In this document: piece after piece, positions 1 through 64,000 of the stretch | Position numbering within the stretch: the first letter of the stretch is position 1 | How the letters are laid out: each line of letters begins with the position of its first letter | DNA from: Alphaproteobacteria bacterium | GTDB taxonomy: Bacteria; Pseudomonadota; Alphaproteobacteria; UBA6615 | Assembly (NCBI GenBank): GCA_021774445.1 | Contig: JAJFJA010000074.1 | Coordinates: 23,387 to 87,386 of the forward strand | DNA: 64,000 nucleotides | Direction: 5' to 3' | The notes under the pieces: model-generated | The model's input: only the letters and a program-made list of their open reading frames with translations | What the model was told of the DNA's origin: nothing | Databases searched by the model: none | Program-made: the position numbers and the translations under genes

Positions 1-1
1 G

Positions 2-1132
2 GAGAATCCGTCGTTACTGGCGGTGCCGTTCTTCATCATGGCGGGCAACCTGATGAACGCCGTCGGCATGACCGACAAGATCTTCAACTTCGCGATGGCG
101 CTGGTGGGGCATTTCCGGGCCGGCCTGGCCCAGGTCAATGTATTGGCCTCGATGATCTTCGCCGGGGTTTCGGGGGCGGCGGTGGCGGATATCGCCGGCC
201 TGGGCATGGTCGAGATCAGGGCAATGAAGGAACGCGGCTACCCGGCGGATTTCGCCGCGGCGCTGACGGTTTGCTCGGCCGTGATCGGGCCGATCATCCC
301 GCCGTCGATCAGCCTGGTCATCTATGCCTTCCTGTCGAATACCTCGGTGGCGCGGCTGTTCCTGGCGGGCATTGCGCCGGGGCTGCTGATCGGGCTGTCG
401 CTGATGGTGTTCAACCGGGTGATCGCCGAAAGGCGGAACTTCCCACGGGAGCCGCGGGCGACGTTCAAGCAGATCCGGCACACGGCGATCGACGGTGTGG
501 CGGCCCTGGTGGCGCCGGCGATCATTCTGAGCGCGATCATCACCGGTTTCACGACGGCGACAGAGGCCGGCGTGCTGGCCTGCACCTATTCGATCCTGCT
601 GGGGGCGGTCTACCGCACCCTGAGTCTGAAGAAACTGTGGAAGGCGTTGACCGACACGATGATGATCACCTCGATCATCATGATCATCATCGGCTATAGC
701 CAAGTCATGGGGTGGCTGCTGGCGATCGAGCAAATTCCGCAGGCCTTGGCGTCGGCGGTGCTGCTGACGACCGAGAACAGGTTCGTTTTTCTGGCCATTC
801 TGTTGGTGTTTCTGCTGGCGATCGGCACCGTGGTCGAGGGGATCCCGGCAAAGCTTATCCTGGTGCCGATGCTGTTGCCGCTGGTGGATCACTTCGGCAT
901 CGACCGCATTCATTTCGGACTGATCATCACCTTCGCGCTGCTGATCGGCATGGCGACGCCGCCGATGGGGATCGGGCTTTATATCGTCACCCAGGTCGGT
1001 GACGTGTCGTTCGAACGGGTGGCGCTGGCGGTTGTGCCATTTTTCATACCGCTGCTGATCGTGCTACTGCTCATCACGTATGTGCCGGCTCTCACACTTT
1101 GGCTGCCAAATTTGGTTATGGGGCCGGGATAG
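2..1132 (+). CDS. dctM: TRAP transporter large permease DctM (5'-partial)
   Basis: Frame is open from the window start (ENPSLLAVPFF...). DctM motifs FAGVSGAAVADIAGLG, GPIIPPS, TATEAG and TPPMG; polytopic membrane protein. Confidence 0.93.
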   Translation, partial: ENPSLLAVPFFIMAGNLMNAVGMTDKIFNFAMALVGHFRAGLAQVNVLASMIFAGVSGAAVADIAGLGMVEIRAMKERGYPADFAAALTVCSAVIGPIIPPSISLVIYAFLSNTSVARLFLAGIAPGLLIGLSLMVFNRVIAERRNFPREPRATFKQIRHTAIDGVAALVAPAIILSAIITGFTTATEAGVLACTYSILLGAVYRTLSLKKLWKALTDTMMITSIIMIIIGYSQVMGWLLAIEQIPQALASAVLLTTENRFVFLAILLVFLLAIGTVVEGIPAKLILVPMLLPLVDHFGIDRIHFGLIITFALLIGMATPPMGIGLYIVTQVGDVSFERVALAVVPFFIPLLIVLLLITYVPALTLWLPNLVMGPG

Positions 1133-1275
1133 GTCGATCAGAGCGCCCCGTGCGGCAAACGGTCACGGCCACCCATTACTCCATCGTTCAGCATCATTGA
1201 ACAAGAGCGACCGTGTGGTCAGGCGCGGCGCCCGCCATGGTTGCGCGCAAATGTTTTTGCTCGCGGACTCGTGAT

Positions 1276-1308
1276 CTTCGCTTGACCTTCGATTGAGTTT
1301 CACATGAA
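1276..1308 (+). promoter_or_regulatory. Putative GlpR (DeoR-family) tandem operator upstream of the glycerol ABC operon
   Basis: Three 11-bp-period direct repeats: cttcgcttgac / cttcgattgag / tttcacatgaa. They resemble the TTTCG-type tandem repeats described for alphaproteobacterial GlpR. Confidence 0.45.
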
Positions 1309-1381
1309 GATACGATGAGACATGGGGCGAAAGTAGAACCCCGTGCCTTAAAAATCTGAGACAATGTGAGGGAGGACCAAA

Positions 1382-3124
1382 ATGCGACAACGTTTGACGT
1401 TGGCGGTTGCTGCGATCGCTTTGATCGCCGCGTCCCAATCCGCGTTCGCCGACATGGCCGCCGCGGAGAAATGGGTAGCCGAAGAATTCCAGCCATCGAC
1501 GCTTTCGCAAGCTGAGCAGATGGCGGAAATGGAATGGTTCATCAATGCATCGGGACCATTCGCCGGTATGGAAATCAATGTGCTGTCGGAAGGCATTCCG
1601 ACGCATGACTATGAATCCAACACACTTACCAAGGCGTTCGAGGAGATCACCGGCATCAAGGTCAATCACCAGATTCTTGGTGAGGGCGAAGTCGTCCAGG
1701 CCGTGCAGACCCAGATGCAGACCAACCGCAATCTCTATGACGCTTATATCAATGATTCCGATCTGATCGGCACGCATTCGCGGCTGCAGCTGGCGGTCAA
1801 CCTGACCGACTGGATGGCTGGGGAAGGCGCAGACGTGACGTTGCCGACGCTGGATGTCGACGACTTTATGGGCAAGTCGTTCACCACCGGCCCGGACGGC
1901 AAACTTTATCAGTTGCCGGATCAGCAGTTCGCGAACCTCTATTGGTTCCGCAAAGACTGGTTCGACCGCCCGGAGTACCAGGCGGCATTCAAAGAGCGTT
2001 ATGGCTATGACCTTGGCGTGCCGGTCAATTGGTCGGCCTATGAGGACATCGCCGAGTTCTTTTCCATCCATGTGAAGGAGATCGACGGGGTCCGCGTATA
2101 CGGTCATATGGATTATGGCAAGCGGGCCCCTGACCTGGGCTGGCGGATGACCGATGCCTGGCTGTCCATGGCCGGTGCCGGTTCGGCTGGTTTCCCGAAC
2201 GGCGTGCCGGTCGACGAATGGGGCATCCGCATGGAAGCGGGCTCCTGCAACCCGGTCGGCGCCTCGGTTAGCCGCGGTGGTGCGGCCAATGGCCCGGCGG
2301 CTGTATATGCCATCCGCAAGTGGGACGAATGGTTGCGCAAGTATGCGCCGCCGGACGCCGCCAGCTATGACTTCTATCAGTCATTGCCGGCCCTGAGCCA
2401 AGGCAATGTGGCCCAGCAGATCTTCTGGTACACGGCCTTCACCGCCAACATGGTGGCGCCAAAGTCGGAGGGCAATAACACGGTCGATGACGATGGCGTG
2501 CCGCTATGGCGGATGGCACCGTCGCCGCACGGTCCCTATTGGTCAGAAGGTCAAAAGCTGGGCTATCAGGATGCCGGTTCTTGGACGCTGATGAAATCGA
2601 CCCCGGTGGACCGTCGCAAGGCCGCTTGGCTGTATGCTCAGTTCGTGGTCTCCAAGACGGTGTCGCTGAAAAAGACCCATGTCGGGCTGACACCGATCCG
2701 TGACAGCGATATTCGGCATGAGAGCTTCACCGAACGGGCGCCGAAACTTGGCGGTCTGGTCGAGTTTTATCGTTCGCCCGACCGGGTCATGTGGTCGCCG
2801 ACCGGTATCAACGTGCCGGATTACCCAAAGCTGGCGCAGATTTGGTGGCAGCAAATCGGTGATGTGAACTCGGGTGCCTTCTCACCACAAGAGGCGATGG
2901 ACCGCCTGGCGGGCGAGATGGACATCACCATGGCGCGCATGCAAGCCGCCGACGAGGCCGCCAACGTTTACGGTGGCTGCGGTCCGCGACTGAATGAAGA
3001 GAAAGATGCCGACTTCTGGCTGAGCCAGGCAGGATCACCGAAAGCGAAATTGGCCAATGAGAAGCCACAAGGCATCACCGTCAATTACGACGATCTGGTG
3101 AAGCGTTGGGAAACCGCCAATTGA
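1382..3124 (+). CDS. glpV: Glycerol ABC transporter substrate-binding protein (GlpV-type)
   Basis: SD gggagga and a signal peptide. 580 aa with family motifs EFQPSTLS..EQMAEMEWF, YQLPDQQFANLYWFR, GHMDYGKR and TGINVPDYPKLAQ. Neighbours are glpSTPQU-like. Confidence 0.85.
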   Translation: MRQRLTLAVAAIALIAASQSAFADMAAAEKWVAEEFQPSTLSQAEQMAEMEWFINASGPFAGMEINVLSEGIPTHDYESNTLTKAFEEITGIKVNHQILGEGEVVQAVQTQMQTNRNLYDAYINDSDLIGTHSRLQLAVNLTDWMAGEGADVTLPTLDVDDFMGKSFTTGPDGKLYQLPDQQFANLYWFRKDWFDRPEYQAAFKERYGYDLGVPVNWSAYEDIAEFFSIHVKEIDGVRVYGHMDYGKRAPDLGWRMTDAWLSMAGAGSAGFPNGVPVDEWGIRMEAGSCNPVGASVSRGGAANGPAAVYAIRKWDEWLRKYAPPDAASYDFYQSLPALSQGNVAQQIFWYTAFTANMVAPKSEGNNTVDDDGVPLWRMAPSPHGPYWSEGQKLGYQDAGSWTLMKSTPVDRRKAAWLYAQFVVSKTVSLKKTHVGLTPIRDSDIRHESFTERAPKLGGLVEFYRSPDRVMWSPTGINVPDYPKLAQIWWQQIGDVNSGAFSPQEAMDRLAGEMDITMARMQAADEAANVYGGCGPRLNEEKDADFWLSQAGSPKAKLANEKPQGITVNYDDLVKRWETAN

Positions 3125-3147
3125 TCGGCGTTTCGTAAGCGACAATA

Positions 3148-3185
3148 ACCGCCGGGGAGACGTTTTTCCCCGGCGGTATCTTTTC
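3148..3185 (+). terminator. Intergenic stem-loop after the SBP gene (partial terminator or mRNA stabiliser)
   Basis: 11-bp perfect stem ACCGCCGGGGA / TCCCCGGCGGT followed by atctttt. Confidence 0.7.
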
Positions 3186-3273
3186 GGGGTTTGTTCTCGC
3201 CAGAGCGGTGAGAGACGGATTAGTGTCCCATTGCAAATGCCGCGCGAGCCAGTTGGGCGACCGGAACTGAGGG

Positions 3274-4350
3274 ATGACGCTGGAACTAAAGAATGTCGCG
3301 AAGCGGGTCGGTACGGATACCCATATATTCGCGACCAACCTAACGCTGGCGACAAAGGGATTTAACATCCTGCTCGGCGCGACGAACGCGGGCAAAACAA
3401 CGTTGATAAAATTGATGACCGGGCTGGAGCGGCCGACCAGCGGCGAAATCTGGTTCGACGGGAAGAATGTCACCGGCGTTTCGGCACAACGGCGCAACGT
3501 GTCGCTGGTGCATCAGTTCTTCGTCAACTACCCGAACATGAGCGTCTATGAGAATATAGCCTCGCCGCTGCGCGTTGCCAGAATACGTGGTCCGGAGATC
3601 GAACGCCGCGTCGGCGAGACAGCGGAGCTGCTGAGACTGACACCGATGCTGCGGCGGCGGCCGTCGGAGCTTTCCGGCGGTCAGCAACAACGAACCGCGC
3701 TGGCGCGGGCAATCGTCAAGGATTCGGCTCTGGTGCTGCTCGATGAGCCGCTGGCCAATCTCGACTACAAGCTGCGCGAAGAGCTGCGCGATGAGTTGCC
3801 GCGGCTGTTTGAGGATCGCGGTACGATCGTGGTCTATGCGACGTCCGAACCGTCCGAAGCATTGCTGCTTGGGGGCCATACGGCGACCCTGCATGAGGGC
3901 CGTATTACCCAGTTCGGCGCGACGGCGGCGGCCTATCGAGCGCCGCCGGACCTGGCCACCGCGCGGGTGTTCTCAGACCCGCCGATCAACGCCGCCGCGG
4001 TGGTCAAGCAGGGCGGCGAAGTGGCGCTGAACGCGGACGTGCGATGGCCGGCGGTCGGCGCCATCGCCAACGCTCCGGATGGTGAATACACGGTCGGCGT
4101 GCGGCCGCATTTCGTGGCACCGGCGCAGCAAAGCGAAAGCGCGGTTGGGCTCGATGGCAGGGTTCTGGTGACGGAACTCTCCGGATCCGAGAGTGTGGCG
4201 CATTTCGAATTGGGGGACCAAACCTGGGTGGCGCAAAGCCATGGCGTGCAAGCCTACGAGATCGGCGAGATGCACCGGTTCTTTGTCGATGTGAGTCGGT
4301 GCCTGTACTTCGGCGCCGACGGGGCGCTGGTTACGGCCGCGGCGGCGTGA
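3274..4350 (+). CDS. glpS: Glycerol ABC transporter ATP-binding subunit (GlpS-type)
   Basis: Walker A variant GATNAGKTT, signature LSGGQQQR, Walker B LLDEP, H-loop replaced (YATSEP), C-terminal TOBE-like region. Confidence 0.85.
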   Translation: MTLELKNVAKRVGTDTHIFATNLTLATKGFNILLGATNAGKTTLIKLMTGLERPTSGEIWFDGKNVTGVSAQRRNVSLVHQFFVNYPNMSVYENIASPLRVARIRGPEIERRVGETAELLRLTPMLRRRPSELSGGQQQRTALARAIVKDSALVLLDEPLANLDYKLREELRDELPRLFEDRGTIVVYATSEPSEALLLGGHTATLHEGRITQFGATAAAYRAPPDLATARVFSDPPINAAAVVKQGGEVALNADVRWPAVGAIANAPDGEYTVGVRPHFVAPAQQSESAVGLDGRVLVTELSGSESVAHFELGDQTWVAQSHGVQAYEIGEMHRFFVDVSRCLYFGADGALVTAAAA

Positions 4351-4371
4351 TCGGGAGGAAGTGGGGAAATA

Positions 4372-5457
4372 GTGGCGAAAATCGGTCTCAGGAAGCTACG
4401 CCATAGTTATCTGACCAACCCCACGGTGGACGCCGATTGGGCGGTCAAGGAGATAGACATCGATTGGTCGGACGGCGGCGCTTACGCCCTGCTCGGACCG
4501 TCGGGTTGTGGCAAGACGACGCTGCTGAACATCATCTCCGGGTTGCTGACGCCATCCGAGGGCCGCATTCTCTTCGATGAACGAGACGTTACGGCGCTGG
4601 CGCCGGTTGAGCGTAATATCGCCCAAGTGTTCCAGTTCCCGGTGATCTACGACACCATGACGGTGTACGACAATTTGGCCTTTCCGCTGCGGAATCGCGG
4701 CGTGGACAAAGCGCGCGTCGACAGGCGGGTGCGTGAGATCGCGACCCTGTTGGAGCTGGACGACATGTTGTCGCGGCGCGCGGCGGGGCTGACCGCGGAC
4801 GGCAAGCAAAAGATCTCGATGGGTCGCGGCCTGGTGCGAGACGATGTCAATGTCATGATGTTCGACGAGCCGTTGACGGTGATCGACCCGCATCTGAAGT
4901 GGAAGCTGCGTTCCAAGCTCAAGGAACTGCATCAGCGGGTGCGGGCGACGATGATCTACGTCACCCACGATCAGACCGAGGCGCTGACCTTTGCCGATCA
5001 GGTGGTGGTGATGCGGGAGGGCGAGGTCGTGCAGATCGGCACACCGGTGGAACTGTTCGAGCGACCGGCGCATACATTCGTCGGCCATTTCATCGGCTCG
5101 CCGGGGATGAATGTGCTGCCGTGCCGAATCCGCGATGGCGGTGCCTTCGTTGACGACTGCCATGTGCCGCTGGTCGAAAAGCTGGTTAGTCAGGATGTGG
5201 CGGGGCAATTGGAACTTGGGGTGCGCCCGGAATTCGTGCGGTTTGTGGACGACGGCGTGCCGGCGCAGGTGGTGCGGATCGCTGATACGGGGCGGCATCG
5301 AGTGGTTGAAACTCGGGCCGGCGGAGCCCGGGTCTTCGTCTTATGCGGTGACGACGAGGTGATACCCGAAGGGGCAACCCATCTAGCCTTCGATCCGGCG
5401 CACACCGGGATCTATGCCGATAGTTGGCTGATCGGCGGTGGCGGGCCGGCGCAATGA
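4372..5457 (+). CDS. glpT: Glycerol ABC transporter ATP-binding subunit (GlpT-type)
   Basis: GPSGCGKTT, degenerate signature LTADGKQKISMGRGL, FDEPLTVIDPHLKW and YVTHDQ. Confidence 0.85.
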   Translation: MAKIGLRKLRHSYLTNPTVDADWAVKEIDIDWSDGGAYALLGPSGCGKTTLLNIISGLLTPSEGRILFDERDVTALAPVERNIAQVFQFPVIYDTMTVYDNLAFPLRNRGVDKARVDRRVREIATLLELDDMLSRRAAGLTADGKQKISMGRGLVRDDVNVMMFDEPLTVIDPHLKWKLRSKLKELHQRVRATMIYVTHDQTEALTFADQVVVMREGEVVQIGTPVELFERPAHTFVGHFIGSPGMNVLPCRIRDGGAFVDDCHVPLVEKLVSQDVAGQLELGVRPEFVRFVDDGVPAQVVRIADTGRHRVVETRAGGARVFVLCGDDEVIPEGATHLAFDPAHTGIYADSWLIGGGGPAQ

Positions 5458-6317
5458 ACAAGACCGAAAATCAGAGGGCTTGGTTCTTTGTCGCGCCGGT
5501 CTTGGTCCTGGTGGCGTTTAACGCGCTGATTCCATTGATGACGGTCGTCAATTACTCGGTGCAAGAGACGTTCGGCAACAATGTGTTCTTCTGGCAGGGT
5601 GTCGGGTGGTTCGAACAGCTGCTGCATTCCGAGCGGTTTCAAGCTGCGCTGGGCCGGCAGATCGTTTTCACGGCGATCATTCTGGCCATCGAAATACCGC
5701 TCGGGGTGGCGATAGCTCTGACGATGCCCCGTAAGGGCCCTTGGGTTTCGGTGTGCTTGGTGTTGATGGCGCTGCCGCTGCTCATTCCGTGGAATGTCGT
5801 CGGGGCGATGTGGAATATCTTTGCGCTGCCGGAAATTGGCTTGCTCGGGCGTGCCATCAACGCGCTGGGCATCGATTACAATATGACGCAGCAGCCGCTG
5901 GCCGCCTGGTTCACGACGATCCTGATGGATGTTTGGCACTGGACGTCGCTGGTGGTGCTGCTGGCTTACGCGGGTCTGATCTCGATCCCGGATGCCTATT
6001 ATCAAGCGGCGGAGATCGACGGCGCCCGACCATGGGCGGTGTTTCGCTATATCCAACTGCCGAAGATGAAGCAGGTTTTGACCATCGCCATCCTGCTCCG
6101 GTTTATCGACAGTTTCATGATCTACACCGAACCCTTCGTGCTGACCGGTGGTGGCCCGGGCAACGCGACGACGTTCCTGTCGATCGACTTGGTCAAGGTG
6201 GCTCTGGGGCAGTTCGACCTGGGTCCGGCGGCGGCAATGTCGTTGATCTACTTTATCATGACGTTGCTGGCGAGCTGGGTATTCTACACCGTCATGACCA
6301 AGAATGACGCCAGGTAG
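5454..6317 (+). CDS. glpP: Glycerol ABC transporter permease (GlpP-type)
   Basis: ATG overlaps the glpT stop (ATGA). MNKTENQRAWF..., EAA-loop-like YYQAAEIDGA; carbohydrate permease. Confidence 0.85.
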   Translation: MNKTENQRAWFFVAPVLVLVAFNALIPLMTVVNYSVQETFGNNVFFWQGVGWFEQLLHSERFQAALGRQIVFTAIILAIEIPLGVAIALTMPRKGPWVSVCLVLMALPLLIPWNVVGAMWNIFALPEIGLLGRAINALGIDYNMTQQPLAAWFTTILMDVWHWTSLVVLLAYAGLISIPDAYYQAAEIDGARPWAVFRYIQLPKMKQVLTIAILLRFIDSFMIYTEPFVLTGGGPGNATTFLSIDLVKVALGQFDLGPAAAMSLIYFIMTLLASWVFYTVMTKNDAR

Positions 6318-6330
6318 GGGGGCGCGTGCC

Positions 6331-7131
6331 ATGAGACGGGCAATCTGGCTGGTGCCGACGCTCTATATCGTTTTCCTGATGCTGCCGATCTACTGGCTGC
6401 TCAATATGTCATTCAAAACGACGAATGAGATCCTCGGCGGCTTCACCCTGTGGCCGCATGATTTCACGGTGGCGAACTATGTGACCATTTACTCCGATCC
6501 AACTTGGTATCTGGGGTACGTGAATTCGCTGACCTACGTGTCGCTGAACACGGTGATCTCCGTCGGCTTGGCACTGCCGGCGGCCTATGCGTTTTCGCGC
6601 TATCGTTTTGTCGGCGATAAACATCTGTTCTTCTGGCTTCTGACCAACCGGATGGCGCCGCCGGCAGTGTTTGCGCTACCGTTTTTCCAGCTCTACTCGG
6701 CGGTGAATTTATTCGACACTCATATCGCGGTGGCGCTGGCGCACACGCTGTTCAATATTCCGCTGGCGGTTTGGATCCTCGAGGGTTTCATGTCCGGGGT
6801 GCCGAAGGAACTCGACGAGGCCGCCTATGTGGACGGCTATTCGTTCCCGCGCTTTTTCTTCAAGATCTTCGTACCGGCGATCAAGTCAGGCATCGGCGTC
6901 GCCGCTTTCTTCTGCTTCATGTTTTCGTGGGTGGAGCTGTTGTTGGCGAAGACGCTGACCTCGGTTGAGGCGAAGCCGATCGCCGCGACAATGACACGGA
7001 CCGCGTCGACGGCGGGTTACGATCTGGGGCTGCTGGCGGCGGCCGGCTGCCTGACGATCATCCCGGGGGCTATCGTGATCTATTTCGTGCGCAATTATAT
7101 CGCCAAGGGCTTTGCCTTGGGCCGGGTGTGA
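6331..7131 (+). CDS. glpQ: Glycerol ABC transporter permease (GlpQ-type)
   Basis: FFWLLTNRMAPPAVF, ELDEAAYVDG and C-terminal YIAKGFALGRV. Confidence 0.85.
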   Translation: MRRAIWLVPTLYIVFLMLPIYWLLNMSFKTTNEILGGFTLWPHDFTVANYVTIYSDPTWYLGYVNSLTYVSLNTVISVGLALPAAYAFSRYRFVGDKHLFFWLLTNRMAPPAVFALPFFQLYSAVNLFDTHIAVALAHTLFNIPLAVWILEGFMSGVPKELDEAAYVDGYSFPRFFFKIFVPAIKSGIGVAAFFCFMFSWVELLLAKTLTSVEAKPIAATMTRTASTAGYDLGLLAAAGCLTIIPGAIVIYFVRNYIAKGFALGRV

Positions 7132-7149
7132 GTTGGGGGCAGTCGCGTC

Positions 7150-7431
7150 ATGAATCTCGGATGGATGGCATGGACCTGGCCGACGGCCGCATTGATATTG
7201 TTCGTGTTTCTCAGTATCGCAGCGATGGGATATCTGGAATGGCGAACGCCCGGCGGGGCCCCACGCCACGGTATTCTGGGGCTTGATACCACCCGAGGCG
7301 ACCGGCTGTTCATCACGCTGCTGGGGTCGGCTTTCATCTTTCTCGGCTGGCTGGGCCTGATGGGTACGCCGCTATGGGGCGGGCTGGTCATCTCCATCAT
7401 TTGGGGCGGGTGCGTGTTTCGCTGGGTCTAG
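7150..7431 (+). CDS. glpU: Small integral membrane protein DUF2160 (GlpU-type)
   Basis: WMAWTWPTA and TTRGDRLFITLLGSAFI motifs; last gene of the glp ABC cluster. Confidence 0.85.
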   Translation: MNLGWMAWTWPTAALILFVFLSIAAMGYLEWRTPGGAPRHGILGLDTTRGDRLFITLLGSAFIFLGWLGLMGTPLWGGLVISIIWGGCVFRWV

Positions 7432-7612
7432 CCAAGCGGTTGCCCGCATGAGTTGCATAAGCGCGAAATTGGCTCCGTTTAACAAGGGGTTGCGGTGTGG
7501 GGGTTGGGGCGTGGTAACGTCCGCGGACGTGATCGCGGCCGGCCGATCTCGTGGCGATATTGCCGGACGTTGAACCGGTGTGCCGCGCGGCGGGCAACCT
7601 GTATTGGGAGGA

Positions 7613-8647
7613 ATGAAGATGCAGAAGAAATTGGGGCTGGCCCTGTTGGGTGCGGCAATGGTCGTTGGGTCATTATCGGCCGCGGCCCAGGATACCCTGG
7701 TGATCTCGACCTGGGCCTTCAATGCCGACAAGCTTAAGGCCAATATCTACGAGCCGTTCGAGAAGGCCAACAACGTCAAGATCGTCGTCGAGACCGGCAA
7801 TAACAGCGACCGCCTGAATAAGGTGCGGTTGCGTGAAGGGTCGACGGTGGATCTTATTTACCTGGCCGATGCCTTCGCGCAGCAGGGGATCGCCGAGGGG
7901 CTGTTCGACAGCGTCGATCGGGCCAACCTGCCGAATGTCGCGAAGCTGTACGCGTTGGCCCAAGCGCCCCATGGCGAGGAATTCGGGCCGGCCTATACCG
8001 TCGGTCGCTTCGGGATCATTTACGATAGTGCGGCGGTCTCCGAGCCGCTGACGTCGTGGTCGGATCTGTGGCGGGACGATCTGGCGGGCAATATCTCGGT
8101 GCCCGGCATCACCACGACGGCCGGACCGATGCTGGTGCTGGCGGCGAGCGACAGAGCTGGCATGGCCGGCGATGCCGATGCGGCGTTCAAGGAGCTGGCG
8201 GCGCTGAAGCCGAACTTGGTGAAGACCTATAACCGTTCGTCGGAGCTGGTTAATCTGTTCGCACAAGGCGAGATCGTCGCCGGGGCGGCGCAGGACTTCG
8301 CCTTCGGGCGCATCAAGGAGGCCGTACCGACGGCGGTGTGGGTCGATCCGGTGGAGGGCGCCTACGCAAATCTCAATACGATCAATATCGTCAAGGGGTC
8401 GAAGAACAAAGCGCTGGCGGAGAAATACATCGATTTCGTGCTGAGTGCCGAGGTGCAACAGGCGTTGGCGTTGGAGCGCGTCGATTCGCCGGTCAATTCC
8501 GGTGTGACGTTGTCCGACGAGCAGGCGGCGGGACTGACCTATGGGGCGGACCTGATCGGCAGTCTGCAGACGGTGGATTGGGCCGCGGTGAACGATGCCA
8601 AGCCGGATTGGATCGAGCGCTGGAATAGCCAGATTTCGGCCAACTAG
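7613..8647 (+). CDS. ABC transporter substrate-binding protein (PotD/PotF-like)
   Basis: SD gggagga and a signal peptide. LVISTW, ETGNNSDRL, SWSDLW and WIERWN motifs of the polyamine-type SBP fold. Confidence 0.85.
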   Translation: MKMQKKLGLALLGAAMVVGSLSAAAQDTLVISTWAFNADKLKANIYEPFEKANNVKIVVETGNNSDRLNKVRLREGSTVDLIYLADAFAQQGIAEGLFDSVDRANLPNVAKLYALAQAPHGEEFGPAYTVGRFGIIYDSAAVSEPLTSWSDLWRDDLAGNISVPGITTTAGPMLVLAASDRAGMAGDADAAFKELAALKPNLVKTYNRSSELVNLFAQGEIVAGAAQDFAFGRIKEAVPTAVWVDPVEGAYANLNTINIVKGSKNKALAEKYIDFVLSAEVQQALALERVDSPVNSGVTLSDEQAAGLTYGADLIGSLQTVDWAAVNDAKPDWIERWNSQISAN

Positions 8648-8701
8648 CCAGGCCGAGATTGCAGAGATGAAGGGCGCGGCGCGCCGGCAGCCGATCGGAT
8701 C

Positions 8702-9523
8702 GTGAGATATTCCTCGGTCTATCTGTTGTGCGTGCCGGCCCTGGTGCTGGTCGGGTTGCTGCTGGCGGCGCCGTTGTACTCGACGGTGGCGCAGACCTTC
8801 GGTGGCGAGGTGGCGCTGTTCGGCCGCTATGGCGCCTTCTTCGAAAATGCGTTCAATCGGGACGTGTTCTTCCGCACATTGAAGATTGCCCTGATCACGA
8901 CCGTTATCGCGGCGGCGCTGGGCTATCCCACCGCCTATTTTATTTCGCAAGCCGGGCCAAAGTGGCGCAGCCTGCTGATCTTGTGTGCGGTGTTGCCGCT
9001 GCTGACCAGCTCCGTCGTGCGGTCGTTCAGCTGGATCGTCATCCTGGGTCGCAAAGGCAGTGTCAATACGCTGCTGATGAAGCTGCATGTGATCGACGCG
9101 CCGCTGCGGCTGCTGTTCAACGAAATCTCCGTCGTTATCGGGCTGACCTACCTGTTCCTGCCGTTGATGATCCTGTCCCTGGTCGGGGTGATGGAGAATA
9201 TCGAGGACGATTTGATGGATGCGGCGACGAGCCTGGGGGCGCCACGGATCAAGGCGTTCTTCGCCGTCATCGTGCCGCTGAGCCTACCGGGTCTGGTGGT
9301 CGGCGCGGTGTTGGTGTTCACGGGTAGTCTGACCTCTTTCACGACGCCGCAATTGCTCGGTGGGGACGGGTCGACAGTGCTGTCGACGCTGATTTTCCGG
9401 CAGGCGATGGTACTGTTCGATTGGGACGGGGCGGCGACGATCGCGACGATGATGGTGGTGCTGACACTGTCGGTGATCACGGCCATCAACATGGCCGCGC
9501 GGCGGCTCAACCCGGCCGCTTGA
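8702..9523 (+). CDS. ABC transporter permease (PotB-like)
   Basis: GYPTAY, PLLTSSVVRSFSW and EAA-like DAATSLGA. Confidence 0.88.
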   Translation: MRYSSVYLLCVPALVLVGLLLAAPLYSTVAQTFGGEVALFGRYGAFFENAFNRDVFFRTLKIALITTVIAAALGYPTAYFISQAGPKWRSLLILCAVLPLLTSSVVRSFSWIVILGRKGSVNTLLMKLHVIDAPLRLLFNEISVVIGLTYLFLPLMILSLVGVMENIEDDLMDAATSLGAPRIKAFFAVIVPLSLPGLVVGAVLVFTGSLTSFTTPQLLGGDGSTVLSTLIFRQAMVLFDWDGAATIATMMVVLTLSVITAINMAARRLNPAA

Positions 9524-9525
9524 TC

Positions 9526-10311
9526 ATGAAGCGCGGTAATCCGGCCCTCGCGGCCTATGTGACGCTGGTCTATTTCTTCCTGCTGGGGCCGTTGTTCATC
9601 GTGGCTGCCGCGGCGTTCAGCGGGTCGAATTTCCTGGAATTTCCACCGAGCAGCCTGTCGCTGAAATGGTTTGCCAATATCCTGGCGGTGTCGGCATTCC
9701 TGGAGACCTTCATCGTCAGCCTGCAAATCGCGGTGCTGGGGACCTTCCTGTCGCTGGTCATCGGGGTGCCGGCGGCCTATGCGCTGAGCCGGTCCGCCGT
9801 GCCCGGCCGCGGCGTGCTGCAGGCGATCTTCGTCTCGCCGGTGATCGTGCCGGGGGTGGTGCTCGGTTTCTCCCTGCTGCGGTTCTACAACGTGCAGGGC
9901 GGGGTGCCGGTGTTTCAGACCCTGCTGATCGGCCATACGCTGATCGTGCTGCCCTACAGCATCCGGGTGATCTCCTCGAGCTTGGCGAATTTCGAGCCGG
10001 CAATCGAGGAGGCGGCGATCAGCCTCGGCTGTCCGCGCTGGCGGACCTTTTTCGTGGTGGTGCTGCCGAACATCAGGGCCGGGGTCATGGCGGCGTTCAT
10101 TTTGGCGTTCATCACGTCAATGAATAACGTGCCGGTCTCGGTGTTTCTCACCGGGCCGGGGGTCAGCACGCTGCCGATCCAGATGCTGTCCTATGTGGAG
10201 AATTTCTTCGATCCGACGATTGCCTCGCTGTCGGTGGTGCTGATCGCGACGACGGCGGGCTTCATGTTCCTGATCGAGCGCACCCTCGGTCTCAGTTACT
10301 TCGCGCGCTGA
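9526..10311 (+). CDS. ABC transporter permease (PotC-like)
   Basis: FPPSSLSLKWF and EEAAISLG; ATG 2 nt after the upstream stop. Confidence 0.88.
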   Translation: MKRGNPALAAYVTLVYFFLLGPLFIVAAAAFSGSNFLEFPPSSLSLKWFANILAVSAFLETFIVSLQIAVLGTFLSLVIGVPAAYALSRSAVPGRGVLQAIFVSPVIVPGVVLGFSLLRFYNVQGGVPVFQTLLIGHTLIVLPYSIRVISSSLANFEPAIEEAAISLGCPRWRTFFVVVLPNIRAGVMAAFILAFITSMNNVPVSVFLTGPGVSTLPIQMLSYVENFFDPTIASLSVVLIATTAGFMFLIERTLGLSYFAR

Positions 10312-10323
10312 CGGGATTCGAGC

Positions 10324-11388
10324 ATGCCGACGCTGGAACTGCGAAAAATCTGTGCCTCCTACGGCGACAACCGGATTCTGACGGACCTGGATCTGGAGGT
10401 CGCCGACGGCGACTTCGTGTCGCTGTTGGGGGAAAGCGGCTGCGGCAAGACCACGACCTTGCGGGTGGTCGCCGGGTTCCTGCGTGCGGACAGCGGCGGG
10501 GTGTTGCTGGACGGGGAGGACTACACGCGGCGCCCGCCGAACCGCCGCGGCTTTGGTTATGTGTTTCAGAGTTATGCGCTGTTTCCGCATCTGAACGTGT
10601 TCGACAATGTGGCGTTCGGCTTGCGGCAGCGCAAAGTGGCGCGTGAGGAGGTGCGGCGGCGGGTCGATGAGATGCTGGAGGTGGTGGGGTTGGCCGCGTT
10701 GCGCGACCGGTTGTCGAAGTCCCTATCGGGCGGGCAGAAACAACGGGTGGCTTTGGCGCGGGCGCTGGTGATCAAGCCTGATCTCTTGCTGTTCGACGAG
10801 CCGTTGAGCAATTTGGACGCGAAACTGCGGGTCAAGATGCGGGTCGAAATCCGCCGATTGCAGCAGGAGTTCAAGATTACGACACTGTACGTCACCCATG
10901 ATCAGGAGGAGTGCTTCTCGATCTCCGACAAGGTCACGGTGATGAATGACGGAGTGATCGAACAGTTCGATCGGCCGGAGCATATCTTCAGCCAACCGGC
11001 CTCGCCCTTCGTTGCGCGCTTCGTCGGCTTCGAGAATTTTTTCCAATTACGCCATCAGGGTATGAGCGACGGCCGGCACCAACTGGTGGCGGCGGACGGG
11101 ACCAAATTCGAGGCGCCGGATCGGCAGACGATCCCCGGCGGCCGGTTGCTCGGTGCGGTGCGGCCCGAGGCAATTGCCTTAGGGCCGGCGGCGAGGACCG
11201 GGCAAGCAGGCGAGATCGCCGGCTCGATCGCGTTCCGGACTTATCTGGGGCGGGGCTACCAATATATCGTGCAGACGGCGTTGGGCGATTTGACCGTGAA
11301 TGGCGAGGATCAGCAGCCCTTTGCCACCGGCGACACGGTCACGTTGCGGGTGCCGCCGGACCGCATGGTGCTGCTGGGTGATGCGTGA
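10324..11388 (+). CDS. ABC transporter ATP-binding protein (PotA-like)
   Basis: GESGCGKTT, FQSYALFPH, LSGGQKQR, DEPLSNLD and YVTHDQ. Confidence 0.92.
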   Translation: MPTLELRKICASYGDNRILTDLDLEVADGDFVSLLGESGCGKTTTLRVVAGFLRADSGGVLLDGEDYTRRPPNRRGFGYVFQSYALFPHLNVFDNVAFGLRQRKVAREEVRRRVDEMLEVVGLAALRDRLSKSLSGGQKQRVALARALVIKPDLLLFDEPLSNLDAKLRVKMRVEIRRLQQEFKITTLYVTHDQEECFSISDKVTVMNDGVIEQFDRPEHIFSQPASPFVARFVGFENFFQLRHQGMSDGRHQLVAADGTKFEAPDRQTIPGGRLLGAVRPEAIALGPAARTGQAGEIAGSIAFRTYLGRGYQYIVQTALGDLTVNGEDQQPFATGDTVTLRVPPDRMVLLGDA

Positions 11389-12716
11389 CGGAGGGCGCCA
11401 TAAGGGCCGACCTGATTATCCGTAACGGCCTGGTTGTTACGATGGATAGGGACCGCCGGGTCATCGAAGGCGGCGCGGTGGTGGTTACGGGTGCGGAAAT
11501 CACCGCGGTGGGCGATCAGGCGCTGGGTGAGCGTTACGAGGCGGTGACGGTCATCGACGCGGCCGGCGATATCGTCATGCCGGGCATGGTCAACACGCAC
11601 TGCCACGCCGCGATGACGGTGTTTCGCGGTCTCGGGGACGATATCCCGGATCGGCTGGAACGCTATATTTTTCCGCTGGAGGCCAAGGCGGTCACGGCGG
11701 AGTTGGTCTATTGGGGCGCCATGCTGGCGATCCTGGAAATGATCGAAGCCGGGGTCACGACCTTCGCCGATATGTATTTCTTCGAGGAGATGGTCGGCAA
11801 GGCGGCGCGGGATCTGGGCATGCGAGCGGTGGTTGGCGAGACGGTGATCGGTTTTGCCGCCCCCGACTGCGCGACGCCGGAAGACGCGGTGGCGCGGACC
11901 CTGGCGATGGCCCGGGATTGGGGCGGGGACGATCTGGTCCAGGTTGGTTTGGCACCTCATGCGCCCTATTCCCTGGCGGCCGATACCTTACGGCGGGTGG
12001 CCGACGTGGCGCGGGAGGCCGATCTGCCGGTGCAGATCCATCTCGCGGAAACGCAAAAGGAATGGGACGATATGCAGGCGGCGCATGGCCGGTCGCCGGT
12101 GGCGTATCTGGCGTCGGTCGGGCTGCTGAACGACCGGTTGACCGCGGCCCATTGCCTCTTCGCCGATGAAGACGACATGGCGCAGCTACGGGACAGCGGC
12201 GCGGGGGTGTCGCACAATCCGGGGTCCAATGCCAAGGCCGGCAAAGGCGTGGCGCCGGCGCTGCGGATGCGGGCCCTGGGCATTCCCGTGGGGCTGGGCA
12301 CCGATGGGGCGATGAGCGGCAATACGCTGGATATCTTCAGCCAAATGAGCCTGGCGTCGAAAATCCACAAGCTGGAGCAGCGAGACCGCCGGGTGGCGAC
12401 GGCGGCGGACATGGTGGCCATGGGCACCATCGATGGTGCCGCCTCGCTGCATATGGCGGCGTCGGTCGGTTCGTTGGAGGCCGGCAAGCGGGCGGATATC
12501 GCGGTGGTCAGCACGAAATCCACCCATATGCGGCCGCTACATGACGTTTATTCGGCCCTGGTCTATGCGGCGTGGGCCGGCGACGTGCGGCACACGGTGA
12601 TAAACGGCCGCGTGGTGATGCGGGATCGGAAGATTCCGGGGTATTCACGGGACAAGATTTACCGGGAGTTCGACCGTATCGCCGGCGGGATCAAGGGGAT
12701 CGCGGCATCGCTGTAG
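11385..12716 (+). CDS. Metal-dependent amidohydrolase (MTA/SAH-deaminase / Atz-Trz-like family)
   Basis: MPGMVNTHCH metal motif, APHAPY, HLAET, GLGTDG and GSLEAGKRAD; GTGA overlap with the ATPase. Confidence 0.88.
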   Translation: MTEGAIRADLIIRNGLVVTMDRDRRVIEGGAVVVTGAEITAVGDQALGERYEAVTVIDAAGDIVMPGMVNTHCHAAMTVFRGLGDDIPDRLERYIFPLEAKAVTAELVYWGAMLAILEMIEAGVTTFADMYFFEEMVGKAARDLGMRAVVGETVIGFAAPDCATPEDAVARTLAMARDWGGDDLVQVGLAPHAPYSLAADTLRRVADVAREADLPVQIHLAETQKEWDDMQAAHGRSPVAYLASVGLLNDRLTAAHCLFADEDDMAQLRDSGAGVSHNPGSNAKAGKGVAPALRMRALGIPVGLGTDGAMSGNTLDIFSQMSLASKIHKLEQRDRRVATAADMVAMGTIDGAASLHMAASVGSLEAGKRADIAVVSTKSTHMRPLHDVYSALVYAAWAGDVRHTVINGRVVMRDRKIPGYSRDKIYREFDRIAGGIKGIAASL

Positions 12717-12735
12717 GGGTTGGCAAGATCAACGG

Positions 12736-12767
12736 GGTAAATTATCCTACTTGGTAGGGAATTTTCC
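12736..12767. promoter_or_regulatory. Imperfect inverted repeat, probable autoregulatory operator of parDE
   Basis: ggtaaattatcctac-ttg-gtagggaattttcc, AT-rich and directly upstream of the antitoxin. Confidence 0.5.
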
Positions 12768-12781
12768 GCGGAGAAAGAATC

Positions 12782-13039
12782 ATGGCGACCGTCAAGAAGA
12801 GTATATCGGTGACGGATCAACAAGCGGCGTGGATCAAATCGCAAATCGCGAAAGGGCACTATAACAACGATAGTGAGATCATTCGGGCCGCTATCCGAGA
12901 GAAACAAGAGCGTGAAGCCGGCATTGAAGCCATTCGCGCCGCAATTATCGAGGGCGAGCAGAGCGGCATGAGCGACCGCACGCCGCAAGAAATCGTCGCG
13001 GCCGCGAAAAAACGCCTAAGGGCAGATGGCAAAATATAG
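12782..13039 (+). CDS. parD: ParD-family antitoxin (RHH, CC2985-like)
   Basis: KKSISVTDQQAAWIKSQI..GHYNNDSEIIRAAIRE and IRAAIIEGEQSG. Confidence 0.9.
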   Translation: MATVKKSISVTDQQAAWIKSQIAKGHYNNDSEIIRAAIREKQEREAGIEAIRAAIIEGEQSGMSDRTPQEIVAAAKKRLRADGKI

Positions 13040-13316
13040 GCTGTCGAAAGCCGCCGACGATGATGTTGATCGATTGTTCGTGTTTGGATTTACTCGGTTT
13101 GGGCTGAAGCAGGCCGAGAATTACGTGGACGGGTTGTACAAACGTCTGGACGATGTGACAGAGAGTCCAGGGCGTTGGCCGGTGGTCGCCCATATCCGTG
13201 CAGGACTACGGCGCTGTGCCTATGGAAGTCACTCGATCTACTACCGTATAGACCCTGACGAAATCGTCATTGTCCGTATTTTGGGGCGTGAGGACCCAAA
13301 GCAATGGCTCTCGTGA
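13026..13316 (+). CDS. parE: ParE/RelE-family toxin
   Basis: YRLSKAADDD, FGLKQAENY, GSHSIYYR and IVRILG; overlaps the antitoxin by 14 nt. Confidence 0.9.
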   Translation: MAKYRLSKAADDDVDRLFVFGFTRFGLKQAENYVDGLYKRLDDVTESPGRWPVVAHIRAGLRRCAYGSHSIYYRIDPDEIVIVRILGREDPKQWLS

Positions 13317-13321
13317 CCGGC

Positions 13322-14239
13322 CTAGCTGGGCCAGGTGAAGTCGAGGGCGTCGAGCGCTTCAGTCAAGTTGGTGGCTGCTTCGCTTTGTAAGGAGACCAGC
13401 GGCGGACGGGTGGTGAGCCACTCAGGGTCGGAGCGGGCGTGGGCGATGACCGCCTTGAGGCCGGGGACCATGGGTTGGGTCTCAGCTGCACGCCGGATTT
13501 TTGTTAGTTTCTCCTGGTCGGCATCGAGGCCCGGGTCGCCGTCCTGGTAAGCCTGATAGAGGGCGCCGATGGCGGCGGTGTTGATGTTGGCGGTGGCGGA
13601 AATGCAACCGGCGCCGCCGGCGCGCAGGCCGTCGAGCAAGAAGACCTCGCTGCCGGGGAAGATTGCGAGGTTGGGGAAATTCTCGATGACGGCGGCGGTA
13701 TTGGACCAATCGCCGGAACTGTCCTTGAGGCCGGCAATGGTATCTGGGAAATCCCGAACCAGGCGCTCGATCAGGGGCAGACTGAAGCCGACGCCGGCCA
13801 TGGGCGGAATATGATAGAGATAGACGCGCAGGCGGCTGTCCGCGATGCGGTCAATAACCTGAGCGATGCCGGCATAGAGGCCATCATCGCTGACCCCCTT
13901 GTAATAGAAGGGCGGCAGCAGCAGCACGCCGGCGCAACCATGATCCACGGCATGGCGGGTCAGCGTTTCGGTTTCGGGCAGGGCGCAGCAGCCGGTACCG
14001 GGCATGAGGGCGGCGGGGGAAATGCCGGCCTCGATGAGGCCGTCGAGCAACGCCATGCGCTCAGCCGACGACAAGGAATTGGCCTCACTGGTGGTGCCGA
14101 AAGCGGCAAGGCCGCTGGCGCCATTCGCCAGTAACCATTCGCAATGGCTGATGAATCGCGACGCGTCGACGGCCAAATCGGCGGTGAATGGCGTCAGGGC
14201 CGGAACCCAAAGGCCGCGGCAGGCGTGTGGCTTTGTCAT
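13322..14239 (-). CDS. Dihydrodipicolinate synthase (DapA)-family class I aldolase/lyase
   Basis: PALTPF, GTTSEA, LPPFYYK, YHIP and GLKDSSGD (Schiff-base Lys). Probably a catabolic paralogue, not true DapA. Confidence 0.88.
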   Translation of the reverse strand: MTKPHACRGLWVPALTPFTADLAVDASRFISHCEWLLANGASGLAAFGTTSEANSLSSAERMALLDGLIEAGISPAALMPGTGCCALPETETLTRHAVDHGCAGVLLLPPFYYKGVSDDGLYAGIAQVIDRIADSRLRVYLYHIPPMAGVGFSLPLIERLVRDFPDTIAGLKDSSGDWSNTAAVIENFPNLAIFPGSEVFLLDGLRAGGAGCISATANINTAAIGALYQAYQDGDPGLDADQEKLTKIRRAAETQPMVPGLKAVIAHARSDPEWLTTRPPLVSLQSEAATNLTEALDALDFTWPS

Positions 14240-14394
14240 ATCACCCTTGTTAGTGCTGTTGTATCCGTCGAATTGCGAGCAGGTGGATCATAGCAATCGG
14301 TAACGGAAAGTGCATCCCGGCCAATTTATTCAGATGGCGCAGCGCACTAATTTGGCCGTTATTGCCTGAGCTTCTTGCCGGTAAGCAGGAAGTG

Positions 14395-14465
14395 AGGATG
14401 CGTTTTTCCACACGCACGCCGGTCTGTACCCGGTCGATCGGTATGCTTCCATCGGGTTTGGTCAT
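14395..14465 (-). pseudogene. N-terminal remnant of a small conserved protein (RVQTGVRxEKR.. family, RHH-like)
   Basis: Purine-rich SD, then MTKPDGSIPIDRVQTGVRVEKRIL. The similarity to a recalled small conserved protein stops abruptly and the frame continues into unrelated-looking sequence. Confidence 0.5.
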
Positions 14466-14467
14466 CT

Positions 14468-14519
14468 CGCTCTCTCGTGGTTGGTACCAGTGTATATTGG
14501 TACCAACCACGAGAGAGCG
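14468..14519. repeat. 52-bp near-perfect palindrome (22-bp perfect arms)
   Basis: cgctctctcgtggttggtacca (14468-14489) and tggtaccaaccacgagagagcg (14498-14519) around an 8-nt spacer gtgtatat. Confidence 0.95.
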
Positions 14520-14548
14520 GAGCGTGCTGCGGCGGCTGCCAGAACGGG

Positions 14549-15433
14549 CTATGGCAGGAACTGGCCGGTTTGGTAGTCGCGGATGGCCTGCCGGATTTCG
14601 GTCTGGGTGTTCATGACGAACGGGCCGTAGCGGGCGACCGGTTCATTGATCGGTCGGCCGGTGAGCAGGAGTATTTGTGCGGCGCCGACCGCGGTTGTCG
14701 GGACGGCGAGGCTGACCCCTTCGCCATCGGGGGCGAACAAGACCAGTTGGCCGTCATGGATCGGGCGTTGGGCGCTGCCGGCCGTGGCGGTGCCCTCGAG
14801 CAGATAAGCGAAAGCATTATGGCCGGGCGGGATGGGCTGGTAGGTCGACCCGCCGGGGGCGATGGAATAATGCAGATAGCTGATCGGGGTCACGGTTTCC
14901 ACCGCCGCCTGTACCCCCAGCGCCGCGCCGGCGATGACCCTGACGCTCACCTTGCCATCGAGGTCCCGGGCGGTGGGAATATTTGCGGCCGGCAACGGCT
15001 GGTAGCGCGGGGCCATCATCTTGTCCTGGCCAGGCAGATTTACCCAGAGTTGCGTGCCGTGCAGGGCGCCCCCGGCGCTGAAAAAATCGGTGTCGAGCAT
15101 TTCGGAATGGATGATGCCGGCACCGGCGGTCATCCATTGGACGTCGCCGGGACTGATGAGCCCGACATTGCCGGCGGAGTCGCGATGCTCGATGGCGCCG
15201 TCGAGCAGATAGGTCACGGTCTCGAAGCCGCGATGGGGGTGATCGGGGACGCCGCCGCTGGGGTTCGCCGAGATCGCCATCGGCCCCATATGATCGAGCA
15301 GCAGGAACGGATCGACCATATCGAGGTCGGCGTTGGGGAAAGCGCGGCGGATTTCCAGACCGTCGCCTTCGATGGTGCGTGCCGCGTCGACGATGCCGGC
15401 GATATCGCGCTGGTTCTCCGGGGTTGCCGCCAT
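14549..15433 (-). CDS. Pirin family protein
   Basis: DPFLLLDH, HPHRGFETVTY, HRDS, QWMTAGAGIIHSE, QLWVNLP and GPFVMN; start set at MAATPEN. Confidence 0.95.
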   Translation of the reverse strand: MAATPENQRDIAGIVDAARTIEGDGLEIRRAFPNADLDMVDPFLLLDHMGPMAISANPSGGVPDHPHRGFETVTYLLDGAIEHRDSAGNVGLISPGDVQWMTAGAGIIHSEMLDTDFFSAGGALHGTQLWVNLPGQDKMMAPRYQPLPAANIPTARDLDGKVSVRVIAGAALGVQAAVETVTPISYLHYSIAPGGSTYQPIPPGHNAFAYLLEGTATAGSAQRPIHDGQLVLFAPDGEGVSLAVPTTAVGAAQILLLTGRPINEPVARYGPFVMNTQTEIRQAIRDYQTGQFLP

Positions 15434-15541
15434 GGACCTACCTTTCGCCCTTCGATGTCTGTGGCGTTGATATATGCCCGGATCGGGTGCGGTCGAGCCG
15501 GGCGATGATATAGTGGGCCATTGGTGCGAAGGAGGCGAGAC

Positions 15542-17006
15542 GTGGGACAGGCCGGCGGGCGGATATTGGCGATTGACCAGGGGACGACAAGCACGCGCGC
15601 AATCGTCTTCGACGGCGCGGGGCAGGCGCAGAAAAGTGCCGGCCGCGAGTTGCCGCAGATCTTTCCCAAACCGGGATGGGTCGAGCATGATCCGGAAGAA
15701 ATCTGGCAGGCGACCTTGGCGGTGTCTCGCGACGTCATGGATGACGACGTCGTAGGGATCGGCATTACCAATCAGCGCGAAACCGTGGTGATCTGGGATC
15801 GCGGCAGCGGCGCGCCGATCCACAACGCCATCGTGTGGCAGGACCGGCGCACCGCGGAGGCCTGTCGGAAATTGACCGAGGCAGGGAAGGCGGCGCTGGT
15901 TACCGAGGCGACGGGGTTGGTCTTGGACCCGTATTTTTCGGCCAGTAAGATCGGTTGGCTGCTGGACGATGTGCCAGGCGCACGGGTGCGCGCGGAAGCC
16001 GGCGATCTGGCCTTCGGCACGATCGACAGCTTCTTGCTGTGGCGGCTGACAAACGGGGCGGTCCATGCCACCGATGCCACGAACGCCTGTCGAACGATGC
16101 TGTTCAACATTCACACCCAGGACTGGGACGACAGATTGTTAGCGCTGTTCGGGGTACCGCGCGCGTTGCTGCCGGAGGTCATGGACAATGCGGCGGCGTT
16201 CGGCGTCGCGGTGGCGGAACATTTCGGCCGAGCTCTGCCGATCGGCGGGATGGCAGGAGACCAGCATGCCGCGACCGTCGGGCAGGCCTGCTTCGCGCCG
16301 GGGATGATCAAGAGCACTTACGGCACGGGTTGTTTCGCGGTTCTAAACACCGGCGACACGGCCATTCCGTCGCAAAATCGGATGCTGACGACTATGGCCT
16401 ATCGTTTGGAGGGCCGCACGAGCTATGCCCTGGAAGGCAGCATCTTCGTGGCCGGGGCCGCGGTGCAATGGCTGCGCGACGGCCTGGGGGTGATAGCTCG
16501 GGCGGAAGAGACGGAAACGTTGGCCGCCAACCAAGCGGACAATGCCGGGGTCTATCTGGTGCCGGCCTTCACCGGGCTTGGGGCGCCCTATTGGGATGCC
16601 GACGCACGGGGTGCCATCCTCGGTCTGACGCGGGACAGCGGGGTCGCGACCATCGTGCGGGCGGCGTTGGAGGCGGTGTGTTATCAGACCCACGATCTGG
16701 TGTCGGCGATGGCTCAGGATATGGGGCAGTCACCACGCAGTCTGCGTGTGGACGGTGGCATGGTGCACAACAATTGGCTGATGCAATTCTTGGCGGATAT
16801 CGTCGATCTGCCGGTCGATCGCCCGGGGGTTACCGAGACCACGGCGCTGGGGGCGGCTTATCTGGCTGGCCTGCAGATCGGGGTCTACGACTCCGTGGAG
16901 GTGATTTCCGAACACTGGCAGCGGGACCGCCAATTCACGCCGAGCCTGACCGGTGAAGCGCGGCAAACCCTGTTGGCAGGCTGGAAGGATGCGGTCGGGC
17001 GAGTCC

Positions 17007-17017
<11 letters not shown>
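15542..17017 (+). CDS. glpK: Glycerol kinase
   Basis: [50 protein letters not shown] and VDGG; SD aaggagg before the GTG. Confidence 0.96.
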
Positions 17018-18113
<1,096 letters not shown>

Positions 18114-18205
18114 GCATGTTCCGCATGGTGGCGATCATCGACCGGAAGATGGGGCGGCGCAATGGCCGGCATGGAGCTTTTCCGTGGCTTGTTATGGTTA
18201 GCGGA

Positions 18206-19186
18206 TCAGCCGTCGTAGAGGCCCGCCGTACGGGCGCGCAGTTTGACCAGGCCGAGTACGATATCGATGGTCGGCGTCGGTAACCCGGTTAGCCGGCCAA
18301 GTTCCTGGACCGATGACACCATGGCGTCGATCTCCATGGGGCGGCCGAGATCGAGATCTTGCAGCATGGAGGTGCGGTGTTCGCCGACCTCACGGGCGCC
18401 CTCGATGCGCGCATCGACATCAATGAAAAACCGTACACCGATGGCTTCGCCAATGGCCTGGGCCTCCACCATCATAGCGCGGATCACCGTGCGAACCTCG
18501 ACGTCCTCGGCGAGGGCCTTGAGGGTGGCAAGGGTCAGGACGCTGACCGGGTTGAAGCTGAGGTTGCCCCACAGTTTGACCCAGATCTCATCGCGGATGG
18601 CGGTCTTCACCGGCGCCTTGATGCCAGCGGTGATAAGCATTTTCGAGAGGGCGCGCACGCGGTCCGATTTGCTGCCGTCGGGTTCGCCAAGTGTCAGGCG
18701 GGTGCCGTATTCATGGCGGATGACGCCGGGCTCGACGACCTCCGCGGCGATATACACGACGCTACCGATGGCCCGTTGCGGTCCAAGCGCGTCCCATTGC
18801 TTACCGCCGGGGTCAACGGTTTCCAGGCGTTTGTCCTCAAAGGGGCCGTTCTGCTTGTAGAAATACCACCAGGGGATGCCGTTCTGGCCGGTGACCACCG
18901 CGGTGTCGGCGCTCAGCAACGGCCGCATCTTGTCGGCGACGGCAGGGACCGAGTGGGCCTTGAGAGTGACGATGACGTAGTCCTGCTCGCCGGCCTCTGC
19001 CGGATCGTCAGTGCAGCGGGGATGGGCCAGCTGCTCTTTGCCGTCGACAATCAGCCTTAGGCCACGCTCGCGCATGGCGGCGAGATGGGGTCCGCGGGCG
19101 ATGCAGGTGACGTCGGCGCCGGCGTTGGCGAGCTTGACCGCCAGATAGCCGCCGATGGCGCCGGCGCCGAAGATGCAGATGCGCAT
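18206..19186 (-). CDS. PanE/ApbA-family reductase, probable oxalyl-CoA reductase (PanE2-type)
   Basis: GAGAIGG, QNGIPWWYFY, IWVKLWGNLSFNP and TSMLQDL..GRPME; cotranscribed with the acyl-CoA ligase. Confidence 0.85.
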   Translation of the reverse strand: MRICIFGAGAIGGYLAVKLANAGADVTCIARGPHLAAMRERGLRLIVDGKEQLAHPRCTDDPAEAGEQDYVIVTLKAHSVPAVADKMRPLLSADTAVVTGQNGIPWWYFYKQNGPFEDKRLETVDPGGKQWDALGPQRAIGSVVYIAAEVVEPGVIRHEYGTRLTLGEPDGSKSDRVRALSKMLITAGIKAPVKTAIRDEIWVKLWGNLSFNPVSVLTLATLKALAEDVEVRTVIRAMMVEAQAIGEAIGVRFFIDVDARIEGAREVGEHRTSMLQDLDLGRPMEIDAMVSSVQELGRLTGLPTPTIDIVLGLVKLRARTAGLYDG

Positions 19187-19189
19187 GGG

Positions 19190-20719
19190 TCAGTCCTCCA
19201 GGCCAAGCTGCTTGGCGAGGCCGATACGCTGGAGCTTGCCGGTGGGACCCTTGGGGATTTCGTCAAGGAAGACGATCTTGCGCGGCACCTTGAAATCGGC
19301 GAGGCGGCGGCCGGCGAATTCGCGTATTTCGGTCTCCATACCGGTCTGACCTTCGGCGAGGACGATGGCGGCGGCAACCTCCTCACCGAGTTTGGGGTGG
19401 GCAAGGGCGAAGGTGACGGCCTGAGCAACCGCGGGATGGTCGAGCAGCACTTCATCGACCTCGCGCGGGCTGATCTTCTCGCCGCCGCGGTTGATGATCT
19501 CCTTGAGGCGTCCGGTGATGGTGAGGTAGCCCTCGGCGTCAATGACGCCCTGGTCGCCAGTGCGGAACCAGCCGTCGGTAAAACCCTCGGCATTGGCCTT
19601 TGGATTGGCCTCGTAGCCGGCGGTAACATTGGGGCCGCGAATGACGATTTCGCCGGTTTCACCGCTCGCCAATAGCCGGCCGTCGGTGGTCATGACCGCC
19701 ACTTCTGGCCCGGCGGCGATGCCGACGGTGCCCGGCTTGCGGGTCGCAGGGGGCAGCGGATTACTTGCCATCTGATGGGCCGCCTCGGTCATGCCGTAGG
19801 ACTCGATGACCGGACAGGCAAAGGTCTCTTCCAGGGCGGCCATGACTTGTGGCGGCAATGAGGAAGACGAGGAGCGGATGAAGCGCAGGCCGGCCGCGGC
19901 GACCGTGCCTTGATTACGGCCGGCACGGGAGAGGATGGCTTGATGCATGGTCGGGACCGCCGTGTACCAAGTCGGCCGTGCCTCCTCGAGCCAGGCGAAG
20001 AAGCGCAAGGCATTGAAGCCCGGGGTACAGAAAACCGAGGCGCCGGCGGCCAAGCTGGCGGACACAGCGGCGAGGAGCCCGTGGATATGGAACAGCGGCA
20101 TGACATTCAAACAACGGTCGGCCGGGACCAGTTGCAGCGTGGCGGCGATATGCGCCGCCGAGGCGCAGATGTTGCGCTGGGTCAAGGGGACGATCTTGGG
20201 ACGCGAGGTGGTGCCGGAGGTATGCAGAACAAGGGCGATGTCGTCGGGCTGTGCCGGCCCGGGGTGGCGGCAGGTGGGCGGTTCGCCGGTGGTCAAGGGT
20301 GCGATGGTGAAGGTGCCGGCCGGTCCGTCCGCGGCCGCGATCAGTTGATAGGTGGCGATGCCAAGCTGCGTCGCCACGGCAACCGCCGGCGACTGGCTGC
20401 CGGCCTCGACGAGCAAAGCCTTGGCGCCGAGGTCTTCAAGGTAGAAACGAAATTCATCGGCCCGGTAAGCCGGATTGAGGGGCGCCGTCGTGGCGCCGGC
20501 CGCGATGGCGATGAAGGCAGCGGCCATTTCGGGGCCGTTGGGCAGGACAATAGCGACGCGGTCGCCACGGCCGATGCCGAGGGCGTTGAGGTGAGCTGTC
20601 GTCGTTTGCGCCAGGGTGCGGATGTCGTCGTAAGTAGTGGCGGGCCGGTTTGGAGCGGCGATGGCTGCCGCGCGTGCAGCGCCCTTGCCGAGGAGATCGG
20701 CTACTGTCGTCGTTGGCAT
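19190..20719 (-). CDS. AMP-dependent acyl-CoA ligase, probable oxalate-CoA ligase (AAE3/Pcs60/Oxs-like)
   Basis: APLNPAY, LHTSGTTSRPKIVPL, MPLFHIHGL, WYTAVPTMHQ, FIRSSSS, YGMTEAAHQMASNPLPP and KELINRGGEK-like motif. Confidence 0.88.
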   Translation of the reverse strand: MPTTTVADLLGKGAARAAAIAAPNRPATTYDDIRTLAQTTTAHLNALGIGRGDRVAIVLPNGPEMAAAFIAIAAGATTAPLNPAYRADEFRFYLEDLGAKALLVEAGSQSPAVAVATQLGIATYQLIAAADGPAGTFTIAPLTTGEPPTCRHPGPAQPDDIALVLHTSGTTSRPKIVPLTQRNICASAAHIAATLQLVPADRCLNVMPLFHIHGLLAAVSASLAAGASVFCTPGFNALRFFAWLEEARPTWYTAVPTMHQAILSRAGRNQGTVAAAGLRFIRSSSSSLPPQVMAALEETFACPVIESYGMTEAAHQMASNPLPPATRKPGTVGIAAGPEVAVMTTDGRLLASGETGEIVIRGPNVTAGYEANPKANAEGFTDGWFRTGDQGVIDAEGYLTITGRLKEIINRGGEKISPREVDEVLLDHPAVAQAVTFALAHPKLGEEVAAAIVLAEGQTGMETEIREFAGRRLADFKVPRKIVFLDEIPKGPTGKLQRIGLAKQLGLED

Positions 20720-20839
20720 TGAACTGGCTTTGCTGCTGGGCCTTACGAGCCCGAACGATAGCAGGCGGCCGGGGGCCTTTGCATATAGAATCTTAGCCCA
20801 GGCGCGGAAGGCCGATGGGGCGCCGGCCGTCCGGTGGCG

Positions 20840-21214
20840 TCAGACCTCGAAATCGAGCAGCGTTTGGTCGGCGATTGGAGCCGCTAGCCTAACCAGGGTG
20901 CGCGGACGTGACATGATCTGGTGAGCCGGGGCGAGGGAGGGGTAGGCCGCGACAGCCTGACGGTGCGGCAGCGTGGCTGCCTGCCATTCCTGGGCGACTA
21001 GCTGCGCGAACAGGAGCTGGCCCGGCGCAACGCGACCGCCGGCGTGGAGGGGGGCGGCCGTTGCCGCGGGCGATTGGCGCGGCTGGTCGGCGGCGATGGT
21101 CGGATCGCCAGGATGGCTCGGAACGGCCGGTCGCGCCTGCTCATTTCGCCGACCATTGATCGTCGTCACGGCGACGATATTGGCGAATGCTGATGAAGCC
21201 GGACCGGTACGCAC
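20840..21214 (-). CDS. Hypothetical protein
   Basis: Only sizeable ORF in the gap; FAQLVAQE...AVAAY pattern. Start uncertain. Confidence 0.4.
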   Translation of the reverse strand: MRTGPASSAFANIVAVTTINGRRNEQARPAVPSHPGDPTIAADQPRQSPAATAAPLHAGGRVAPGQLLFAQLVAQEWQAATLPHRQAVAAYPSLAPAHQIMSRPRTLVRLAAPIADQTLLDFEV

Positions 21215-21333
21215 GTTATCTCCAAAGATTAATTTAGGGCCCTCGAGGGAGGACTTCAGGGGGCATAGTAGGTTGGTGCTTTTGGCGTCATCAATATAGC
21301 GTTAGGCATAGTCAATAATCATTCGCCGTCGTT

Positions 21334-21349
21334 TTTAACTTTCATTAAC
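21334..21349. promoter_or_regulatory. CtrA-like site in an AT-rich divergent promoter
   Basis: TTTA-N7-TTAAC (one mismatch to TTAA-N7-TTAAC); further TTAA words lie in the same intergenic region. Confidence 0.4.
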
Positions 21350-21510
21350 CAACCTGGCTTCTATTTTTGCCATTGTTTTCGACACCTGTGGCGCGATTGT
21401 GTCGGCATTACGATTTGTTAAGACCTGAGGCGCTAGCGTCCGTCTTCCGCTCCGTAGTCCGCAGAAGGCGGCCGGGTCCCCAGAATTAACCTCACAGGTA
21501 GGAGGTTACG

Positions 21511-23190
21511 GTGTCGGAAGTACTGCCGCTTATCGCGGATGACACCTCGTTTCCGGATCTTATCAGCGTGCTCGTCGCGTCCGGTGACCTATTCTACGAC
21601 TGGGATTTGGTCGAGGATAAGATCACTTGGTCGGGGAACACCGCCGCGGTGCTTGGATTGCAGGACGGTGCCGCCTTCCGCGCCGGCGCGGCGTTTCTCA
21701 AGCGCGTCCATGCAGAGGATTTGCCGCATCGTATGATCGCGATTTCGCGGCATGTCGAGCATGGCAGCGCGATCGATTGCGAGTACCGCGTCCGCGGCGA
21801 CAATGACGGCTTTTTGTGGGTGCAGGAACGGGCGATCGCGCGATTTGGACCGAGTGGCCGCGCTATTCAGCTGACCGGCATTATTCGTAATATCGCGGAC
21901 CGTAAGGAAAGCGAAAGGCGACTGGCGTTCCTCGGTACTCATGATGCCTTGACCGGCCAGTTCAACCGCCTGCGTCTGCGCGAGGCGCTGGAGCAGGCCA
22001 TCGAAAAAAACCTGCGTGAGGGCCATCAGGGCGGGTTCTTGTTGGTTGGCATCGACAAGCTGGCGTTGCTTGGCGAGGTCTATGGCGAAGAAGTCGTCGA
22101 AGGGCTGCTCGTTGCGGCGTCGAAGCGGCTGGAGGGTTGCTTGCGTGGCGGCGACGTGGTCGGCCGGGTGGGCTTCGATCGGTTTGCCATCGTCTTGCAA
22201 CGCTGCTCGGATGGTCAGCTGTATCAGGTTGCCGGCCGTATGCTGGCGGTAATCCGCGAAGCGGCGGTCGCGACGGCGGCGGGGCCGCTGCATATGACGG
22301 CCTCGGCCGGTGCGACATTCTTTCCAACCGCGGCGGCGACGGCGCGCGAAGTCGTGAGCCAGGCCGATAGTGCCCTGCGCAATGCGCATAAGTTGGGCTG
22401 CGACTGTTTTTCGGACTATGCCGACGTGCCCGCGAATAGGTTAGCGCGGCGCTGCGATCTTGATACTGCCGAACAAGTACAGTGCGCGTTGCGCGACAAT
22501 CGGTTCGTCTTGGCCTATCAGCCGGTGGTCGATGCCGAAACCGGCGAACCGGTCTTCTATGAGGGCCTGGCGCGGATGGTCGCGGATGACGGTAAGCTGA
22601 TCGCCGCCGCCGCCTTTGTGCCGATTGTCGAAGAGATGGGGTTGATGCGGCTTATCGACCGGCGGGTGCTGGATCTCGGTCTGAACATGCTGGGATCGCA
22701 ACCGCGCTTGAACCTGTCGATCAATGTCTCAGGCCTGACGATTATCGATCCGATCTGGCTGCGGCTGCTCGAAGAGCGGTTGCGCGGTCGTCCGGAAGTG
22801 GCGCGACGGCTGACCCTGGAGATCACCGAGACCGTCGCCTTGGACGATATCGGCGAAGCCTCGCGCTTCGTCAGCAGCCTGGGTGAACTCGGCTGTCAGG
22901 TCGCCTTGGATGATTTCGGTGCGGGCTTTACGTCGTTCCGGCATCTGCGGTCGCTGCGGGTGGACATGGTCAAGATAGACGGGTCCTTCGTGCGCGATCT
23001 GACGACCAACCCGGACAACCTGATCTTCGTCAAGACACTCCTCGGTTTGGCCAACGGGATCGAACTGGCGACGGTCGCGGAGTGCGTGGAGACCGAGGAG
23101 CAGGCAAGACTACTGCGCGCCGAGGGGGTGCGCTACTTGCAGGGTTACTATTTCGGCCGGCCGACCATCGAGCCGAACTGGCCAGGGTAG
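21511..23190 (+). CDS. PAS-GGDEF(degenerate)-EAL c-di-GMP phosphodiesterase
   Basis: SD aggagg. PAS_3 (RVHAED, CEYRV), HDALTG..NR, GGDEF replaced by GFDRF, and EAL domain with AYQPVV, EGLARM, EITET, DDFGAGFTS, KIDGSFV and QGY. Confidence 0.92.
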   Translation: MSEVLPLIADDTSFPDLISVLVASGDLFYDWDLVEDKITWSGNTAAVLGLQDGAAFRAGAAFLKRVHAEDLPHRMIAISRHVEHGSAIDCEYRVRGDNDGFLWVQERAIARFGPSGRAIQLTGIIRNIADRKESERRLAFLGTHDALTGQFNRLRLREALEQAIEKNLREGHQGGFLLVGIDKLALLGEVYGEEVVEGLLVAASKRLEGCLRGGDVVGRVGFDRFAIVLQRCSDGQLYQVAGRMLAVIREAAVATAAGPLHMTASAGATFFPTAAATAREVVSQADSALRNAHKLGCDCFSDYADVPANRLARRCDLDTAEQVQCALRDNRFVLAYQPVVDAETGEPVFYEGLARMVADDGKLIAAAAFVPIVEEMGLMRLIDRRVLDLGLNMLGSQPRLNLSINVSGLTIIDPIWLRLLEERLRGRPEVARRLTLEITETVALDDIGEASRFVSSLGELGCQVALDDFGAGFTSFRHLRSLRVDMVKIDGSFVRDLTTNPDNLIFVKTLLGLANGIELATVAECVETEEQARLLRAEGVRYLQGYYFGRPTIEPNWPG

Positions 23191-23217
23191 GCGAGAGAGT
23201 AGGCGCCGTTTTCTGGC

Positions 23218-23865
23218 CTAGTCCTCGTCCTTGTTCCGAGAAATGTCGTTGACCTGCTGCTGCAAGGCCTCAAGCTGGCGCCGCAGTGCGTCGTAATCGC
23301 CGCGATTGGCCTTGGTGTCGGCGGTGTCGGCGCTGTCGTCGGCGGTGTTCTCGGTGCTGGGGTCATCCGGGGTGTCGGAAGATTGCTGGTTGAACGGTGC
23401 GGTCCACATTTGCATGGTGCGCTCGAACATCGCCATATTCTGCTTGCCGATTTCATCCCAGCGGCCGAGGGTGAATATGTCGCCCATGGTGCCGCTGAAA
23501 TGGTGCCGCATGGCCTCCTGATTCTTGGTGAAGGCCTGCATGCTGTGATCAAGGTAGCTCGGTACGAGACCCTGTAGGCTGTCACCGTAAAAGCCGATGA
23601 GCTGGCGGAGAAAATTGATGGGGAGCAGGTTCGGGCCCTTGCTCTCCTCCTCAAAAATGATCTGAGTGAGCACCGAGCGCGTGATGTCCTCGCCGCTGCG
23701 CGCATCGACGACGACAAAATCAACACCGTCCTTCACCATTTGGGCAAGGTTCTCAAGGGTGACATAACTGCTGGTCGCGGTGTTGTAGAGCCGCCGGTTG
23801 GCGTATTTCTTGATCGTTACCGGGGGTGTTTGTTCGACTTCAGCCATCTGGTTCGCATCCGCCAT
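23218..23865 (-). CDS. phaR: Polyhydroxyalkanoate synthesis repressor PhaR
   Basis: IKKYANRRLYNTATSSYVTL, GEDITRSVLTQII and LLPINFLRQLI. Confidence 0.96.
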   Translation of the reverse strand: MADANQMAEVEQTPPVTIKKYANRRLYNTATSSYVTLENLAQMVKDGVDFVVVDARSGEDITRSVLTQIIFEEESKGPNLLPINFLRQLIGFYGDSLQGLVPSYLDHSMQAFTKNQEAMRHHFSGTMGDIFTLGRWDEIGKQNMAMFERTMQMWTAPFNQQSSDTPDDPSTENTADDSADTADTKANRGDYDALRRQLEALQQQVNDISRNKDED

Positions 23866-23904
23866 AGGGGCATGTGGTCAGGAATATAGCAGTTTCCTCC
23901 AATT

Positions 23905-23919
23905 TTGTTGCAATGCAAC
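23905..23919. promoter_or_regulatory. PhaR-box-like site in the phaR divergent promoter
   Basis: ttgttgcaatgcaac containing TGC-N3-GCA. Confidence 0.55.
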
Positions 23920-23964
23920 TAACGTGGATAGGCAGTGGCCGGCGCAGGCGTTATAATCGGCGCC

Positions 23965-24351
23965 ATGGCCGAGCCGCCGCCCATGGACGAATTGGCCCGC
24001 CGGTATATGGACCTGTGGGAAGAACAACTGGCCGCCGTCGCGGGCGATCAGGCGTTGGCGGAGCAAATTGGCCGGCTGTTCCAAACGATGGCTCAGTCGG
24101 GCCCGGCGGCGCTGTTCGGCGCGAGCGGCATGGCGACAAACGAGGGCCCGAATGACGGCAGCGGAAAGCCAGAAGACGGGTCGGCTGGGGCCGCGGCCGT
24201 TGGTACTGCATCTGACGGTGGCCATGGCGACGTGGATGAGTTCGCGCGGCGGATTGCCACTGTGGAGGAACGGGTCGCTGCCTTGGAGCGGGCCGCTGGC
24301 GGAAAAGGCCGCCGAACTGCGCCGCGAAATCGAGCAAAGCGCCCCGGCTGA
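23965..24351 (+). CDS. Small conserved protein with C-terminal coiled coil (possible PhaE-like subunit)
   Basis: N-terminal LARRYMDLWEEQLAA helix, a linker, and C-terminal DVDEFARRIATVEERVAALE heptad; overlaps the downstream synthase-like gene. Confidence 0.7.
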   Translation: MAEPPPMDELARRYMDLWEEQLAAVAGDQALAEQIGRLFQTMAQSGPAALFGASGMATNEGPNDGSGKPEDGSAGAAAVGTASDGGHGDVDEFARRIATVEERVAALERAAGGKGRRTAPRNRAKRPG

Positions 24352-25402
24352 CACGGCGTGGGACGCCCTTGGCGTCGCGCTGGAGCGCGAGAGTCGGCAT
24401 CGCCTGGCGGCGCTGCATGACGGGTTGACTATCTACCGCCAGCATTCCTACCGGCGGGACCTTGCCGCGCCACCGGTCATCTGGACGGCCGGAACGACGC
24501 GACTGCTTGACTTTGGCGCCGTCGGCGACAGGGCGCGGGGCGCGGTGCTGGTCGTGCCATCATTGATCAATCGCAGTACCGTCCTGGATCTTTGCGAAGG
24601 GCAGAGCCTGTTGCGCTGGTTGGCTGGGCGCGGTGTCAGGCCTTTGTTGGTGGATTGGGACGCGCCGGGAATCGGCGAGCGTCGGTTCGGGCTGACGGAC
24701 TACGTTGCCAGGTTGGAAGCGGCGTTGGCGGTCGCCAATAATCTGGCTGGCGGGCCGGTACCGGTGGTCGGCTATTGCATGGGCGGACTGCTGGCGCTGG
24801 CCCTGGCGGCGCGGCGGCCGGACGATGTCGCCCGCTTGGCGCTGCTGGCGACGCCCTGGGATTTTCATGCGGACGACGCGGCGCGACGGCAAGCGGGCGC
24901 GGTGGCGACGGCACTGGCTGCCTGGACCCCGGTTATCACCGCCTTGGGTGAGTTGCCGGTAGATCTTATCCAAGTCCTGTTCTCGTTGCTCGACCCGATG
25001 CAGGTGCCGCGTAAGTTCATGCGGTTGAGCAAGCTCGATCCGGGCAGCGCCAAGGCGGTGACATTCGTGGCGTTGGAGGATTGGCTGAATGACGGCGTCG
25101 CCCTCGCCGGTCCGGTGGCCCACGAATGCATGGGCGGCTGGTACGGCGGCAACGTCACTGGCCGAGGACTGTGGGAGATTGACGGTGGGCGGATCGACCC
25201 GGCAGCGATCGATCAGCCGACATTGGCACTGATACCAAGCGGCGATCGCATCGTGCCACCGCCAACCGCGGCGGCCCTGGCGGCAAAGTTGCCGCGTGGG
25301 GAAGCGGTGTCCGTGCCGCTGGGGCATATCGGCATGGTGGTGAGCGCGCGCGCCGAACGTTTGGTGTGGCCGCAGTTGGCGCACTGGCTTGGCGGCGGAT
25401 GA
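24152..25402 (+). CDS. PhaC-like alpha/beta hydrolase (class III PHA synthase-like)
   Basis: VPSLINR, LVDW, PhaC box GYCMGG, LATPWDF, EDWLND, DRIVPP (Asp) and GHIG (His); GAGG SD before the ATG at 24152. Confidence 0.82.
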   Translation: MTAAESQKTGRLGPRPLVLHLTVAMATWMSSRGGLPLWRNGSLPWSGPLAEKAAELRREIEQSAPADTAWDALGVALERESRHRLAALHDGLTIYRQHSYRRDLAAPPVIWTAGTTRLLDFGAVGDRARGAVLVVPSLINRSTVLDLCEGQSLLRWLAGRGVRPLLVDWDAPGIGERRFGLTDYVARLEAALAVANNLAGGPVPVVGYCMGGLLALALAARRPDDVARLALLATPWDFHADDAARRQAGAVATALAAWTPVITALGELPVDLIQVLFSLLDPMQVPRKFMRLSKLDPGSAKAVTFVALEDWLNDGVALAGPVAHECMGGWYGGNVTGRGLWEIDGGRIDPAAIDQPTLALIPSGDRIVPPPTAAALAAKLPRGEAVSVPLGHIGMVVSARAERLVWPQLAHWLGGG

Positions 25403-25432
25403 TCGCTGGACCTCTAGGTGGCGCCGCCCATA

Positions 25433-25450
25433 TTGTGCAGTGCACTGCAG
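25433..25450. promoter_or_regulatory. PhaR box upstream of phaA
   Basis: ttgtgcagtgcactgcag; the minus strand TGCACTGCACAA fits the TGCRNYGCASMA-type PhaR consensus. Confidence 0.65.
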
Positions 25451-25509
25451 GATTCAACGGCGCGAGACGGCAGCGGTCGCGCGGACCATAGCAAGTCACG
25501 GAGGGTAGG

Positions 25510-26685
<1,176 letters not shown>

Positions 26686-26802
26686 GCAGCTCGATCAAAC
26701 ACCGGCTGGGGAAACTAGCCATTGTAGTGACTGTCCTAATCCGTTGAAATTGCCGGTGATGCTCCGTACCACGGAGACGGAGCCGGCAATCGGGAGGATG
26801 GC

Positions 26803-27525
26803 ATGTCAAAGGTCGCAGTGGTTACGGGTGGCACACGCGGGATCGGGGAGGCGATCTGCGTCGGCCTGAAGGCCGCCGGCTATCAGGTGGCCGCCAATTA
26901 CGCGGGCAACGACGAAAAAGCCCAGGCATTTACCGAGCGCAGCGGGATCCCTGTATACAAGTTCGATGTGTCCAATCTCGCGGCCTGCCAACAAGGGATT
27001 GCACAGATCGGGCAGGATCTCGGCCCGGTGGCGATCGCCGTGAACAATGCCGGCATCACGCGAGACGGCACGATACACCGCATGGACCAGGAGGATTGGC
27101 AGTCGGTGATCGATACCAATCTGGGCGGTTGTTTCAATATTTGCCGCTGCGTCATCGCCGGGATGCGGGAACGCAGCTTCGGTCGGATCGTCAATATCGG
27201 TTCGATCAACGGACAAGCGGGACAGTATGGCCAGGTCAACTATGCCGCGGCGAAGTCCGGCATCCATGGCTTCACCAAAGCCCTGGCCCAGGAAGGTGCC
27301 GGCAAAGGGATCACCGTCAACGCGATCGCGCCGGGCTATGTGGATACCGATATGGTGCGGGCGGTGCCGGATAACATCCTGGAGAAGATCATCGCCCAGA
27401 TACCGGTGGGTCGGCTCGGTAGAGCCGAGGATATCGCCCGCGGCGTGTTGTTCCTGGTCGCCGACGATGCCGACTTCATTACCGGATCGACGCTGTCGAT
27501 CAATGGCGGTCAGCACATGTATTGA
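26803..27525 (+). CDS. phaB: Acetoacetyl-CoA reductase
   Basis: TGGTRGIG, NNAGITRD, GQYGQVNYAAAK and NGGQHMY; follows phaA. Confidence 0.96.
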   Translation: MSKVAVVTGGTRGIGEAICVGLKAAGYQVAANYAGNDEKAQAFTERSGIPVYKFDVSNLAACQQGIAQIGQDLGPVAIAVNNAGITRDGTIHRMDQEDWQSVIDTNLGGCFNICRCVIAGMRERSFGRIVNIGSINGQAGQYGQVNYAAAKSGIHGFTKALAQEGAGKGITVNAIAPGYVDTDMVRAVPDNILEKIIAQIPVGRLGRAEDIARGVLFLVADDADFITGSTLSINGGQHMY

Positions 27526-27547
27526 GCCCGCACGGCCGGCGAACGAG

Positions 27548-27985
27548 ATGGTGCGGGACTATCCCGACAGGCCGATCGTAGGGATTGGCGTCGTGGTTTT
27601 GAAAGGCGACGACGTGCTGTTGATCCGACGCGGCAAGGCGCCGCGTGCCGGGCAGTGGAGCCTGCCCGGCGGGGCGCAGAAGCTGGGCGAGACCGTGTTC
27701 GAGGCGGCGCGGCGCGAGGTGCTCGAGGAGTGCGGTGTGACCATCGCGGCGGCGACGCTGCTGGACGTGGTGGATTCGATCGATCGCGACGATGACGGCC
27801 GAGTACGCTTCCACTACACCCTGATCGATTTCGGCGCCGACTGGCGCGGCGGCGATCCGGTGGCCGGGAGCGACGCCGCCGCCGCCCAATGGGTGTCCTT
27901 GGCGGCGCTAGACGATCTCAAGCTTTGGGCCGAAACGGTCCGGATCGTCGGGTTGGCGGTGGCGCGCCGTTCGGCGACCGGTTGA
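27548..27985 (+). CDS. NUDIX hydrolase
   Basis: Nudix box GGAQKLGETVFEAARREVLEECG; YPDRPIVG N-terminus. Confidence 0.92.
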   Translation: MVRDYPDRPIVGIGVVVLKGDDVLLIRRGKAPRAGQWSLPGGAQKLGETVFEAARREVLEECGVTIAAATLLDVVDSIDRDDDGRVRFHYTLIDFGADWRGGDPVAGSDAAAAQWVSLAALDDLKLWAETVRIVGLAVARRSATG

Positions 27986-28039
27986 CGCCGGCGACGGGCG
28001 TTAACCGTGCGGCACGGACGATGTGCTAGGCTCTGAGCC

Positions 28040-28801
28040 ATGTGGCCGGATGTCGTCGACCTGCACAACTTCTACGGCTCCAGCTTGGGGCATGTGGCGC
28101 AACGCTCAATTCGCCGCAAAGTGCGCGAGTTATGGCCGAATCTCAGCGGCCTCAATGTGCTTGGCCTGGGTTATGCGGCGCCCTATCTGCGGCCGTTCCG
28201 GGAAGAGGCGCAGCGGGTCATACAAATAATGCCGGCGCGCATGGGGGTGATGGTCTGGCCAACCGACGGCCCGAACCTGGCCTGCATCGCCCATGAAACC
28301 GAGTTGCCGCTGCCGGACCTGTCCATGGACAGGATCTTGATGGTCCATGGCTTGGAATGCTCGCACCATATGCATGAGTTCCTGCGGGAAGTCTGGCGCG
28401 TGCTGGCGGATGGCGGCCGCGTGATGGCGGTGGTGCCGAACCGGCGCGGCATCTGGGCGCGCATGGACCACACACCGTTCGGCCATGGCCAGCCCTATTC
28501 CACCGAGCAGATCCATCGGATCCTGCGCGACGCGATGTTCGCGCCCATTCGCACGACCAGAGCGCTCTATGTGCCGCCCAGCCGCCGGCGCTTCGTGCTC
28601 ACATCGGCGCCGGCATGGGAAAAAATCGGCGGCCGCTGGGCGCAGCCCCTGGGCGGCGTGGTGATGGTCGAAGCGGCGAAGCAGATCTATGCCGGCACGC
28701 AAGTGCCGGCGCGGGCGGCGCGACGGGTGAAATTGCCGGCGCGGGCGGCGTTGGGCGGTGCCAATACTCGCCCGCTTCAAGCGATACCGGAGACCGAGTA
28801 A
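28040..28801 (+). CDS. Methyltransferase type 11 (YafS-like)
   Basis: DVVDLHNFY.S.LG, GLGYAAPYL, LREVWRVL and PNRRGIWAR..TPFGHGQPYS. Confidence 0.88.
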   Translation: MWPDVVDLHNFYGSSLGHVAQRSIRRKVRELWPNLSGLNVLGLGYAAPYLRPFREEAQRVIQIMPARMGVMVWPTDGPNLACIAHETELPLPDLSMDRILMVHGLECSHHMHEFLREVWRVLADGGRVMAVVPNRRGIWARMDHTPFGHGQPYSTEQIHRILRDAMFAPIRTTRALYVPPSRRRFVLTSAPAWEKIGGRWAQPLGGVVMVEAAKQIYAGTQVPARAARRVKLPARAALGGANTRPLQAIPETE

Positions 28802-28831
28802 GGGCGCTGCAAACCGGCAGGCGATCAGGGT

Positions 28832-29467
28832 TCAGGCATCACGGCTGAGCTGGAAGATGGCTTGTTGAGCGAGCCAGTTGTTGACCCAACTATCGCTGCG
28901 AAAACGCCGCGACCGACCGGCGGCGTCGATGGCGATGGAGCGTTCGACCGTGATGTCCAACTCGTCGCACAAGGCAAGAAAGTCGACAATGGTGCAGATG
29001 CGAATGTTGGGCGTCTCATACCATTCGTAGGGCAACGCCTTGGAACGGGGCGTGCGGCCGCTCCACATCAAATGCCAACGAAGCGGCCAATGGCCGAAGT
29101 TGGGAAAGCTGACGATGGCGCGGCGGCCGATGCGCAGCATGTCGGACAGCACGCCTTTGGTATCGTGAATCGTCTGGAGCGTCTGGGATAGGATGACGTA
29201 GTCGAAGGAGTCGCCCGGATAATCGCTGAGATCGGTTTCGGCATCACCTTGGATGACCGACAGGCCGTGGCTCACGCAGTTGGCGACACCGTGGGGGCTG
29301 AGTTCGATGCCGCGGCCGTCGACGCCCTTGAAATGCACCAGATAGTCGAGCAGGGCGCCGTCGCCGGCGCCGATATCGAGGACGCGGCTGTTAGGCTCGA
29401 TAAAATCGGCGACGAGTTGGAGATCGACGCGGATCTGCGCGCGGGCTTGTTGCTCGCTCAGGATCAT
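28832..29467 (-). CDS. metW: Methionine biosynthesis protein MetW
   Basis: [38 protein letters not shown] and WYETPNI; coupled to metX. Confidence 0.95.
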
Positions 29468-30648
29468 CGCAGGCCGAACTGCTCGGCCGCGCCGCTCAGC
29501 ATACCATTGAGGGCACGGAAAAACCCCGGTTCCTCGAGCAAGAACGCATCGTGGCCGGCGTCGGTCTCGATCTCGACAAAACTGACATTGGCGGCCACGG
29601 CGTTCAGGGCATGGACGATGCGGCGGGACTCCGGGGTCGGAAAGAGCCAGTCCGAGGTGAAGCTGATCAGGCTGAAACGTACGGGGGTGGCGGTGAAGGC
29701 CTTGGCCAGGACACCATCGCCATGTTCGGCCGCGAGGTCGAAATAGTCCATCGCCCGGGTAATGTAGAGGTAGGAATTGGCGTCGAAGCGGTTGACGAAC
29801 GTACTGCCTTGGTAGCGGAGATAGCTCTCAACCTGGAAATCGGCATCGAAACCATAACTGACGTCGCCGCGGTCCTGCAGCTCGCGGCCGAATTTGCGAT
29901 GTAAGGCGGGCTCGGACAGATAGGTCACGTGGGCGGCCATGCGGGCCACGGCGAGGCCGCGCACCGGTCGCCGAGGCAAGTCATAGTAGTTGCCGCCGCG
30001 CCAGTCGGGGTCGGCGAGAATGGCTTGCCGGCCGACTTCGTGGAAGGCGATGTTCTGGGCGGTGTGACGGGCGGCGCCGGCGATGGGCATGGCGCAGAAG
30101 ACGCGGTCCGGGTAGCGGGCGGCCCATTCGAGCGCCTGCATGGCCCCCATTGAGCCACCGATCACGCAAAACAGCCGCTCGATACCGAGGTGGTCAATCA
30201 GCAGTTTTTGCGCCCGCACCATGTCGCCGATGGTGATGACGGGAAACTGCAAGGCATAAGGCGCGCCGGTGCCGGGGTCGGTTTCGCGCGGACCGACCGT
30301 GCCCATACAGCCGCCCAGCACGTTCGAGCAAATTATGAAGTATTTGTCGGTGTCCAGGGGCCGACCGGGACCGATGATTTGCGCCCACCAACCGGGTTTG
30401 CCGGTTATGGGGTGGGGTTCGGCGGCAAACTGGTCGCCGGTCAGGGCATGGCATACGAGAATGGCGTTGGTGCGCGCGGCGTTGAGGGTGCCGTAGGTCT
30501 GATACGCCATGGGAAAGGAGCCGAGCCGGGCGCCGGCGGCCAGGCGCAAAGGCGCCTCACGGCCCAATTCGACGCAGAATCCGGGGAGATTCGTCGTCGA
30601 ATAGGGCGGCGCGAGAACCGCACTGTCATCGTCGGTGCTCTGGGCCAT
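29464..30648 (-). CDS. metX: Homoserine O-acyltransferase MetX
   Basis: [20 protein letters not shown] nucleophile, [11 protein letters not shown] and GHDAFLL; start may be at 30675. Confidence 0.95.
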
Positions 30649-30800
30649 CAAATAATCTATCAGGTCGGCGATCATGCATTTCGAAGGGTTGGATAGCTAG
30701 TTGCCTGGATTGCTCTATGTCAATGTTTTCTTTGCCTTTGCTTAGGCCAGCGATTACTACTACCGGACGATTTTCCTGGCTTGCAACGTGTTATTGCGAA

Positions 30801-31691
30801 ATGAATTCGGCCGCCATGCATCTCGACGAGCTTCGCCGCGATATCGACGCGATCGACACGCAGATTCATGACCTAGTGATGCGCCGGGCCGAGGTGACAA
30901 GCGCGATCGCTCGCCTTAAAGGCGAAATTCGGAGCGTGCCCTATCAGCCCTTGCGTGAAGCGGCGATTCTAAGCCGGTTGCTAGGGCGCCATAAGGGCGA
31001 CTTGCCGGCAGCCAGTGTCGTCAGGCTGTGGCGGGAGATTATCGGCGCCTCGACGCGCCTGCAGGGCGATTTCTCCGCGGCGGTGTTCTTTCCGGCAGAT
31101 GCCTCGCCGGAAGCCGGATTGGACGTTTGGAAGATCGCGCGAGATCATTTCTCGGGTGGTACGCCCCTGATCATGCATGACAGTGCGCCGCAAGTCGTCA
31201 ACGCCGTGGCGACCGGCCAGGCAAGCGTCGGCGTGCTGCCGTTGCCGGGTGACGGAGACTTGAACCCTTGGTGGGTGAAATTGCTGGGCGAGGGGCCGAC
31301 GATCCCGCGGGTGGTGGCAAAACTGCCGGTCGTCGGACCGCTTGCCACCGGCGACCCACAATTGCTTGTGGTGGCGCTTGCGGCCGATACCAACGGTGCG
31401 GATCGGCACCTGTTGGCGATAGAATGCGAAACCCAGACGTCGCGCGCCGGGCTGCAAGATGGGCTGGTCGAGGCCGGGCTGGAACCGGCTTTCTGTGTCG
31501 CCTGGGAGGACCGCCATGACGATGGGCGGCGCTGGCACTTGGCCGACGTTTGCGGTGCCGTCGCGATAGCGCCGGCGGTGCTGGCGACGGTCGAGCGGCG
31601 GGCCGGTACGGCGATCCGGGCCGTGGTCGAGATCGGCGGCTACGCGACGCCGCTGACGGACGGCCATCAGGGCAGCGGCACTTATAGCTGA
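30801..31691 (+). CDS. Chorismate mutase (AroQ domain plus C-terminal domain)
   Basis: LDELRRDIDAID.QIHDLV.RR, REAAIL and RLWREII; precedes hisC-tyrC. Confidence 0.85.
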   Translation: MNSAAMHLDELRRDIDAIDTQIHDLVMRRAEVTSAIARLKGEIRSVPYQPLREAAILSRLLGRHKGDLPAASVVRLWREIIGASTRLQGDFSAAVFFPADASPEAGLDVWKIARDHFSGGTPLIMHDSAPQVVNAVATGQASVGVLPLPGDGDLNPWWVKLLGEGPTIPRVVAKLPVVGPLATGDPQLLVVALAADTNGADRHLLAIECETQTSRAGLQDGLVEAGLEPAFCVAWEDRHDDGRRWHLADVCGAVAIAPAVLATVERRAGTAIRAVVEIGGYATPLTDGHQGSGTYS

Positions 31692-31701
31692 AGAGGCGTA
31701 G

Positions 31702-32805
31702 ATGGGGACGGGACCGAGACCCCGGCCAGGGGTACTCGACATAGACAAGTATGTGGGTGGCGGCAGCGGTCTCGACGATGACGCGCGGGTGATCAATATC
31801 GCCTCGAACGAGAGTGCGCTGGGGCCGAGCCCGCTGGCTGTCGAGGCCTATCGGGCGGCCAGCGATCGTATGCATGTCTATCCCGACGGTGATTCGCTTC
31901 GGCTGCGGCAAAGGCTGGCAGAACAGCACCAACTGGACATCGATGGGATCGTCTGCGGCGCGGGTTCGGACGAACTGCTGACGCTACTCGGCCGGGCCTA
32001 TGCCGGGCCCGGTGATGAAATCGTCTACAGCGCCCATGGCTTCTTGATGTATTCGATCATCGCGCGCAGCGTCGGCGCGCTGCCGGTGGCGGCGCCGGAG
32101 TGGGCGCTGACCACGGATGTGGACGCCGTTCTGGCCAAGGTCAACGAGCGGACGCGTGTGGTCTATCTGGCCAATCCCAATAACCCGACCGGTAGCTATG
32201 TGACGTCGTCGGAGATGGCGCGATTACAATCGGCGCTGCCGGATCGGGTGCTGCTGGTGCTCGACGCGGCCTATGCCGAGTTTATCCACGCAAGCGACTA
32301 CGACCCGGGCGGGGCCCTGGTGGCGGCGCATGACAATGTGGTCATGGTGCGGACCTTCTCGAAAGTGTACGGCCTGGCGGCGCTACGGGTCGGATGGCTG
32401 TATGGCCCGGCGGCCGTCGTGGATGCGGTCAATCGTATCCGGTCACCCTTCAATCTCAGCACACCCGCACAGGCGGCGGCTGGTGCGGCGCTGGAAGACG
32501 AGGCGCATCGGGATCGGGCGATCGCCAACAACGACACGGTCCGTCCCTGGTTCACCGCCCGTCTTGAGGATCTGGGACTGATCGTGAATCCGTCGGTCGG
32601 CAATTTTGTGCTGGTGCAATTTCCAGACAGCGACGGCCAGGACGCTGCCGCGGCGTTCGGCGCCCTGCGGCAACGCGGAATTTTGACCCGCCGGATGGGT
32701 GCCTATGGCCTGCCCACTTGGCTGCGCATGTCGATCGGCAGCGAGGTGGATATGGCTCAAGTAGTTGAAACACTTGCGGAATTTCGGTCCGGACACGATG
32801 TCTGA
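31702..32805 (+). CDS. hisC: Histidinol-phosphate aminotransferase
   Basis: ASNES, YPDG, GSDEL, ANPNNPTG, DAAYAEF and RTFSKVYGLAALRVGW. Confidence 0.95.
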   Translation: MGTGPRPRPGVLDIDKYVGGGSGLDDDARVINIASNESALGPSPLAVEAYRAASDRMHVYPDGDSLRLRQRLAEQHQLDIDGIVCGAGSDELLTLLGRAYAGPGDEIVYSAHGFLMYSIIARSVGALPVAAPEWALTTDVDAVLAKVNERTRVVYLANPNNPTGSYVTSSEMARLQSALPDRVLLVLDAAYAEFIHASDYDPGGALVAAHDNVVMVRTFSKVYGLAALRVGWLYGPAAVVDAVNRIRSPFNLSTPAQAAAGAALEDEAHRDRAIANNDTVRPWFTARLEDLGLIVNPSVGNFVLVQFPDSDGQDAAAAFGALRQRGILTRRMGAYGLPTWLRMSIGSEVDMAQVVETLAEFRSGHDV

Positions 32806-33808
32806 GCCGCTGTTTCACCGGGTGACAGTGATCGGGTTGGGGCTGATCGGCTCCTCGTTGATGCAAGCCGTGCGCCGGCACGATCTGGTCACTGAGATTA
32901 TCGGCTGCGATAGCAGCGAGGCGGTCCGCGAAATGGTCGAGACGATGGGCATTGCCGACCGGGTGGAAGCTGATCCGGCGCGGGCGGTGCAGGGCGCCGA
33001 CCTGATCGTGTTGGCAACGCCGGTCGGGGCGTTTGGCGCGGTGGCGCGGCAGATGGGAAGCACGATCGCGGCCGGCGCGATCGTGACCGATGTGGGATCG
33101 GTCAAGCAGCTGGTGGCGACGGCGGTGGGACCGCATTTGCCGGAGGGTGCGCATCTCGTGCCGAGTCATCCGGTGGCGGGCACGGAGCATTCCGGGCCGG
33201 AAGCCGGGTTCCCGGAACTGTTTCAGAACCGTTGGTGCATCCTGACGCCGGCCGCTGGGGTGGATGCGAAAGCCGTGGCTAGGCTGAGCGAGCTGTGGCG
33301 GCGGGTGGGCAGCGATGTCGAATTGATGGAGCCGACCCATCACGACAAGGTTCTGGCCATCACCAGCCATTTACCGCATCTCATCGCCTATACGATCGTG
33401 GCGACGGCCGCCGATCTGGAGGGCCAGTTGACGGCGGAGGCACGGGAGGAAGCGGATCGGGTGACGACCGCCGAAGTCATCAAGTACTCGGCGGGTGGCT
33501 TTCGCGATTTCACGCGCATCGCGGCGTCCGATCCGGTGATGTGGCGGGACGTTTTCCTGCACAACAAAGAAGCGGTACTGGAGATGCTCGGGCGTTTCAC
33601 GGAAGACCTCACCGCCTTGCAGCGGGCCATTCGCTGGGGTGAGGGTGACACGCTGCATGAGCTGTTCACGCGCACCAGAACGTTGCGCCGTGGGGTGTTG
33701 GACGCGCGGCAAGCCGGCAGCTTTGCGGCTACGGAACCTAGCGCCAGCGAATCTCCGGCAGAGTCAGCAGCGGCACCGGTCCCAAAGTCACCTGACGCTG
33801 CGCGATAG
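32798..33808 (+). CDS. tyrC: Prephenate/arogenate (cyclohexadienyl) dehydrogenase
   Basis: GLGLIGSS, TDVGSVK, HPVAGTE, HDKVLAITSHLPH and GGFRDFTRIAASDP.MWRD. Confidence 0.93.
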   Translation: MSEPLFHRVTVIGLGLIGSSLMQAVRRHDLVTEIIGCDSSEAVREMVETMGIADRVEADPARAVQGADLIVLATPVGAFGAVARQMGSTIAAGAIVTDVGSVKQLVATAVGPHLPEGAHLVPSHPVAGTEHSGPEAGFPELFQNRWCILTPAAGVDAKAVARLSELWRRVGSDVELMEPTHHDKVLAITSHLPHLIAYTIVATAADLEGQLTAEAREEADRVTTAEVIKYSAGGFRDFTRIAASDPVMWRDVFLHNKEAVLEMLGRFTEDLTALQRAIRWGEGDTLHELFTRTRTLRRGVLDARQAGSFAATEPSASESPAESAAAPVPKSPDAAR

Positions 33809-34766
33809 CCAGCGGTAAGCGAACAATCGGCGCGCCGCCGTCGGCCGGGGCGCGGCTCAGCGCGGCGATGGCGATGCGCGCCAGGGCGGCGCCACGCTGG
33901 TCGAGCAGGCGCGCCTGCTCGAAGGCGGTGATGGCGTTGTCCATGCCGCTGATTTCGGTGTCGAACTGACCTTGGGGTTGCAGGGTGCCGTCGAGGGACA
34001 TTTCTCCGGTCGCGGCCGCCCGCACAGGACCCCAATGCAGGTTCACGCGGCGGATATCGAGCGTACCGCCGTTGTCGCGCCAGCGGGCGAGGGCCGGGTC
34101 CGTCGGGCCGGACGGCAGATCACCATGCCAAATAGCCTCGGCCGCCAGGGTGGTTAGTTCGGTGCCCAGCGGCCCGTCGAGGGCCGCCGGCAGCTTGACC
34201 CCGCTGAGGGCGGCACCGGCGAGCAGGGCCGGCAGGTCCGCCGAAGGCTGGCGCTCGGCGACGAAGGTACCGCTGTCGGCGGTGAGACGCAGGTCTTGCT
34301 CGGGATTGTCGATCTGGAGACCGGTAACGGTCGCGGAAACCGCCTCGATATCGCCGGAGAGCCCGAGGCGCAGCCGCGCGGTCGCGGCGTCGGTGCTGGC
34401 GTTGAGGTGGTTGGTCTGGCCATCGGCGGTTACGGTCAGCGCGTGGCTGCCGGGGGCGGCCAGATCGACGCGGCTCGGTGCCAACGGAAAAAAATGTAAG
34501 GTGAGCGCGGGTGGTAACCAGAGCCATTCCTGGCCATCCTCGGCGCGGGCCAAACGGGCGCCCTCAAGGCGGCCGTCCAGACGGATGGGAAATCCGGTAA
34601 TGACGAGGCTGTCCCAGGCGACCTCGTAACCTTCGGTGCGGCGGTCGTCGGCCCATTGCTGCAGCGCCCGCTCAACCGCCTGGGCGGCTATCCACCAGCC
34701 GCCGGAGACGAGGACGCAGACAATAACAACCAGGGCTAGGGCATATTTCAAGGCACGACTTGCCAT
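33738..34766 (-). CDS. DUF2125 domain protein
   Basis: N-terminal TM helix, GFPIRL, WRDNGGTL and C-terminal LGPVPL; usual position between tyrC and chaC. Confidence 0.8.
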   Translation of the reverse strand: MASRALKYALALVVIVCVLVSGGWWIAAQAVERALQQWADDRRTEGYEVAWDSLVITGFPIRLDGRLEGARLARAEDGQEWLWLPPALTLHFFPLAPSRVDLAAPGSHALTVTADGQTNHLNASTDAATARLRLGLSGDIEAVSATVTGLQIDNPEQDLRLTADSGTFVAERQPSADLPALLAGAALSGVKLPAALDGPLGTELTTLAAEAIWHGDLPSGPTDPALARWRDNGGTLDIRRVNLHWGPVRAAATGEMSLDGTLQPQGQFDTEISGMDNAITAFEQARLLDQRGAALARIAIAALSRAPADGGAPIVRLPLAIAQRQVTLGPVPLLTLPEIRWR

Positions 34767-34982
34767 GGGGATCCTATTCGATGGTCCTGATGCCTTAGGG
34801 GCCGTCGGCAGTGGCGTGGAGGACGGGTGTTTATAGCGGTCGGCCGTGACAGCGTCGAGGTGCAGTTCGGCCGTGCAAGGGCGGCTTGTGTGGGCTGGGC
34901 CGATGGACAATGTTACTCGGCCGGCCCGAGAGGCAGAGGCAGCAGGATATTGACGAGAGGATCGGTGGCGGATTCGGAACAA

Positions 34983-35570
34983 ATGGTGCCGATGACGGTC
35001 GACTCGGTGGCGGCCGGCACGGCGGACATCTTAGCCGGGTGGAAGCCTGCGGAACCCTATTGGGTGTTCGCCTACGGCTCGCTGATGTGGAACCCGGATT
35101 TTCCGTTCGAGGAGAAACGGGAAGTGCGCCTGCATGGCTATCACCGGGCGTTCTGCATCTATTCCTACCACTATCGCGGACGACCGGGGAAACCGGGCCT
35201 GGTGTTGGGGTTGGATCGGGGCGGCTCCTGTCGCGGGATCGGCTTCCGCATACATCCTGCCGACGTCGCGGCAGTGACCGAGAAATTGTGGCGACGCGAG
35301 ATGGTGAGCGAGGTCTATGAGCCGCGGCGTGTGAGGGTGCAATCGGCGACAGGCTCAATGGCGGCGCAGACGTTTGTCGCCGACCCCCGCCATGAGCAAT
35401 ACGCCGGCAAACTGCCGTTCGAGCAGATGGTGGCGATGATACGCGACGGTCGCGGCGTGAACGGTGCGAATGTGGAGTATCTGGCCAACACGGTAGAGCA
35501 TTTGCTGGCGCTGGGCATCGATGACGGCCCGCTGCACAGGCTAATGAACGTGTTGGTGGAGAAACGCTGA
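34983..35570 (+). CDS. chaC: ChaC-family gamma-glutamylcyclotransferase
   Basis: WVFAYGSLMWNP, YRG..PGLVLGLD.GGSC.G, LWRRE and EYL.NT. Confidence 0.92.
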   Translation: MVPMTVDSVAAGTADILAGWKPAEPYWVFAYGSLMWNPDFPFEEKREVRLHGYHRAFCIYSYHYRGRPGKPGLVLGLDRGGSCRGIGFRIHPADVAAVTEKLWRREMVSEVYEPRRVRVQSATGSMAAQTFVADPRHEQYAGKLPFEQMVAMIRDGRGVNGANVEYLANTVEHLLALGIDDGPLHRLMNVLVEKR

Positions 35571-35617
35571 GGGCGGGAGGGTTTAGCCGTGATGTTGTTT
35601 TTTCGTATCCCCACCCT

Positions 35618-35718
35618 GTCTTTGCGAGGCGGCCGAAGGCCGGCGCGGCAATCCAGGGACGCCAATGACGCTCGCCGTTCTTTGGATCGCCGCAGCTGCT
35701 GCGCAGCCTCGCGATGAC
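35618..35718. repeat. Alphaproteobacterial REP/RPE-like palindromic element
   Basis: Terminal IR gtctttgcgagg ... cctcgcgatgac with inner gcggcaatcc ... ggatcgccgc. Resembles the GTCATTGCGAG..GCAATCC..GGATTGC..CTCGCAATGAC family; lies between convergent genes. Confidence 0.75.
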
Positions 35719-35771
35719 GGCGTGGGGATAGTCGTTTGATGAACCTGCGGTGAAGCCGGTTCGATCCTAAT

Positions 35772-38102
35772 CTAAAAGCATTTCGAGTAACCGCAATCGA
35801 GGCAGAGATCGCAGCCTTCCTGGCGTACGAGCCCGGCGGCGCCGCATTTCGGGCATTGTTGCGGTAACGCAGCGGGTATGGGCGTCGGCCGGTCATCGCC
35901 GGCTTGGCTCGCGGCAACGGCTTCTCGTTCGGCCTCGATGGCGGACAGAAAACCGATGTCGATCATATGACGTTCAATGACTTCGCCGATGGCGGCGAGC
36001 AACGAGGGCACGTAGTGGCCGCCCATCCATTGGCCGCCGCGCGGATCGAACACTGCTTTCAGTTCCTCGACGACGAAGGACACATCGCCGCCGCGACGGA
36101 AGACAGCGCTGATCATGCGGGTCAGGGCCACGGTCCAGGCGTAGTGCTCCATATTCTTGGAGTTGATGAAGACCTCGAACGGGCGGCGGCGGCCTTCGCG
36201 GACAACGTCGTTGATGGTGATGTAGAAGGCGTGGTTGGTCTCCGGCCAACGGATCTTATGAGTCTTACCCGGTAGCTCTTCCGGCCGGCCGAGGGGCTGC
36301 GTCATGTAGACGATGCTGCCGGCTTCCTCGCCAGCGGTATCGGTTGGCGGTGGCGCCGCCTGCGGCTGATCATCGGGGGCTGCCGCGGGGGCCGCCGGGG
36401 CCGGCTCGGCGGTGGTCTCGAGGACGGCGCCGGTGACGGCGTTGGGGCGGTAGGTCGTGCACCCCTTGCAACCGAGTTCATAGGCCTGGCGATAGATATC
36501 GGCGAAACCCTCGAAGGAAATGTCTTCCGGGCAATTGATGGTCTTGGAGATGGAACTGTCGATGAACTTCTGTGCCGCGGCCTGCATGACCAGGTGGTCG
36601 GCCGGGGAAAGCTGCATGGCGTCGACGAAATAATCGGGCAGCTCGGCGTCGTCACCGTGCAACCGGCGGAATTGGGCAAAAGCGTAGTCGGTCACTTGCT
36701 CGGCTTTGCGGCTGCCGTCCGGCATCAGCAAGTTGCGGGTGTGGCGGAAGCTGAACACCGGCTCGATGCCGGAAGACGTGTTATCGGCCAAGATGGAGAT
36801 GGTTCCAGTCGGCGCGATGGAGGTCAGCAGGGCGTTGCGCAGGCCGTGCCGGGCGATTTCGGCCCGGGTCTGTTGGTCCAGTTTGGCGATGAACGGGCGC
36901 TCAAGGTAGCGCTGCTTGTCGAATAACGGGAAAGCGCCCTTTTCGGCCGCGAGGCCGGCGGAGGCGCGGTAGGCGCTGTTGACGAGAGTCCCGAGCCAGC
37001 GCTCGGTCAAGGCAATGGCTTGGCCGCTGCCATAGCGGGCGCGGCACATGATCAGGGCGTCGGCGAGACCGGTGACGCCGAGGCCGATGCGCCGCTTGTC
37101 CCGGGCTTCGCCCTGCTGGGCAGGTAAGGGAAACTGGGAGACGTCGATGGCGTTGTCCAGCATACGGACTGCGGTGGCGGTAAGTTCGCCGAGGGCCGGG
37201 AGGTCGATAGCGGCTTGCGGGGTAAATGGCTGGTCGACCAGGCGGGCAAGATTGACGGAACCCAGCAAGCAGGCGCCATAGGGCGGCAAGGGCTGCTCGC
37301 CACAAGGATTGGTGGCCTGGATGGATTCGGCATACGCCAGATTGTTAAGATCGTTGATACGGTCGATAAAGATGACACCCGGTTCGGCAAAGGCATAGGT
37401 GGACCGCATGATGTGGTCCCAAAGATCACGGGCGGCGACCGTGCGGTAGGTGGTGTCACCGAATACCAAGTCCCAGGAGGCATCGATCTTAACGGCCTGC
37501 ATGAAGGCATCGCTGACCAGGACCGAGAGGTTGAACATGCGCAGCCTGCCAGGCTCCTGCTTGGCTTCGATGAACGCCTCTATGTCGGGGTGATCGCAGC
37601 GCAGCGTGGCCATCATGGCACCGCGACGGTAGCCGGCGGACATGATCGTGCGGCACATGGCGTCCCAGACATCCATAAAACTCAACGGACCGGACGCATC
37701 GGAGCCGACGCCGTGGACGGGCGCGCCCTTGGGCCGCAAGGTGGAGAAGTCGTAACCGATACCGCCGCCCTGCTGCATCGTCAGGGCGGCTTCCTTCAAG
37801 TGCTGAAATATGCCCGCCATGCTGTCCGGGATGGTGCCCATGACGAAGCAGTTGAACAGGGTGACATCGCGGCCGCTGCCGGCGCCGGCCAGGATGCGCC
37901 CGGCCGGCAGGAAGCGGAAATCCGCCAGGGCACCGTAGAAGGATTCGGCCCATGCCGCCTGATCCGCCTCGGGTTCCGCGAGGGCCTTGGCAACGCGGCG
38001 CCAGCTGTTGTCTACCGATTTGTCCACAGGGTCGCCGGCGGCGTCTTTCAGCCGATATTTCATGTCCCAAATGCGGCTGGAGATCGGGCTGAGGCTTTGC
38101 AT
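35772..38102 (-). CDS. nrdJ: Adenosylcobalamin-dependent (class II) ribonucleotide reductase with TSCPD domain
   Basis: PAGRILAGAG, TLFNCFV, GGGIGYDFS, RRGAMM, TNPCGEQPL, APTGTIS, SISKTIN, KGCTTYR and C-terminal CPKC..CLDCGYSKC. Confidence 0.95.
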   Translation of the reverse strand: MQSLSPISSRIWDMKYRLKDAAGDPVDKSVDNSWRRVAKALAEPEADQAAWAESFYGALADFRFLPAGRILAGAGSGRDVTLFNCFVMGTIPDSMAGIFQHLKEAALTMQQGGGIGYDFSTLRPKGAPVHGVGSDASGPLSFMDVWDAMCRTIMSAGYRRGAMMATLRCDHPDIEAFIEAKQEPGRLRMFNLSVLVSDAFMQAVKIDASWDLVFGDTTYRTVAARDLWDHIMRSTYAFAEPGVIFIDRINDLNNLAYAESIQATNPCGEQPLPPYGACLLGSVNLARLVDQPFTPQAAIDLPALGELTATAVRMLDNAIDVSQFPLPAQQGEARDKRRIGLGVTGLADALIMCRARYGSGQAIALTERWLGTLVNSAYRASAGLAAEKGAFPLFDKQRYLERPFIAKLDQQTRAEIARHGLRNALLTSIAPTGTISILADNTSSGIEPVFSFRHTRNLLMPDGSRKAEQVTDYAFAQFRRLHGDDAELPDYFVDAMQLSPADHLVMQAAAQKFIDSSISKTINCPEDISFEGFADIYRQAYELGCKGCTTYRPNAVTGAVLETTAEPAPAAPAAAPDDQPQAAPPPTDTAGEEAGSIVYMTQPLGRPEELPGKTHKIRWPETNHAFYITINDVVREGRRRPFEVFINSKNMEHYAWTVALTRMISAVFRRGGDVSFVVEELKAVFDPRGGQWMGGHYVPSLLAAIGEVIERHMIDIGFLSAIEAEREAVAASQAGDDRPTPIPAALPQQCPKCGAAGLVRQEGCDLCLDCGYSKCF

Positions 38103-38178
38103 GGTGAGGCAACCTCCGGTAGGCGAGCGCGGGCGGCGCCGGCGACGGGCTTGTTCGGGCACCGTTTTAGCGCCCAAA

Positions 38179-38194
38179 AGTCAATATAATGCTG
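38179..38194. promoter_or_regulatory. NrdR-box-like site upstream of nrdJ
   Basis: Core CAATATAATG matches 9 of 10 positions of the NrdR core CwAtATaTwG; flanks are poor. Confidence 0.35.
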
Positions 38195-38378
38195 GGTTTC
38201 GTGCTTGGCACATGGAAATGAGCGGCGGCGGTGATCGTAGCGATGGCAGCGCGCGGGCCGCCGCCGGTCAGTTGGTGTGGGAAAAGGGGCAGTGAGTTTG
38301 TCCAATTCCGTCGGAGCTGTGATTTGTCAATTAACCAATCACAAAATCCACAAACTTTTCCACAACACTTGCCGATTG

Positions 38379-39110
38379 TTAATTCCCACTAGACGGGCTC
38401 GTGACTGCCGTCTGAAGGATTGCCGACGCTTGCTCAATACTGGTCTCGAGCGCCGCCATGAAGTCGCGCCGGGGCAGACCCGGTGGGATCGGCGGCAGAT
38501 ATTGCACGGTGATTACCCCGGGCCGCAGGCGACCGCTGCGGCGGGGCCAGAACAGGCCGGAGTTCAAGGCCACCGGAACGACCGGTAGCGCCAACTCCTG
38601 GTATAGGGCCGCGATACCGGCTTGGTAGGGCCGCTGCGTGCCGGGCGCGGTACGGGTGCCTTGCGGGAAAACAACGATGGACCGGCCGGTCCGGGCGATA
38701 GTCCTGGCGTCGGCCAGCATGCGGCGCAGGGCGGCGGCGCCGCCGCCACGGTTGATGGGGATCATGCCGCCGCGGCGGACCAGCCAGCCCCAGACCGGGA
38801 TGAAGGTGAGTTCGCGCTTGAGCACGAAGATCGGATCGGGCACGAGAATGTTGAAAACCAGGGTGTCCCAAGCGGATTGATGTTTGCTGGCAAAGATCAC
38901 CTGTCCGGCCGGAATATTTTCGAGGCCGCGGAGCTGATGACTCAACCCGACCGTATGGCGCAGCAGGGCCAGGCTGGTGGTGACCCAAAACCGGCTGAAG
39001 CCAAGGATGGCGCGGCGGGGCAGCACCAGCAAGGGCAGGGCCAAGAAGGCCAGGATGGTGGTCCAGGCATAAAACAGGATGTTGAAGGCCAGCGGCCGGA
39101 GTCGGTTCAT
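38379..39110 (-). CDS. plsC: 1-acyl-sn-glycerol-3-phosphate acyltransferase (PlsC family)
   Basis: KHQSAWDT, LKREL..IP, FPQGTR and PVALNSG.FWPR. Confidence 0.9.
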   Translation of the reverse strand: MNRLRPLAFNILFYAWTTILAFLALPLLVLPRRAILGFSRFWVTTSLALLRHTVGLSHQLRGLENIPAGQVIFASKHQSAWDTLVFNILVPDPIFVLKRELTFIPVWGWLVRRGGMIPINRGGGAAALRRMLADARTIARTGRSIVVFPQGTRTAPGTQRPYQAGIAALYQELALPVVPVALNSGLFWPRRSGRLRPGVITVQYLPPIPPGLPRRDFMAALETSIEQASAILQTAVTSPSSGN

Positions 39111-39757
39111 GAGCCGCCGGCTGGGCTCGAGGGCATGGTCGAGCCCAGGGCCCAACCAAAAGCCCGGGCGATCAGATATTTGTTGTATTCGGAGACGAGC
39201 AGCCGCGCGGTCGTGGGCCGCCACCAGCGGGCCAGGTCGACATTCTCAGAAACGATCGGATACTCGGAGATGACAACACCGGGCATGCGGCGCTGGAACT
39301 CCACCAGGCTGCGGGGCATGTGATAGTTGGCGGTGACCAGACGCAGGCTGCGATAACCTTCCTGCTGCATCCAATCGGCGGTCTCGAGGGCGTTTTCGCG
39401 CGTGTTGGAGGCGGCGTAGCCGAGGGCGATGCAGCATTGCAGATTCTCCGGCCGGTGGCGGCTTGGACGCAGGAGTGCCGTGACATCAACACCGCGATAG
39501 ACACCGGAGACGAAGAGCTTGCGCGCATGGCCGGCGTCGAGCAGTTCGAGGCCGGCATCCAGTCGGCCGCTGCCGCCGGTGAGTACGACGACCGCGTCGG
39601 TGGCCTGGATTGGCGGTGGCGGGTTGTCGGGAATGTCGGCGACGAAACGCTGCAGGCCGCCAAGCCATATGACGACGGCGACAAGCAAAAGCAAAGCAAG
39701 CCAGCGGCCCGTCTTGCGTATCCGGGGGGTGACGGGCAACTGGCGGGTGCGGATCAC
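39107..39757 (-). CDS. YdcF/DUF218 family protein
   Basis: DAVVVLTGGSGR, LFVSGV, NTRENA, VTANYHMPRS and EYNKY; GTG overlaps the ftsX stop. Confidence 0.88.
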   Translation of the reverse strand: MIRTRQLPVTPRIRKTGRWLALLLLVAVVIWLGGLQRFVADIPDNPPPPIQATDAVVVLTGGSGRLDAGLELLDAGHARKLFVSGVYRGVDVTALLRPSRHRPENLQCCIALGYAASNTRENALETADWMQQEGYRSLRLVTANYHMPRSLVEFQRRMPGVVISEYPIVSENVDLARWWRPTTARLLVSEYNKYLIARAFGWALGSTMPSSPAGGS

Positions 39758-40638
39758 GGCATCCTGGCGAGGGCGCGCAACACCGTCAAACGTGCGGTGC
39801 CCATAGCGATGACGACGGCGGAGATGGGGACGATGGCGAGAATACCCCATTGCCGAGGATCGAGGTTGAGCGGCGGGATGAAGGCCGCCTGAATGTCGCG
39901 GGCGAAGAAGCCGATAAGGGCGAGCAACGCGGCGGCGGTGATGGCCCCGAGCAGGCCACCGCGCAGCCCCTGACGCATGGCTTGGCCCTGGAACTGGGCC
40001 GCGACGTAGCTGTCTCGCGCGCCCATGAAATGGAGTAGTTCGATAATATCGTAGTGGACGGCGAAACCGCTGCGGGTGGCAAAGATCACCGTTGCCACGG
40101 CGCTGAAGCCAATAAGGACCACAACCAGTAAGGCGGCGAGTTCGACGATCCGGGCGAGGTCGATCAACCCGGAGAGCCAGACCCGGTGATCATCGATAGC
40201 AACGCCGGAGGCGACTTCGGATAGGCGCGTGGCCAAGGTAGTGCTGTCGAGACGCGCGCCTGGTGTCAGCTCGACGTCAATTAGCAATGGCACCGGCAGG
40301 TCGGTGTCGCCGGCGGCGTCGCCGAGCCAGGGCTCGAGCAGGGCCGCGACCGCGGCCGCGGCCAGGGGTTCGGCCGAAATCACGCCAGGGGTGGCGCGCA
40401 GCATGGTCAAGATGGCAGCACTCTGGGCGGCCGCCACGTCGCTGTCTTCCGCCGGGATCTGCACGGTCATGCGCCCGCTGAGACCATTGTCCCAGGTATC
40501 CGCGGCGCGTTGGACAATGAGTGCCGCGGCTGCGGCCAGGGCGGCAAGCAAGACCATCAGAGCGACGATCCATGGCAGGAACCGGGTGGACTGGTCCTGG
40601 TCGAAGGGCAGGTCCGTGCGCGTGCGGCCCCACATCAC
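39754..40638 (-). CDS. ftsX: Cell division permease FtsX
   Basis: TM1, periplasmic domain (LLEPWLG, LPVP.LI, DDH..W), IIELLH.MGA.D.Y; follows ftsE. Confidence 0.92.
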   Translation of the reverse strand: MMWGRTRTDLPFDQDQSTRFLPWIVALMVLLAALAAAAALIVQRAADTWDNGLSGRMTVQIPAEDSDVAAAQSAAILTMLRATPGVISAEPLAAAAVAALLEPWLGDAAGDTDLPVPLLIDVELTPGARLDSTTLATRLSEVASGVAIDDHRVWLSGLIDLARIVELAALLVVVLIGFSAVATVIFATRSGFAVHYDIIELLHFMGARDSYVAAQFQGQAMRQGLRGGLLGAITAAALLALIGFFARDIQAAFIPPLNLDPRQWGILAIVPISAVVIAMGTARLTVLRALARMP

Positions 40639-41315
40639 TCGGCGGCTCCGCGGCGGCTGCCGACGACCTGCAGTTCGCCATCCTCCAGCCGCAATATGGG
40701 ATAAGGAAAGCGGCCGATCAGGGCTTCGTTGTGACTGGCGATCAACACCGTGGTCCCCATGCGGTTGAGCTGTTCAAACAGATACATGAGGCGCACGGCA
40801 ATGTCGTCGTCAACATTGCCGGTCGGCTCGTCGGCGAGGAGCAGGCTGGGCCGGTTGATCACGGCCCGCGCGATGGCAACACGCTGCTGCTGACCACCGG
40901 AGAGCGTCGACGGCCTGGCGTCGAGATGATCGGCGAGACCGACCCAGGTCAGCAACTCACGCACATGGGCCTCGGTTTCATCGCGATCGGCGCCGGCGAA
41001 GCGTAAGGGTAGAGCGACATTCTCAACCGCCGTCAGATGTTCGATAAGGCGGAAGTCCTGATAGACCACACCAATGCGGCGGCGTAGTGGCGGCAGGTCG
41101 GCGCGGGGCGTCACGGAAATGTCACGGCCGAATACATGCACCAACCCCCGCGATGGGCGGTGGGCGAGATACATTAGTTTGAGTAGAGTCGTCTTACCGG
41201 CGCCGCTGGCGCCGGTAAGAAAGTGAAACGACCCCGGTTCGAGGGTAAAGTTGAGGTCGCGCAGTACCTCGGGTCCCATGCCGTATCGCATGCCGACATT
41301 CTCGAAACGCAGCAC
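40635..41315 (-). CDS. ftsE: Cell division ATP-binding protein FtsE
   Basis: GASGAGKTT, RRRIGVVYQDFRL, LSGGQQQR and ADEPTGNVD. Confidence 0.95.
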   Translation of the reverse strand: MLRFENVGMRYGMGPEVLRDLNFTLEPGSFHFLTGASGAGKTTLLKLMYLAHRPSRGLVHVFGRDISVTPRADLPPLRRRIGVVYQDFRLIEHLTAVENVALPLRFAGADRDETEAHVRELLTWVGLADHLDARPSTLSGGQQQRVAIARAVINRPSLLLADEPTGNVDDDIAVRLMYLFEQLNRMGTTVLIASHNEALIGRFPYPILRLEDGELQVVGSRRGAAE

Positions 41316-41547
41316 GAATCACCCTCTCGGTGCAGTCTGGAACATTCTGATGTTCGCCGTAACAAACTACCGCAGAATCGCATGGCGGACAGGTTGGCGT
41401 AAAGCACAGGAGGGATACTCTAACGCCAAGGTGCTCGGGTTGCCTCCTATGAACGTAGCATTTATAACCGATATGTTGAGCGCGGCGATGACGGATGGGC
41501 CACATATACGTATTCGCCCGTGATAAGACGCAAAGGTTTCACCTGGA

Positions 41548-42237
41548 ATGATCCTCTCCTGTCCGTCTTGCTCAGCGCGGTTCGTCGTTGACGCACGTGC
41601 GTTGCGGCCGAGCGGGCGGGTCGTCAAATGCGGCAAGTGCGCGCATCAGTGGCGCGAAGAGGCGCCGCCGCCGGAAGACACACTGCCGGCCGCAGACGCG
41701 GCAGACGCGTTGGTCCCGCCGCCATTGGAGCCGCCGCAGAGCTTCCGCCGGCGGGCGAACCTGCCGGCCTTTCCGCAACCACCAAAGCGGCGCCGCCCGG
41801 GGGTCATAGCGCTGGCCCTGGTGGCGTCGATCCTGGTGGCGGCGCTGGGCATCCTGTGGTTCGGTCGGGCACCGCTGGTCGAGCTGTGGCCGGCGGCGGC
41901 AGAGCTATATGCCGCTATTGGTCTGGCGGAAGGCGATAAGGAGCCACCGGTGCTGGGGGAGGGGCTGCAGCTCGACCAGGTCACGCCGCGCCGGACCACA
42001 GAGGGCAATGTGCCCTATCTGGTGATTGAAGGCGAAGTGGTGAACAGCTCGGAGACGACTCGCGAAGTGCCGCGGATGGTTGCCCTGCTAAGCGACACCA
42101 ATGACGAGGTGGTCCAGCATTGGACCTTTTCCGTCGAGGCGCGCCAGCTTGGTCCCGGCGAGCGTGTACCGTTCTCAACCCGATTGGCCAATCCGTCGGA
42201 CGTGGCGTCGGGCATTAAGATTGAATTTACCCAATAA
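41548..42237 (+). CDS. MJ0042-type zinc-ribbon / DUF3426 membrane protein (ZitP-like)
   Basis: CPSC..RF...GR.VKCGKCAHQW, one TM helix and a periplasmic IEGEVVN..VP domain. Confidence 0.85.
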   Translation: MILSCPSCSARFVVDARALRPSGRVVKCGKCAHQWREEAPPPEDTLPAADAADALVPPPLEPPQSFRRRANLPAFPQPPKRRRPGVIALALVASILVAALGILWFGRAPLVELWPAAAELYAAIGLAEGDKEPPVLGEGLQLDQVTPRRTTEGNVPYLVIEGEVVNSSETTREVPRMVALLSDTNDEVVQHWTFSVEARQLGPGERVPFSTRLANPSDVASGIKIEFTQ

Positions 42238-42315
42238 CCCGAGACTCGCGGGGTAGCGGCGACGGTCGGCTCAACAGGCCGCGCGCGCACTGGCTGACGG
42301 CCCGGCGAGGTTTAG

Positions 42316-42681
42316 ATGGCACGTATCCTGGTGGCAGAGGACGACAGCGCGGTGCGCGAGTTTGTCGACCGTTCGCTGCGCCATGACGGTCATGAGGTGG
42401 TGACGGCCCATGACGGGCTCGACGCCCTGGACAAATTACACGCCGCGCCTTGTGAACTGCTCATTACCGACATCGTGATGCCGGGTATGGATGGCATCGC
42501 GCTCGCGCTCAAGGTGGCGAAGGACTTTCCGGACGTGGCGATCGTGCTGATGACCGGCTACGCCGCCGAACGACAGCGGGCGCACAATCTGGAGATTCTG
42601 ATCCACCGGGTGCTGGCCAAGCCCTTCACACTGACGCAGCTGTGCGCGATAGCCGCGGAAGCGTTGGCGGTCGGCCGCTAG
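42316..42681 (+). CDS. Single-domain response regulator (CpdR-like)
   Basis: ILVAEDD, LLITDIVMPGMDG, MTGYAA and KPFTL. Confidence 0.9.
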   Translation: MARILVAEDDSAVREFVDRSLRHDGHEVVTAHDGLDALDKLHAAPCELLITDIVMPGMDGIALALKVAKDFPDVAIVLMTGYAAERQRAHNLEILIHRVLAKPFTLTQLCAIAAEALAVGR

Positions 42682-42730
42682 ATCGACGCATTTTTGGCGC
42701 TTAAACAATGCTGTTTGAGCGGAAAAAGCC

Positions 42731-45184
42731 CTAGAAACGGCGCAGCAGGCGCTCGATGTAGTCCTGCTCGGTCACGGGGCGGTCGCGCTGACCGGCGCGG
42801 CGGCGCAATTCGTCCAAGATCTCACGGGCACGCTGTAAGTCAGCTTCTTCGGGAATGGCCACGCGACCGGTGTCGAGCCCGCGATTGCCTTCGGTTCGAC
42901 GGCCCAAAGGATCCTGGCCATCACGGAAATTGCCAAGCTGGCCGGGCTGGTTCCCCTGCTGACCCTGGCCGAGCTGTTCAGCCAATTGCTCGGCGGCGGC
43001 CCGGGCGCCTTCGCGGAGCTGGTCGAGGGCTTGGCCTTGCGGTCCTAGAGATTGACCGGGTTCGCCGCCGGCGAGAGCCTCAGTCGATTGGCGCATGGAT
43101 TGCTCGGCATTGCCGAGCTGAGGTGGGATTTGCCCCGACATTTCACCGAGCTGGCGCATGGCCTCGCCGAGCTGGCGGCGCAGGCTTTCCTGCTCGGCAG
43201 CGCTGGCGCGGCCGTTATCGGAGGGTTGTTGGCCCTGCTGACTGTCACGAAAGGTGCGGTCGAGCAGCTGTTGCTGACCACGGGTAATATCCTGCAGCTG
43301 ATCAAGGAGTTGCTCAGCTTGCTGCTGGCCGGGCGGCTGGCGGGCGAACATGGGCTGGTTATTCAGGTTCTCCAGCATCTGCTGCAGTTGGCTCAGCATC
43401 TCGCGGGCGGCATCGCGGGCGCCCATGCGGGTCAGATCCTGGGCCCGGTCAATCAATTGCTCGAGGTCCTGCTGGCTTAAGGCGAGGGCGTTGGCGTCCG
43501 GCTGGATTTGCGGGATCTCACCGCGTTCGAGCTGGCGCTGGAGGTTCTCGCGGGCGGCCTGGAAAAAACGATCCAGGGCTTCGCGCAGTTCGTCGAGCAA
43601 GCGCTCGATCTCAGCGTCCTCGGCATTGTTCGCGAGGGCCTCCTGGAGGCGGCGCTGCAATTCCCGTAACTCGCGTTCGGCCAGGGAAAGGCCGCCATCC
43701 TCGAGATGCAACGCGGTATCCCACAACAGCTGTTGGACGCTGGCGGTGGCGTCGGCCTCGCCATTCAGCAGCCGCGCCGCGGCCACTCTGAGGGCGAGAT
43801 GGACGGCAAAATCCTCGGCATAGCGCTCCGGTTGGCGGGCAATGGACGACAGCGCGCTGACCACGGTGGTGACGTCATCGGGGTCGCGAACCAGCTGTTT
43901 GCGCAGGGCGATCAGCTGGCGGGCGATGGGATGGCTGAACTCGCGCTCGGGCAAGGTGATGGTCAAGGCGTCGGAGTTGCCGGCCTGGCCGAGCGCGTCA
44001 GTGGCGGTGAGCTGGACCACAACCGGCAATCCGGCCCAAGGGTGGGCGGTCAGGTCGTGGAAGGACGCGATCGCCGGGTCGCCGGGCAGCGCTTGCGGCA
44101 GCGGCAGCTCGATCGCCAGGTCCGCGTCCGCCGCGGTGGCCTCGGCGGCCGGCCGGATGATGCTGGCCCGCACCTGCTCGATGCCGTAGTCGTCGTCGCT
44201 GCTGTGCTCGATGCGCAGGGCGGCGCGATTGGATGCGGTCGGCGGCGCGGCGAAACTGATGGTCGGTGGCTGGTCCGGAATGAGTGCCAAATCGAGCAGA
44301 ACAAGCTCATTTGCGCCCTGGCGCAACACCAGGGGGAGCTGGGTCGGCTGCACGGTCTCGACCGGGGTCTCGACACGCCAACTACGATCGCTGGTCGCTT
44401 GCAACAAATGCTCGGCAGCGCCGAGGGATAGGCTTGGCTGGCCGCGGCCGTCGTGGAGTTGGGCGAGAATGACGCTGCCGGTGGGGACCGGGACGGGCTC
44501 GGTTGGGAGGGCCTCGGGATCGAAGAAAATGGGGGCGAGGCCGGTGTATTCGGGCGGCGTGATCCACATTTCGACGGTGGCCGCGGTGACTCCGCCGAGG
44601 CCGCTCAAATCGGGGCTTACGGCACGCGCCAACCGGTTACCGGCGTCGCCACCAGCGGCGATGAAGCCGATCGCGACGGCAAGAATTAAGGCAATCCGCA
44701 GAGCCCTGGGGTCATGCTGTGCCAAGCCCGGGCGGGGCCAGGGCACCCGGGCGGCGGCAATCGCCCGGGCGGCACGGGCAATATGGGCGCGCCATAAGGC
44801 ATTCTCCGCCGCGCCGGCCAGGGCCGCAGCCGGCTGATCCTGAATCGCCGTCAGCGGGCGATGGCTAAGGCCGGCATCAGTCTCCAAGCGGCGCTGGGCG
44901 GCGTGAGTGGTGGGAACATGGAAGTGGGAGAAGCCGCGGATCGCCGCGGCGACGACGGCGCTGGCAAAGGCGATGAGCGCGAGCAGGTGCAGCCACCCGG
45001 GCAAAATCGGCAGCAAACCGACGAGAGAAAGCGCGAGGAAAAGACCGGTGACGGCCAGGAGCGGCCAAAGGGCGGGCCACAGCCGTTCCCACAGGAGCAC
45101 CAGCCGGGCCAGCTTGATGCGGCGGTGAAGGCGGGCGATCGCTGTCCCTCGGGGCGCGGGGCGGTGATCTTGATGCTCGATCAT
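42731..45184 (-). CDS. TIGR02302 / DUF4175 family membrane protein
   Basis: WERLWP, WITPPEYTG, DDYG, HPWAGL, a Gln-rich coiled coil, DPLGR and RAREILDELRRR..YIERLL; ATGA overlap with lysA. Confidence 0.9.
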   Translation of the reverse strand: MIEHQDHRPAPRGTAIARLHRRIKLARLVLLWERLWPALWPLLAVTGLFLALSLVGLLPILPGWLHLLALIAFASAVVAAAIRGFSHFHVPTTHAAQRRLETDAGLSHRPLTAIQDQPAAALAGAAENALWRAHIARAARAIAAARVPWPRPGLAQHDPRALRIALILAVAIGFIAAGGDAGNRLARAVSPDLSGLGGVTAATVEMWITPPEYTGLAPIFFDPEALPTEPVPVPTGSVILAQLHDGRGQPSLSLGAAEHLLQATSDRSWRVETPVETVQPTQLPLVLRQGANELVLLDLALIPDQPPTISFAAPPTASNRAALRIEHSSDDDYGIEQVRASIIRPAAEATAADADLAIELPLPQALPGDPAIASFHDLTAHPWAGLPVVVQLTATDALGQAGNSDALTITLPEREFSHPIARQLIALRKQLVRDPDDVTTVVSALSSIARQPERYAEDFAVHLALRVAAARLLNGEADATASVQQLLWDTALHLEDGGLSLAERELRELQRRLQEALANNAEDAEIERLLDELREALDRFFQAARENLQRQLERGEIPQIQPDANALALSQQDLEQLIDRAQDLTRMGARDAAREMLSQLQQMLENLNNQPMFARQPPGQQQAEQLLDQLQDITRGQQQLLDRTFRDSQQGQQPSDNGRASAAEQESLRRQLGEAMRQLGEMSGQIPPQLGNAEQSMRQSTEALAGGEPGQSLGPQGQALDQLREGARAAAEQLAEQLGQGQQGNQPGQLGNFRDGQDPLGRRTEGNRGLDTGRVAIPEEADLQRAREILDELRRRAGQRDRPVTEQDYIERLLRRF

Positions 45185-46500
45185 GGTGTCGCTACCTCGG
45201 CATGCCGCGCCGTGGCCGGCTCGTCGAGCCAATTGGGCATGCTCTCCTGGGCGAGTAGCGCCGCGACGCTTTGGCGGGCCCGGATGACCGCGTGGGCCTC
45301 GCCGCGAACCATCACCTCGGGAATAAGCGGCCGGCTGTTGTAGGTCGAGGCCATGACGGCGCCATAGGCGCCGGCGCCGCTGAACGCCACAAGATCGCCG
45401 GCGGCCAAGGGTGGCAGGCTGCGCCCGGTGGCGAAGGTGTCGCTGCTCTCACAAACCGGACCGACGATGTCGGCGGCGCTGCGCCGCGCGCCGGAATCGG
45501 GTTCGACGATCGGCATAATGTCGTGCCAGGCTTCATACATGGCCGGCCGGATCAGGTCGTTCATGGCGGCGTCGAGGATAATGAAGCGGCGGCCGGCATG
45601 CTCCTTCACAAACAAGACGCGGCTGACCAGAACACCGGCATCGCCAACCAGGCGGCGGCCGGGTTCGAAGGTGAGCGAACAGCCCGAGCGGCCGACGGTT
45701 TCGCGGACGATCGCGGCATAATCGGCGATCGCCGGCGGCCGTTCGTCGCGGTAGGCGATGCCAAGCCCGCCGCCAAGGTCGAGCCGGTTGATATCGTGGC
45801 CTTGCTCGCGCAGGCTCGTTACAAGCTCGGCGACACGACCGAAAGCGGCACGGAACGGTGGTAGCTGGGTGAGCTGACTGCCGATATGGACGGCGGCGCC
45901 GACGGCTTGAATGCCGGGCAGTTCGCGGGCCATTGCGTAGACGCGTGGCGCTTCGTCGATATCGATGCCGAATTTGTTGCCCTTGGTGCCGGTGGTAATC
46001 TTGGCGTGGGTGCGCGCGTCGACATCCGGGTTGACGCGGAGGGCAACCTTGGCGGTGACCCGACGCGCCGCCGCCAATTGGGACAACAGTGTCAGTTCGG
46101 GTTCCGACTCGACATTGATCTGATGGATCCGGTGGTCGAGAGCCGCGGCCAATTCCTCAGAACTCTTGCCGACACCGGAGAAGACAATCTTGGCGGGGGG
46201 GACGCCAGCGGCCAAGGCTCGCTGCAGCTCGCCGCCAGAGACAACGTCGGCCCCGGCACCGAGGCGCGCCAGGGTCTTGACCACCGCGAGGTTGGAATTG
46301 GCCTTCATGGCAAAGCATATCGTCGCGTCAAGGCCGGCGAGGGCGGCCTCGAACTCGCGGTAGGCGCCCTCGATCGCGGTGGAGCTATAACAATAAAAAG
46401 GCGTGCCGACCAAGGCGGCGAGATCGGCCAGGGGCCGCCGCTCGGCGTGCAGCTCGCCGGCTTGGTAGTGAAACGGTGCCTGGTCTCGACCCTGGTTCAT
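45181..46500 (-). CDS. lysA: Diaminopimelate decarboxylase
   Basis: FAMKANSN, DVVSGGEL, FSGVGK, RVNPDV, HIGSQ, DLGGG, EPGR, GPVCESSD and GAYG.VMAS.YNSRP. Confidence 0.96.
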   Translation of the reverse strand: MNQGRDQAPFHYQAGELHAERRPLADLAALVGTPFYCYSSTAIEGAYREFEAALAGLDATICFAMKANSNLAVVKTLARLGAGADVVSGGELQRALAAGVPPAKIVFSGVGKSSEELAAALDHRIHQINVESEPELTLLSQLAAARRVTAKVALRVNPDVDARTHAKITTGTKGNKFGIDIDEAPRVYAMARELPGIQAVGAAVHIGSQLTQLPPFRAAFGRVAELVTSLREQGHDINRLDLGGGLGIAYRDERPPAIADYAAIVRETVGRSGCSLTFEPGRRLVGDAGVLVSRVLFVKEHAGRRFIILDAAMNDLIRPAMYEAWHDIMPIVEPDSGARRSAADIVGPVCESSDTFATGRSLPPLAAGDLVAFSGAGAYGAVMASTYNSRPLIPEVMVRGEAHAVIRARQSVAALLAQESMPNWLDEPATARHAEVATP

Positions 46501-46628
46501 CGCGTCGGGTAGCTCCTGGGGAATGCGCTGTCCTCGGAGGGTGGCTTGGGCGGGCCCTTTTTGCCACAGGCGCCGACCGAGAAGGCAAGGATCACGGCCA
46601 ACAATAAGACGGTCAGCGGGCGGCTCAT
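46497..46628 (-). CDS. lptM: Small lipoprotein LptM/LppL (43 aa; absent from the ORF track)
   Basis: [43 protein letters not shown]: lipobox GAC plus CGKKGP motif, with ATGA overlaps to both argH and lysA. Confidence 0.88.
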
Positions 46629-48064
46629 GGCGTTTCTCCGGCGCCGGCCAAGAAGCGCTGACGAGCCGCTTCCGCAGCGGTGGCAACACGATCCATCGCC
46701 GTGCCACCGTAGCTCGACCGGCTGCGCACCGAGGCCTCCACCGACAGTACATCATACACGCCCACATTGATATTCGGCTCGACCGACTGCATTTGCGCCA
46801 ATGACAATTGCGCGAGGCCGACGCCCTCGTGCTCGGCGAGGCGGACCAGGGCACCGGTGACATGATGGGCATCGCGAAACGGCATGTTCAACTGGCGGAC
46901 GAGCCAGTCGGCGAGGTCGGTGGCCGTGGGAAATCCGGCCGAGGCGGCGGCGAGCAAGGCGGGCTCATTGGCCTGCAAATCGGCCACCATGCCGGCGGTC
47001 GCGGCGATCGCCAACGCCAGGTTGTCGGCGGCGTCGAAGACCGGCTCCTTGTCCTCTTGCATATCCTTGCCGTAGGCCATGGGCAGGCCCTTCATGACGA
47101 CCAGCAAGGTGGTCATGGCGCCGATAATACGGCCGGCCTTGGCGCGGGCAAGCTCGGCCGCGTCGGGGTTGCGTTTCTGGGGCATGATCGAGCTGCCGGT
47201 GGTGTAGGCATCGGACAGTTCGACAAAGGCGAAATTTTGACTGCACCAGATCACCAGCTCTTCGGCGAAGCGGGAAATATGAACCGCGGTCAGGGAGGCG
47301 GCGGCCAAGAACTCAATGGCGAAATCCCGGTCGGAGACGGAATCCAGCGAGTTGGCCGTCGGCCGGTCGAAGCCGAGATCGCGGGCCGTCCGTTCGCGGT
47401 CGATGGGAAATGACGTGCCCGCCAGGGCGGCGGCGCCGAGTGGGCATTCGTTGAGGCGCTTGCGGCAATCGGCGAAGCGGCCACGGTCGCGGCCGAACAT
47501 CTCGACATAGGCGAGTAAGTGATGACCCAAGGTCACCGGCTGCGCGGTCTGGAGATGGGTGAAGCCGGGCATGATCACCGCAGCGTATTGTTCGGCGCGG
47601 TCGATCAACGTCGCCTGAAGCTCGCGCAGGCCGGCATTCAGGGAATCGATGGCATCGCGGACCCACAGACGCAGGTCGGTGGCGACCTGATCGTTGCGTG
47701 AGCGGCCGGTATGGAGCCGGCCGGCGGGCTCGCCAATGAGCTCGCGCAGCCGGGCCTCGACATTCATGTGAATGTCCTCGAGGGCCCGGGAATAGGCGAA
47801 ATCGCCGGACTCGATCTCTCGCAGAATCGTGTCTAGACCGTGAGTAATGGCGGCGCCATCTTCTGTAGTGATGATACCCTGGGCGGCAAGCATGCGTGCA
47901 TGTGCCTGGCTGGCGGTGATATCCTGGGCATAGAGCCGGCGGTCGAAGTCGATCGACGCGTTAATACGTTCCATGACTTCGGCCGGGCCAGCCGCGAACC
48001 GGCCGCCCCAGAGTGCGTTGGCAGCTTGGCCTTGCGGGGGCTGCTTGGTGTTTCGATCGGTCAT
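46625..48064 (-). CDS. argH: Argininosuccinate lyase
   Basis: [31 protein letters not shown] and [12 protein letters not shown]. Confidence 0.96.
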
Positions 48065-48073
48065 GATGGGAAT

Positions 48074-48625
48074 ATGATGGTGAAGAACCTCTTTGTCAGC
48101 CTCGTTGCCGCTTTCGCCCTGCTTTCTCCACTTGGCGCGATCGCCGATACGCCGCCGATCTCGGGCTCGGTGCAGAATTTCATCGTGCATGACAGCCCGT
48201 TTCCGGCCCCGGATACACCGTTTGCCTCGCAGAACGATGGCGAGAAGACGCTGCAAGATATGCAGGGCAAGGTGACCTTGGTTAATTTCTGGGCCACTTG
48301 GTGCGGGCCTTGCGTGCGCGAGTTGCCATCGATCCAGCGCCTGCAGGCGGAGATGGCCGGTGACGACTTTCAGGTGGCCTTGGTGAGCCAGGATCGTGAC
48401 GGCTATAAGCGGATCGTGCCGTTTCTGAAGCGGCTCAAGATCGACATTCCGGGCAGCTTTCTCGATGAGAAGCTGAAATTGTCGCGGGCGCTGAGCGTGC
48501 GCAGCCTGCCGGTTTCGCTGCTACTCGATACCGAGGGTAACGAAGTCGGCCGGGTGACCGGGGCCGCGGAGTGGGATACGCCAGAAGCCCTGGCGCTAAT
48601 CCAGCACTATATCGACAAAAACTAG
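48074..48625 (+). CDS. tlpA: TlpA-family thiol:disulfide oxidoreductase
   Basis: Signal/TM segment, [15 protein letters not shown] and G.AEW; divergent from argH. Confidence 0.9.
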
Positions 48626-48642
48626 TCGTTCGGCGACGCGCC

Positions 48643-49515
48643 TCAGCGCGTCGGGACCGGGGTGTCGCCGGAGTAGTCGTAGAAACCGCGGCCGACCTTG
48701 CGGCCGGTCCAGCCGGCGTCGACATATTTGACCAATAGCGGGCAGGGCCGGTACTTCGAGTCGGAGAGGCCGTCGAACAGGACCTGCATGACCGACAAGC
48801 AGGTGTCGAGGCCGATGAAGTCGGCGAGCTCGAGCGGCCCCATGGGATGGTTGGCGCCGAGCCGCATGGACGTATCGATGGCCTCGACGGTGCCGACACC
48901 CTCATAGAGGGTGTACACAGCCTCATTGATCATCGGCAGCAGAATGCGGTTGACGATGAAGGCGGGAAAGTCCTCCGAGGTCGCCCAGCTCTTGTCGAGG
49001 CGCTCAGTAAGTTCTCGCACCGCCTCGAAGGTCTCGTCGGTGGTCGCCAAGCCACGGATCAGCTCGACCAATTTCATCAGCGGCACCGGGTTCATGAAAT
49101 GCATGCCCATGAACTTTTCCGGACGATCGGTCGACGCGGCGAGGCGGGTAATCGAGATCGAGGAGGTGTTGGTGGCGACGAATGCCTCGGGCTTGAGGTT
49201 CGGGCACAGCGCCTGCAGGATCTCAACTTTGACCGGCTCGTTCTCGGTCGCGGCCTCGATGACCATATCGACGGCGGACAGGGCACTGAGTTCGCCAGCG
49301 GTGGCAATACGTGCCGCGGCCGCGGTCATGCTGTCGGCGTCCTGGTGCCCGCGCTTGACCTGACGCGCCATGTTGGCGCGGATGATTTCGAGAGACTTCT
49401 CGAGTTGTTGCGGATTGTTGTCGACCAAGGTCACGTCGAGACCGGCCGCGGCACAGACATGGGCGATTCCGCTGCCCATTTGGCCGGCACCAATCACACC
49501 GATACTTTGAATCAT
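48643..49515 (-). CDS. hbd: 3-hydroxybutyryl-CoA dehydrogenase
   Basis: [31 protein letters not shown] and GANHPMGPL. Confidence 0.94.
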
Positions 49516-49564
49516 TGCTGATCTTCCTGCTTACTAGGAAACCCTCGCTGCAAGAGCCAAGTGC

Positions 49565-50509
49565 TCAGCCGAGGGCGTCCGCGAGTTCCGGGAGAACGGT
49601 AAAGAGGTCGGCGACCAAGCCATAGTCGGCGACCTGAAAAATCGGCGCTTCTTCGTCTTTGTTGATGGCGACGATGACTTTGCTGTCTTTCATGCCGGCA
49701 AGGTGCTGGATGGCACCCGAAATGCCGACGGCGATGTAAAGCTCCGGCGCGACGACTTTGCCGGTCTGGCCGACCTGGTAATCATTGGGCACGAAGCCTG
49801 CATCGACAGCGGCGCGTGAGGCACCGATGGCGGCGGCCAGCTTGTCGGCGATCGGCTCGAGCAGGGCGAAATTCTCACCCGAACCCATGCCGCGGCCGCC
49901 GGAGATGATGACACGAGCGGCGGTCAACTCGGGGCGTTCGCTCTCGGTTGCGTCGAGAGATACGAACTGGGCCAAGCCCGACGCCGCCGGCGCGGCGATG
50001 CTTTCCACGGCAGCAGCGCCGCCCTCCGCGGCCACCGGATCGAAAGCCGTGGCGCGCACGGTGATGAGTTTGGTGGCATCGGCAGACTTGACCGTTGCCA
50101 TGGCGTTGCCGGCGTAAATCGGCCGGATGAAAGTGTCGGCGTCGACGATGCCGGATATCTCCGAAATCTGCTGGACGTCGAGCAACGCCGCGGTGCGGGG
50201 CAACAAGTTCTTGCCGAAGGTGGTCGCAGGGGCGAGGACATGGCTGAAGCCCGCGGCCTGAGACACCACGATCGGCGCCAAATCCTCGGCCACGGCAGGG
50301 CTGAGCGCGGCATCGTCGGCACAGCGGACCGCGGCGACTCCAGCCGCTGCCGCGGCGGCCTTGGCGGCGGCGGCGCAATTATGGCCGGCGACGAGCACGA
50401 CGATATCGCCGGCGCCATGCTGGGACAGCTGCGCCGCGGCGGCGATGGTGTTCAGAGTGGCCGGCTTGAGGCTGGCGTTGTCATGTTCGGCAATGACGAG
50501 AATGCTCAT
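49565..50509 (-). CDS. etfA: Electron transfer flavoprotein alpha subunit
   Basis: [22 protein letters not shown] and [26 protein letters not shown]. Confidence 0.96.
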
Positions 50510-51258
50510 GAAATCACCTTCGCCTCATTTCTAAGCTTGTCTACCAATTCGGCAACGTCGGCGACGATGACGCCGGCTTGGCGGCTCGCTGGCTCCTCGA
50601 CCTTGAGCGTGGTCAGGCGCGGAGCCGGATCGATGCCGAGATCGTCGGGCGTGACCTGGTCGATCGGCTTGCGTTTGGCTTTCATGATGTTCGGCAAAGA
50701 GGCGTAGCGCGGTTCGTTGAGACGCAGGTCGGTGGTCACGACCGCGGGCATTTTCAGGGTTAGAGTCTCCAGCCCGCCGTCGACTTCGCGGGTCACGGTG
50801 GCAGAGCCATCGGCCAGCGCCAGTTTGGAGGTGAAAGTGCCCTGAGCCCAGCCCAGTAAGGCCGCCAGCATCTGGCCGGTCTGATTGCTGTCATCGTCGA
50901 TGGCCTGTTTGCCGAGGATCACCAGTTGAGGATCCTCGCGTTTGACCAGAGCGGCCAGCAGCTTGGCGACGGCCAGAGGTTCCAGCGCGACATCGGTGGC
51001 GACATGGATGCCACGGTCGGCGCCCATGGCGAGAGCGGTGCGGATGGTTTCCTGACACTGCTGGACGCCGAGGGAGACGGCGACGATTTCAGTGACCGTG
51101 CCGGCCTCTTTCAGGCGCAGGGCTTCTTCGACGGCGATTTCGTCGAACGGATTCATGGACATTTTGACGTTGGCGGTGTCGACGCCGCTGCCGTCGGTCT
51201 TGACGCGGATCTTAACGTTGTAATCGACAACCCGTTTTACCGGGACCAGAACCTTCAT
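50506..51258 (-). CDS. etfB: Electron transfer flavoprotein beta subunit
   Basis: [30 protein letters not shown] and [10 protein letters not shown]. Confidence 0.96.
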
Positions 51259-51292
51259 CTGTACTCCCCGTCAGCCAATCGCGAGCGTATTT

Positions 51293-51304
51293 TGCACCGC
51301 ACCA
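51293..51304. promoter_or_regulatory. PhaR-box-like site upstream of etfB
   Basis: TGCACCGCACCA fits TGCRNYGCASMA, 35 nt upstream of the etfB start. Confidence 0.5.
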
Positions 51305-51355
51305 TATCGCTTATCCTTAGAGTGCTGTCAAACATCGGTCTCTGTTCGGTAAGAT

Positions 51356-51928
51356 TTAGTCAATATTTGCGCCGGGTTGCCATAGAACATCGGCCTTGCC
51401 GCCGTCGTTGAGGTGACGCGCCAAGACGAACAAGTGGTCGGAAAGGCGGTTGGCGTATTGCAGCGCAAATGGATTGATTTCGGCAACCGTTGCGAGGTGA
51501 GAAATCAGCCGTTCGGCCCGGCGGGTCACCGTGCGGGCGAGGTGGAGATAGGCGGCAGCGGCGCTGCCGCCGGGCAAGACGAAGGATTGTAGCGGCGCCA
51601 AGGGCTCGTTGAGGGCATCGATTTCTTGCTCGAGGCGGCCGATCTGGGCGGCGGTGATCCGTAGGGCGCCAGATTTGCGCTCCTGGTCGTGGGGGGTGCA
51701 GAGATCGGCGCCGAGATCGAACAAGTCGTTTTGAATACGCGCCAGCATGGCATCTTCTGCGGCCGTTTCGGCGGTGTGGAGCCGGACGATGCCGATGGCG
51801 CTGTTCGCTTCATCGACGGTGCCGAAGGCGGCAACGCGCAGGTCATGCTTGGGTACCCGGCGACCACTGCCCAAAGAGGTCTCGCCGCGGTCGCCGCCGC
51901 GGGTGTAGATGCGGGTGAGTTGAACCAT
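51356..51928 (-). CDS. pduO: ATP:cob(I)alamin adenosyltransferase, PduO type
   Basis: IYTRGGD.GET, GTVDEANS, QNDLFDLGADL, FVLPGG, RRAER and NRLSD.LF. Confidence 0.95.
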   Translation of the reverse strand: MVQLTRIYTRGGDRGETSLGSGRRVPKHDLRVAAFGTVDEANSAIGIVRLHTAETAAEDAMLARIQNDLFDLGADLCTPHDQERKSGALRITAAQIGRLEQEIDALNEPLAPLQSFVLPGGSAAAAYLHLARTVTRRAERLISHLATVAEINPFALQYANRLSDHLFVLARHLNDGGKADVLWQPGANID

Positions 51929-51945
51929 GACGCCTCGTTTGGGAG

Positions 51946-52143
51946 TTAACCCCGGCTGCTGAGAATGAGCAGGACGAACAATATAACGGCGATCAATTGC
52001 AGAGCGACACGGACCCGCATCAACTTGTTGCCGAAACGCTGATTGACCTCGCCGCCCTTGGCCATCACGACGACCCCCGCCAACAGGGTCAGGAGTACGG
52101 CGGCCAAGGCCACGGCCACGAGGATGGGCAGCAGAGTGTCCAT
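51946..52143 (-). CDS. Twin transmembrane helix small protein (HIG1 family)
   Basis: MDTLLPIL...GVVVMAKGG...NKLMRVRVALQ; usual position upstream of pduO. Confidence 0.88.
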   Translation of the reverse strand: MDTLLPILVAVALAAVLLTLLAGVVVMAKGGEVNQRFGNKLMRVRVALQLIAVILFVLLILSSRG

Positions 52144-52196
52144 GGGGAAGGTATAAACCGCCGTGGCGGCGGTGGCGAGTGCGGCATGCCGCGCGG

Positions 52197-52592
52197 TCAG
52201 TCGGGCAGATTCACCGGGAGGGCGCGGGCCGCCGGAAGGGGCTCGGATACCAATGGCGAGAGGGTCCGGGCGAGGTGACAGAGCACGCCATGGCGATAGA
52301 GTGTGGCGACGGCGGCCCAGGCGTAGTGAATGTCGCATCCGGTACCGCAATGCATGCGGATCCGGGGATCGCTGACATGTTCGGTCAGTCGTGCGGCGAT
52401 ATCGGCGCCGGCGCCGACATAAAGCCAGCGGCGGCCGCCGCCATTGTCCTGCCAGATGAGATAGACCCCACTGACACCGCGGGCGGCGTTGGGGTCGAGG
52501 CCGGTGGCGCTGCTGCGCGACCAGCTTAACCATTGTGCGGGTTGGCCGGGCTGATCCGGCCTGGCCTGGAGATCGGCGTCGGTGATGGTCAT
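52197..52592 (-). CDS. Small GIY-YIG-like protein
   Basis: GVYLIW...LYVG..DIAARLTEH pattern; C-terminal PVNLP. Confidence 0.65.
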   Translation of the reverse strand: MTITDADLQARPDQPGQPAQWLSWSRSSATGLDPNAARGVSGVYLIWQDNGGGRRWLYVGAGADIAARLTEHVSDPRIRMHCGTGCDIHYAWAAVATLYRHGVLCHLARTLSPLVSEPLPAARALPVNLPD

Positions 52593-52682
52593 GGTGGACG
52601 GCTACCTGCCTTTTTGACCCCACCAGTTTCCGACTGCGACCTTGATTAAGCGTTAAACCGCCGCCGGTTTTCGACCGAAACC

Positions 52683-53747
52683 CTATCGCCGCCGCCGTTT
52701 TTGCGCCTGGACGGATTTGTGGTATTTGCCAATGTCGCGGGCGCGCTTGCGACGCTCGGCGGTGGTGCCGCTGTTGCGGCTCTGTTCGGCCTGAAGCTTG
52801 CGATAGCTGTCGAGGCGCCTTTGGTCCAGCTGGCCATTGGCCAAGGCCGCCGCGACCGCGCAGCCGGGCTCGTCTTGGTGGCCGCAATCGGCGAATCGGC
52901 ACGCGGTGGCGAGATCGTCGATCTCCGCGAAGACGTCGGCCAGGCCGGCCTGCATATCGGCCAAACCGAGTTCACGCATGCCGGGGGTGTCGATGACCCA
53001 GCCGCCACTGGGTAGGCGATGGAGCGAACGGCCGGTGGTGGTGTGTCGGCCCTTGGCGTCATCCTCCCGGATAGACCGCGTACGCTGCCCATCGTCGCCG
53101 CGGAGGGTGTTTACCAAGGTGGATTTGCCGGTGCCGGAAGAACCGACCAGAGCGACCGTCTGACCCTGGCCGCACCAGTCTAGTAGAGGGGCGACACTGG
53201 CGTGATCGGTGGCATTGACACATTCGACGAGCAAGGCGGGCATCAACGACCCCGCCTGTTGGCGAAACGGCCCGGGGTCATCGACGAGGTCGGCCTTGGT
53301 GAGGACGACGATTGGATAACAGCCGGCGTCAGAGGCGAGAGCGAGATAGCGCTCGAGCCGCGACAGGTTGAAATCCTCGTTGCAGGAGGAGGTGATGAAC
53401 AAGGTGTCGACGTTGGCGGCGATGGGCTGGACCCGACCGCTGTTGCCGGCGGCCCGGCGCTTGAGCAGGCTGGCGCGGCGCAGGCGGCGCAGCGGGACAT
53501 GGGTTCGGGGGTCGAGAAGCAGCCAATCGCCGACGGTTGGCCGCTCTTCATCGGCATGGTCGAGGAAGGCGGCCGGCAGCGTTATGGCGGTAGGAATAGT
53601 GGCATCCGGGGCGAGGATCCCGAGGCCGCCGCGATGCACCGTGGCGACGCGGACCGGGATGCTGTCGGCGATCTCGGCAATAGAAAGCTGTTGTTGGTAA
53701 AAGGGTGTCCAGCCGAGATCGGCCAAGGTGTTGTTTCGTCCTGTCAT
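52683..53747 (-). CDS. rsgA: Ribosome small subunit-dependent GTPase A (circularly permuted GTPase)
   Basis: PTVGDW, AANVD, TKAD, GSSGTGKSTLVN, GRHTTT, DTPGMR and Zn finger CRFADCGHQDEPGC. Confidence 0.93.
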   Translation of the reverse strand: MTGRNNTLADLGWTPFYQQQLSIAEIADSIPVRVATVHRGGLGILAPDATIPTAITLPAAFLDHADEERPTVGDWLLLDPRTHVPLRRLRRASLLKRRAAGNSGRVQPIAANVDTLFITSSCNEDFNLSRLERYLALASDAGCYPIVVLTKADLVDDPGPFRQQAGSLMPALLVECVNATDHASVAPLLDWCGQGQTVALVGSSGTGKSTLVNTLRGDDGQRTRSIREDDAKGRHTTTGRSLHRLPSGGWVIDTPGMRELGLADMQAGLADVFAEIDDLATACRFADCGHQDEPGCAVAAALANGQLDQRRLDSYRKLQAEQSRNSGTTAERRKRARDIGKYHKSVQAQKRRRR

Positions 53748-53930
53748 TGTCGTTCTTCTCGTCGGGCCGGCAAAGCGGCCTTGCCGCACGCCGGCAGCAT
53801 GGCGCGGGGCGGTCATTGGAATAGAACGGGTGCGGACAGGGCGTTTCAGCCAGCCAAAAACGGCTGGCGCACATCGGGATCGGTTTTCCGGGATCGGCTG
53901 TCGAGCCAATCCAAGGCTAAGGCTGTCGCC

Positions 53931-53987
53931 TCAACCGATGGCGTGCGTAATGGCGCCCGTCCGGCGAGTTGTGCGCATCACAATCAT
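53931..53987 (-). CDS. Putative leader peptide (uORF) of rsgA, MIVMRTTRRTGAITHAIG
   Basis: Perfect SD TAAGGAG (54000-53994) 6 nt before the ATG; 18 codons, with the stop embedded in hairpin-forming sequence. Confidence 0.7.
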   Translation of the reverse strand: MIVMRTTRRTGAITHAIG

Positions 53988-54025
53988 CACGAACTCCTTA
54001 TGCAATCAGTGCGAAACGGAGGTCG

Positions 54026-55036
54026 TTATACCGTCTGCGTCGGCGCTGGGGCAAGCGCTGGCTCCGGTTTTTGGCCGAGGAAACCTTTTGGGACCCGCTT
54101 CACCGTGCCGCCCAATTTCTCGAACCAGTCGAAGATGTCGTCCTCATTCAGGACATGCCGGTACCGGCACAGATAATAATCGAAGAATCCTTCCCGGTGA
54201 TACGCCACGCTCTCGCCGACCGCCTGGTTGCCTTCCAGAAGGAAACGCGCGCGCCATCGCTTGCGGTTTAGGAGTTTGAGAATTCTTGAATCGAGCAAGA
54301 ATTTGTAGAGATACGCATAGATCGAGAGTAACCGTTTCGCTCGGCCCGCCGCCATGCGGTGAAATTCGAATCTTTCCCGATCAATCAAGACTCTGCGGTT
54401 GTGGAGGCTCGCCAAATAAATATGGCTGTAGTTAATGCTTCCGCCGGATTTGGTTACACGCCAGATATTGCGATGGGCCAACTCGGGCGATCGCGTGTGA
54501 TGAATGATCCCGCCGGAAACCACGTAGTCGAACATGTTCGATCTGAAGGGAAGATTGCAGAGATCGCCGATGAAGAACTTTATGCCGCGGTATTCGTCTT
54601 GCTTTGCCAGTTGCAAAACGAAGCTGGAAAAATCAATCGCGTAGATCCGTTTCGGAGACATGCCGAGTAAGATGTTGAGTTCGGTGCCCGCGCCGACGCC
54701 CGCGACCAAGACCGTTTTGCCCTCGATTGCCGAGGCGTCGAGTTCCATGGCCCGCGAAATCGAATGCAGCGTTGCGGGGTCCATCGTCGCCGGCGTCCAT
54801 TCGGGCAATATGGCGTCGTAGGAGGTGCCGTCGCGATCGGTCGTCAGACGAAAGTCCGGAATGCCGCCAATCAACGGATAGCTGTGCGACGGTGAAAGCA
54901 ACATGTCTCCGGCACGAGTCAGTGGGACGATTTCGCCGGTGCTGGCGAGGGTGCCGGGGCAGCACAGCTCATCCAACTCGGTCGCCGGGTTAGGAGATGA
55001 TGCGGCGCTTAGTTCGACGATGGACAAAACCGACAT
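54026..55036 (-). CDS. Class I SAM-dependent methyltransferase with Trm112-like N-terminus
   Basis: LCCP...YPLIGGIPDF, VAGVGAGTE, AIDFS, GDLCNLPF..FDYV.S.GIIHHT; visibly lower GC than its neighbours. Confidence 0.8.
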   Translation of the reverse strand: MSVLSIVELSAASSPNPATELDELCCPGTLASTGEIVPLTRAGDMLLSPSHSYPLIGGIPDFRLTTDRDGTSYDAILPEWTPATMDPATLHSISRAMELDASAIEGKTVLVAGVGAGTELNILLGMSPKRIYAIDFSSFVLQLAKQDEYRGIKFFIGDLCNLPFRSNMFDYVVSGGIIHHTRSPELAHRNIWRVTKSGGSINYSHIYLASLHNRRVLIDRERFEFHRMAAGRAKRLLSIYAYLYKFLLDSRILKLLNRKRWRARFLLEGNQAVGESVAYHREGFFDYYLCRYRHVLNEDDIFDWFEKLGGTVKRVPKGFLGQKPEPALAPAPTQTV

Positions 55037-55111
55037 TCCTCACAGTGTCCAGCGAGGCGGATATTGCCCGAATGTAGACTAGGCAGCAACGGCGGGGTAC
55101 CGCAGCAGAGG

Positions 55112-56005
55112 CTACATGCGGATCGGTTCGGCGTGGGCGGCCAGTTGATCGGCCATGGCGACAACTTCTGCCGAAGACAGACCCTGTTCGCGCAGGGCGC
55201 GCAGGGTCGGCGCGTTCGTGCGCTTGGCCAGACGGGCGCCGCCGGCGTCGGTGAGGAGTGGGTGATGCGTCCAAATCGGGGTCGGCAGATCCAGCAGCGC
55301 TTGCAGCAAGCGGTGGATATGGGTGGCCGGGAGCAGATCCTCGGCCCGGGTCACCAAGGTGACACCTTGCTCGGCATCATCGATGGTGACGGCGAGATGG
55401 TAGCTGGTGCCGATATCCTTGCGGGCGAGGATGGGGTCGCCAAAGATCTCTGGGCTGGCGACATAATCGCCCCTGATCGTGTCATGCCAGATCAGCGGCG
55501 CCGCTATCGGCGCCAAGGCCCGTTCGAGGTCTAAGCGGATGGCGTGGGGGTGGTTGGCAGCGAGGCGGCGCCGGCGCTGCTCGCCGTCGAGGTTGCGGCA
55601 GGTGCCGGGATAGACCGGGCCATCGGGGCCGTGTTGGGTGAGGTGGGGCGCCTGACTGGCGGCCCGGATCTCAGCCTGGATCTCCTTGCGGGTGCAGAAA
55701 CAGGGATACAGCACACCGGCGGCGTCGAGACGGTCGAGGGCCGCGCGGTAGTGGGCGAGGCGGTCGGATTGGCGCAGAACGGGCTGCTGCCAAGTGATGC
55801 CGAGCCAGCCGAGGTCGTCGAGGATGGCGGTTTCGAATTCGGGCCGGCAGCGGGTGCCGTCGATGTCTTCGATGCGGAGCAGAAAGCGCCCGCCTTCGGC
55901 CTGCGCGAGACGCCAGGCAAACAATGCCGAATAGGCGTGGCCGAGGTGGAGGTGGCCGGTGGGGCTGGGGGCGAATCGCGTAACGATGCTGGGTTCAGGA
56001 GGCAT
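55112..56005 (-). CDS. gluQ: Glutamyl-Q tRNA(Asp) synthetase
   Basis: TRFAPSPTG.LHLGH, LRIEDID, YPCFCTR, YPGTCR, YHLAV..DD and RLAKR; no anticodon-binding domain. Confidence 0.93.
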   Translation of the reverse strand: MPPEPSIVTRFAPSPTGHLHLGHAYSALFAWRLAQAEGGRFLLRIEDIDGTRCRPEFETAILDDLGWLGITWQQPVLRQSDRLAHYRAALDRLDAAGVLYPCFCTRKEIQAEIRAASQAPHLTQHGPDGPVYPGTCRNLDGEQRRRRLAANHPHAIRLDLERALAPIAAPLIWHDTIRGDYVASPEIFGDPILARKDIGTSYHLAVTIDDAEQGVTLVTRAEDLLPATHIHRLLQALLDLPTPIWTHHPLLTDAGGARLAKRTNAPTLRALREQGLSSAEVVAMADQLAAHAEPIRM

Positions 56006-56105
56006 AACGGAATTAAGTGACTTGGGGCCGGTGATCGTTATGAATATAGGGCCAAGGGATGAGAGGCCAAACTCTCGCGGCCCGGCAGGATGAGAATGGA
56101 GCGGC

Positions 56106-56810
56106 GTGGTGAATGATTCGTTACGATCAAAAGACGCTGGACGATCGGCAAACGCCGCGGCTCCCCTAAGCGGGCCGAGTCGTGCCCCACAAAGTGGGCA
56201 GCCGGCGAAACAATTAGTTATTCTGCTGCACGGTTTGGGCGCGGACGGAAACGACCTGATCGGCCTGGCGCCGGGTTGGGCGGGGGTTTTGCCGGAGGCG
56301 GTGTTCGTGGCGCCGGATGCCCCTTTCCCCTGCGACATGGGACCCTTCGGGCGGCAATGGTTCAGTCTGCAGGATTTCTCGGAGGCCCGGATCGCTGCCG
56401 GCGCGCGGGCCGCGGCGGTGCCGCTCAACGCCTTTATCGACGGGGAATTGCAGCGGCTCGGTTTGCATGACGACCGGCTCGTCCTGGTGGGCTTCTCCCA
56501 GGGCTGCATGATGGCGCTGCATGTGGCGCTGCGCCGCCCGAATGCCTGTGCGGGGGTGGTTGGCTATTCGGGGATGTTGGTGGATGGCGGCAGCCTGGCG
56601 ACGGAATTAACGGCGCGGCCACCGGTGCTGCTGGTCCATGGCGACGCCGATCCGGTGGTGCCGCCGGCTTGTCTGCCGGCGGCGGAAGCGGCGCTGAAGG
56701 CGCTGGACGTGCCGGTTTCAGCGCATTTGCGGCCGGGATTGGCGCATGGCATCGACCCGCAGGGCATGGCGTTGGGGGGCGATTTTCTGCGACAGGTTCT
56801 TGCCTGTTGA
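56106..56810 (+). CDS. Phospholipase/carboxylesterase (alpha/beta hydrolase)
   Basis: LHGLGADG.DL, QWF, GFSQG, HGDADPVVP and HGI; exact start uncertain. Confidence 0.9.
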   Translation: MVNDSLRSKDAGRSANAAAPLSGPSRAPQSGQPAKQLVILLHGLGADGNDLIGLAPGWAGVLPEAVFVAPDAPFPCDMGPFGRQWFSLQDFSEARIAAGARAAAVPLNAFIDGELQRLGLHDDRLVLVGFSQGCMMALHVALRRPNACAGVVGYSGMLVDGGSLATELTARPPVLLVHGDADPVVPPACLPAAEAALKALDVPVSAHLRPGLAHGIDPQGMALGGDFLRQVLAC

Positions 56811-56948
56811 GGCTTGGTTTTGGCGGTTCGGGGCGATAAAGGGCGGCAAATTCGCTGTAATATTCCCGCAACACATTGTGAATCCCAAACTTTTTGTTTT
56901 GGAGAGACATTTCTTCTACACTCCCCTGCAGTGGAAAGGAGAGATACC

Positions 56949-57512
56949 GTGGCGGTTGCGCTCCGGGACAGTCCGGCCCTGGTCCTGAATGCGGATTTTC
57001 GGCCGCTAAGCTACTTTCCGCTTTCTGTCTGGCCCTGGCAGGAAGCGATAAAGGCGGCTGTGCTCGAACGGGTCAATATCGTAGCTGTCTACGACCGGGT
57101 GGTGCGGTCGCCCTCGGTGGAGTACCCGCTGCCCAGCGTAATCTCGCTAAAAGAGTATGTCGCGCCGACAGTGCGGCCGGCCTTCACCCGCTTCAACGTG
57201 TTCCTGCGCGATAAATTCTCGTGTCTGTATTGCGGCGGACGTTTCGTGGCGAACGACCTGACCTTCGAGCATGTTTTCCCGCGCAGCCGCGGCGGGCGGA
57301 CAACTTGGCTCAACGTGGTCACGGCGTGCGGCGACTGCAATCTGCGCAAGGCGAATCGAACGCCCAGAGAGGCCGGGATGCGCCTGATGCGCGAGCCCCG
57401 TGAGCCGGGCAATTGGGAGCTGCAGGAGAACGGCCGCGGCTTTCCGCCGAACTTTCTGCATGAAAGCTGGCGCGACTTTCTCTACTGGGATTCGGAGTTG
57501 GAGCCGACCTAA
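56949..57512 (+). CDS. HNH endonuclease (conserved alphaproteobacterial McrA-like family)
   Basis: SD aaagga. ALVLNADFRPLSY, FTRFNVFLRD..CLYCG, TFEHV.PRSRGG..W.N..AC..CN.RK and HESWRDFLYWD. Confidence 0.92.
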   Translation: MAVALRDSPALVLNADFRPLSYFPLSVWPWQEAIKAAVLERVNIVAVYDRVVRSPSVEYPLPSVISLKEYVAPTVRPAFTRFNVFLRDKFSCLYCGGRFVANDLTFEHVFPRSRGGRTTWLNVVTACGDCNLRKANRTPREAGMRLMREPREPGNWELQENGRGFPPNFLHESWRDFLYWDSELEPT

Positions 57513-57577
57513 GGCCGATCTCGTTCGACGGCGGCCAGGCTTGCGGCGGATACCACCGGCATTTCGACCGGTGGTTC

Positions 57578-58171
57578 TCAAACTCTGGTCGAGAGCCAAA
57601 TAGCCAGGCGGGTGCCGTCCTTGATGGCGCGGCTGAGCAGCGGGTAGCCCGGTGCTGCCTCCGCATCATGGGCGAGGCCGGTGTCGCGGTGCGCCAATTC
57701 GTCACGGCGAAAGCGGCGGATGGTGTCCTTGAGATCGTCCTCATCCCGGCCGAGCTTGGCTTCCTGTCCGGCATAGTGATCGCTGATGACCTCCTCGACC
57801 GCGACGGTGCAGGCCATGGCGGCTTTCTCGCCGAGCAAGGCGGTGCCGGCGCCGAGGGCGAAGCCGGCCAGATGCCAGAGCGGGGTCAAGACGGTGGGGC
57901 GGACGCGGCGCTCGACGATCAGCTTGTTGAAGGTCTCGAGATGGTGCTGCTCCTGTTCGGCCATCTCGCGGATGGCGGTGCCGACGGGGCGGTCGCCAAG
58001 CACGGCAAGCTGGCCTTCGTAAATCCGCTTGGCGCCATATTCGCCGGCCTGGTCGACGCGGATCATCTGGCCGATCAGAGTTTCGCGATCGGGGTCGCCG
58101 GGCAGGCGATCCTGCGCCGTCAGGGTCGGGCCGGATCGGTCCCGAGGTTGATCGTCAGGCGGTTGCGACAT
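57578..58171 (-). CDS. coq7: Demethoxyubiquinone hydroxylase (Coq7)
   Basis: MIRVDQAGEYGA.RIY.GQ, EQHH, AMACTVAVEEVI..HY..Q and DELAH di-iron motifs. Confidence 0.93.
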   Translation of the reverse strand: MSQPPDDQPRDRSGPTLTAQDRLPGDPDRETLIGQMIRVDQAGEYGAKRIYEGQLAVLGDRPVGTAIREMAEQEQHHLETFNKLIVERRVRPTVLTPLWHLAGFALGAGTALLGEKAAMACTVAVEEVISDHYAGQEAKLGRDEDDLKDTIRRFRRDELAHRDTGLAHDAEAAPGYPLLSRAIKDGTRLAIWLSTRV

Positions 58172-58688
58172 GGCGGACTCCGAGAAAGCGGCGCGCGGCG
58201 ACAAGCGCGGCGACGGCGAAGGTCACCGAGGCCAGAAAATTGTAGCCGGCCATGGAGATACCGAACAAGGACCAGGGTACCTCGTCGCAGCGCACGACCG
58301 GGGTGGCCAGGAGCTGGGCCTTGAATTCCTCGAAGCTGAGGCTGGGGTCGATGTTGCCGCCACAACCGGACAGGCCCTGCCACCAATGCTGTTCGACGCC
58401 GACGTGAAACAGAGCGACCGCGGCGCCGCCGGCAAAGGCCAGGCTGCAAAGGCCGACGGCGATGGCCAAGCCGCGCCGGCCCAGGGTGCCGGCAAGGGGC
58501 AGGGCAATGACCGACAGGGCGATGGTCACGGCATAGGGGATGCGCTGATAGATACACAGGGCGCAAGGCGCCAGACCGCCGAGATATTGGAAGGCCAAGG
58601 CGCCTCCCAGCATGGCGACACTGGCCAACAGTATCAGGGCCGGGGCGAGCCGCGGGCGCTCAACGAGTCGCGCTTGCATGGTGGTCAT
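58155..58688 (-). CDS. dsbB: Disulfide bond formation protein DsbB family
   Basis: PCALCIYQR, HVGVE..WW.G..C, VRCD and SMAGYN. Confidence 0.9.
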   Translation of the reverse strand: MTTMQARLVERPRLAPALILLASVAMLGGALAFQYLGGLAPCALCIYQRIPYAVTIALSVIALPLAGTLGRRGLAIAVGLCSLAFAGGAAVALFHVGVEQHWWQGLSGCGGNIDPSLSFEEFKAQLLATPVVRCDEVPWSLFGISMAGYNFLASVTFAVAALVAARRFLGVRHVATA

Positions 58689-58755
58689 TTAGGTGCCGGA
58701 CCGTGGGCTTGACAAGGGCCTGCGGCATTGTGCGCCGGTCGCGGGCGCGGCCGGT

Positions 58756-59343
58756 CTAGAAGACGTAGCGCAAGGCAATGAAACCGCCGAATAGCATGAT
58801 GAAGAAGACAATCGTCAGCTTGCCCAGGTGGCGCTCGATGAAGCGCCGGATGGGCTCGCCGAAATACCACAGCAAGCCGGCGACGAGGAAAAATCGGACG
58901 CCGCGGGACAGCAACGACGCGATGCCGAACTGGAAGATATCAAGCTGGGTGACGCCGCTGGCGATGGTGATGACCTTATAGGGGAAGGGGGTGACGCCGA
59001 AGAAAGCGACGATCCAAGCGCCCCAGCGGTTATAGGCCTCGGCGAATTCGAGGAATTTGTCGGTGTAGTGATAGAAGTCGAGGATCGGCTGGCCGACGGT
59101 GTCGAACAGGGCGAAGCCGATGCCATAACCGGCGAAACCGCCGAGGACAGAAGCCACGGTGCAGACGCCGGCAAACAGCCATGCCTTGTGGCGGGCGGCG
59201 AGCACCATGGGGATCAGCATGACATCCGGAGGCACCGCGAAGACCGAGCTTTCGGCGAAGGCAACGGCCGCCAAGGCCCACAACGCCCAGGGGCGGCCGG
59301 CGAGGCCCATGGTCCAGTCGTAAAGCGAGCGCAGGATGGCCAA
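58756..59343 (-). CDS. YqaA/DedA (VTT) family membrane protein
   Basis: LRSLYDW, FAESS.F..PPD..LIPM, SVLGG..GY, TPFPYKV.TIASG and RG.RFF; TTG start inferred. Confidence 0.9.
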   Translation of the reverse strand: MAILRSLYDWTMGLAGRPWALWALAAVAFAESSVFAVPPDVMLIPMVLAARHKAWLFAGVCTVASVLGGFAGYGIGFALFDTVGQPILDFYHYTDKFLEFAEAYNRWGAWIVAFFGVTPFPYKVITIASGVTQLDIFQFGIASLLSRGVRFFLVAGLLWYFGEPIRRFIERHLGKLTIVFFIMLFGGFIALRYVF

Positions 59344-59527
59344 TGTGCCGGGAGCCTTGGTCAGCGGGGATCGTGGAAATCCGGGCAATAACAGGTGTTG
59401 CGGATGCTGGCAATCGGCCGGATGGGATAGCGGCCGCCGCGCCGCGTTGCTAGGAGGTTGACCGGCGTCCCGAAAGACGCTCTTTTACCGGCGGCCGGCC
59501 AGCGGAAAAACGGGTCGCGGCGGTCAA

Positions 59528-59614
59528 GCGGGTGTGGCGGAATTGGTAGACGCGCCAGACTCAAAATCTGGTTTCCGCAAGGAAGTGGGAGTTCGAGTCT
59601 CCCCACCCGCACCA
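59528..59614 (+). tRNA. tRNA-Leu (CAA)
   Basis: GCGGGTG acceptor stem, D-loop GGAATTGGTAGAC, anticodon arm CCAGA-CTCAAAA-TCTGG, long variable arm, GTTCGAG T-loop and encoded CCA. Confidence 0.97.
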
Positions 59615-59799
59615 GTCAGATCAAAGGGTGGCTCCGCCTTATCGGCGGCCAGATGGGCACGCGATTGGCTCGATCACTGTCGCTAATGGTCAAGCGCCAT
59701 AACTAATGATTAATCAGATCATGGTAACGCGAGCGGCCTGCTTAAGTAAGGTTACTCCTAGCGATGGCCGGGGTCGCCGACAGGACACGGAAGACAGCG

Positions 59800-61692
59800 A
59801 TGGCCCACTTTAATGCGTGCTTCCGAAGCGACCGCGGAACGGTCGCTCGCTTTCGGGATATTGTCGACGGCTTGGCTCGCAGAGGTCGCATCGCAAGGCT
59901 GAAGAGTGCGGCCGGAACCATCGCTACGGCGACAGTCTGGGAAGCGGACAAGGCAATACCAGATGTTCTGATCGAGGCCGACGGTTCCTGGCTGTTGATC
60001 GTTGGGACGCCGCTGCTATCCGCGCAAATGCGGGCAGATTGCGACCGACCGGGCTTCCTGCGTGGTTTCCTCAGTGATCCGGCCCGCTCCATTCGGACCC
60101 ATCTCGATGGCAGCTTCGCGCTCATCGCCTATGACGGCGCCAATCAGCGGGTCATCGCAGCCTCGGATTACAATCGGACGGTTCCGGTATTCTATGCCGT
60201 GAGACCGACCGGCGCCTATTTCTGCGGGTCGGAACTCGCGCTGGCGAAGATGCTGCAGGCCGAGATTGATCCCGAGGGGTTTGCGCAAACGATCCATCTC
60301 GCGACGCCGTGGGGCACCCGCACGCGATTTGCCGGCATCTCGGTGCTTTCGCCGGCATCAATCCTGACCATCGATGCAAACCTCGCCGCGAACGAGGTGC
60401 CGTATTGGCGGCCGCAGGAAGAAACCGTGTGGCAGGGTGGGCTTGACCGGATCATGGACCAATGGTCGCCGTTGGTGGCGCGCGCAGTCGAGCGTTTTCA
60501 ACAATATAGGGGCGCCCGAGATTTCCTGACAGATTTCACGGCCGGCGAGGATTCCCGCCTGGTCCTGGCACAGTGCCATGCACTGGGCGACGATTACCGT
60601 GCCCATGTCGGCGGCTTCTCCGGGGACATGGACGTCAAGGTCGCCGAACATGCCGCAAAAGAGGTCGGGTTCGCGCTTGACGTAACCCCCTATAGCCTGA
60701 TCGAGCCGGCACAGGTCAAGGCGCATGCCGAGGATATTGTGCTGGGGTCCGACGGCTACGCGAATTTCTTTACGGCGTGTATTCTCTTCGCCACAGAGTC
60801 GAAGGACGAAACATATGATCGAGCCGCCATTAAGTTGAGCGGCATGCCGGGTGGAGAGGCGTTCCGGGGGTCCTATTACTATCGGGCGAAGCTGCTCTTC
60901 CCGTCGCTAAGCGGTCATTTCGAACCGCGGTTCTTCACGCGGTTGAAATACCTCTTGGACTGCCACCGCGGACTGCTCAAATTTCCGGACGAGGCGTTTT
61001 TGGCAGGCGTCCATGGCGCCATCGACGCGGCGTTGCAGGAGGTGAAGTCCTGCCCCGACGGGACGCAAGTCGATCACTTGCTGCGAATGTTCCAGACGTG
61101 CTCCTGGGGCATGATCAACCGCAGTCCCGCCTACCTGCCGCTCGCTACGGCGGACCTGACCCGGTCGATCTACTGCTTGCCGCCGGGCGTCAAGAAGCGC
61201 GGCGCACTGACCAAGGCGCTTACAGAGCGCCTTTGCCCCGCGGTTGCGTGGATCAAGACGCAGAACGGGGTGCCGACCGTGCGACGGACCGTACTCCGGT
61301 CGCCGTTGTTCCTGCCCGAGTACCTCGCCAGCCTGTCCGCCGTCGTGCGGGGATTTAACCGTCGGGTGTTGAAATTGAACCAGAGCGGCCGCTCGCTGGC
61401 GCGGCATCTGCGCCTCGACTACAATAGGAGCGTCTTCCAGACGCTGTTCAATGACGAGCCCTATCGGGCGATGTGGCAGTCCGCCGAGGCCATGAAGACC
61501 GGACACCTCTATGATCCGGTCGCCCTGAACGACATCCTCGACAGCGCGCGTGAGGGCCAATGCCGGTCGCTGAACCTGCTGTCGCGGATTATCAGCCAGG
61601 AACTGGCTTATCGGTGGGTCTGTAGCGGCGATACCAATCCGGGGTTGAAAGACGAGTTGCGGTCGAGAACCTTGTCGGACGTCTACCGCTAA
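59800..61692 (+). CDS. Asparagine synthetase-like protein (GATase-like N-domain plus ATP pyrophosphatase domain)
   Basis: LDGSFA..YD, D...PVFY, SEL.L, TRF.GI..L.PA, YW, PP-loop variant TAGEDSR, D..VA and GGEAFRG; no N-terminal catalytic Cys. Confidence 0.72.
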   Translation: MAHFNACFRSDRGTVARFRDIVDGLARRGRIARLKSAAGTIATATVWEADKAIPDVLIEADGSWLLIVGTPLLSAQMRADCDRPGFLRGFLSDPARSIRTHLDGSFALIAYDGANQRVIAASDYNRTVPVFYAVRPTGAYFCGSELALAKMLQAEIDPEGFAQTIHLATPWGTRTRFAGISVLSPASILTIDANLAANEVPYWRPQEETVWQGGLDRIMDQWSPLVARAVERFQQYRGARDFLTDFTAGEDSRLVLAQCHALGDDYRAHVGGFSGDMDVKVAEHAAKEVGFALDVTPYSLIEPAQVKAHAEDIVLGSDGYANFFTACILFATESKDETYDRAAIKLSGMPGGEAFRGSYYYRAKLLFPSLSGHFEPRFFTRLKYLLDCHRGLLKFPDEAFLAGVHGAIDAALQEVKSCPDGTQVDHLLRMFQTCSWGMINRSPAYLPLATADLTRSIYCLPPGVKKRGALTKALTERLCPAVAWIKTQNGVPTVRRTVLRSPLFLPEYLASLSAVVRGFNRRVLKLNQSGRSLARHLRLDYNRSVFQTLFNDEPYRAMWQSAEAMKTGHLYDPVALNDILDSAREGQCRSLNLLSRIISQELAYRWVCSGDTNPGLKDELRSRTLSDVYR

Positions 61693-61735
61693 ATATCCCG
61701 TACCGTCCTTGCCGGCCGCCATTGGCGCCGGCCGA

Positions 61736-62668
61736 TCACGCCGGCGGCGCCGTTTTGATCGCGGTGGTTGCGGCCGCTGACGTGGCGCGGATCCGCCTTT
61801 CGCGCCAGGCGATATAGATCGTGCTGGTGAAGATCACGGTGGCGCCAATCCAGACCCAGACGTCCGGGGCCTCGGCGAAGAAAACAAATCCGATGGCCGC
61901 GGTCCATATGAGCTTGGTGAACTCCAAGGGCATGAGGGCGCTGGTGTCGGCCCGGCGGAAAGCTTCCCCCATGCACAGGTGGCCTATGGTTCCGAGGATG
62001 CCGAGGAACGGCAATATCAACCATTGCTCCAGGGTCGGCCACTGCCAGACGAACAACGCCGGCAGCAGGGACACAGGCGTCAGCAGAACCATCGCTATGG
62101 CGGTTATGTCCACCGCCGACTCAGTGCGCGACAGGAGCTTGATGATAATGATGCTGAGCGCCCAGGCGACCGCCGACCCCAAAGCCATCAATGAGCCGGC
62201 GTCGAGTGCCTGAAACCCCGGGCGCAGGATGAGCAGCGTACCGACGAAACCAAACCCCAATGCCATCCAGCGCCGGCCGCGCACGCGTTCGTGCAGGATG
62301 ACGATGGCGAACAACGTCGCGAACAGAGGTGCGGCAAATCCCAGTGACACGACTTGCGCCAATGGCGCCAGCGTCACGGCTGAAAAGAACAGCAACATGG
62401 CGGTGATATTCGTCATCAGCCGCAAGCCGTGCAGCCCGTAGTTCCGGGTGCGAAATGGCCTGAGACCGATGGACCACAGCCAGGGTGTCAGAGCGATCAA
62501 GCCGAACAGATTGCGGAAAAACACGACCTCGAATGGATGCAGTTCGGTGGTGAGCACACGAATGAGCCCGGCCATCGCCGAGGCGCCTAAGGTGGCAGCA
62601 ATCATGAGCAGCGGCGGCGTCATGCGGGCGCTAGGCGATCCGATGCGCTGCTTCGACAGTCGTTCCAA
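61736..62668 (-). CDS. DMT/EamA family transporter
   Basis: SD aggaagg. FEVVFFR, F.APLF, L.ERV..RW.A..GF.G..ILRPG; about ten TM segments. Confidence 0.92.
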   Translation of the reverse strand: MERLSKQRIGSPSARMTPPLLMIAATLGASAMAGLIRVLTTELHPFEVVFFRNLFGLIALTPWLWSIGLRPFRTRNYGLHGLRLMTNITAMLLFFSAVTLAPLAQVVSLGFAAPLFATLFAIVILHERVRGRRWMALGFGFVGTLLILRPGFQALDAGSLMALGSAVAWALSIIIIKLLSRTESAVDITAIAMVLLTPVSLLPALFVWQWPTLEQWLILPFLGILGTIGHLCMGEAFRRADTSALMPLEFTKLIWTAAIGFVFFAEAPDVWVWIGATVIFTSTIYIAWRERRIRATSAAATTAIKTAPPA

Positions 62669-62920
62669 ACGCCGTCCTTCCTATGACGCCGGCTCTGGGC
62701 CGGACTTGTGCTTGCGGGTACGGCCGTGTCCGCCATCTCGCGAGCGCTGTATGTTGCCGGTGGCGCTGACTTTAGCAGACTTTACCTGTCGCCATGCGCA
62801 GCTTTGGCGGAACGCGGGCGTGGCGGCGCCGGCGGGTGAAAATTGTCGTGCAAGCGCGCCGAGAATGGATAACCCTATGGTTGCCGATGCCGCCCCTGGG
62901 AACAGTTAAAGGGTGCCGAT

Positions 62921-63736
62921 ATGCCTGATATTTTCCAGTTCATCGACGACATCAATAGCGACAAGCAGTCCATGGTGGCCGAACGCTTGGAAAGCCGCGC
63001 GCAGATGGCGCAGTTCGCGGCAATCCGGGAGCGTTATTTCGACAAGATCGGATTGCCGGCCAAGGGGAGCATCCACGAACTTGGCTGCGGGACCGGGGCG
63101 GTTTGCCGAGCGATCGCATTGCGACCAGGTTTTGCCGGCACCGTGGTCGGATCAGACCTGTCGGCGAGTCTGATCGAAACGGCAAACGAAATCACGGCGA
63201 AAACCGATCTTCGCAATATCCGCTTCTATCAGGCCGACGGTCAGGGCAGCGATCTGCACGATGCGCAGTACGATCTGGTGATCGCGCACACCGTGATCAG
63301 CCATGTCGCCAGCCCCGCCGCCTTCCTTGGTGAAGCCATCCGGCTCGCCAAACCAGGCGGCAGGATCGTCATACACGACGGCGATTATGCGTCTTTGACG
63401 TTTGACACCGGCAGGCCGGAACTCGACCGGAAAATGCCCGAGCTGATTTTGCAAGCGGTGGTTGCCAATCGCTTCGTCATGCGTGAGTTGCCGCGTCTTT
63501 TCCAACAGTCCGATATCAGCATTACGCACGCAATTGGCGATGTCGTTCTCGAAACCGGCAACGGCGAGTATTTTCCCGGTCTCGCGAAAAGTTACTGTCC
63601 GATCGCCGCCGACAATGGCTTCGTCGAGGCGACGGAGGTCGAGGACTGGTTGAACGCGATCGATCACGCAATGTCGGAAAACGTGTTTTTCGGCGCCTGC
63701 AATTTCGTGACCTATTGCGCTTCCAAACCGGGCTAG
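62921..63736 (+). CDS. Class I SAM-dependent methyltransferase
   Basis: ELGCGTG, GSDLS, YDLV.AHTVISHV..P and R..KPGG. Confidence 0.88.
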   Translation: MPDIFQFIDDINSDKQSMVAERLESRAQMAQFAAIRERYFDKIGLPAKGSIHELGCGTGAVCRAIALRPGFAGTVVGSDLSASLIETANEITAKTDLRNIRFYQADGQGSDLHDAQYDLVIAHTVISHVASPAAFLGEAIRLAKPGGRIVIHDGDYASLTFDTGRPELDRKMPELILQAVVANRFVMRELPRLFQQSDISITHAIGDVVLETGNGEYFPGLAKSYCPIAADNGFVEATEVEDWLNAIDHAMSENVFFGACNFVTYCASKPG

Positions 63737-63888
63737 GCGGCACCCGCTCGTCGTCCCGGATCTTTGCCTCCCACGGAAGAGTGTCTTCCGCCGCGCTATA
63801 CTAATGATACCACATGCCCCATGATGAGCGGCAGTGAGGCGAAAATGTTTCGACTCAGACAATCGTTCCATGAGAGGGGGATCGTTGC

Positions 63889-64000
63889 ATGGAAGATCTT
63901 AAGGCCCATTGGGGCAAATATGTAAAAGGCGGCATCGGTGGCGCCATCTTGATTCTTATCGTCGGCTTTGCGTTTGGGCCGCTGACGACCAACGGCAATG
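63889..64000 (+). CDS. Hypothetical membrane-anchored protein (3'-partial)
   Basis: SD gagggg. MEDLKAHWGKYVKGGIGGAILILIVGFAFGPLTTNGN runs off the window end. Confidence 0.6.
   Translation, partial: MEDLKAHWGKYVKGGIGGAILILIVGFAFGPLTTNGN

Follow-up and report, generated by a model that had tools for sequence, protein, structure and literature searches.

A candidate translational attenuator with a conserved upstream open reading frame before an RsgA-type GTPase gene

A gene of the rsgA type on the minus strand of the window (the whole 64,000-nt stretch of alphaproteobacterial DNA that was analysed) is preceded by an 18-codon upstream open reading frame (uORF). This uORF is probably a translated regulatory leader and belongs with a conserved family found before one clade of rsgA genes. 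As judged from sequence, the leader is likely to be a ribosome-dependent translational attenuator that switches rsgA according to the passage of ribosomes through the leader. The rsgA-leader family is widespread and so far undescribed.

The leaders of the family consist, from 5′ to 3′, of a strong Shine-Dalgarno sequence (SD) with a uORF of 11–20 codons, a hairpin, a segment termed box 2, two hairpins and a segment termed box 3. The family uORF has an Ile/Val-rich N-terminus and encodes P/R-A-G in its middle part, where the segment termed box 1 is found. Box 3 carries the weak rsgA SD, and its end lies 0–15 nt upstream of the rsgA start. The pairing of box 2 with box 3 is referred to as the RBS (ribosome-binding site) helix.

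No precedent was found in the literature for a translated leader on an RsgA-type ribosome-assembly GTPase. The leader offers a handle on the role of extra, patchy RsgA paralogues, and on whether bacteria tune 30S maturation factors to actual ribosome performance. The family may be a natural series of variants of a single three-segment RNA switch, and such a series can serve the study of uORF-controlled translation beyond antibiotic-resistance and amino-acid operons. Rfam has no entry for the uORF and leader, which could be annotated there as a cis-regulatory family.

The rsgA gene and its leader in the window

The window RsgA scores above the cut-off of TIGR00157 (145.4 bits; cut-off 100) and matches PF03193 (RsgA_GTPase; 153 bits, E 8.5e-45), and it lies below the cut-offs of the PRK equivalog models (NF008931, 163 vs 360; NF008932, 94 vs 483). 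Its start at 53747 was set by an N-terminal alignment with four relatives. An N-terminally extended RsgA, beginning at TTG 53909 or ATG 53816, was rejected: homologues align from 53747, and L010, a relative of the same genus whose RsgA is 66% identical to that of the window, has no in-frame ATG, GTG or TTG further upstream.

The first-pass annotation had described this rsgA as accessory. The source genome (97% complete) holds a single rsgA and lacks a second, housekeeping one, so the gene is not a second copy here. What remains of the claim is that the clade is one of paralogues: it is patchy among relatives (present in 5 of 41 genomes) and is an extra copy in gammaproteobacteria. Three gammaproteobacterial genomes have their own copy of this clade at 50%–52% identity to the window RsgA; the other rsgA copies of the same genomes, i.e. 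those taken as canonical plus a third Photobacterium copy (36%), show 30%–36%. The gene tree of the clade conflicts with taxonomy. The window rsgA, by these comparisons, comes from a patchy paralogue clade that appears to move horizontally. No resistance or mobile-element genes were seen near it.

The coordinates of the leader features are given in Table 1. The uORF was correctly placed by the first-pass annotation at about 180 nt upstream of rsgA; the distance from its stop to the likely rsgA ATG (53747-53745) is 183 nt. Its SD gives an anti-SD duplex of −8.8 kcal/mol, versus −3.0 kcal/mol for the rsgA SD. The TATAAC of the candidate promoter overlaps the stop codon of an upstream methyltransferase gene, and the equivalent in L010 is TTGTCA-N17-TATAAC. 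A consensus scan did not call this promoter because it requires the second hexamer to end in T.

Table 1. Features of rsgA and its leader (window positions)
Feature	Position	Strand	Remarks
Candidate promoter	54054-54025	minus	TTGCCC 54054-54049, 18-nt spacer, TATAAC 54030-54025; by eye, low confidence
uORF SD, TAAGGAG	54000-53994	minus	core AAGGAG 53999-53994, 6-nt spacing to ATG
uORF / putative leader peptide MIVMRTTRRTGAITHAIG	53987-53931	minus	ATG 53987-53985, 18 sense codons, TGA 53933-53931
Box 1, uORF nt 22-36 (codons R-R-T-G-A)	53966-53952	minus	predicted to pair with box 2 region
Hairpin GGUUGAGGC-GACA-GCCUUAGCC	53936-53915	minus	spans uORF stop; MFE and centroid fold, −11.6 kcal/mol
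Hairpin GGAUUGGCU-CGAC-AGCCGAUCC	53912-53891	minus	MFE folds; includes CAGCCGAT, second partner in the first-pass annotation
Hairpin GCCAGCC-GUUUUU-GGCUGGC	53868-53849	minus	MFE folds
Box 2 region	53846-53819	minus	site A 53843-53833 (predicted to pair with box 1) and RBS-helix 5′ arm
Two inner hairpins inside RBS helix	53813-53764	minus	MFE folds
RBS-helix 3′ arm, GAG.AAGAACG	53760-53751	minus	carries weak rsgA SD, ends 3 nt upstream of ATG
rsgA, 354 aa	53747-52683	minus	non-canonical RsgA clade

The uORF of L010 encodes MIVRDPTRRVGAFKRSIFIC, in which eight of the first 12 residues are identical to those of the window peptide. The differences in these 12 codons number 4, 3 and 5 at codon positions 1, 2 and 3; there is no clear third-position bias in the pair, which alone is uninformative on selection for the peptide. 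The two leaders are homologous overall (alignment score 31, vs −0.6 ± 4.8 for shuffles). The uORF frame in the window is open into rsgA apart from one TGA. Stop-codon readthrough that would fuse the uORF to rsgA was rejected, as L010 has a second in-frame stop; the frame relation of uORF and rsgA, which is 19/13/7 among 39 family leaders, is also against it.

The 261-nt leader of the window has a minimum free energy (MFE) of −109.7 kcal/mol, compared with −91.5 ± 4.8 for 200 dinucleotide shuffles (z −3.78), none of which is as stable (0/200). All pairings drawn in the first-pass annotation are present in the sequence, including GCCAGCC/GGCTGGC and GCCGGC..GCCGGC. The arms of the stop-codon hairpin are GGTTGAGGC (53936-53928) and GCCTTAGCC (53923-53915), joined by the GACA loop, and the 3′ end of the uORF has two rival partners with near-equal duplex energies (−11.6 and −11.5 kcal/mol). 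A counterpart of this hairpin (53936-53915) is absent in L010. The hairpin at 53912-53891 resembles, by eye, the family box 2 consensus TCTCGACCAGCC. L010 retains the GCCAGCC/GGCUGGC stem around another loop; in the window the U run of this hairpin lies inside the loop and it is therefore not a terminator. No intrinsic terminator was found between the uORF and rsgA on the window minus strand. A search of window positions 53000-54800 with Rfam 15 (E up to 10) left the leader unmatched and gave four chance-level matches elsewhere.

Box 1 of the window is paired in the MFE fold and aligns with the GGCTGG(C)GGAGA box of the family. It gives predicted duplexes of −19.4 kcal/mol with 53846-53831 and of −16.2 kcal/mol with 53834-53817, the latter overlapping the 5′ arm of the RBS helix. 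This arm is CGUUCU.AUUC (53828-53819), and CGCCCTG and CGTTC of the box 2 region are kept in L010. The RBS helix (53828-53819/53760-53751; duplex −9.6 kcal/mol) is present in the MFE fold. Its inner hairpins take in GCCGGC (53795-53790) and GCCGGC (53771-53766), just upstream of the weak rsgA SD, and two enclosed hairpins are a common layout in other family leaders. The flanking GCCGG..CGACGAGAA resembles the family box 3, GCYGGT(N)CGAGA. In the window MFE fold the box 1 pairing and the RBS helix are formed together, on adjacent sites, and are therefore not mutually exclusive there.

The window peptide aligns with the family peptides M-[ITS]-[VA]-[IVA]-[VI]-...-[PR]-A-G, with I2 and V3 as the only Ile/Val codons near its N-terminus. 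Neither the window leader nor that of L010 was found by the covariance model of the family (termed R1). With an nhmmer profile built without these two leaders, the L010 uORF scores 7.4 bits and that of the window 3.3 bits (E = 7.6 over 152 kb, or about 0.014 counting the 280-nt leader alone). The window leader appears to be a divergent, weak member of the family, its membership being indicated by peptide type, position, SD and architecture.

The uORF family and its paired segments

Family-type uORFs were found upstream of rsgA in 47 of 85 genomic homologues (union of all scans, among the matches listed) and not in the other 38; the genomic homologues are from the best 80 of 587 relatives in a genome scan. 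The family type is M-x0-3-[IV]-[IV]-...-P/R-A-G-..., with 11–20 codons, a strong SD and 76–207 nt from its stop to the rsgA start. A strict scan (ATG start, SD core of at least 4 nt, no more than 45 codons) gave such uORFs at 29 of the 85 loci, and L010 was added by eye. The nhmmer profile matches 42 of the 85, GTG starts included. R1 matches 41 leaders, 12 of them outside its training set, and the new uORFs were checked. As an independent set, a metagenome scan gave 38 loci (best protein identity to the window RsgA, 56%); 9 of the 36 with at least 200 nt upstream have an M[IN]V-type uORF with a strong SD, and R1 does not detect these uORF-bearing metagenomic leaders. The first-pass annotation had named a lack of uORF conservation among homologues as the result that would refute it, and conservation was found in both sets.

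The reading frame is kept in the family, as follows from three observations: insertions between the uORF start codon and the ATTGT motif are of 0, 6 or 9 nt; column entropy climbs over codon positions 1, 2 and 3 (14.7, 16.5 and 18.3); and Ile/Val pairs are kept through different codons, e.g. ATT GTN, GTC GTT and GTA ATC. Columns 2–5 of the alignment of 39 peptides have I or V in 90 of 156 cells (58%). Of 40 leaders, 38 have a uORF SD whose anti-SD duplex is stronger than that of the rsgA SD (mean over the 40, −8.6 vs −4.2 kcal/mol).

The leader travels with the rsgA clade and is present in Alphaproteobacteria and some Gammaproteobacteria. Among its cultivable carriers are Ferrimonas marina DSM 16917, Reyranella sp., Thalassovita mangrovi and Cribrihabitans marinus. 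When R1 was run over five whole genomes, the sole match below E = 0.1 was the leader upstream of rsgA. Two of these five were found to have one rsgA each, and none is one of the three gammaproteobacterial genomes, where R1 was run on the loci of the clade copies only and not on the other rsgA copies. Rfam at gathering threshold gave no match in 20 family loci, and the literature showed no leader linked to rsgA/yjeQ, with the proviso that supplementary files might still list small ORFs or RNA motifs. This agrees with the first-pass annotation, which knew of no described system of this kind.

It should be noted that several loci were set apart. L036 (cut by a contig end) and L048 (contains N) were excluded from the leader analyses. 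L018, whose uORF has no early stop, was left out of the positional, hairpin/T-run, SD-strength and long-range-pairing tests. The rsgA start of L017 was placed 9 nt too far upstream in the positional, hairpin/T-run and SD tests, where it is one row of about 40, and L017 was excluded from the frame-relation and long-range-pairing counts.

Box 2 is predicted to pair with box 3 across the family, burying the weak rsgA RBS. In a covariance-model-fitted alignment of 44 matches, 68.6% of cells pair, compared with 28%–42% for slid partners; a purely sequence-based alignment gives 66.9% versus 29%–44%. There are 29 double-change cells, a number reached by 1 of 500 shuffles, and the covariation score of 0.173 was reached by none (0/500). 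The arms vary by lineage: TCTCGACC/GGTCGAGA, TCTCGTCC/GGACGAGA, TCTCTCTC/GAGAGAGA, ATCACCGG/CCGGTGAT and CCCGGAC/GTCCGGG. The structured leader of the first-pass annotation is thus recovered as a covarying helix over the weak rsgA RBS. At least seven long-range-paired bases lie in the 22 nt upstream of the rsgA start in 34 of 39 leaders, versus 21.6 ± 2.8 leaders (maximum 28) after shuffling of the upstream part; long-range pairing of a GC-rich start region is frequent by chance, at about 55% of shuffles. No consensus structure came out of RNAalifold for 18 leaders aligned with MAFFT, the variable hairpins being misaligned. Unrestricted duplexfold between leader parts yielded long, sloppy duplexes; the helices were instead taken from MFE folds, and column counts were used.

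By complementarity and near-equal predicted energies, box 1, which includes the A-G codons, can capture box 2 in place of box 3. In about 25 aligned leaders the sequence of box 1 closely mimics that of box 3, and the three-box layout recurs with other sequences in L072/L092 and L056 and, by eye, in L126 and L115. The box 1:box 2 pairing is found in 70% of cells versus 27%–56% for slid partners (68% versus 31%–55% in a repeat analysis), and its mean z against shuffled uORFs is −1.35. Its covariation score is not above that of shuffles (49/500 and 106/500 in two analyses), and a positional test of exclusivity gives weak support (median percentile 0.31, KS p = 0.027). GC-rich leaders yield many spurious duplexes. 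Full-length MFE folds of 29 leaders show the RBS helix in 12 and box 2 on the uORF in 15; with the uORF masked, an RBS helix of at least four pairs forms in 27 of the 29. When box 2 is on box 1, several MFE folds pair the 5′ codons of the uORF with the rsgA start region, which may leave the “open” state partly closed.

The mutually exclusive pairing proposed in the first-pass annotation is retained in part. A stretch of the uORF does appear to compete for an arm of the RBS helix, but the switch as drawn (GCCTTAGCC vs CAGCCGAT) has no equivalent in L010. At the level of the family, uORF codons 8–12, in place of the uORF 3′ end, are predicted to take part in the competition, together with the RBS-helix 5′ arm.

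Proposed mechanism and rival explanations

Ribosomes traversing the uORF would keep box 1 single-stranded; box 2 would then close on box 3 and rsgA would remain untranslated. With few ribosomes passing box 1, this segment would hold box 2, the rsgA site would be open and RsgA would be made. Low passage could result from failed initiation at the strong-SD uORF, or from a stall on the conserved Ile/Val codons before box 1. The output of rsgA would be inversely tied to ribosome flow through the leader.

A more specific reading, for which the odds are rather poor, is that the leader gauges 30S initiation competence. The uORF would rely on strong SD:anti-SD contact, and rsgA has almost no SD. Immature 30S subunits (unprocessed 16S 3′ end, poor anti-SD function) would load fewer ribosomes on the uORF, box 1 would capture box 2, and the opened rsgA start would give more of a 30S maturation GTPase. 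If true, an mRNA would directly sense ribosome quality and so close a homeostatic feedback loop. In a bolder branch of the same low-probability reading, the clade would be a 30S counterpart of HflXr, drug-induced and protective against decoding-centre drugs.

The first-pass annotation had likened the layout to erm/cat-type attenuators, in which an antibiotic stalls the ribosome on the leader peptide and the RNA is remodelled, here inducing a protective or rescue rsgA. A leader-peptide translational attenuator is the right kind of element; the logic differs, in that a stall at box 1 or beyond it should leave the rsgA site closed, the opposite of ermC. Stalls on the start codon or anywhere upstream of box 1 would free box 1 for box 2, so the RNA logic permits induction by such early stalls. 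Hydrophobic beta-branched residues are conserved at the N-terminus of the peptide, and they resemble the IFVI/IAVV stretches known in the ErmCL and ErmAL1 leaders; R-x-R or K-x-R is present in the peptides of L011, L035, L063, L056 and L020. However, none of the known arrest motifs (RLR, IFVI/IAVV, +x+) is conserved across the 39 aligned peptides, which show a general I/V run and scattered R-x-R only, with RLR absent. The conserved A-G lies inside an RNA box and may therefore reflect an RNA constraint. There are precedents in hflXr (Duval et al. 2018, PMC6310831) and toiL (Baniulyte and Wade 2025, PMC12121999), and like hflXr the gene is in an extra-copy, horizontally moving clade. Resistance or mobile-element genes were not found nearby, and the pairings first drawn are not conserved in L010. 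Drug-induced stalling of this type is considered unlikely, with some chance of being correct. An amino-acid sensor of the ilv/trp type, in which scarce charged tRNA-Ile or tRNA-Val slows ribosomes and opens the rsgA site (with read-through in some lineages), is very unlikely. Near their N-terminus most family peptides do have a run of 2–5 Ile/Val codons. A ribosome stalled there, just upstream of box 1, would promote the box 1:box 2 pairing. A hairpin with a T-rich run (loosely defined) occurs in 18 of 40 leaders versus 3.5 ± 1.9 in shuffles, about 10 of the 18 sites being 43–54 nt upstream of the rsgA start. Against this, rsgA has no link to branched-chain amino acids, and the window has no terminator-like site and only the two regulatory codons I2 and V3. 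The partner of box 2 is downstream of the putative terminator, and box 2 therefore cannot be an antiterminator. A terminator as the main mechanism was rejected: the U-run is enriched but missing from the window, and box 2 cannot antiterminate.

It is also quite improbable that there is no switch, and that the uORF is constitutive (a standby or unfolding element, or an mRNA stabiliser) or encodes a functional peptide, the alternative pairings being by-products of GC content. The spurious duplexes of GC-rich leaders and the roughly 55% of shuffles with long-range pairing of the start region fit this, as does the pairing of uORF 5′ codons with the rsgA start in some MFE folds; by analogy with coat/replicase coupling in phage MS2, the latter would make uORF translation an activator. 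Peptide-level conservation also fits a functional micropeptide, but peptides of 11–18 residues with differing lengths and tails are unlikely stand-alone effectors. The close mimicry of box 3 by box 1, and the recurrence of the three-box overlap with unrelated sequences in other lineages, argue for the attenuator. Least credible, and barely so, is a chance ORF beside a chance SD in the window, with a real leader peptide in other lineages only. The low leave-out score of the window uORF (3.3 bits), its absence from the R1 matches and the long open frames of GC-rich DNA are in its favour. Against it are the perfect AAGGAG at 6-nt spacing, the family-like position, length and MIV start together with the G in the A-G column, and the overall homology of the window and L010 leaders; L010 keeps a MIV...TRR.GA uORF in place even though the RsgA proteins are only 66% identical.

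Comparison with known systems

Like canonical RsgA/YjeQ, the window protein has the PF03193 domain, a TIGR00157 score above the cut-off and a C-terminal Cys/His cluster; it differs in its low identity (30%–36%) to the gammaproteobacterial copies taken as canonical, a range that includes the third Photobacterium copy.

The trp/ilv attenuators have an intrinsic terminator and regulate biosynthesis of the amino acid that is sensed, with full translation giving the OFF fold. The rsgA leader shares with them a short leader peptide, in most family members a run of Ile/Val codons just before a segment predicted to pair alternatively, and a predicted OFF state on full translation. Unlike them, it has no terminator in the window, and its target is a ribosome-assembly GTPase.

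The ermC and cat-86 leaders are built of four segments; a ribosome stalled over segment 1 frees the RBS, and without translation they are OFF. Like these, the rsgA leader combines an RBS-sequestering helix with a leader ORF that has an SD of its own, and exclusive pairings with leader-ORF sequence are predicted for it. It differs in having three segments, in that a covered box 1 should close the RBS, and in that no translation should mean ON.

In E. coli the toiL uORF is upstream of topAI-yjhQ, and tetracycline is reported to stall ribosomes at its start codon (PMC12121999). As in toiL, a uORF is combined with a structure occluding the downstream RBS, ribosome position would set the RNA fold, and de-repression would follow from a stall at the uORF start codon, as it can in toiL (PMC12121999). 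The peptide, RNA and regulated genes are unrelated (a toxin-antitoxin pair in toiL), and the toiL model includes Rho-dependent termination (PMC12121999).

The hflXr gene (lmo0762) of Listeria monocytogenes is a paralogue of a ribosome-associated GTPase beside a housekeeping copy (PMC6310831). The gene function differs, since rsgA acts in 30S maturation and hflX in ribosome splitting. Unlike the rsgA leader, hflXr uses transcription attenuation and has the RLR macrolide motif in its peptide (PMC6310831); the rsgA leader has a conserved RBS helix, no terminator in the window and no conserved RLR. Induction and resistance are shown for hflXr (PMC6310831), and the rsgA leader is known here from its sequence. 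In both cases a GTPase paralogue is preceded by a small ORF (14 aa in hflXr) and alternative RNA structures, and, as described for hflXr, the paralogues appear to have spread by duplication and transfer (PMC6310831).

Genomic setting of the leader open reading frame

The rsgA gene of the window is preceded on the minus strand by a Shine-Dalgarno (SD) sequence and an 18-codon open reading frame (termed the uORF) at 54000-53931, as the first-pass annotation had reported. The uORF stop lies 183 nt from the rsgA ATG at 53747. The rsgA open frame extends upstream as far as a TTG at 53909; position 53747 is taken as the start because the alignment of RsgA from four relatives begins there (MTGRNN...) and because locus L010, from the same genus, displays no in-frame ATG, GTG or TTG farther upstream. 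The 261-nt leader has a predicted folding energy of -109.7 kcal/mol (z -3.78; as stable in 0 of 200 shuffles). It matches no Rfam family.

Features of the rsgA locus in the window
Feature	Position	Strand	Remarks
SAM-dependent methyltransferase (Methyltransf_11)	54026-55036	minus	upstream gene, end at 54026
uORF SD, TAAGGAG	54000-53994	minus	6 nt before ATG
uORF	ATG 53987 to TGA 53933-53931	minus	18 sense codons, peptide MIVMRTTRRTGAITHAIG
rsgA	ATG 53747 taken as start	minus	PF03193 E 8.5e-45; TIGR00157 145 bits vs cut-off 100
rsgA downstream neighbours	49565-52902	minus	small HIG_1_N-domain protein, PduO-type cobalamin adenosyltransferase, electron-transfer flavoprotein beta and alpha

The methyltransferase gene is situated between a tRNA-synt_1c (GluQRS-like) gene (55112-56509, minus strand) and the uORF. 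It looks inserted, since in L010 a gene with a synthetase-like C-terminus (by eye) stands immediately before the uORF. A candidate -10 box overlaps the methyltransferase stop codon. On the opposite strand, a terminator-like hairpin with a T-run (54039-54062, plus strand) lies within the 3′ end of the same gene; the number of such hairpins is at chance level (1 found, 1.2 expected). The genes downstream of rsgA (49565-52902) are housekeeping neighbours, and mobile-element or resistance genes are absent among them. The C-terminus of RsgA (52683-52760, minus strand) shows a Lys/Arg-rich tail, roughly 18 of the last 45 residues being basic; the tail is also present in relatives.

The gene had been termed accessory. 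It is not a second copy, since both a protein search and PF03193 detect one rsgA only in the genome (81 contigs, 97% complete), i.e. no housekeeping copy was found beside it. The term is apt in another sense: the gene belongs to an unusual, patchy paralogue clade, and of 41 related genomes only 5 give any match to it, including 4 of the 24 from the same family. Three gammaproteobacteria with the clade copy also hold other rsgA copies (2, 3 and 2 copies); the window RsgA shares 50-59% identity with the clade copies, against 30-36% with the remaining RsgA of those genomes, which are taken as canonical. In a maximum-likelihood tree of 84 proteins, made by a quick method, the window protein and L010 group with Planctomycetota, Desulfuromusa and gammaproteobacteria in a minor clade; the taxonomic family of the window has three further copies, and these are spread across the tree. 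The window rsgA fits the picture of a horizontally moving paralogue.

Conservation and putative translation of the uORF

Conservation upstream of rsgA homologues was assessed in 85 loci; a genome scan that used five aligned RsgA proteins as the query gave the best 80 of 587 relatives. A strict scan (ATG start, SD core of at least 4 nt, at most 45 codons) gave a uORF of the same type in 29 of the 85, e.g. MTAIVCRPAGGVRRAR, MTAIVMIPAGGDFRAA, MSAAIVRRPAGEGIAA, MIVVKRNRAAEHAPR (Ferrimonas) and MSVIDTPRAVS (Thiodiazotropha). An nhmmer profile, with GTG starts now included, raised the count to 42, and a covariance model of the leader family added four with GTG or TTG starts. All methods united, 47 of these 85 loci carry the uORF. 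It is missing from 38 loci, for the most part Sphingomonadales, several gammaproteobacterial groups, Planctomycetota and Desulfuromusa, together with L012 and L013. Both major tree clades contain the uORF (6/17 and 40/67) and its distribution is clustered, with 15 changes vs 28 in shuffles (0 of 500 as low). The window protein was also used for a separate scan of metagenomes, which yielded 38 loci (best identity 56%). The covariance model detected none of their leaders; among the 36 loci that extend at least 200 nt upstream, 9 have uORFs such as MIVVVAASAGSSRF and MNVVSAIVAGSTLH, with strong SDs, 127-170 nt upstream of rsgA.

Two loci show other arrangements. In L018 (approximately 1284-1712) the uORF stop is lost and the frame stays open for 142 codons, through the entire leader and past the rsgA start; here either the short-ORF design was knocked out naturally or the sequence is in error. 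L013, from a genome of the same family as the window's, carries a mini-ORF of 3 codons (MSR, then a stop) some 156 nt ahead of rsgA, with GGAG before it and a GC hairpin after it, and a 10-codon ORF that ends just before the rsgA start.

The L010 uORF (RsgA 66% identical) is MIVRDPTRRVGAFKRSIFIC, with 207 nt from its stop, and 270 nt from its start, to the rsgA start. The covariance model found neither the window leader nor that of L010, and a profile built without these two gave 3.3 bits for the window uORF and 7.4 bits for L010. Membership of the window copy is suggested by a peptide that begins with MIV and has G at the A-G column, by the location of the uORF and its strong SD, by the shared architecture and by the counterpart in L010. 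The two leaders align with a score of 31, vs -0.6 +/- 4.8 in shuffles (0 of 200 as high), and are homologous overall.

Translation of the uORF is putative, with indirect support from SD strength, length, frame and codon pattern. Mean SD energy is -8.6 kcal/mol for the uORF vs -4.2 for rsgA, the uORF being stronger in 38 of 40. Length is 11-20 codons in 39 of 41, the others being one of 28 codons and L018. Insertions between the start codon and a conserved ATTGT are of 0, 6 or 9 nt, column entropy rises over codon positions 1, 2 and 3 (14.7, 16.5, 18.3), and an Ile/Val pair is retained although its codons vary. A point against translation is that the window and L010 alone show no third-position bias (4/3/5 differences at codon positions 1/2/3).

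The window uORF is in frame with rsgA, and its own TGA is the sole interruption up to the rsgA ATG (53987-53745, minus strand). Readthrough into rsgA is nevertheless unlikely, because L010 has a second in-frame stop and the frame relation across the family is not fixed (19/13/7 of 39).

Pairing over the rsgA start and within the uORF

Single-sequence folds of 29 leaders all show a common design: a hairpin after the uORF, then a long-range helix (termed the RBS helix) that encloses two hairpins. The weak rsgA SD lies in the 3′ arm of this helix, whose end is either 0-15 nt short of the rsgA start or as far as 3 nt inside the start codon. In consensus the arms read TCTCGACCAGC and GCTGGT(N)CGAGA. 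Different lineages display TCTCGTCC/GGACGAGA, TCTCTCTC/GAGAGAGA, ATCACCGG/CCGGTGAT, ATGTCGG/CCGACAT and CCCGGAC/GTCCGGG; the window has CGTTCT.ATTC/GAG.AAGAACG. Chance pairing of this kind is frequent in GC-rich leaders. Long-range pairing at the rsgA start was found in 34 of 39 leaders vs 21.6 +/- 2.8 (maximum 28) in the control. On a sequence-only alignment of 29 leaders, 66.9% of cells are paired vs 29-44% for slid partners, and shuffles were not surpassed. On the model-fitted alignment of 44 hits, which leans towards structure, 68.6% are paired vs 28-42% slid, with 29 compensatory cells, a number reached by 1 of 500 shuffles; the covariation score is 0.173 (reached by 0 of 500). When five whole genomes were scanned with the covariance model, the sole hit below E 0.1 was the site before rsgA.

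The uORF codons for P-A-G-G/E in the aligned leaders, GGCTGG(C)GGAGA, almost duplicate the RBS arm in sequence and are complementary to the same 5′ arm. Two column counts of this competing pairing gave 70% and 68% of cells paired vs 27-56% slid, and 13 and 20 double-change cells (6 and 8 of 500 shuffles); covariation scores were non-significant for both, and cruder tests were weak (mean z -1.35; positional test p 0.027). In full-length minimum free energy (MFE) folds of 29 leaders, the RBS helix forms in 12 and the 5′ arm lies on the uORF in 15. With the uORF masked, mimicking a ribosome, an RBS helix of at least 4 pairs forms in 27. Thiodiazotropha shows the same overlap with a different sequence (uORF CCCGGGCAG against CTGCCCGG), as does Ferrimonas with another; in two metagenomic groups it is seen by eye (GCCGGGU / GAACCCGGU / GGGUUC and GCCGGG / GCACCCCGGC / GGGUGC).

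In the window, uORF nt 22-36 have two possible partners, 53846-53831 (-19.4 kcal/mol), which adjoins the RBS-helix arm, and 53834-53817 (-16.2 kcal/mol), which overlaps it; the RBS helix itself gives -9.6 kcal/mol. Both helices coexist in the window MFE because it takes the adjacent site, 53846-53831. The pairings proposed in the first-pass annotation are all present, and the two competing partners it gave for the uORF 3′ end are of equal strength (-11.6 and -11.5 kcal/mol); these pairings are not the right ones for the switch.

A GC-rich hairpin with a T-run, loosely defined, is found in 18 of 40 leaders vs 3.5 +/- 1.9 in shuffles, and is absent from the window leader. In about ten leaders (within L014-L093) it is the middle hairpin, is followed by 4-5 T and lies roughly 43-54 nt upstream of the rsgA start. 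It is not controllable by the 5′ arm of the RBS helix, and may be a weak terminator, a junction or a protein site. The conserved uORF sequence (G)TCATTGT is complementary to a common rsgA start-codon context, (A)CAATGAC, in many loci (e.g. L026, L030, L031). This may account for Ile being nearly always ATT in these GC-rich genomes.

Proposed control and related systems

The feature is real and conserved: a strong SD precedes a short ORF, a helix covers the weak rsgA start, and part of the uORF mimics an arm of that helix. The kind of element proposed earlier, a leader-peptide attenuator, is thus supported by the conserved uORF, the helix and the arm-mimicking segment. Most likely, ribosome flow through the uORF would set the rsgA start open or closed. 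Passage of ribosomes would leave the arm-mimicking segment single-stranded, and the RBS helix would then shut the rsgA start. With few ribosomes passing, either from poor initiation or from stalling at the conserved Ile/Val codons immediately upstream, the segment would take the 5′ arm and the start would open. This open state calls for caution, as the first uORF codons pair with the rsgA start in several MFE folds.

In ermC the first segment is covered by the stalled ribosome and absence of translation is the OFF state, whereas the rsgA leader is proposed to open when few ribosomes pass. The erm-like logic first suggested is therefore wrong under this model, which closes the start as ribosomes pass. 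Full-text literature searches on rsgA/yjeQ with leader peptide, uORF or attenuation, judged by search listings and term counts, gave no linking paper and no description of this leader.

The E. coli toiL uORF acts by ribosome-binding-site occlusion and responds to stalls at several positions including the start codon (PMC12121999). The closest analogue is hflXr of Listeria (PMC6310831), a ribosome-GTPase paralogue whose leader combines a 14-aa ORF with alternative RNA structures and which is controlled by transcription attenuation and an RLR peptide. The rsgA leader is probably a new case, with an unusual target gene, in the known class of uORF-controlled translational attenuators.
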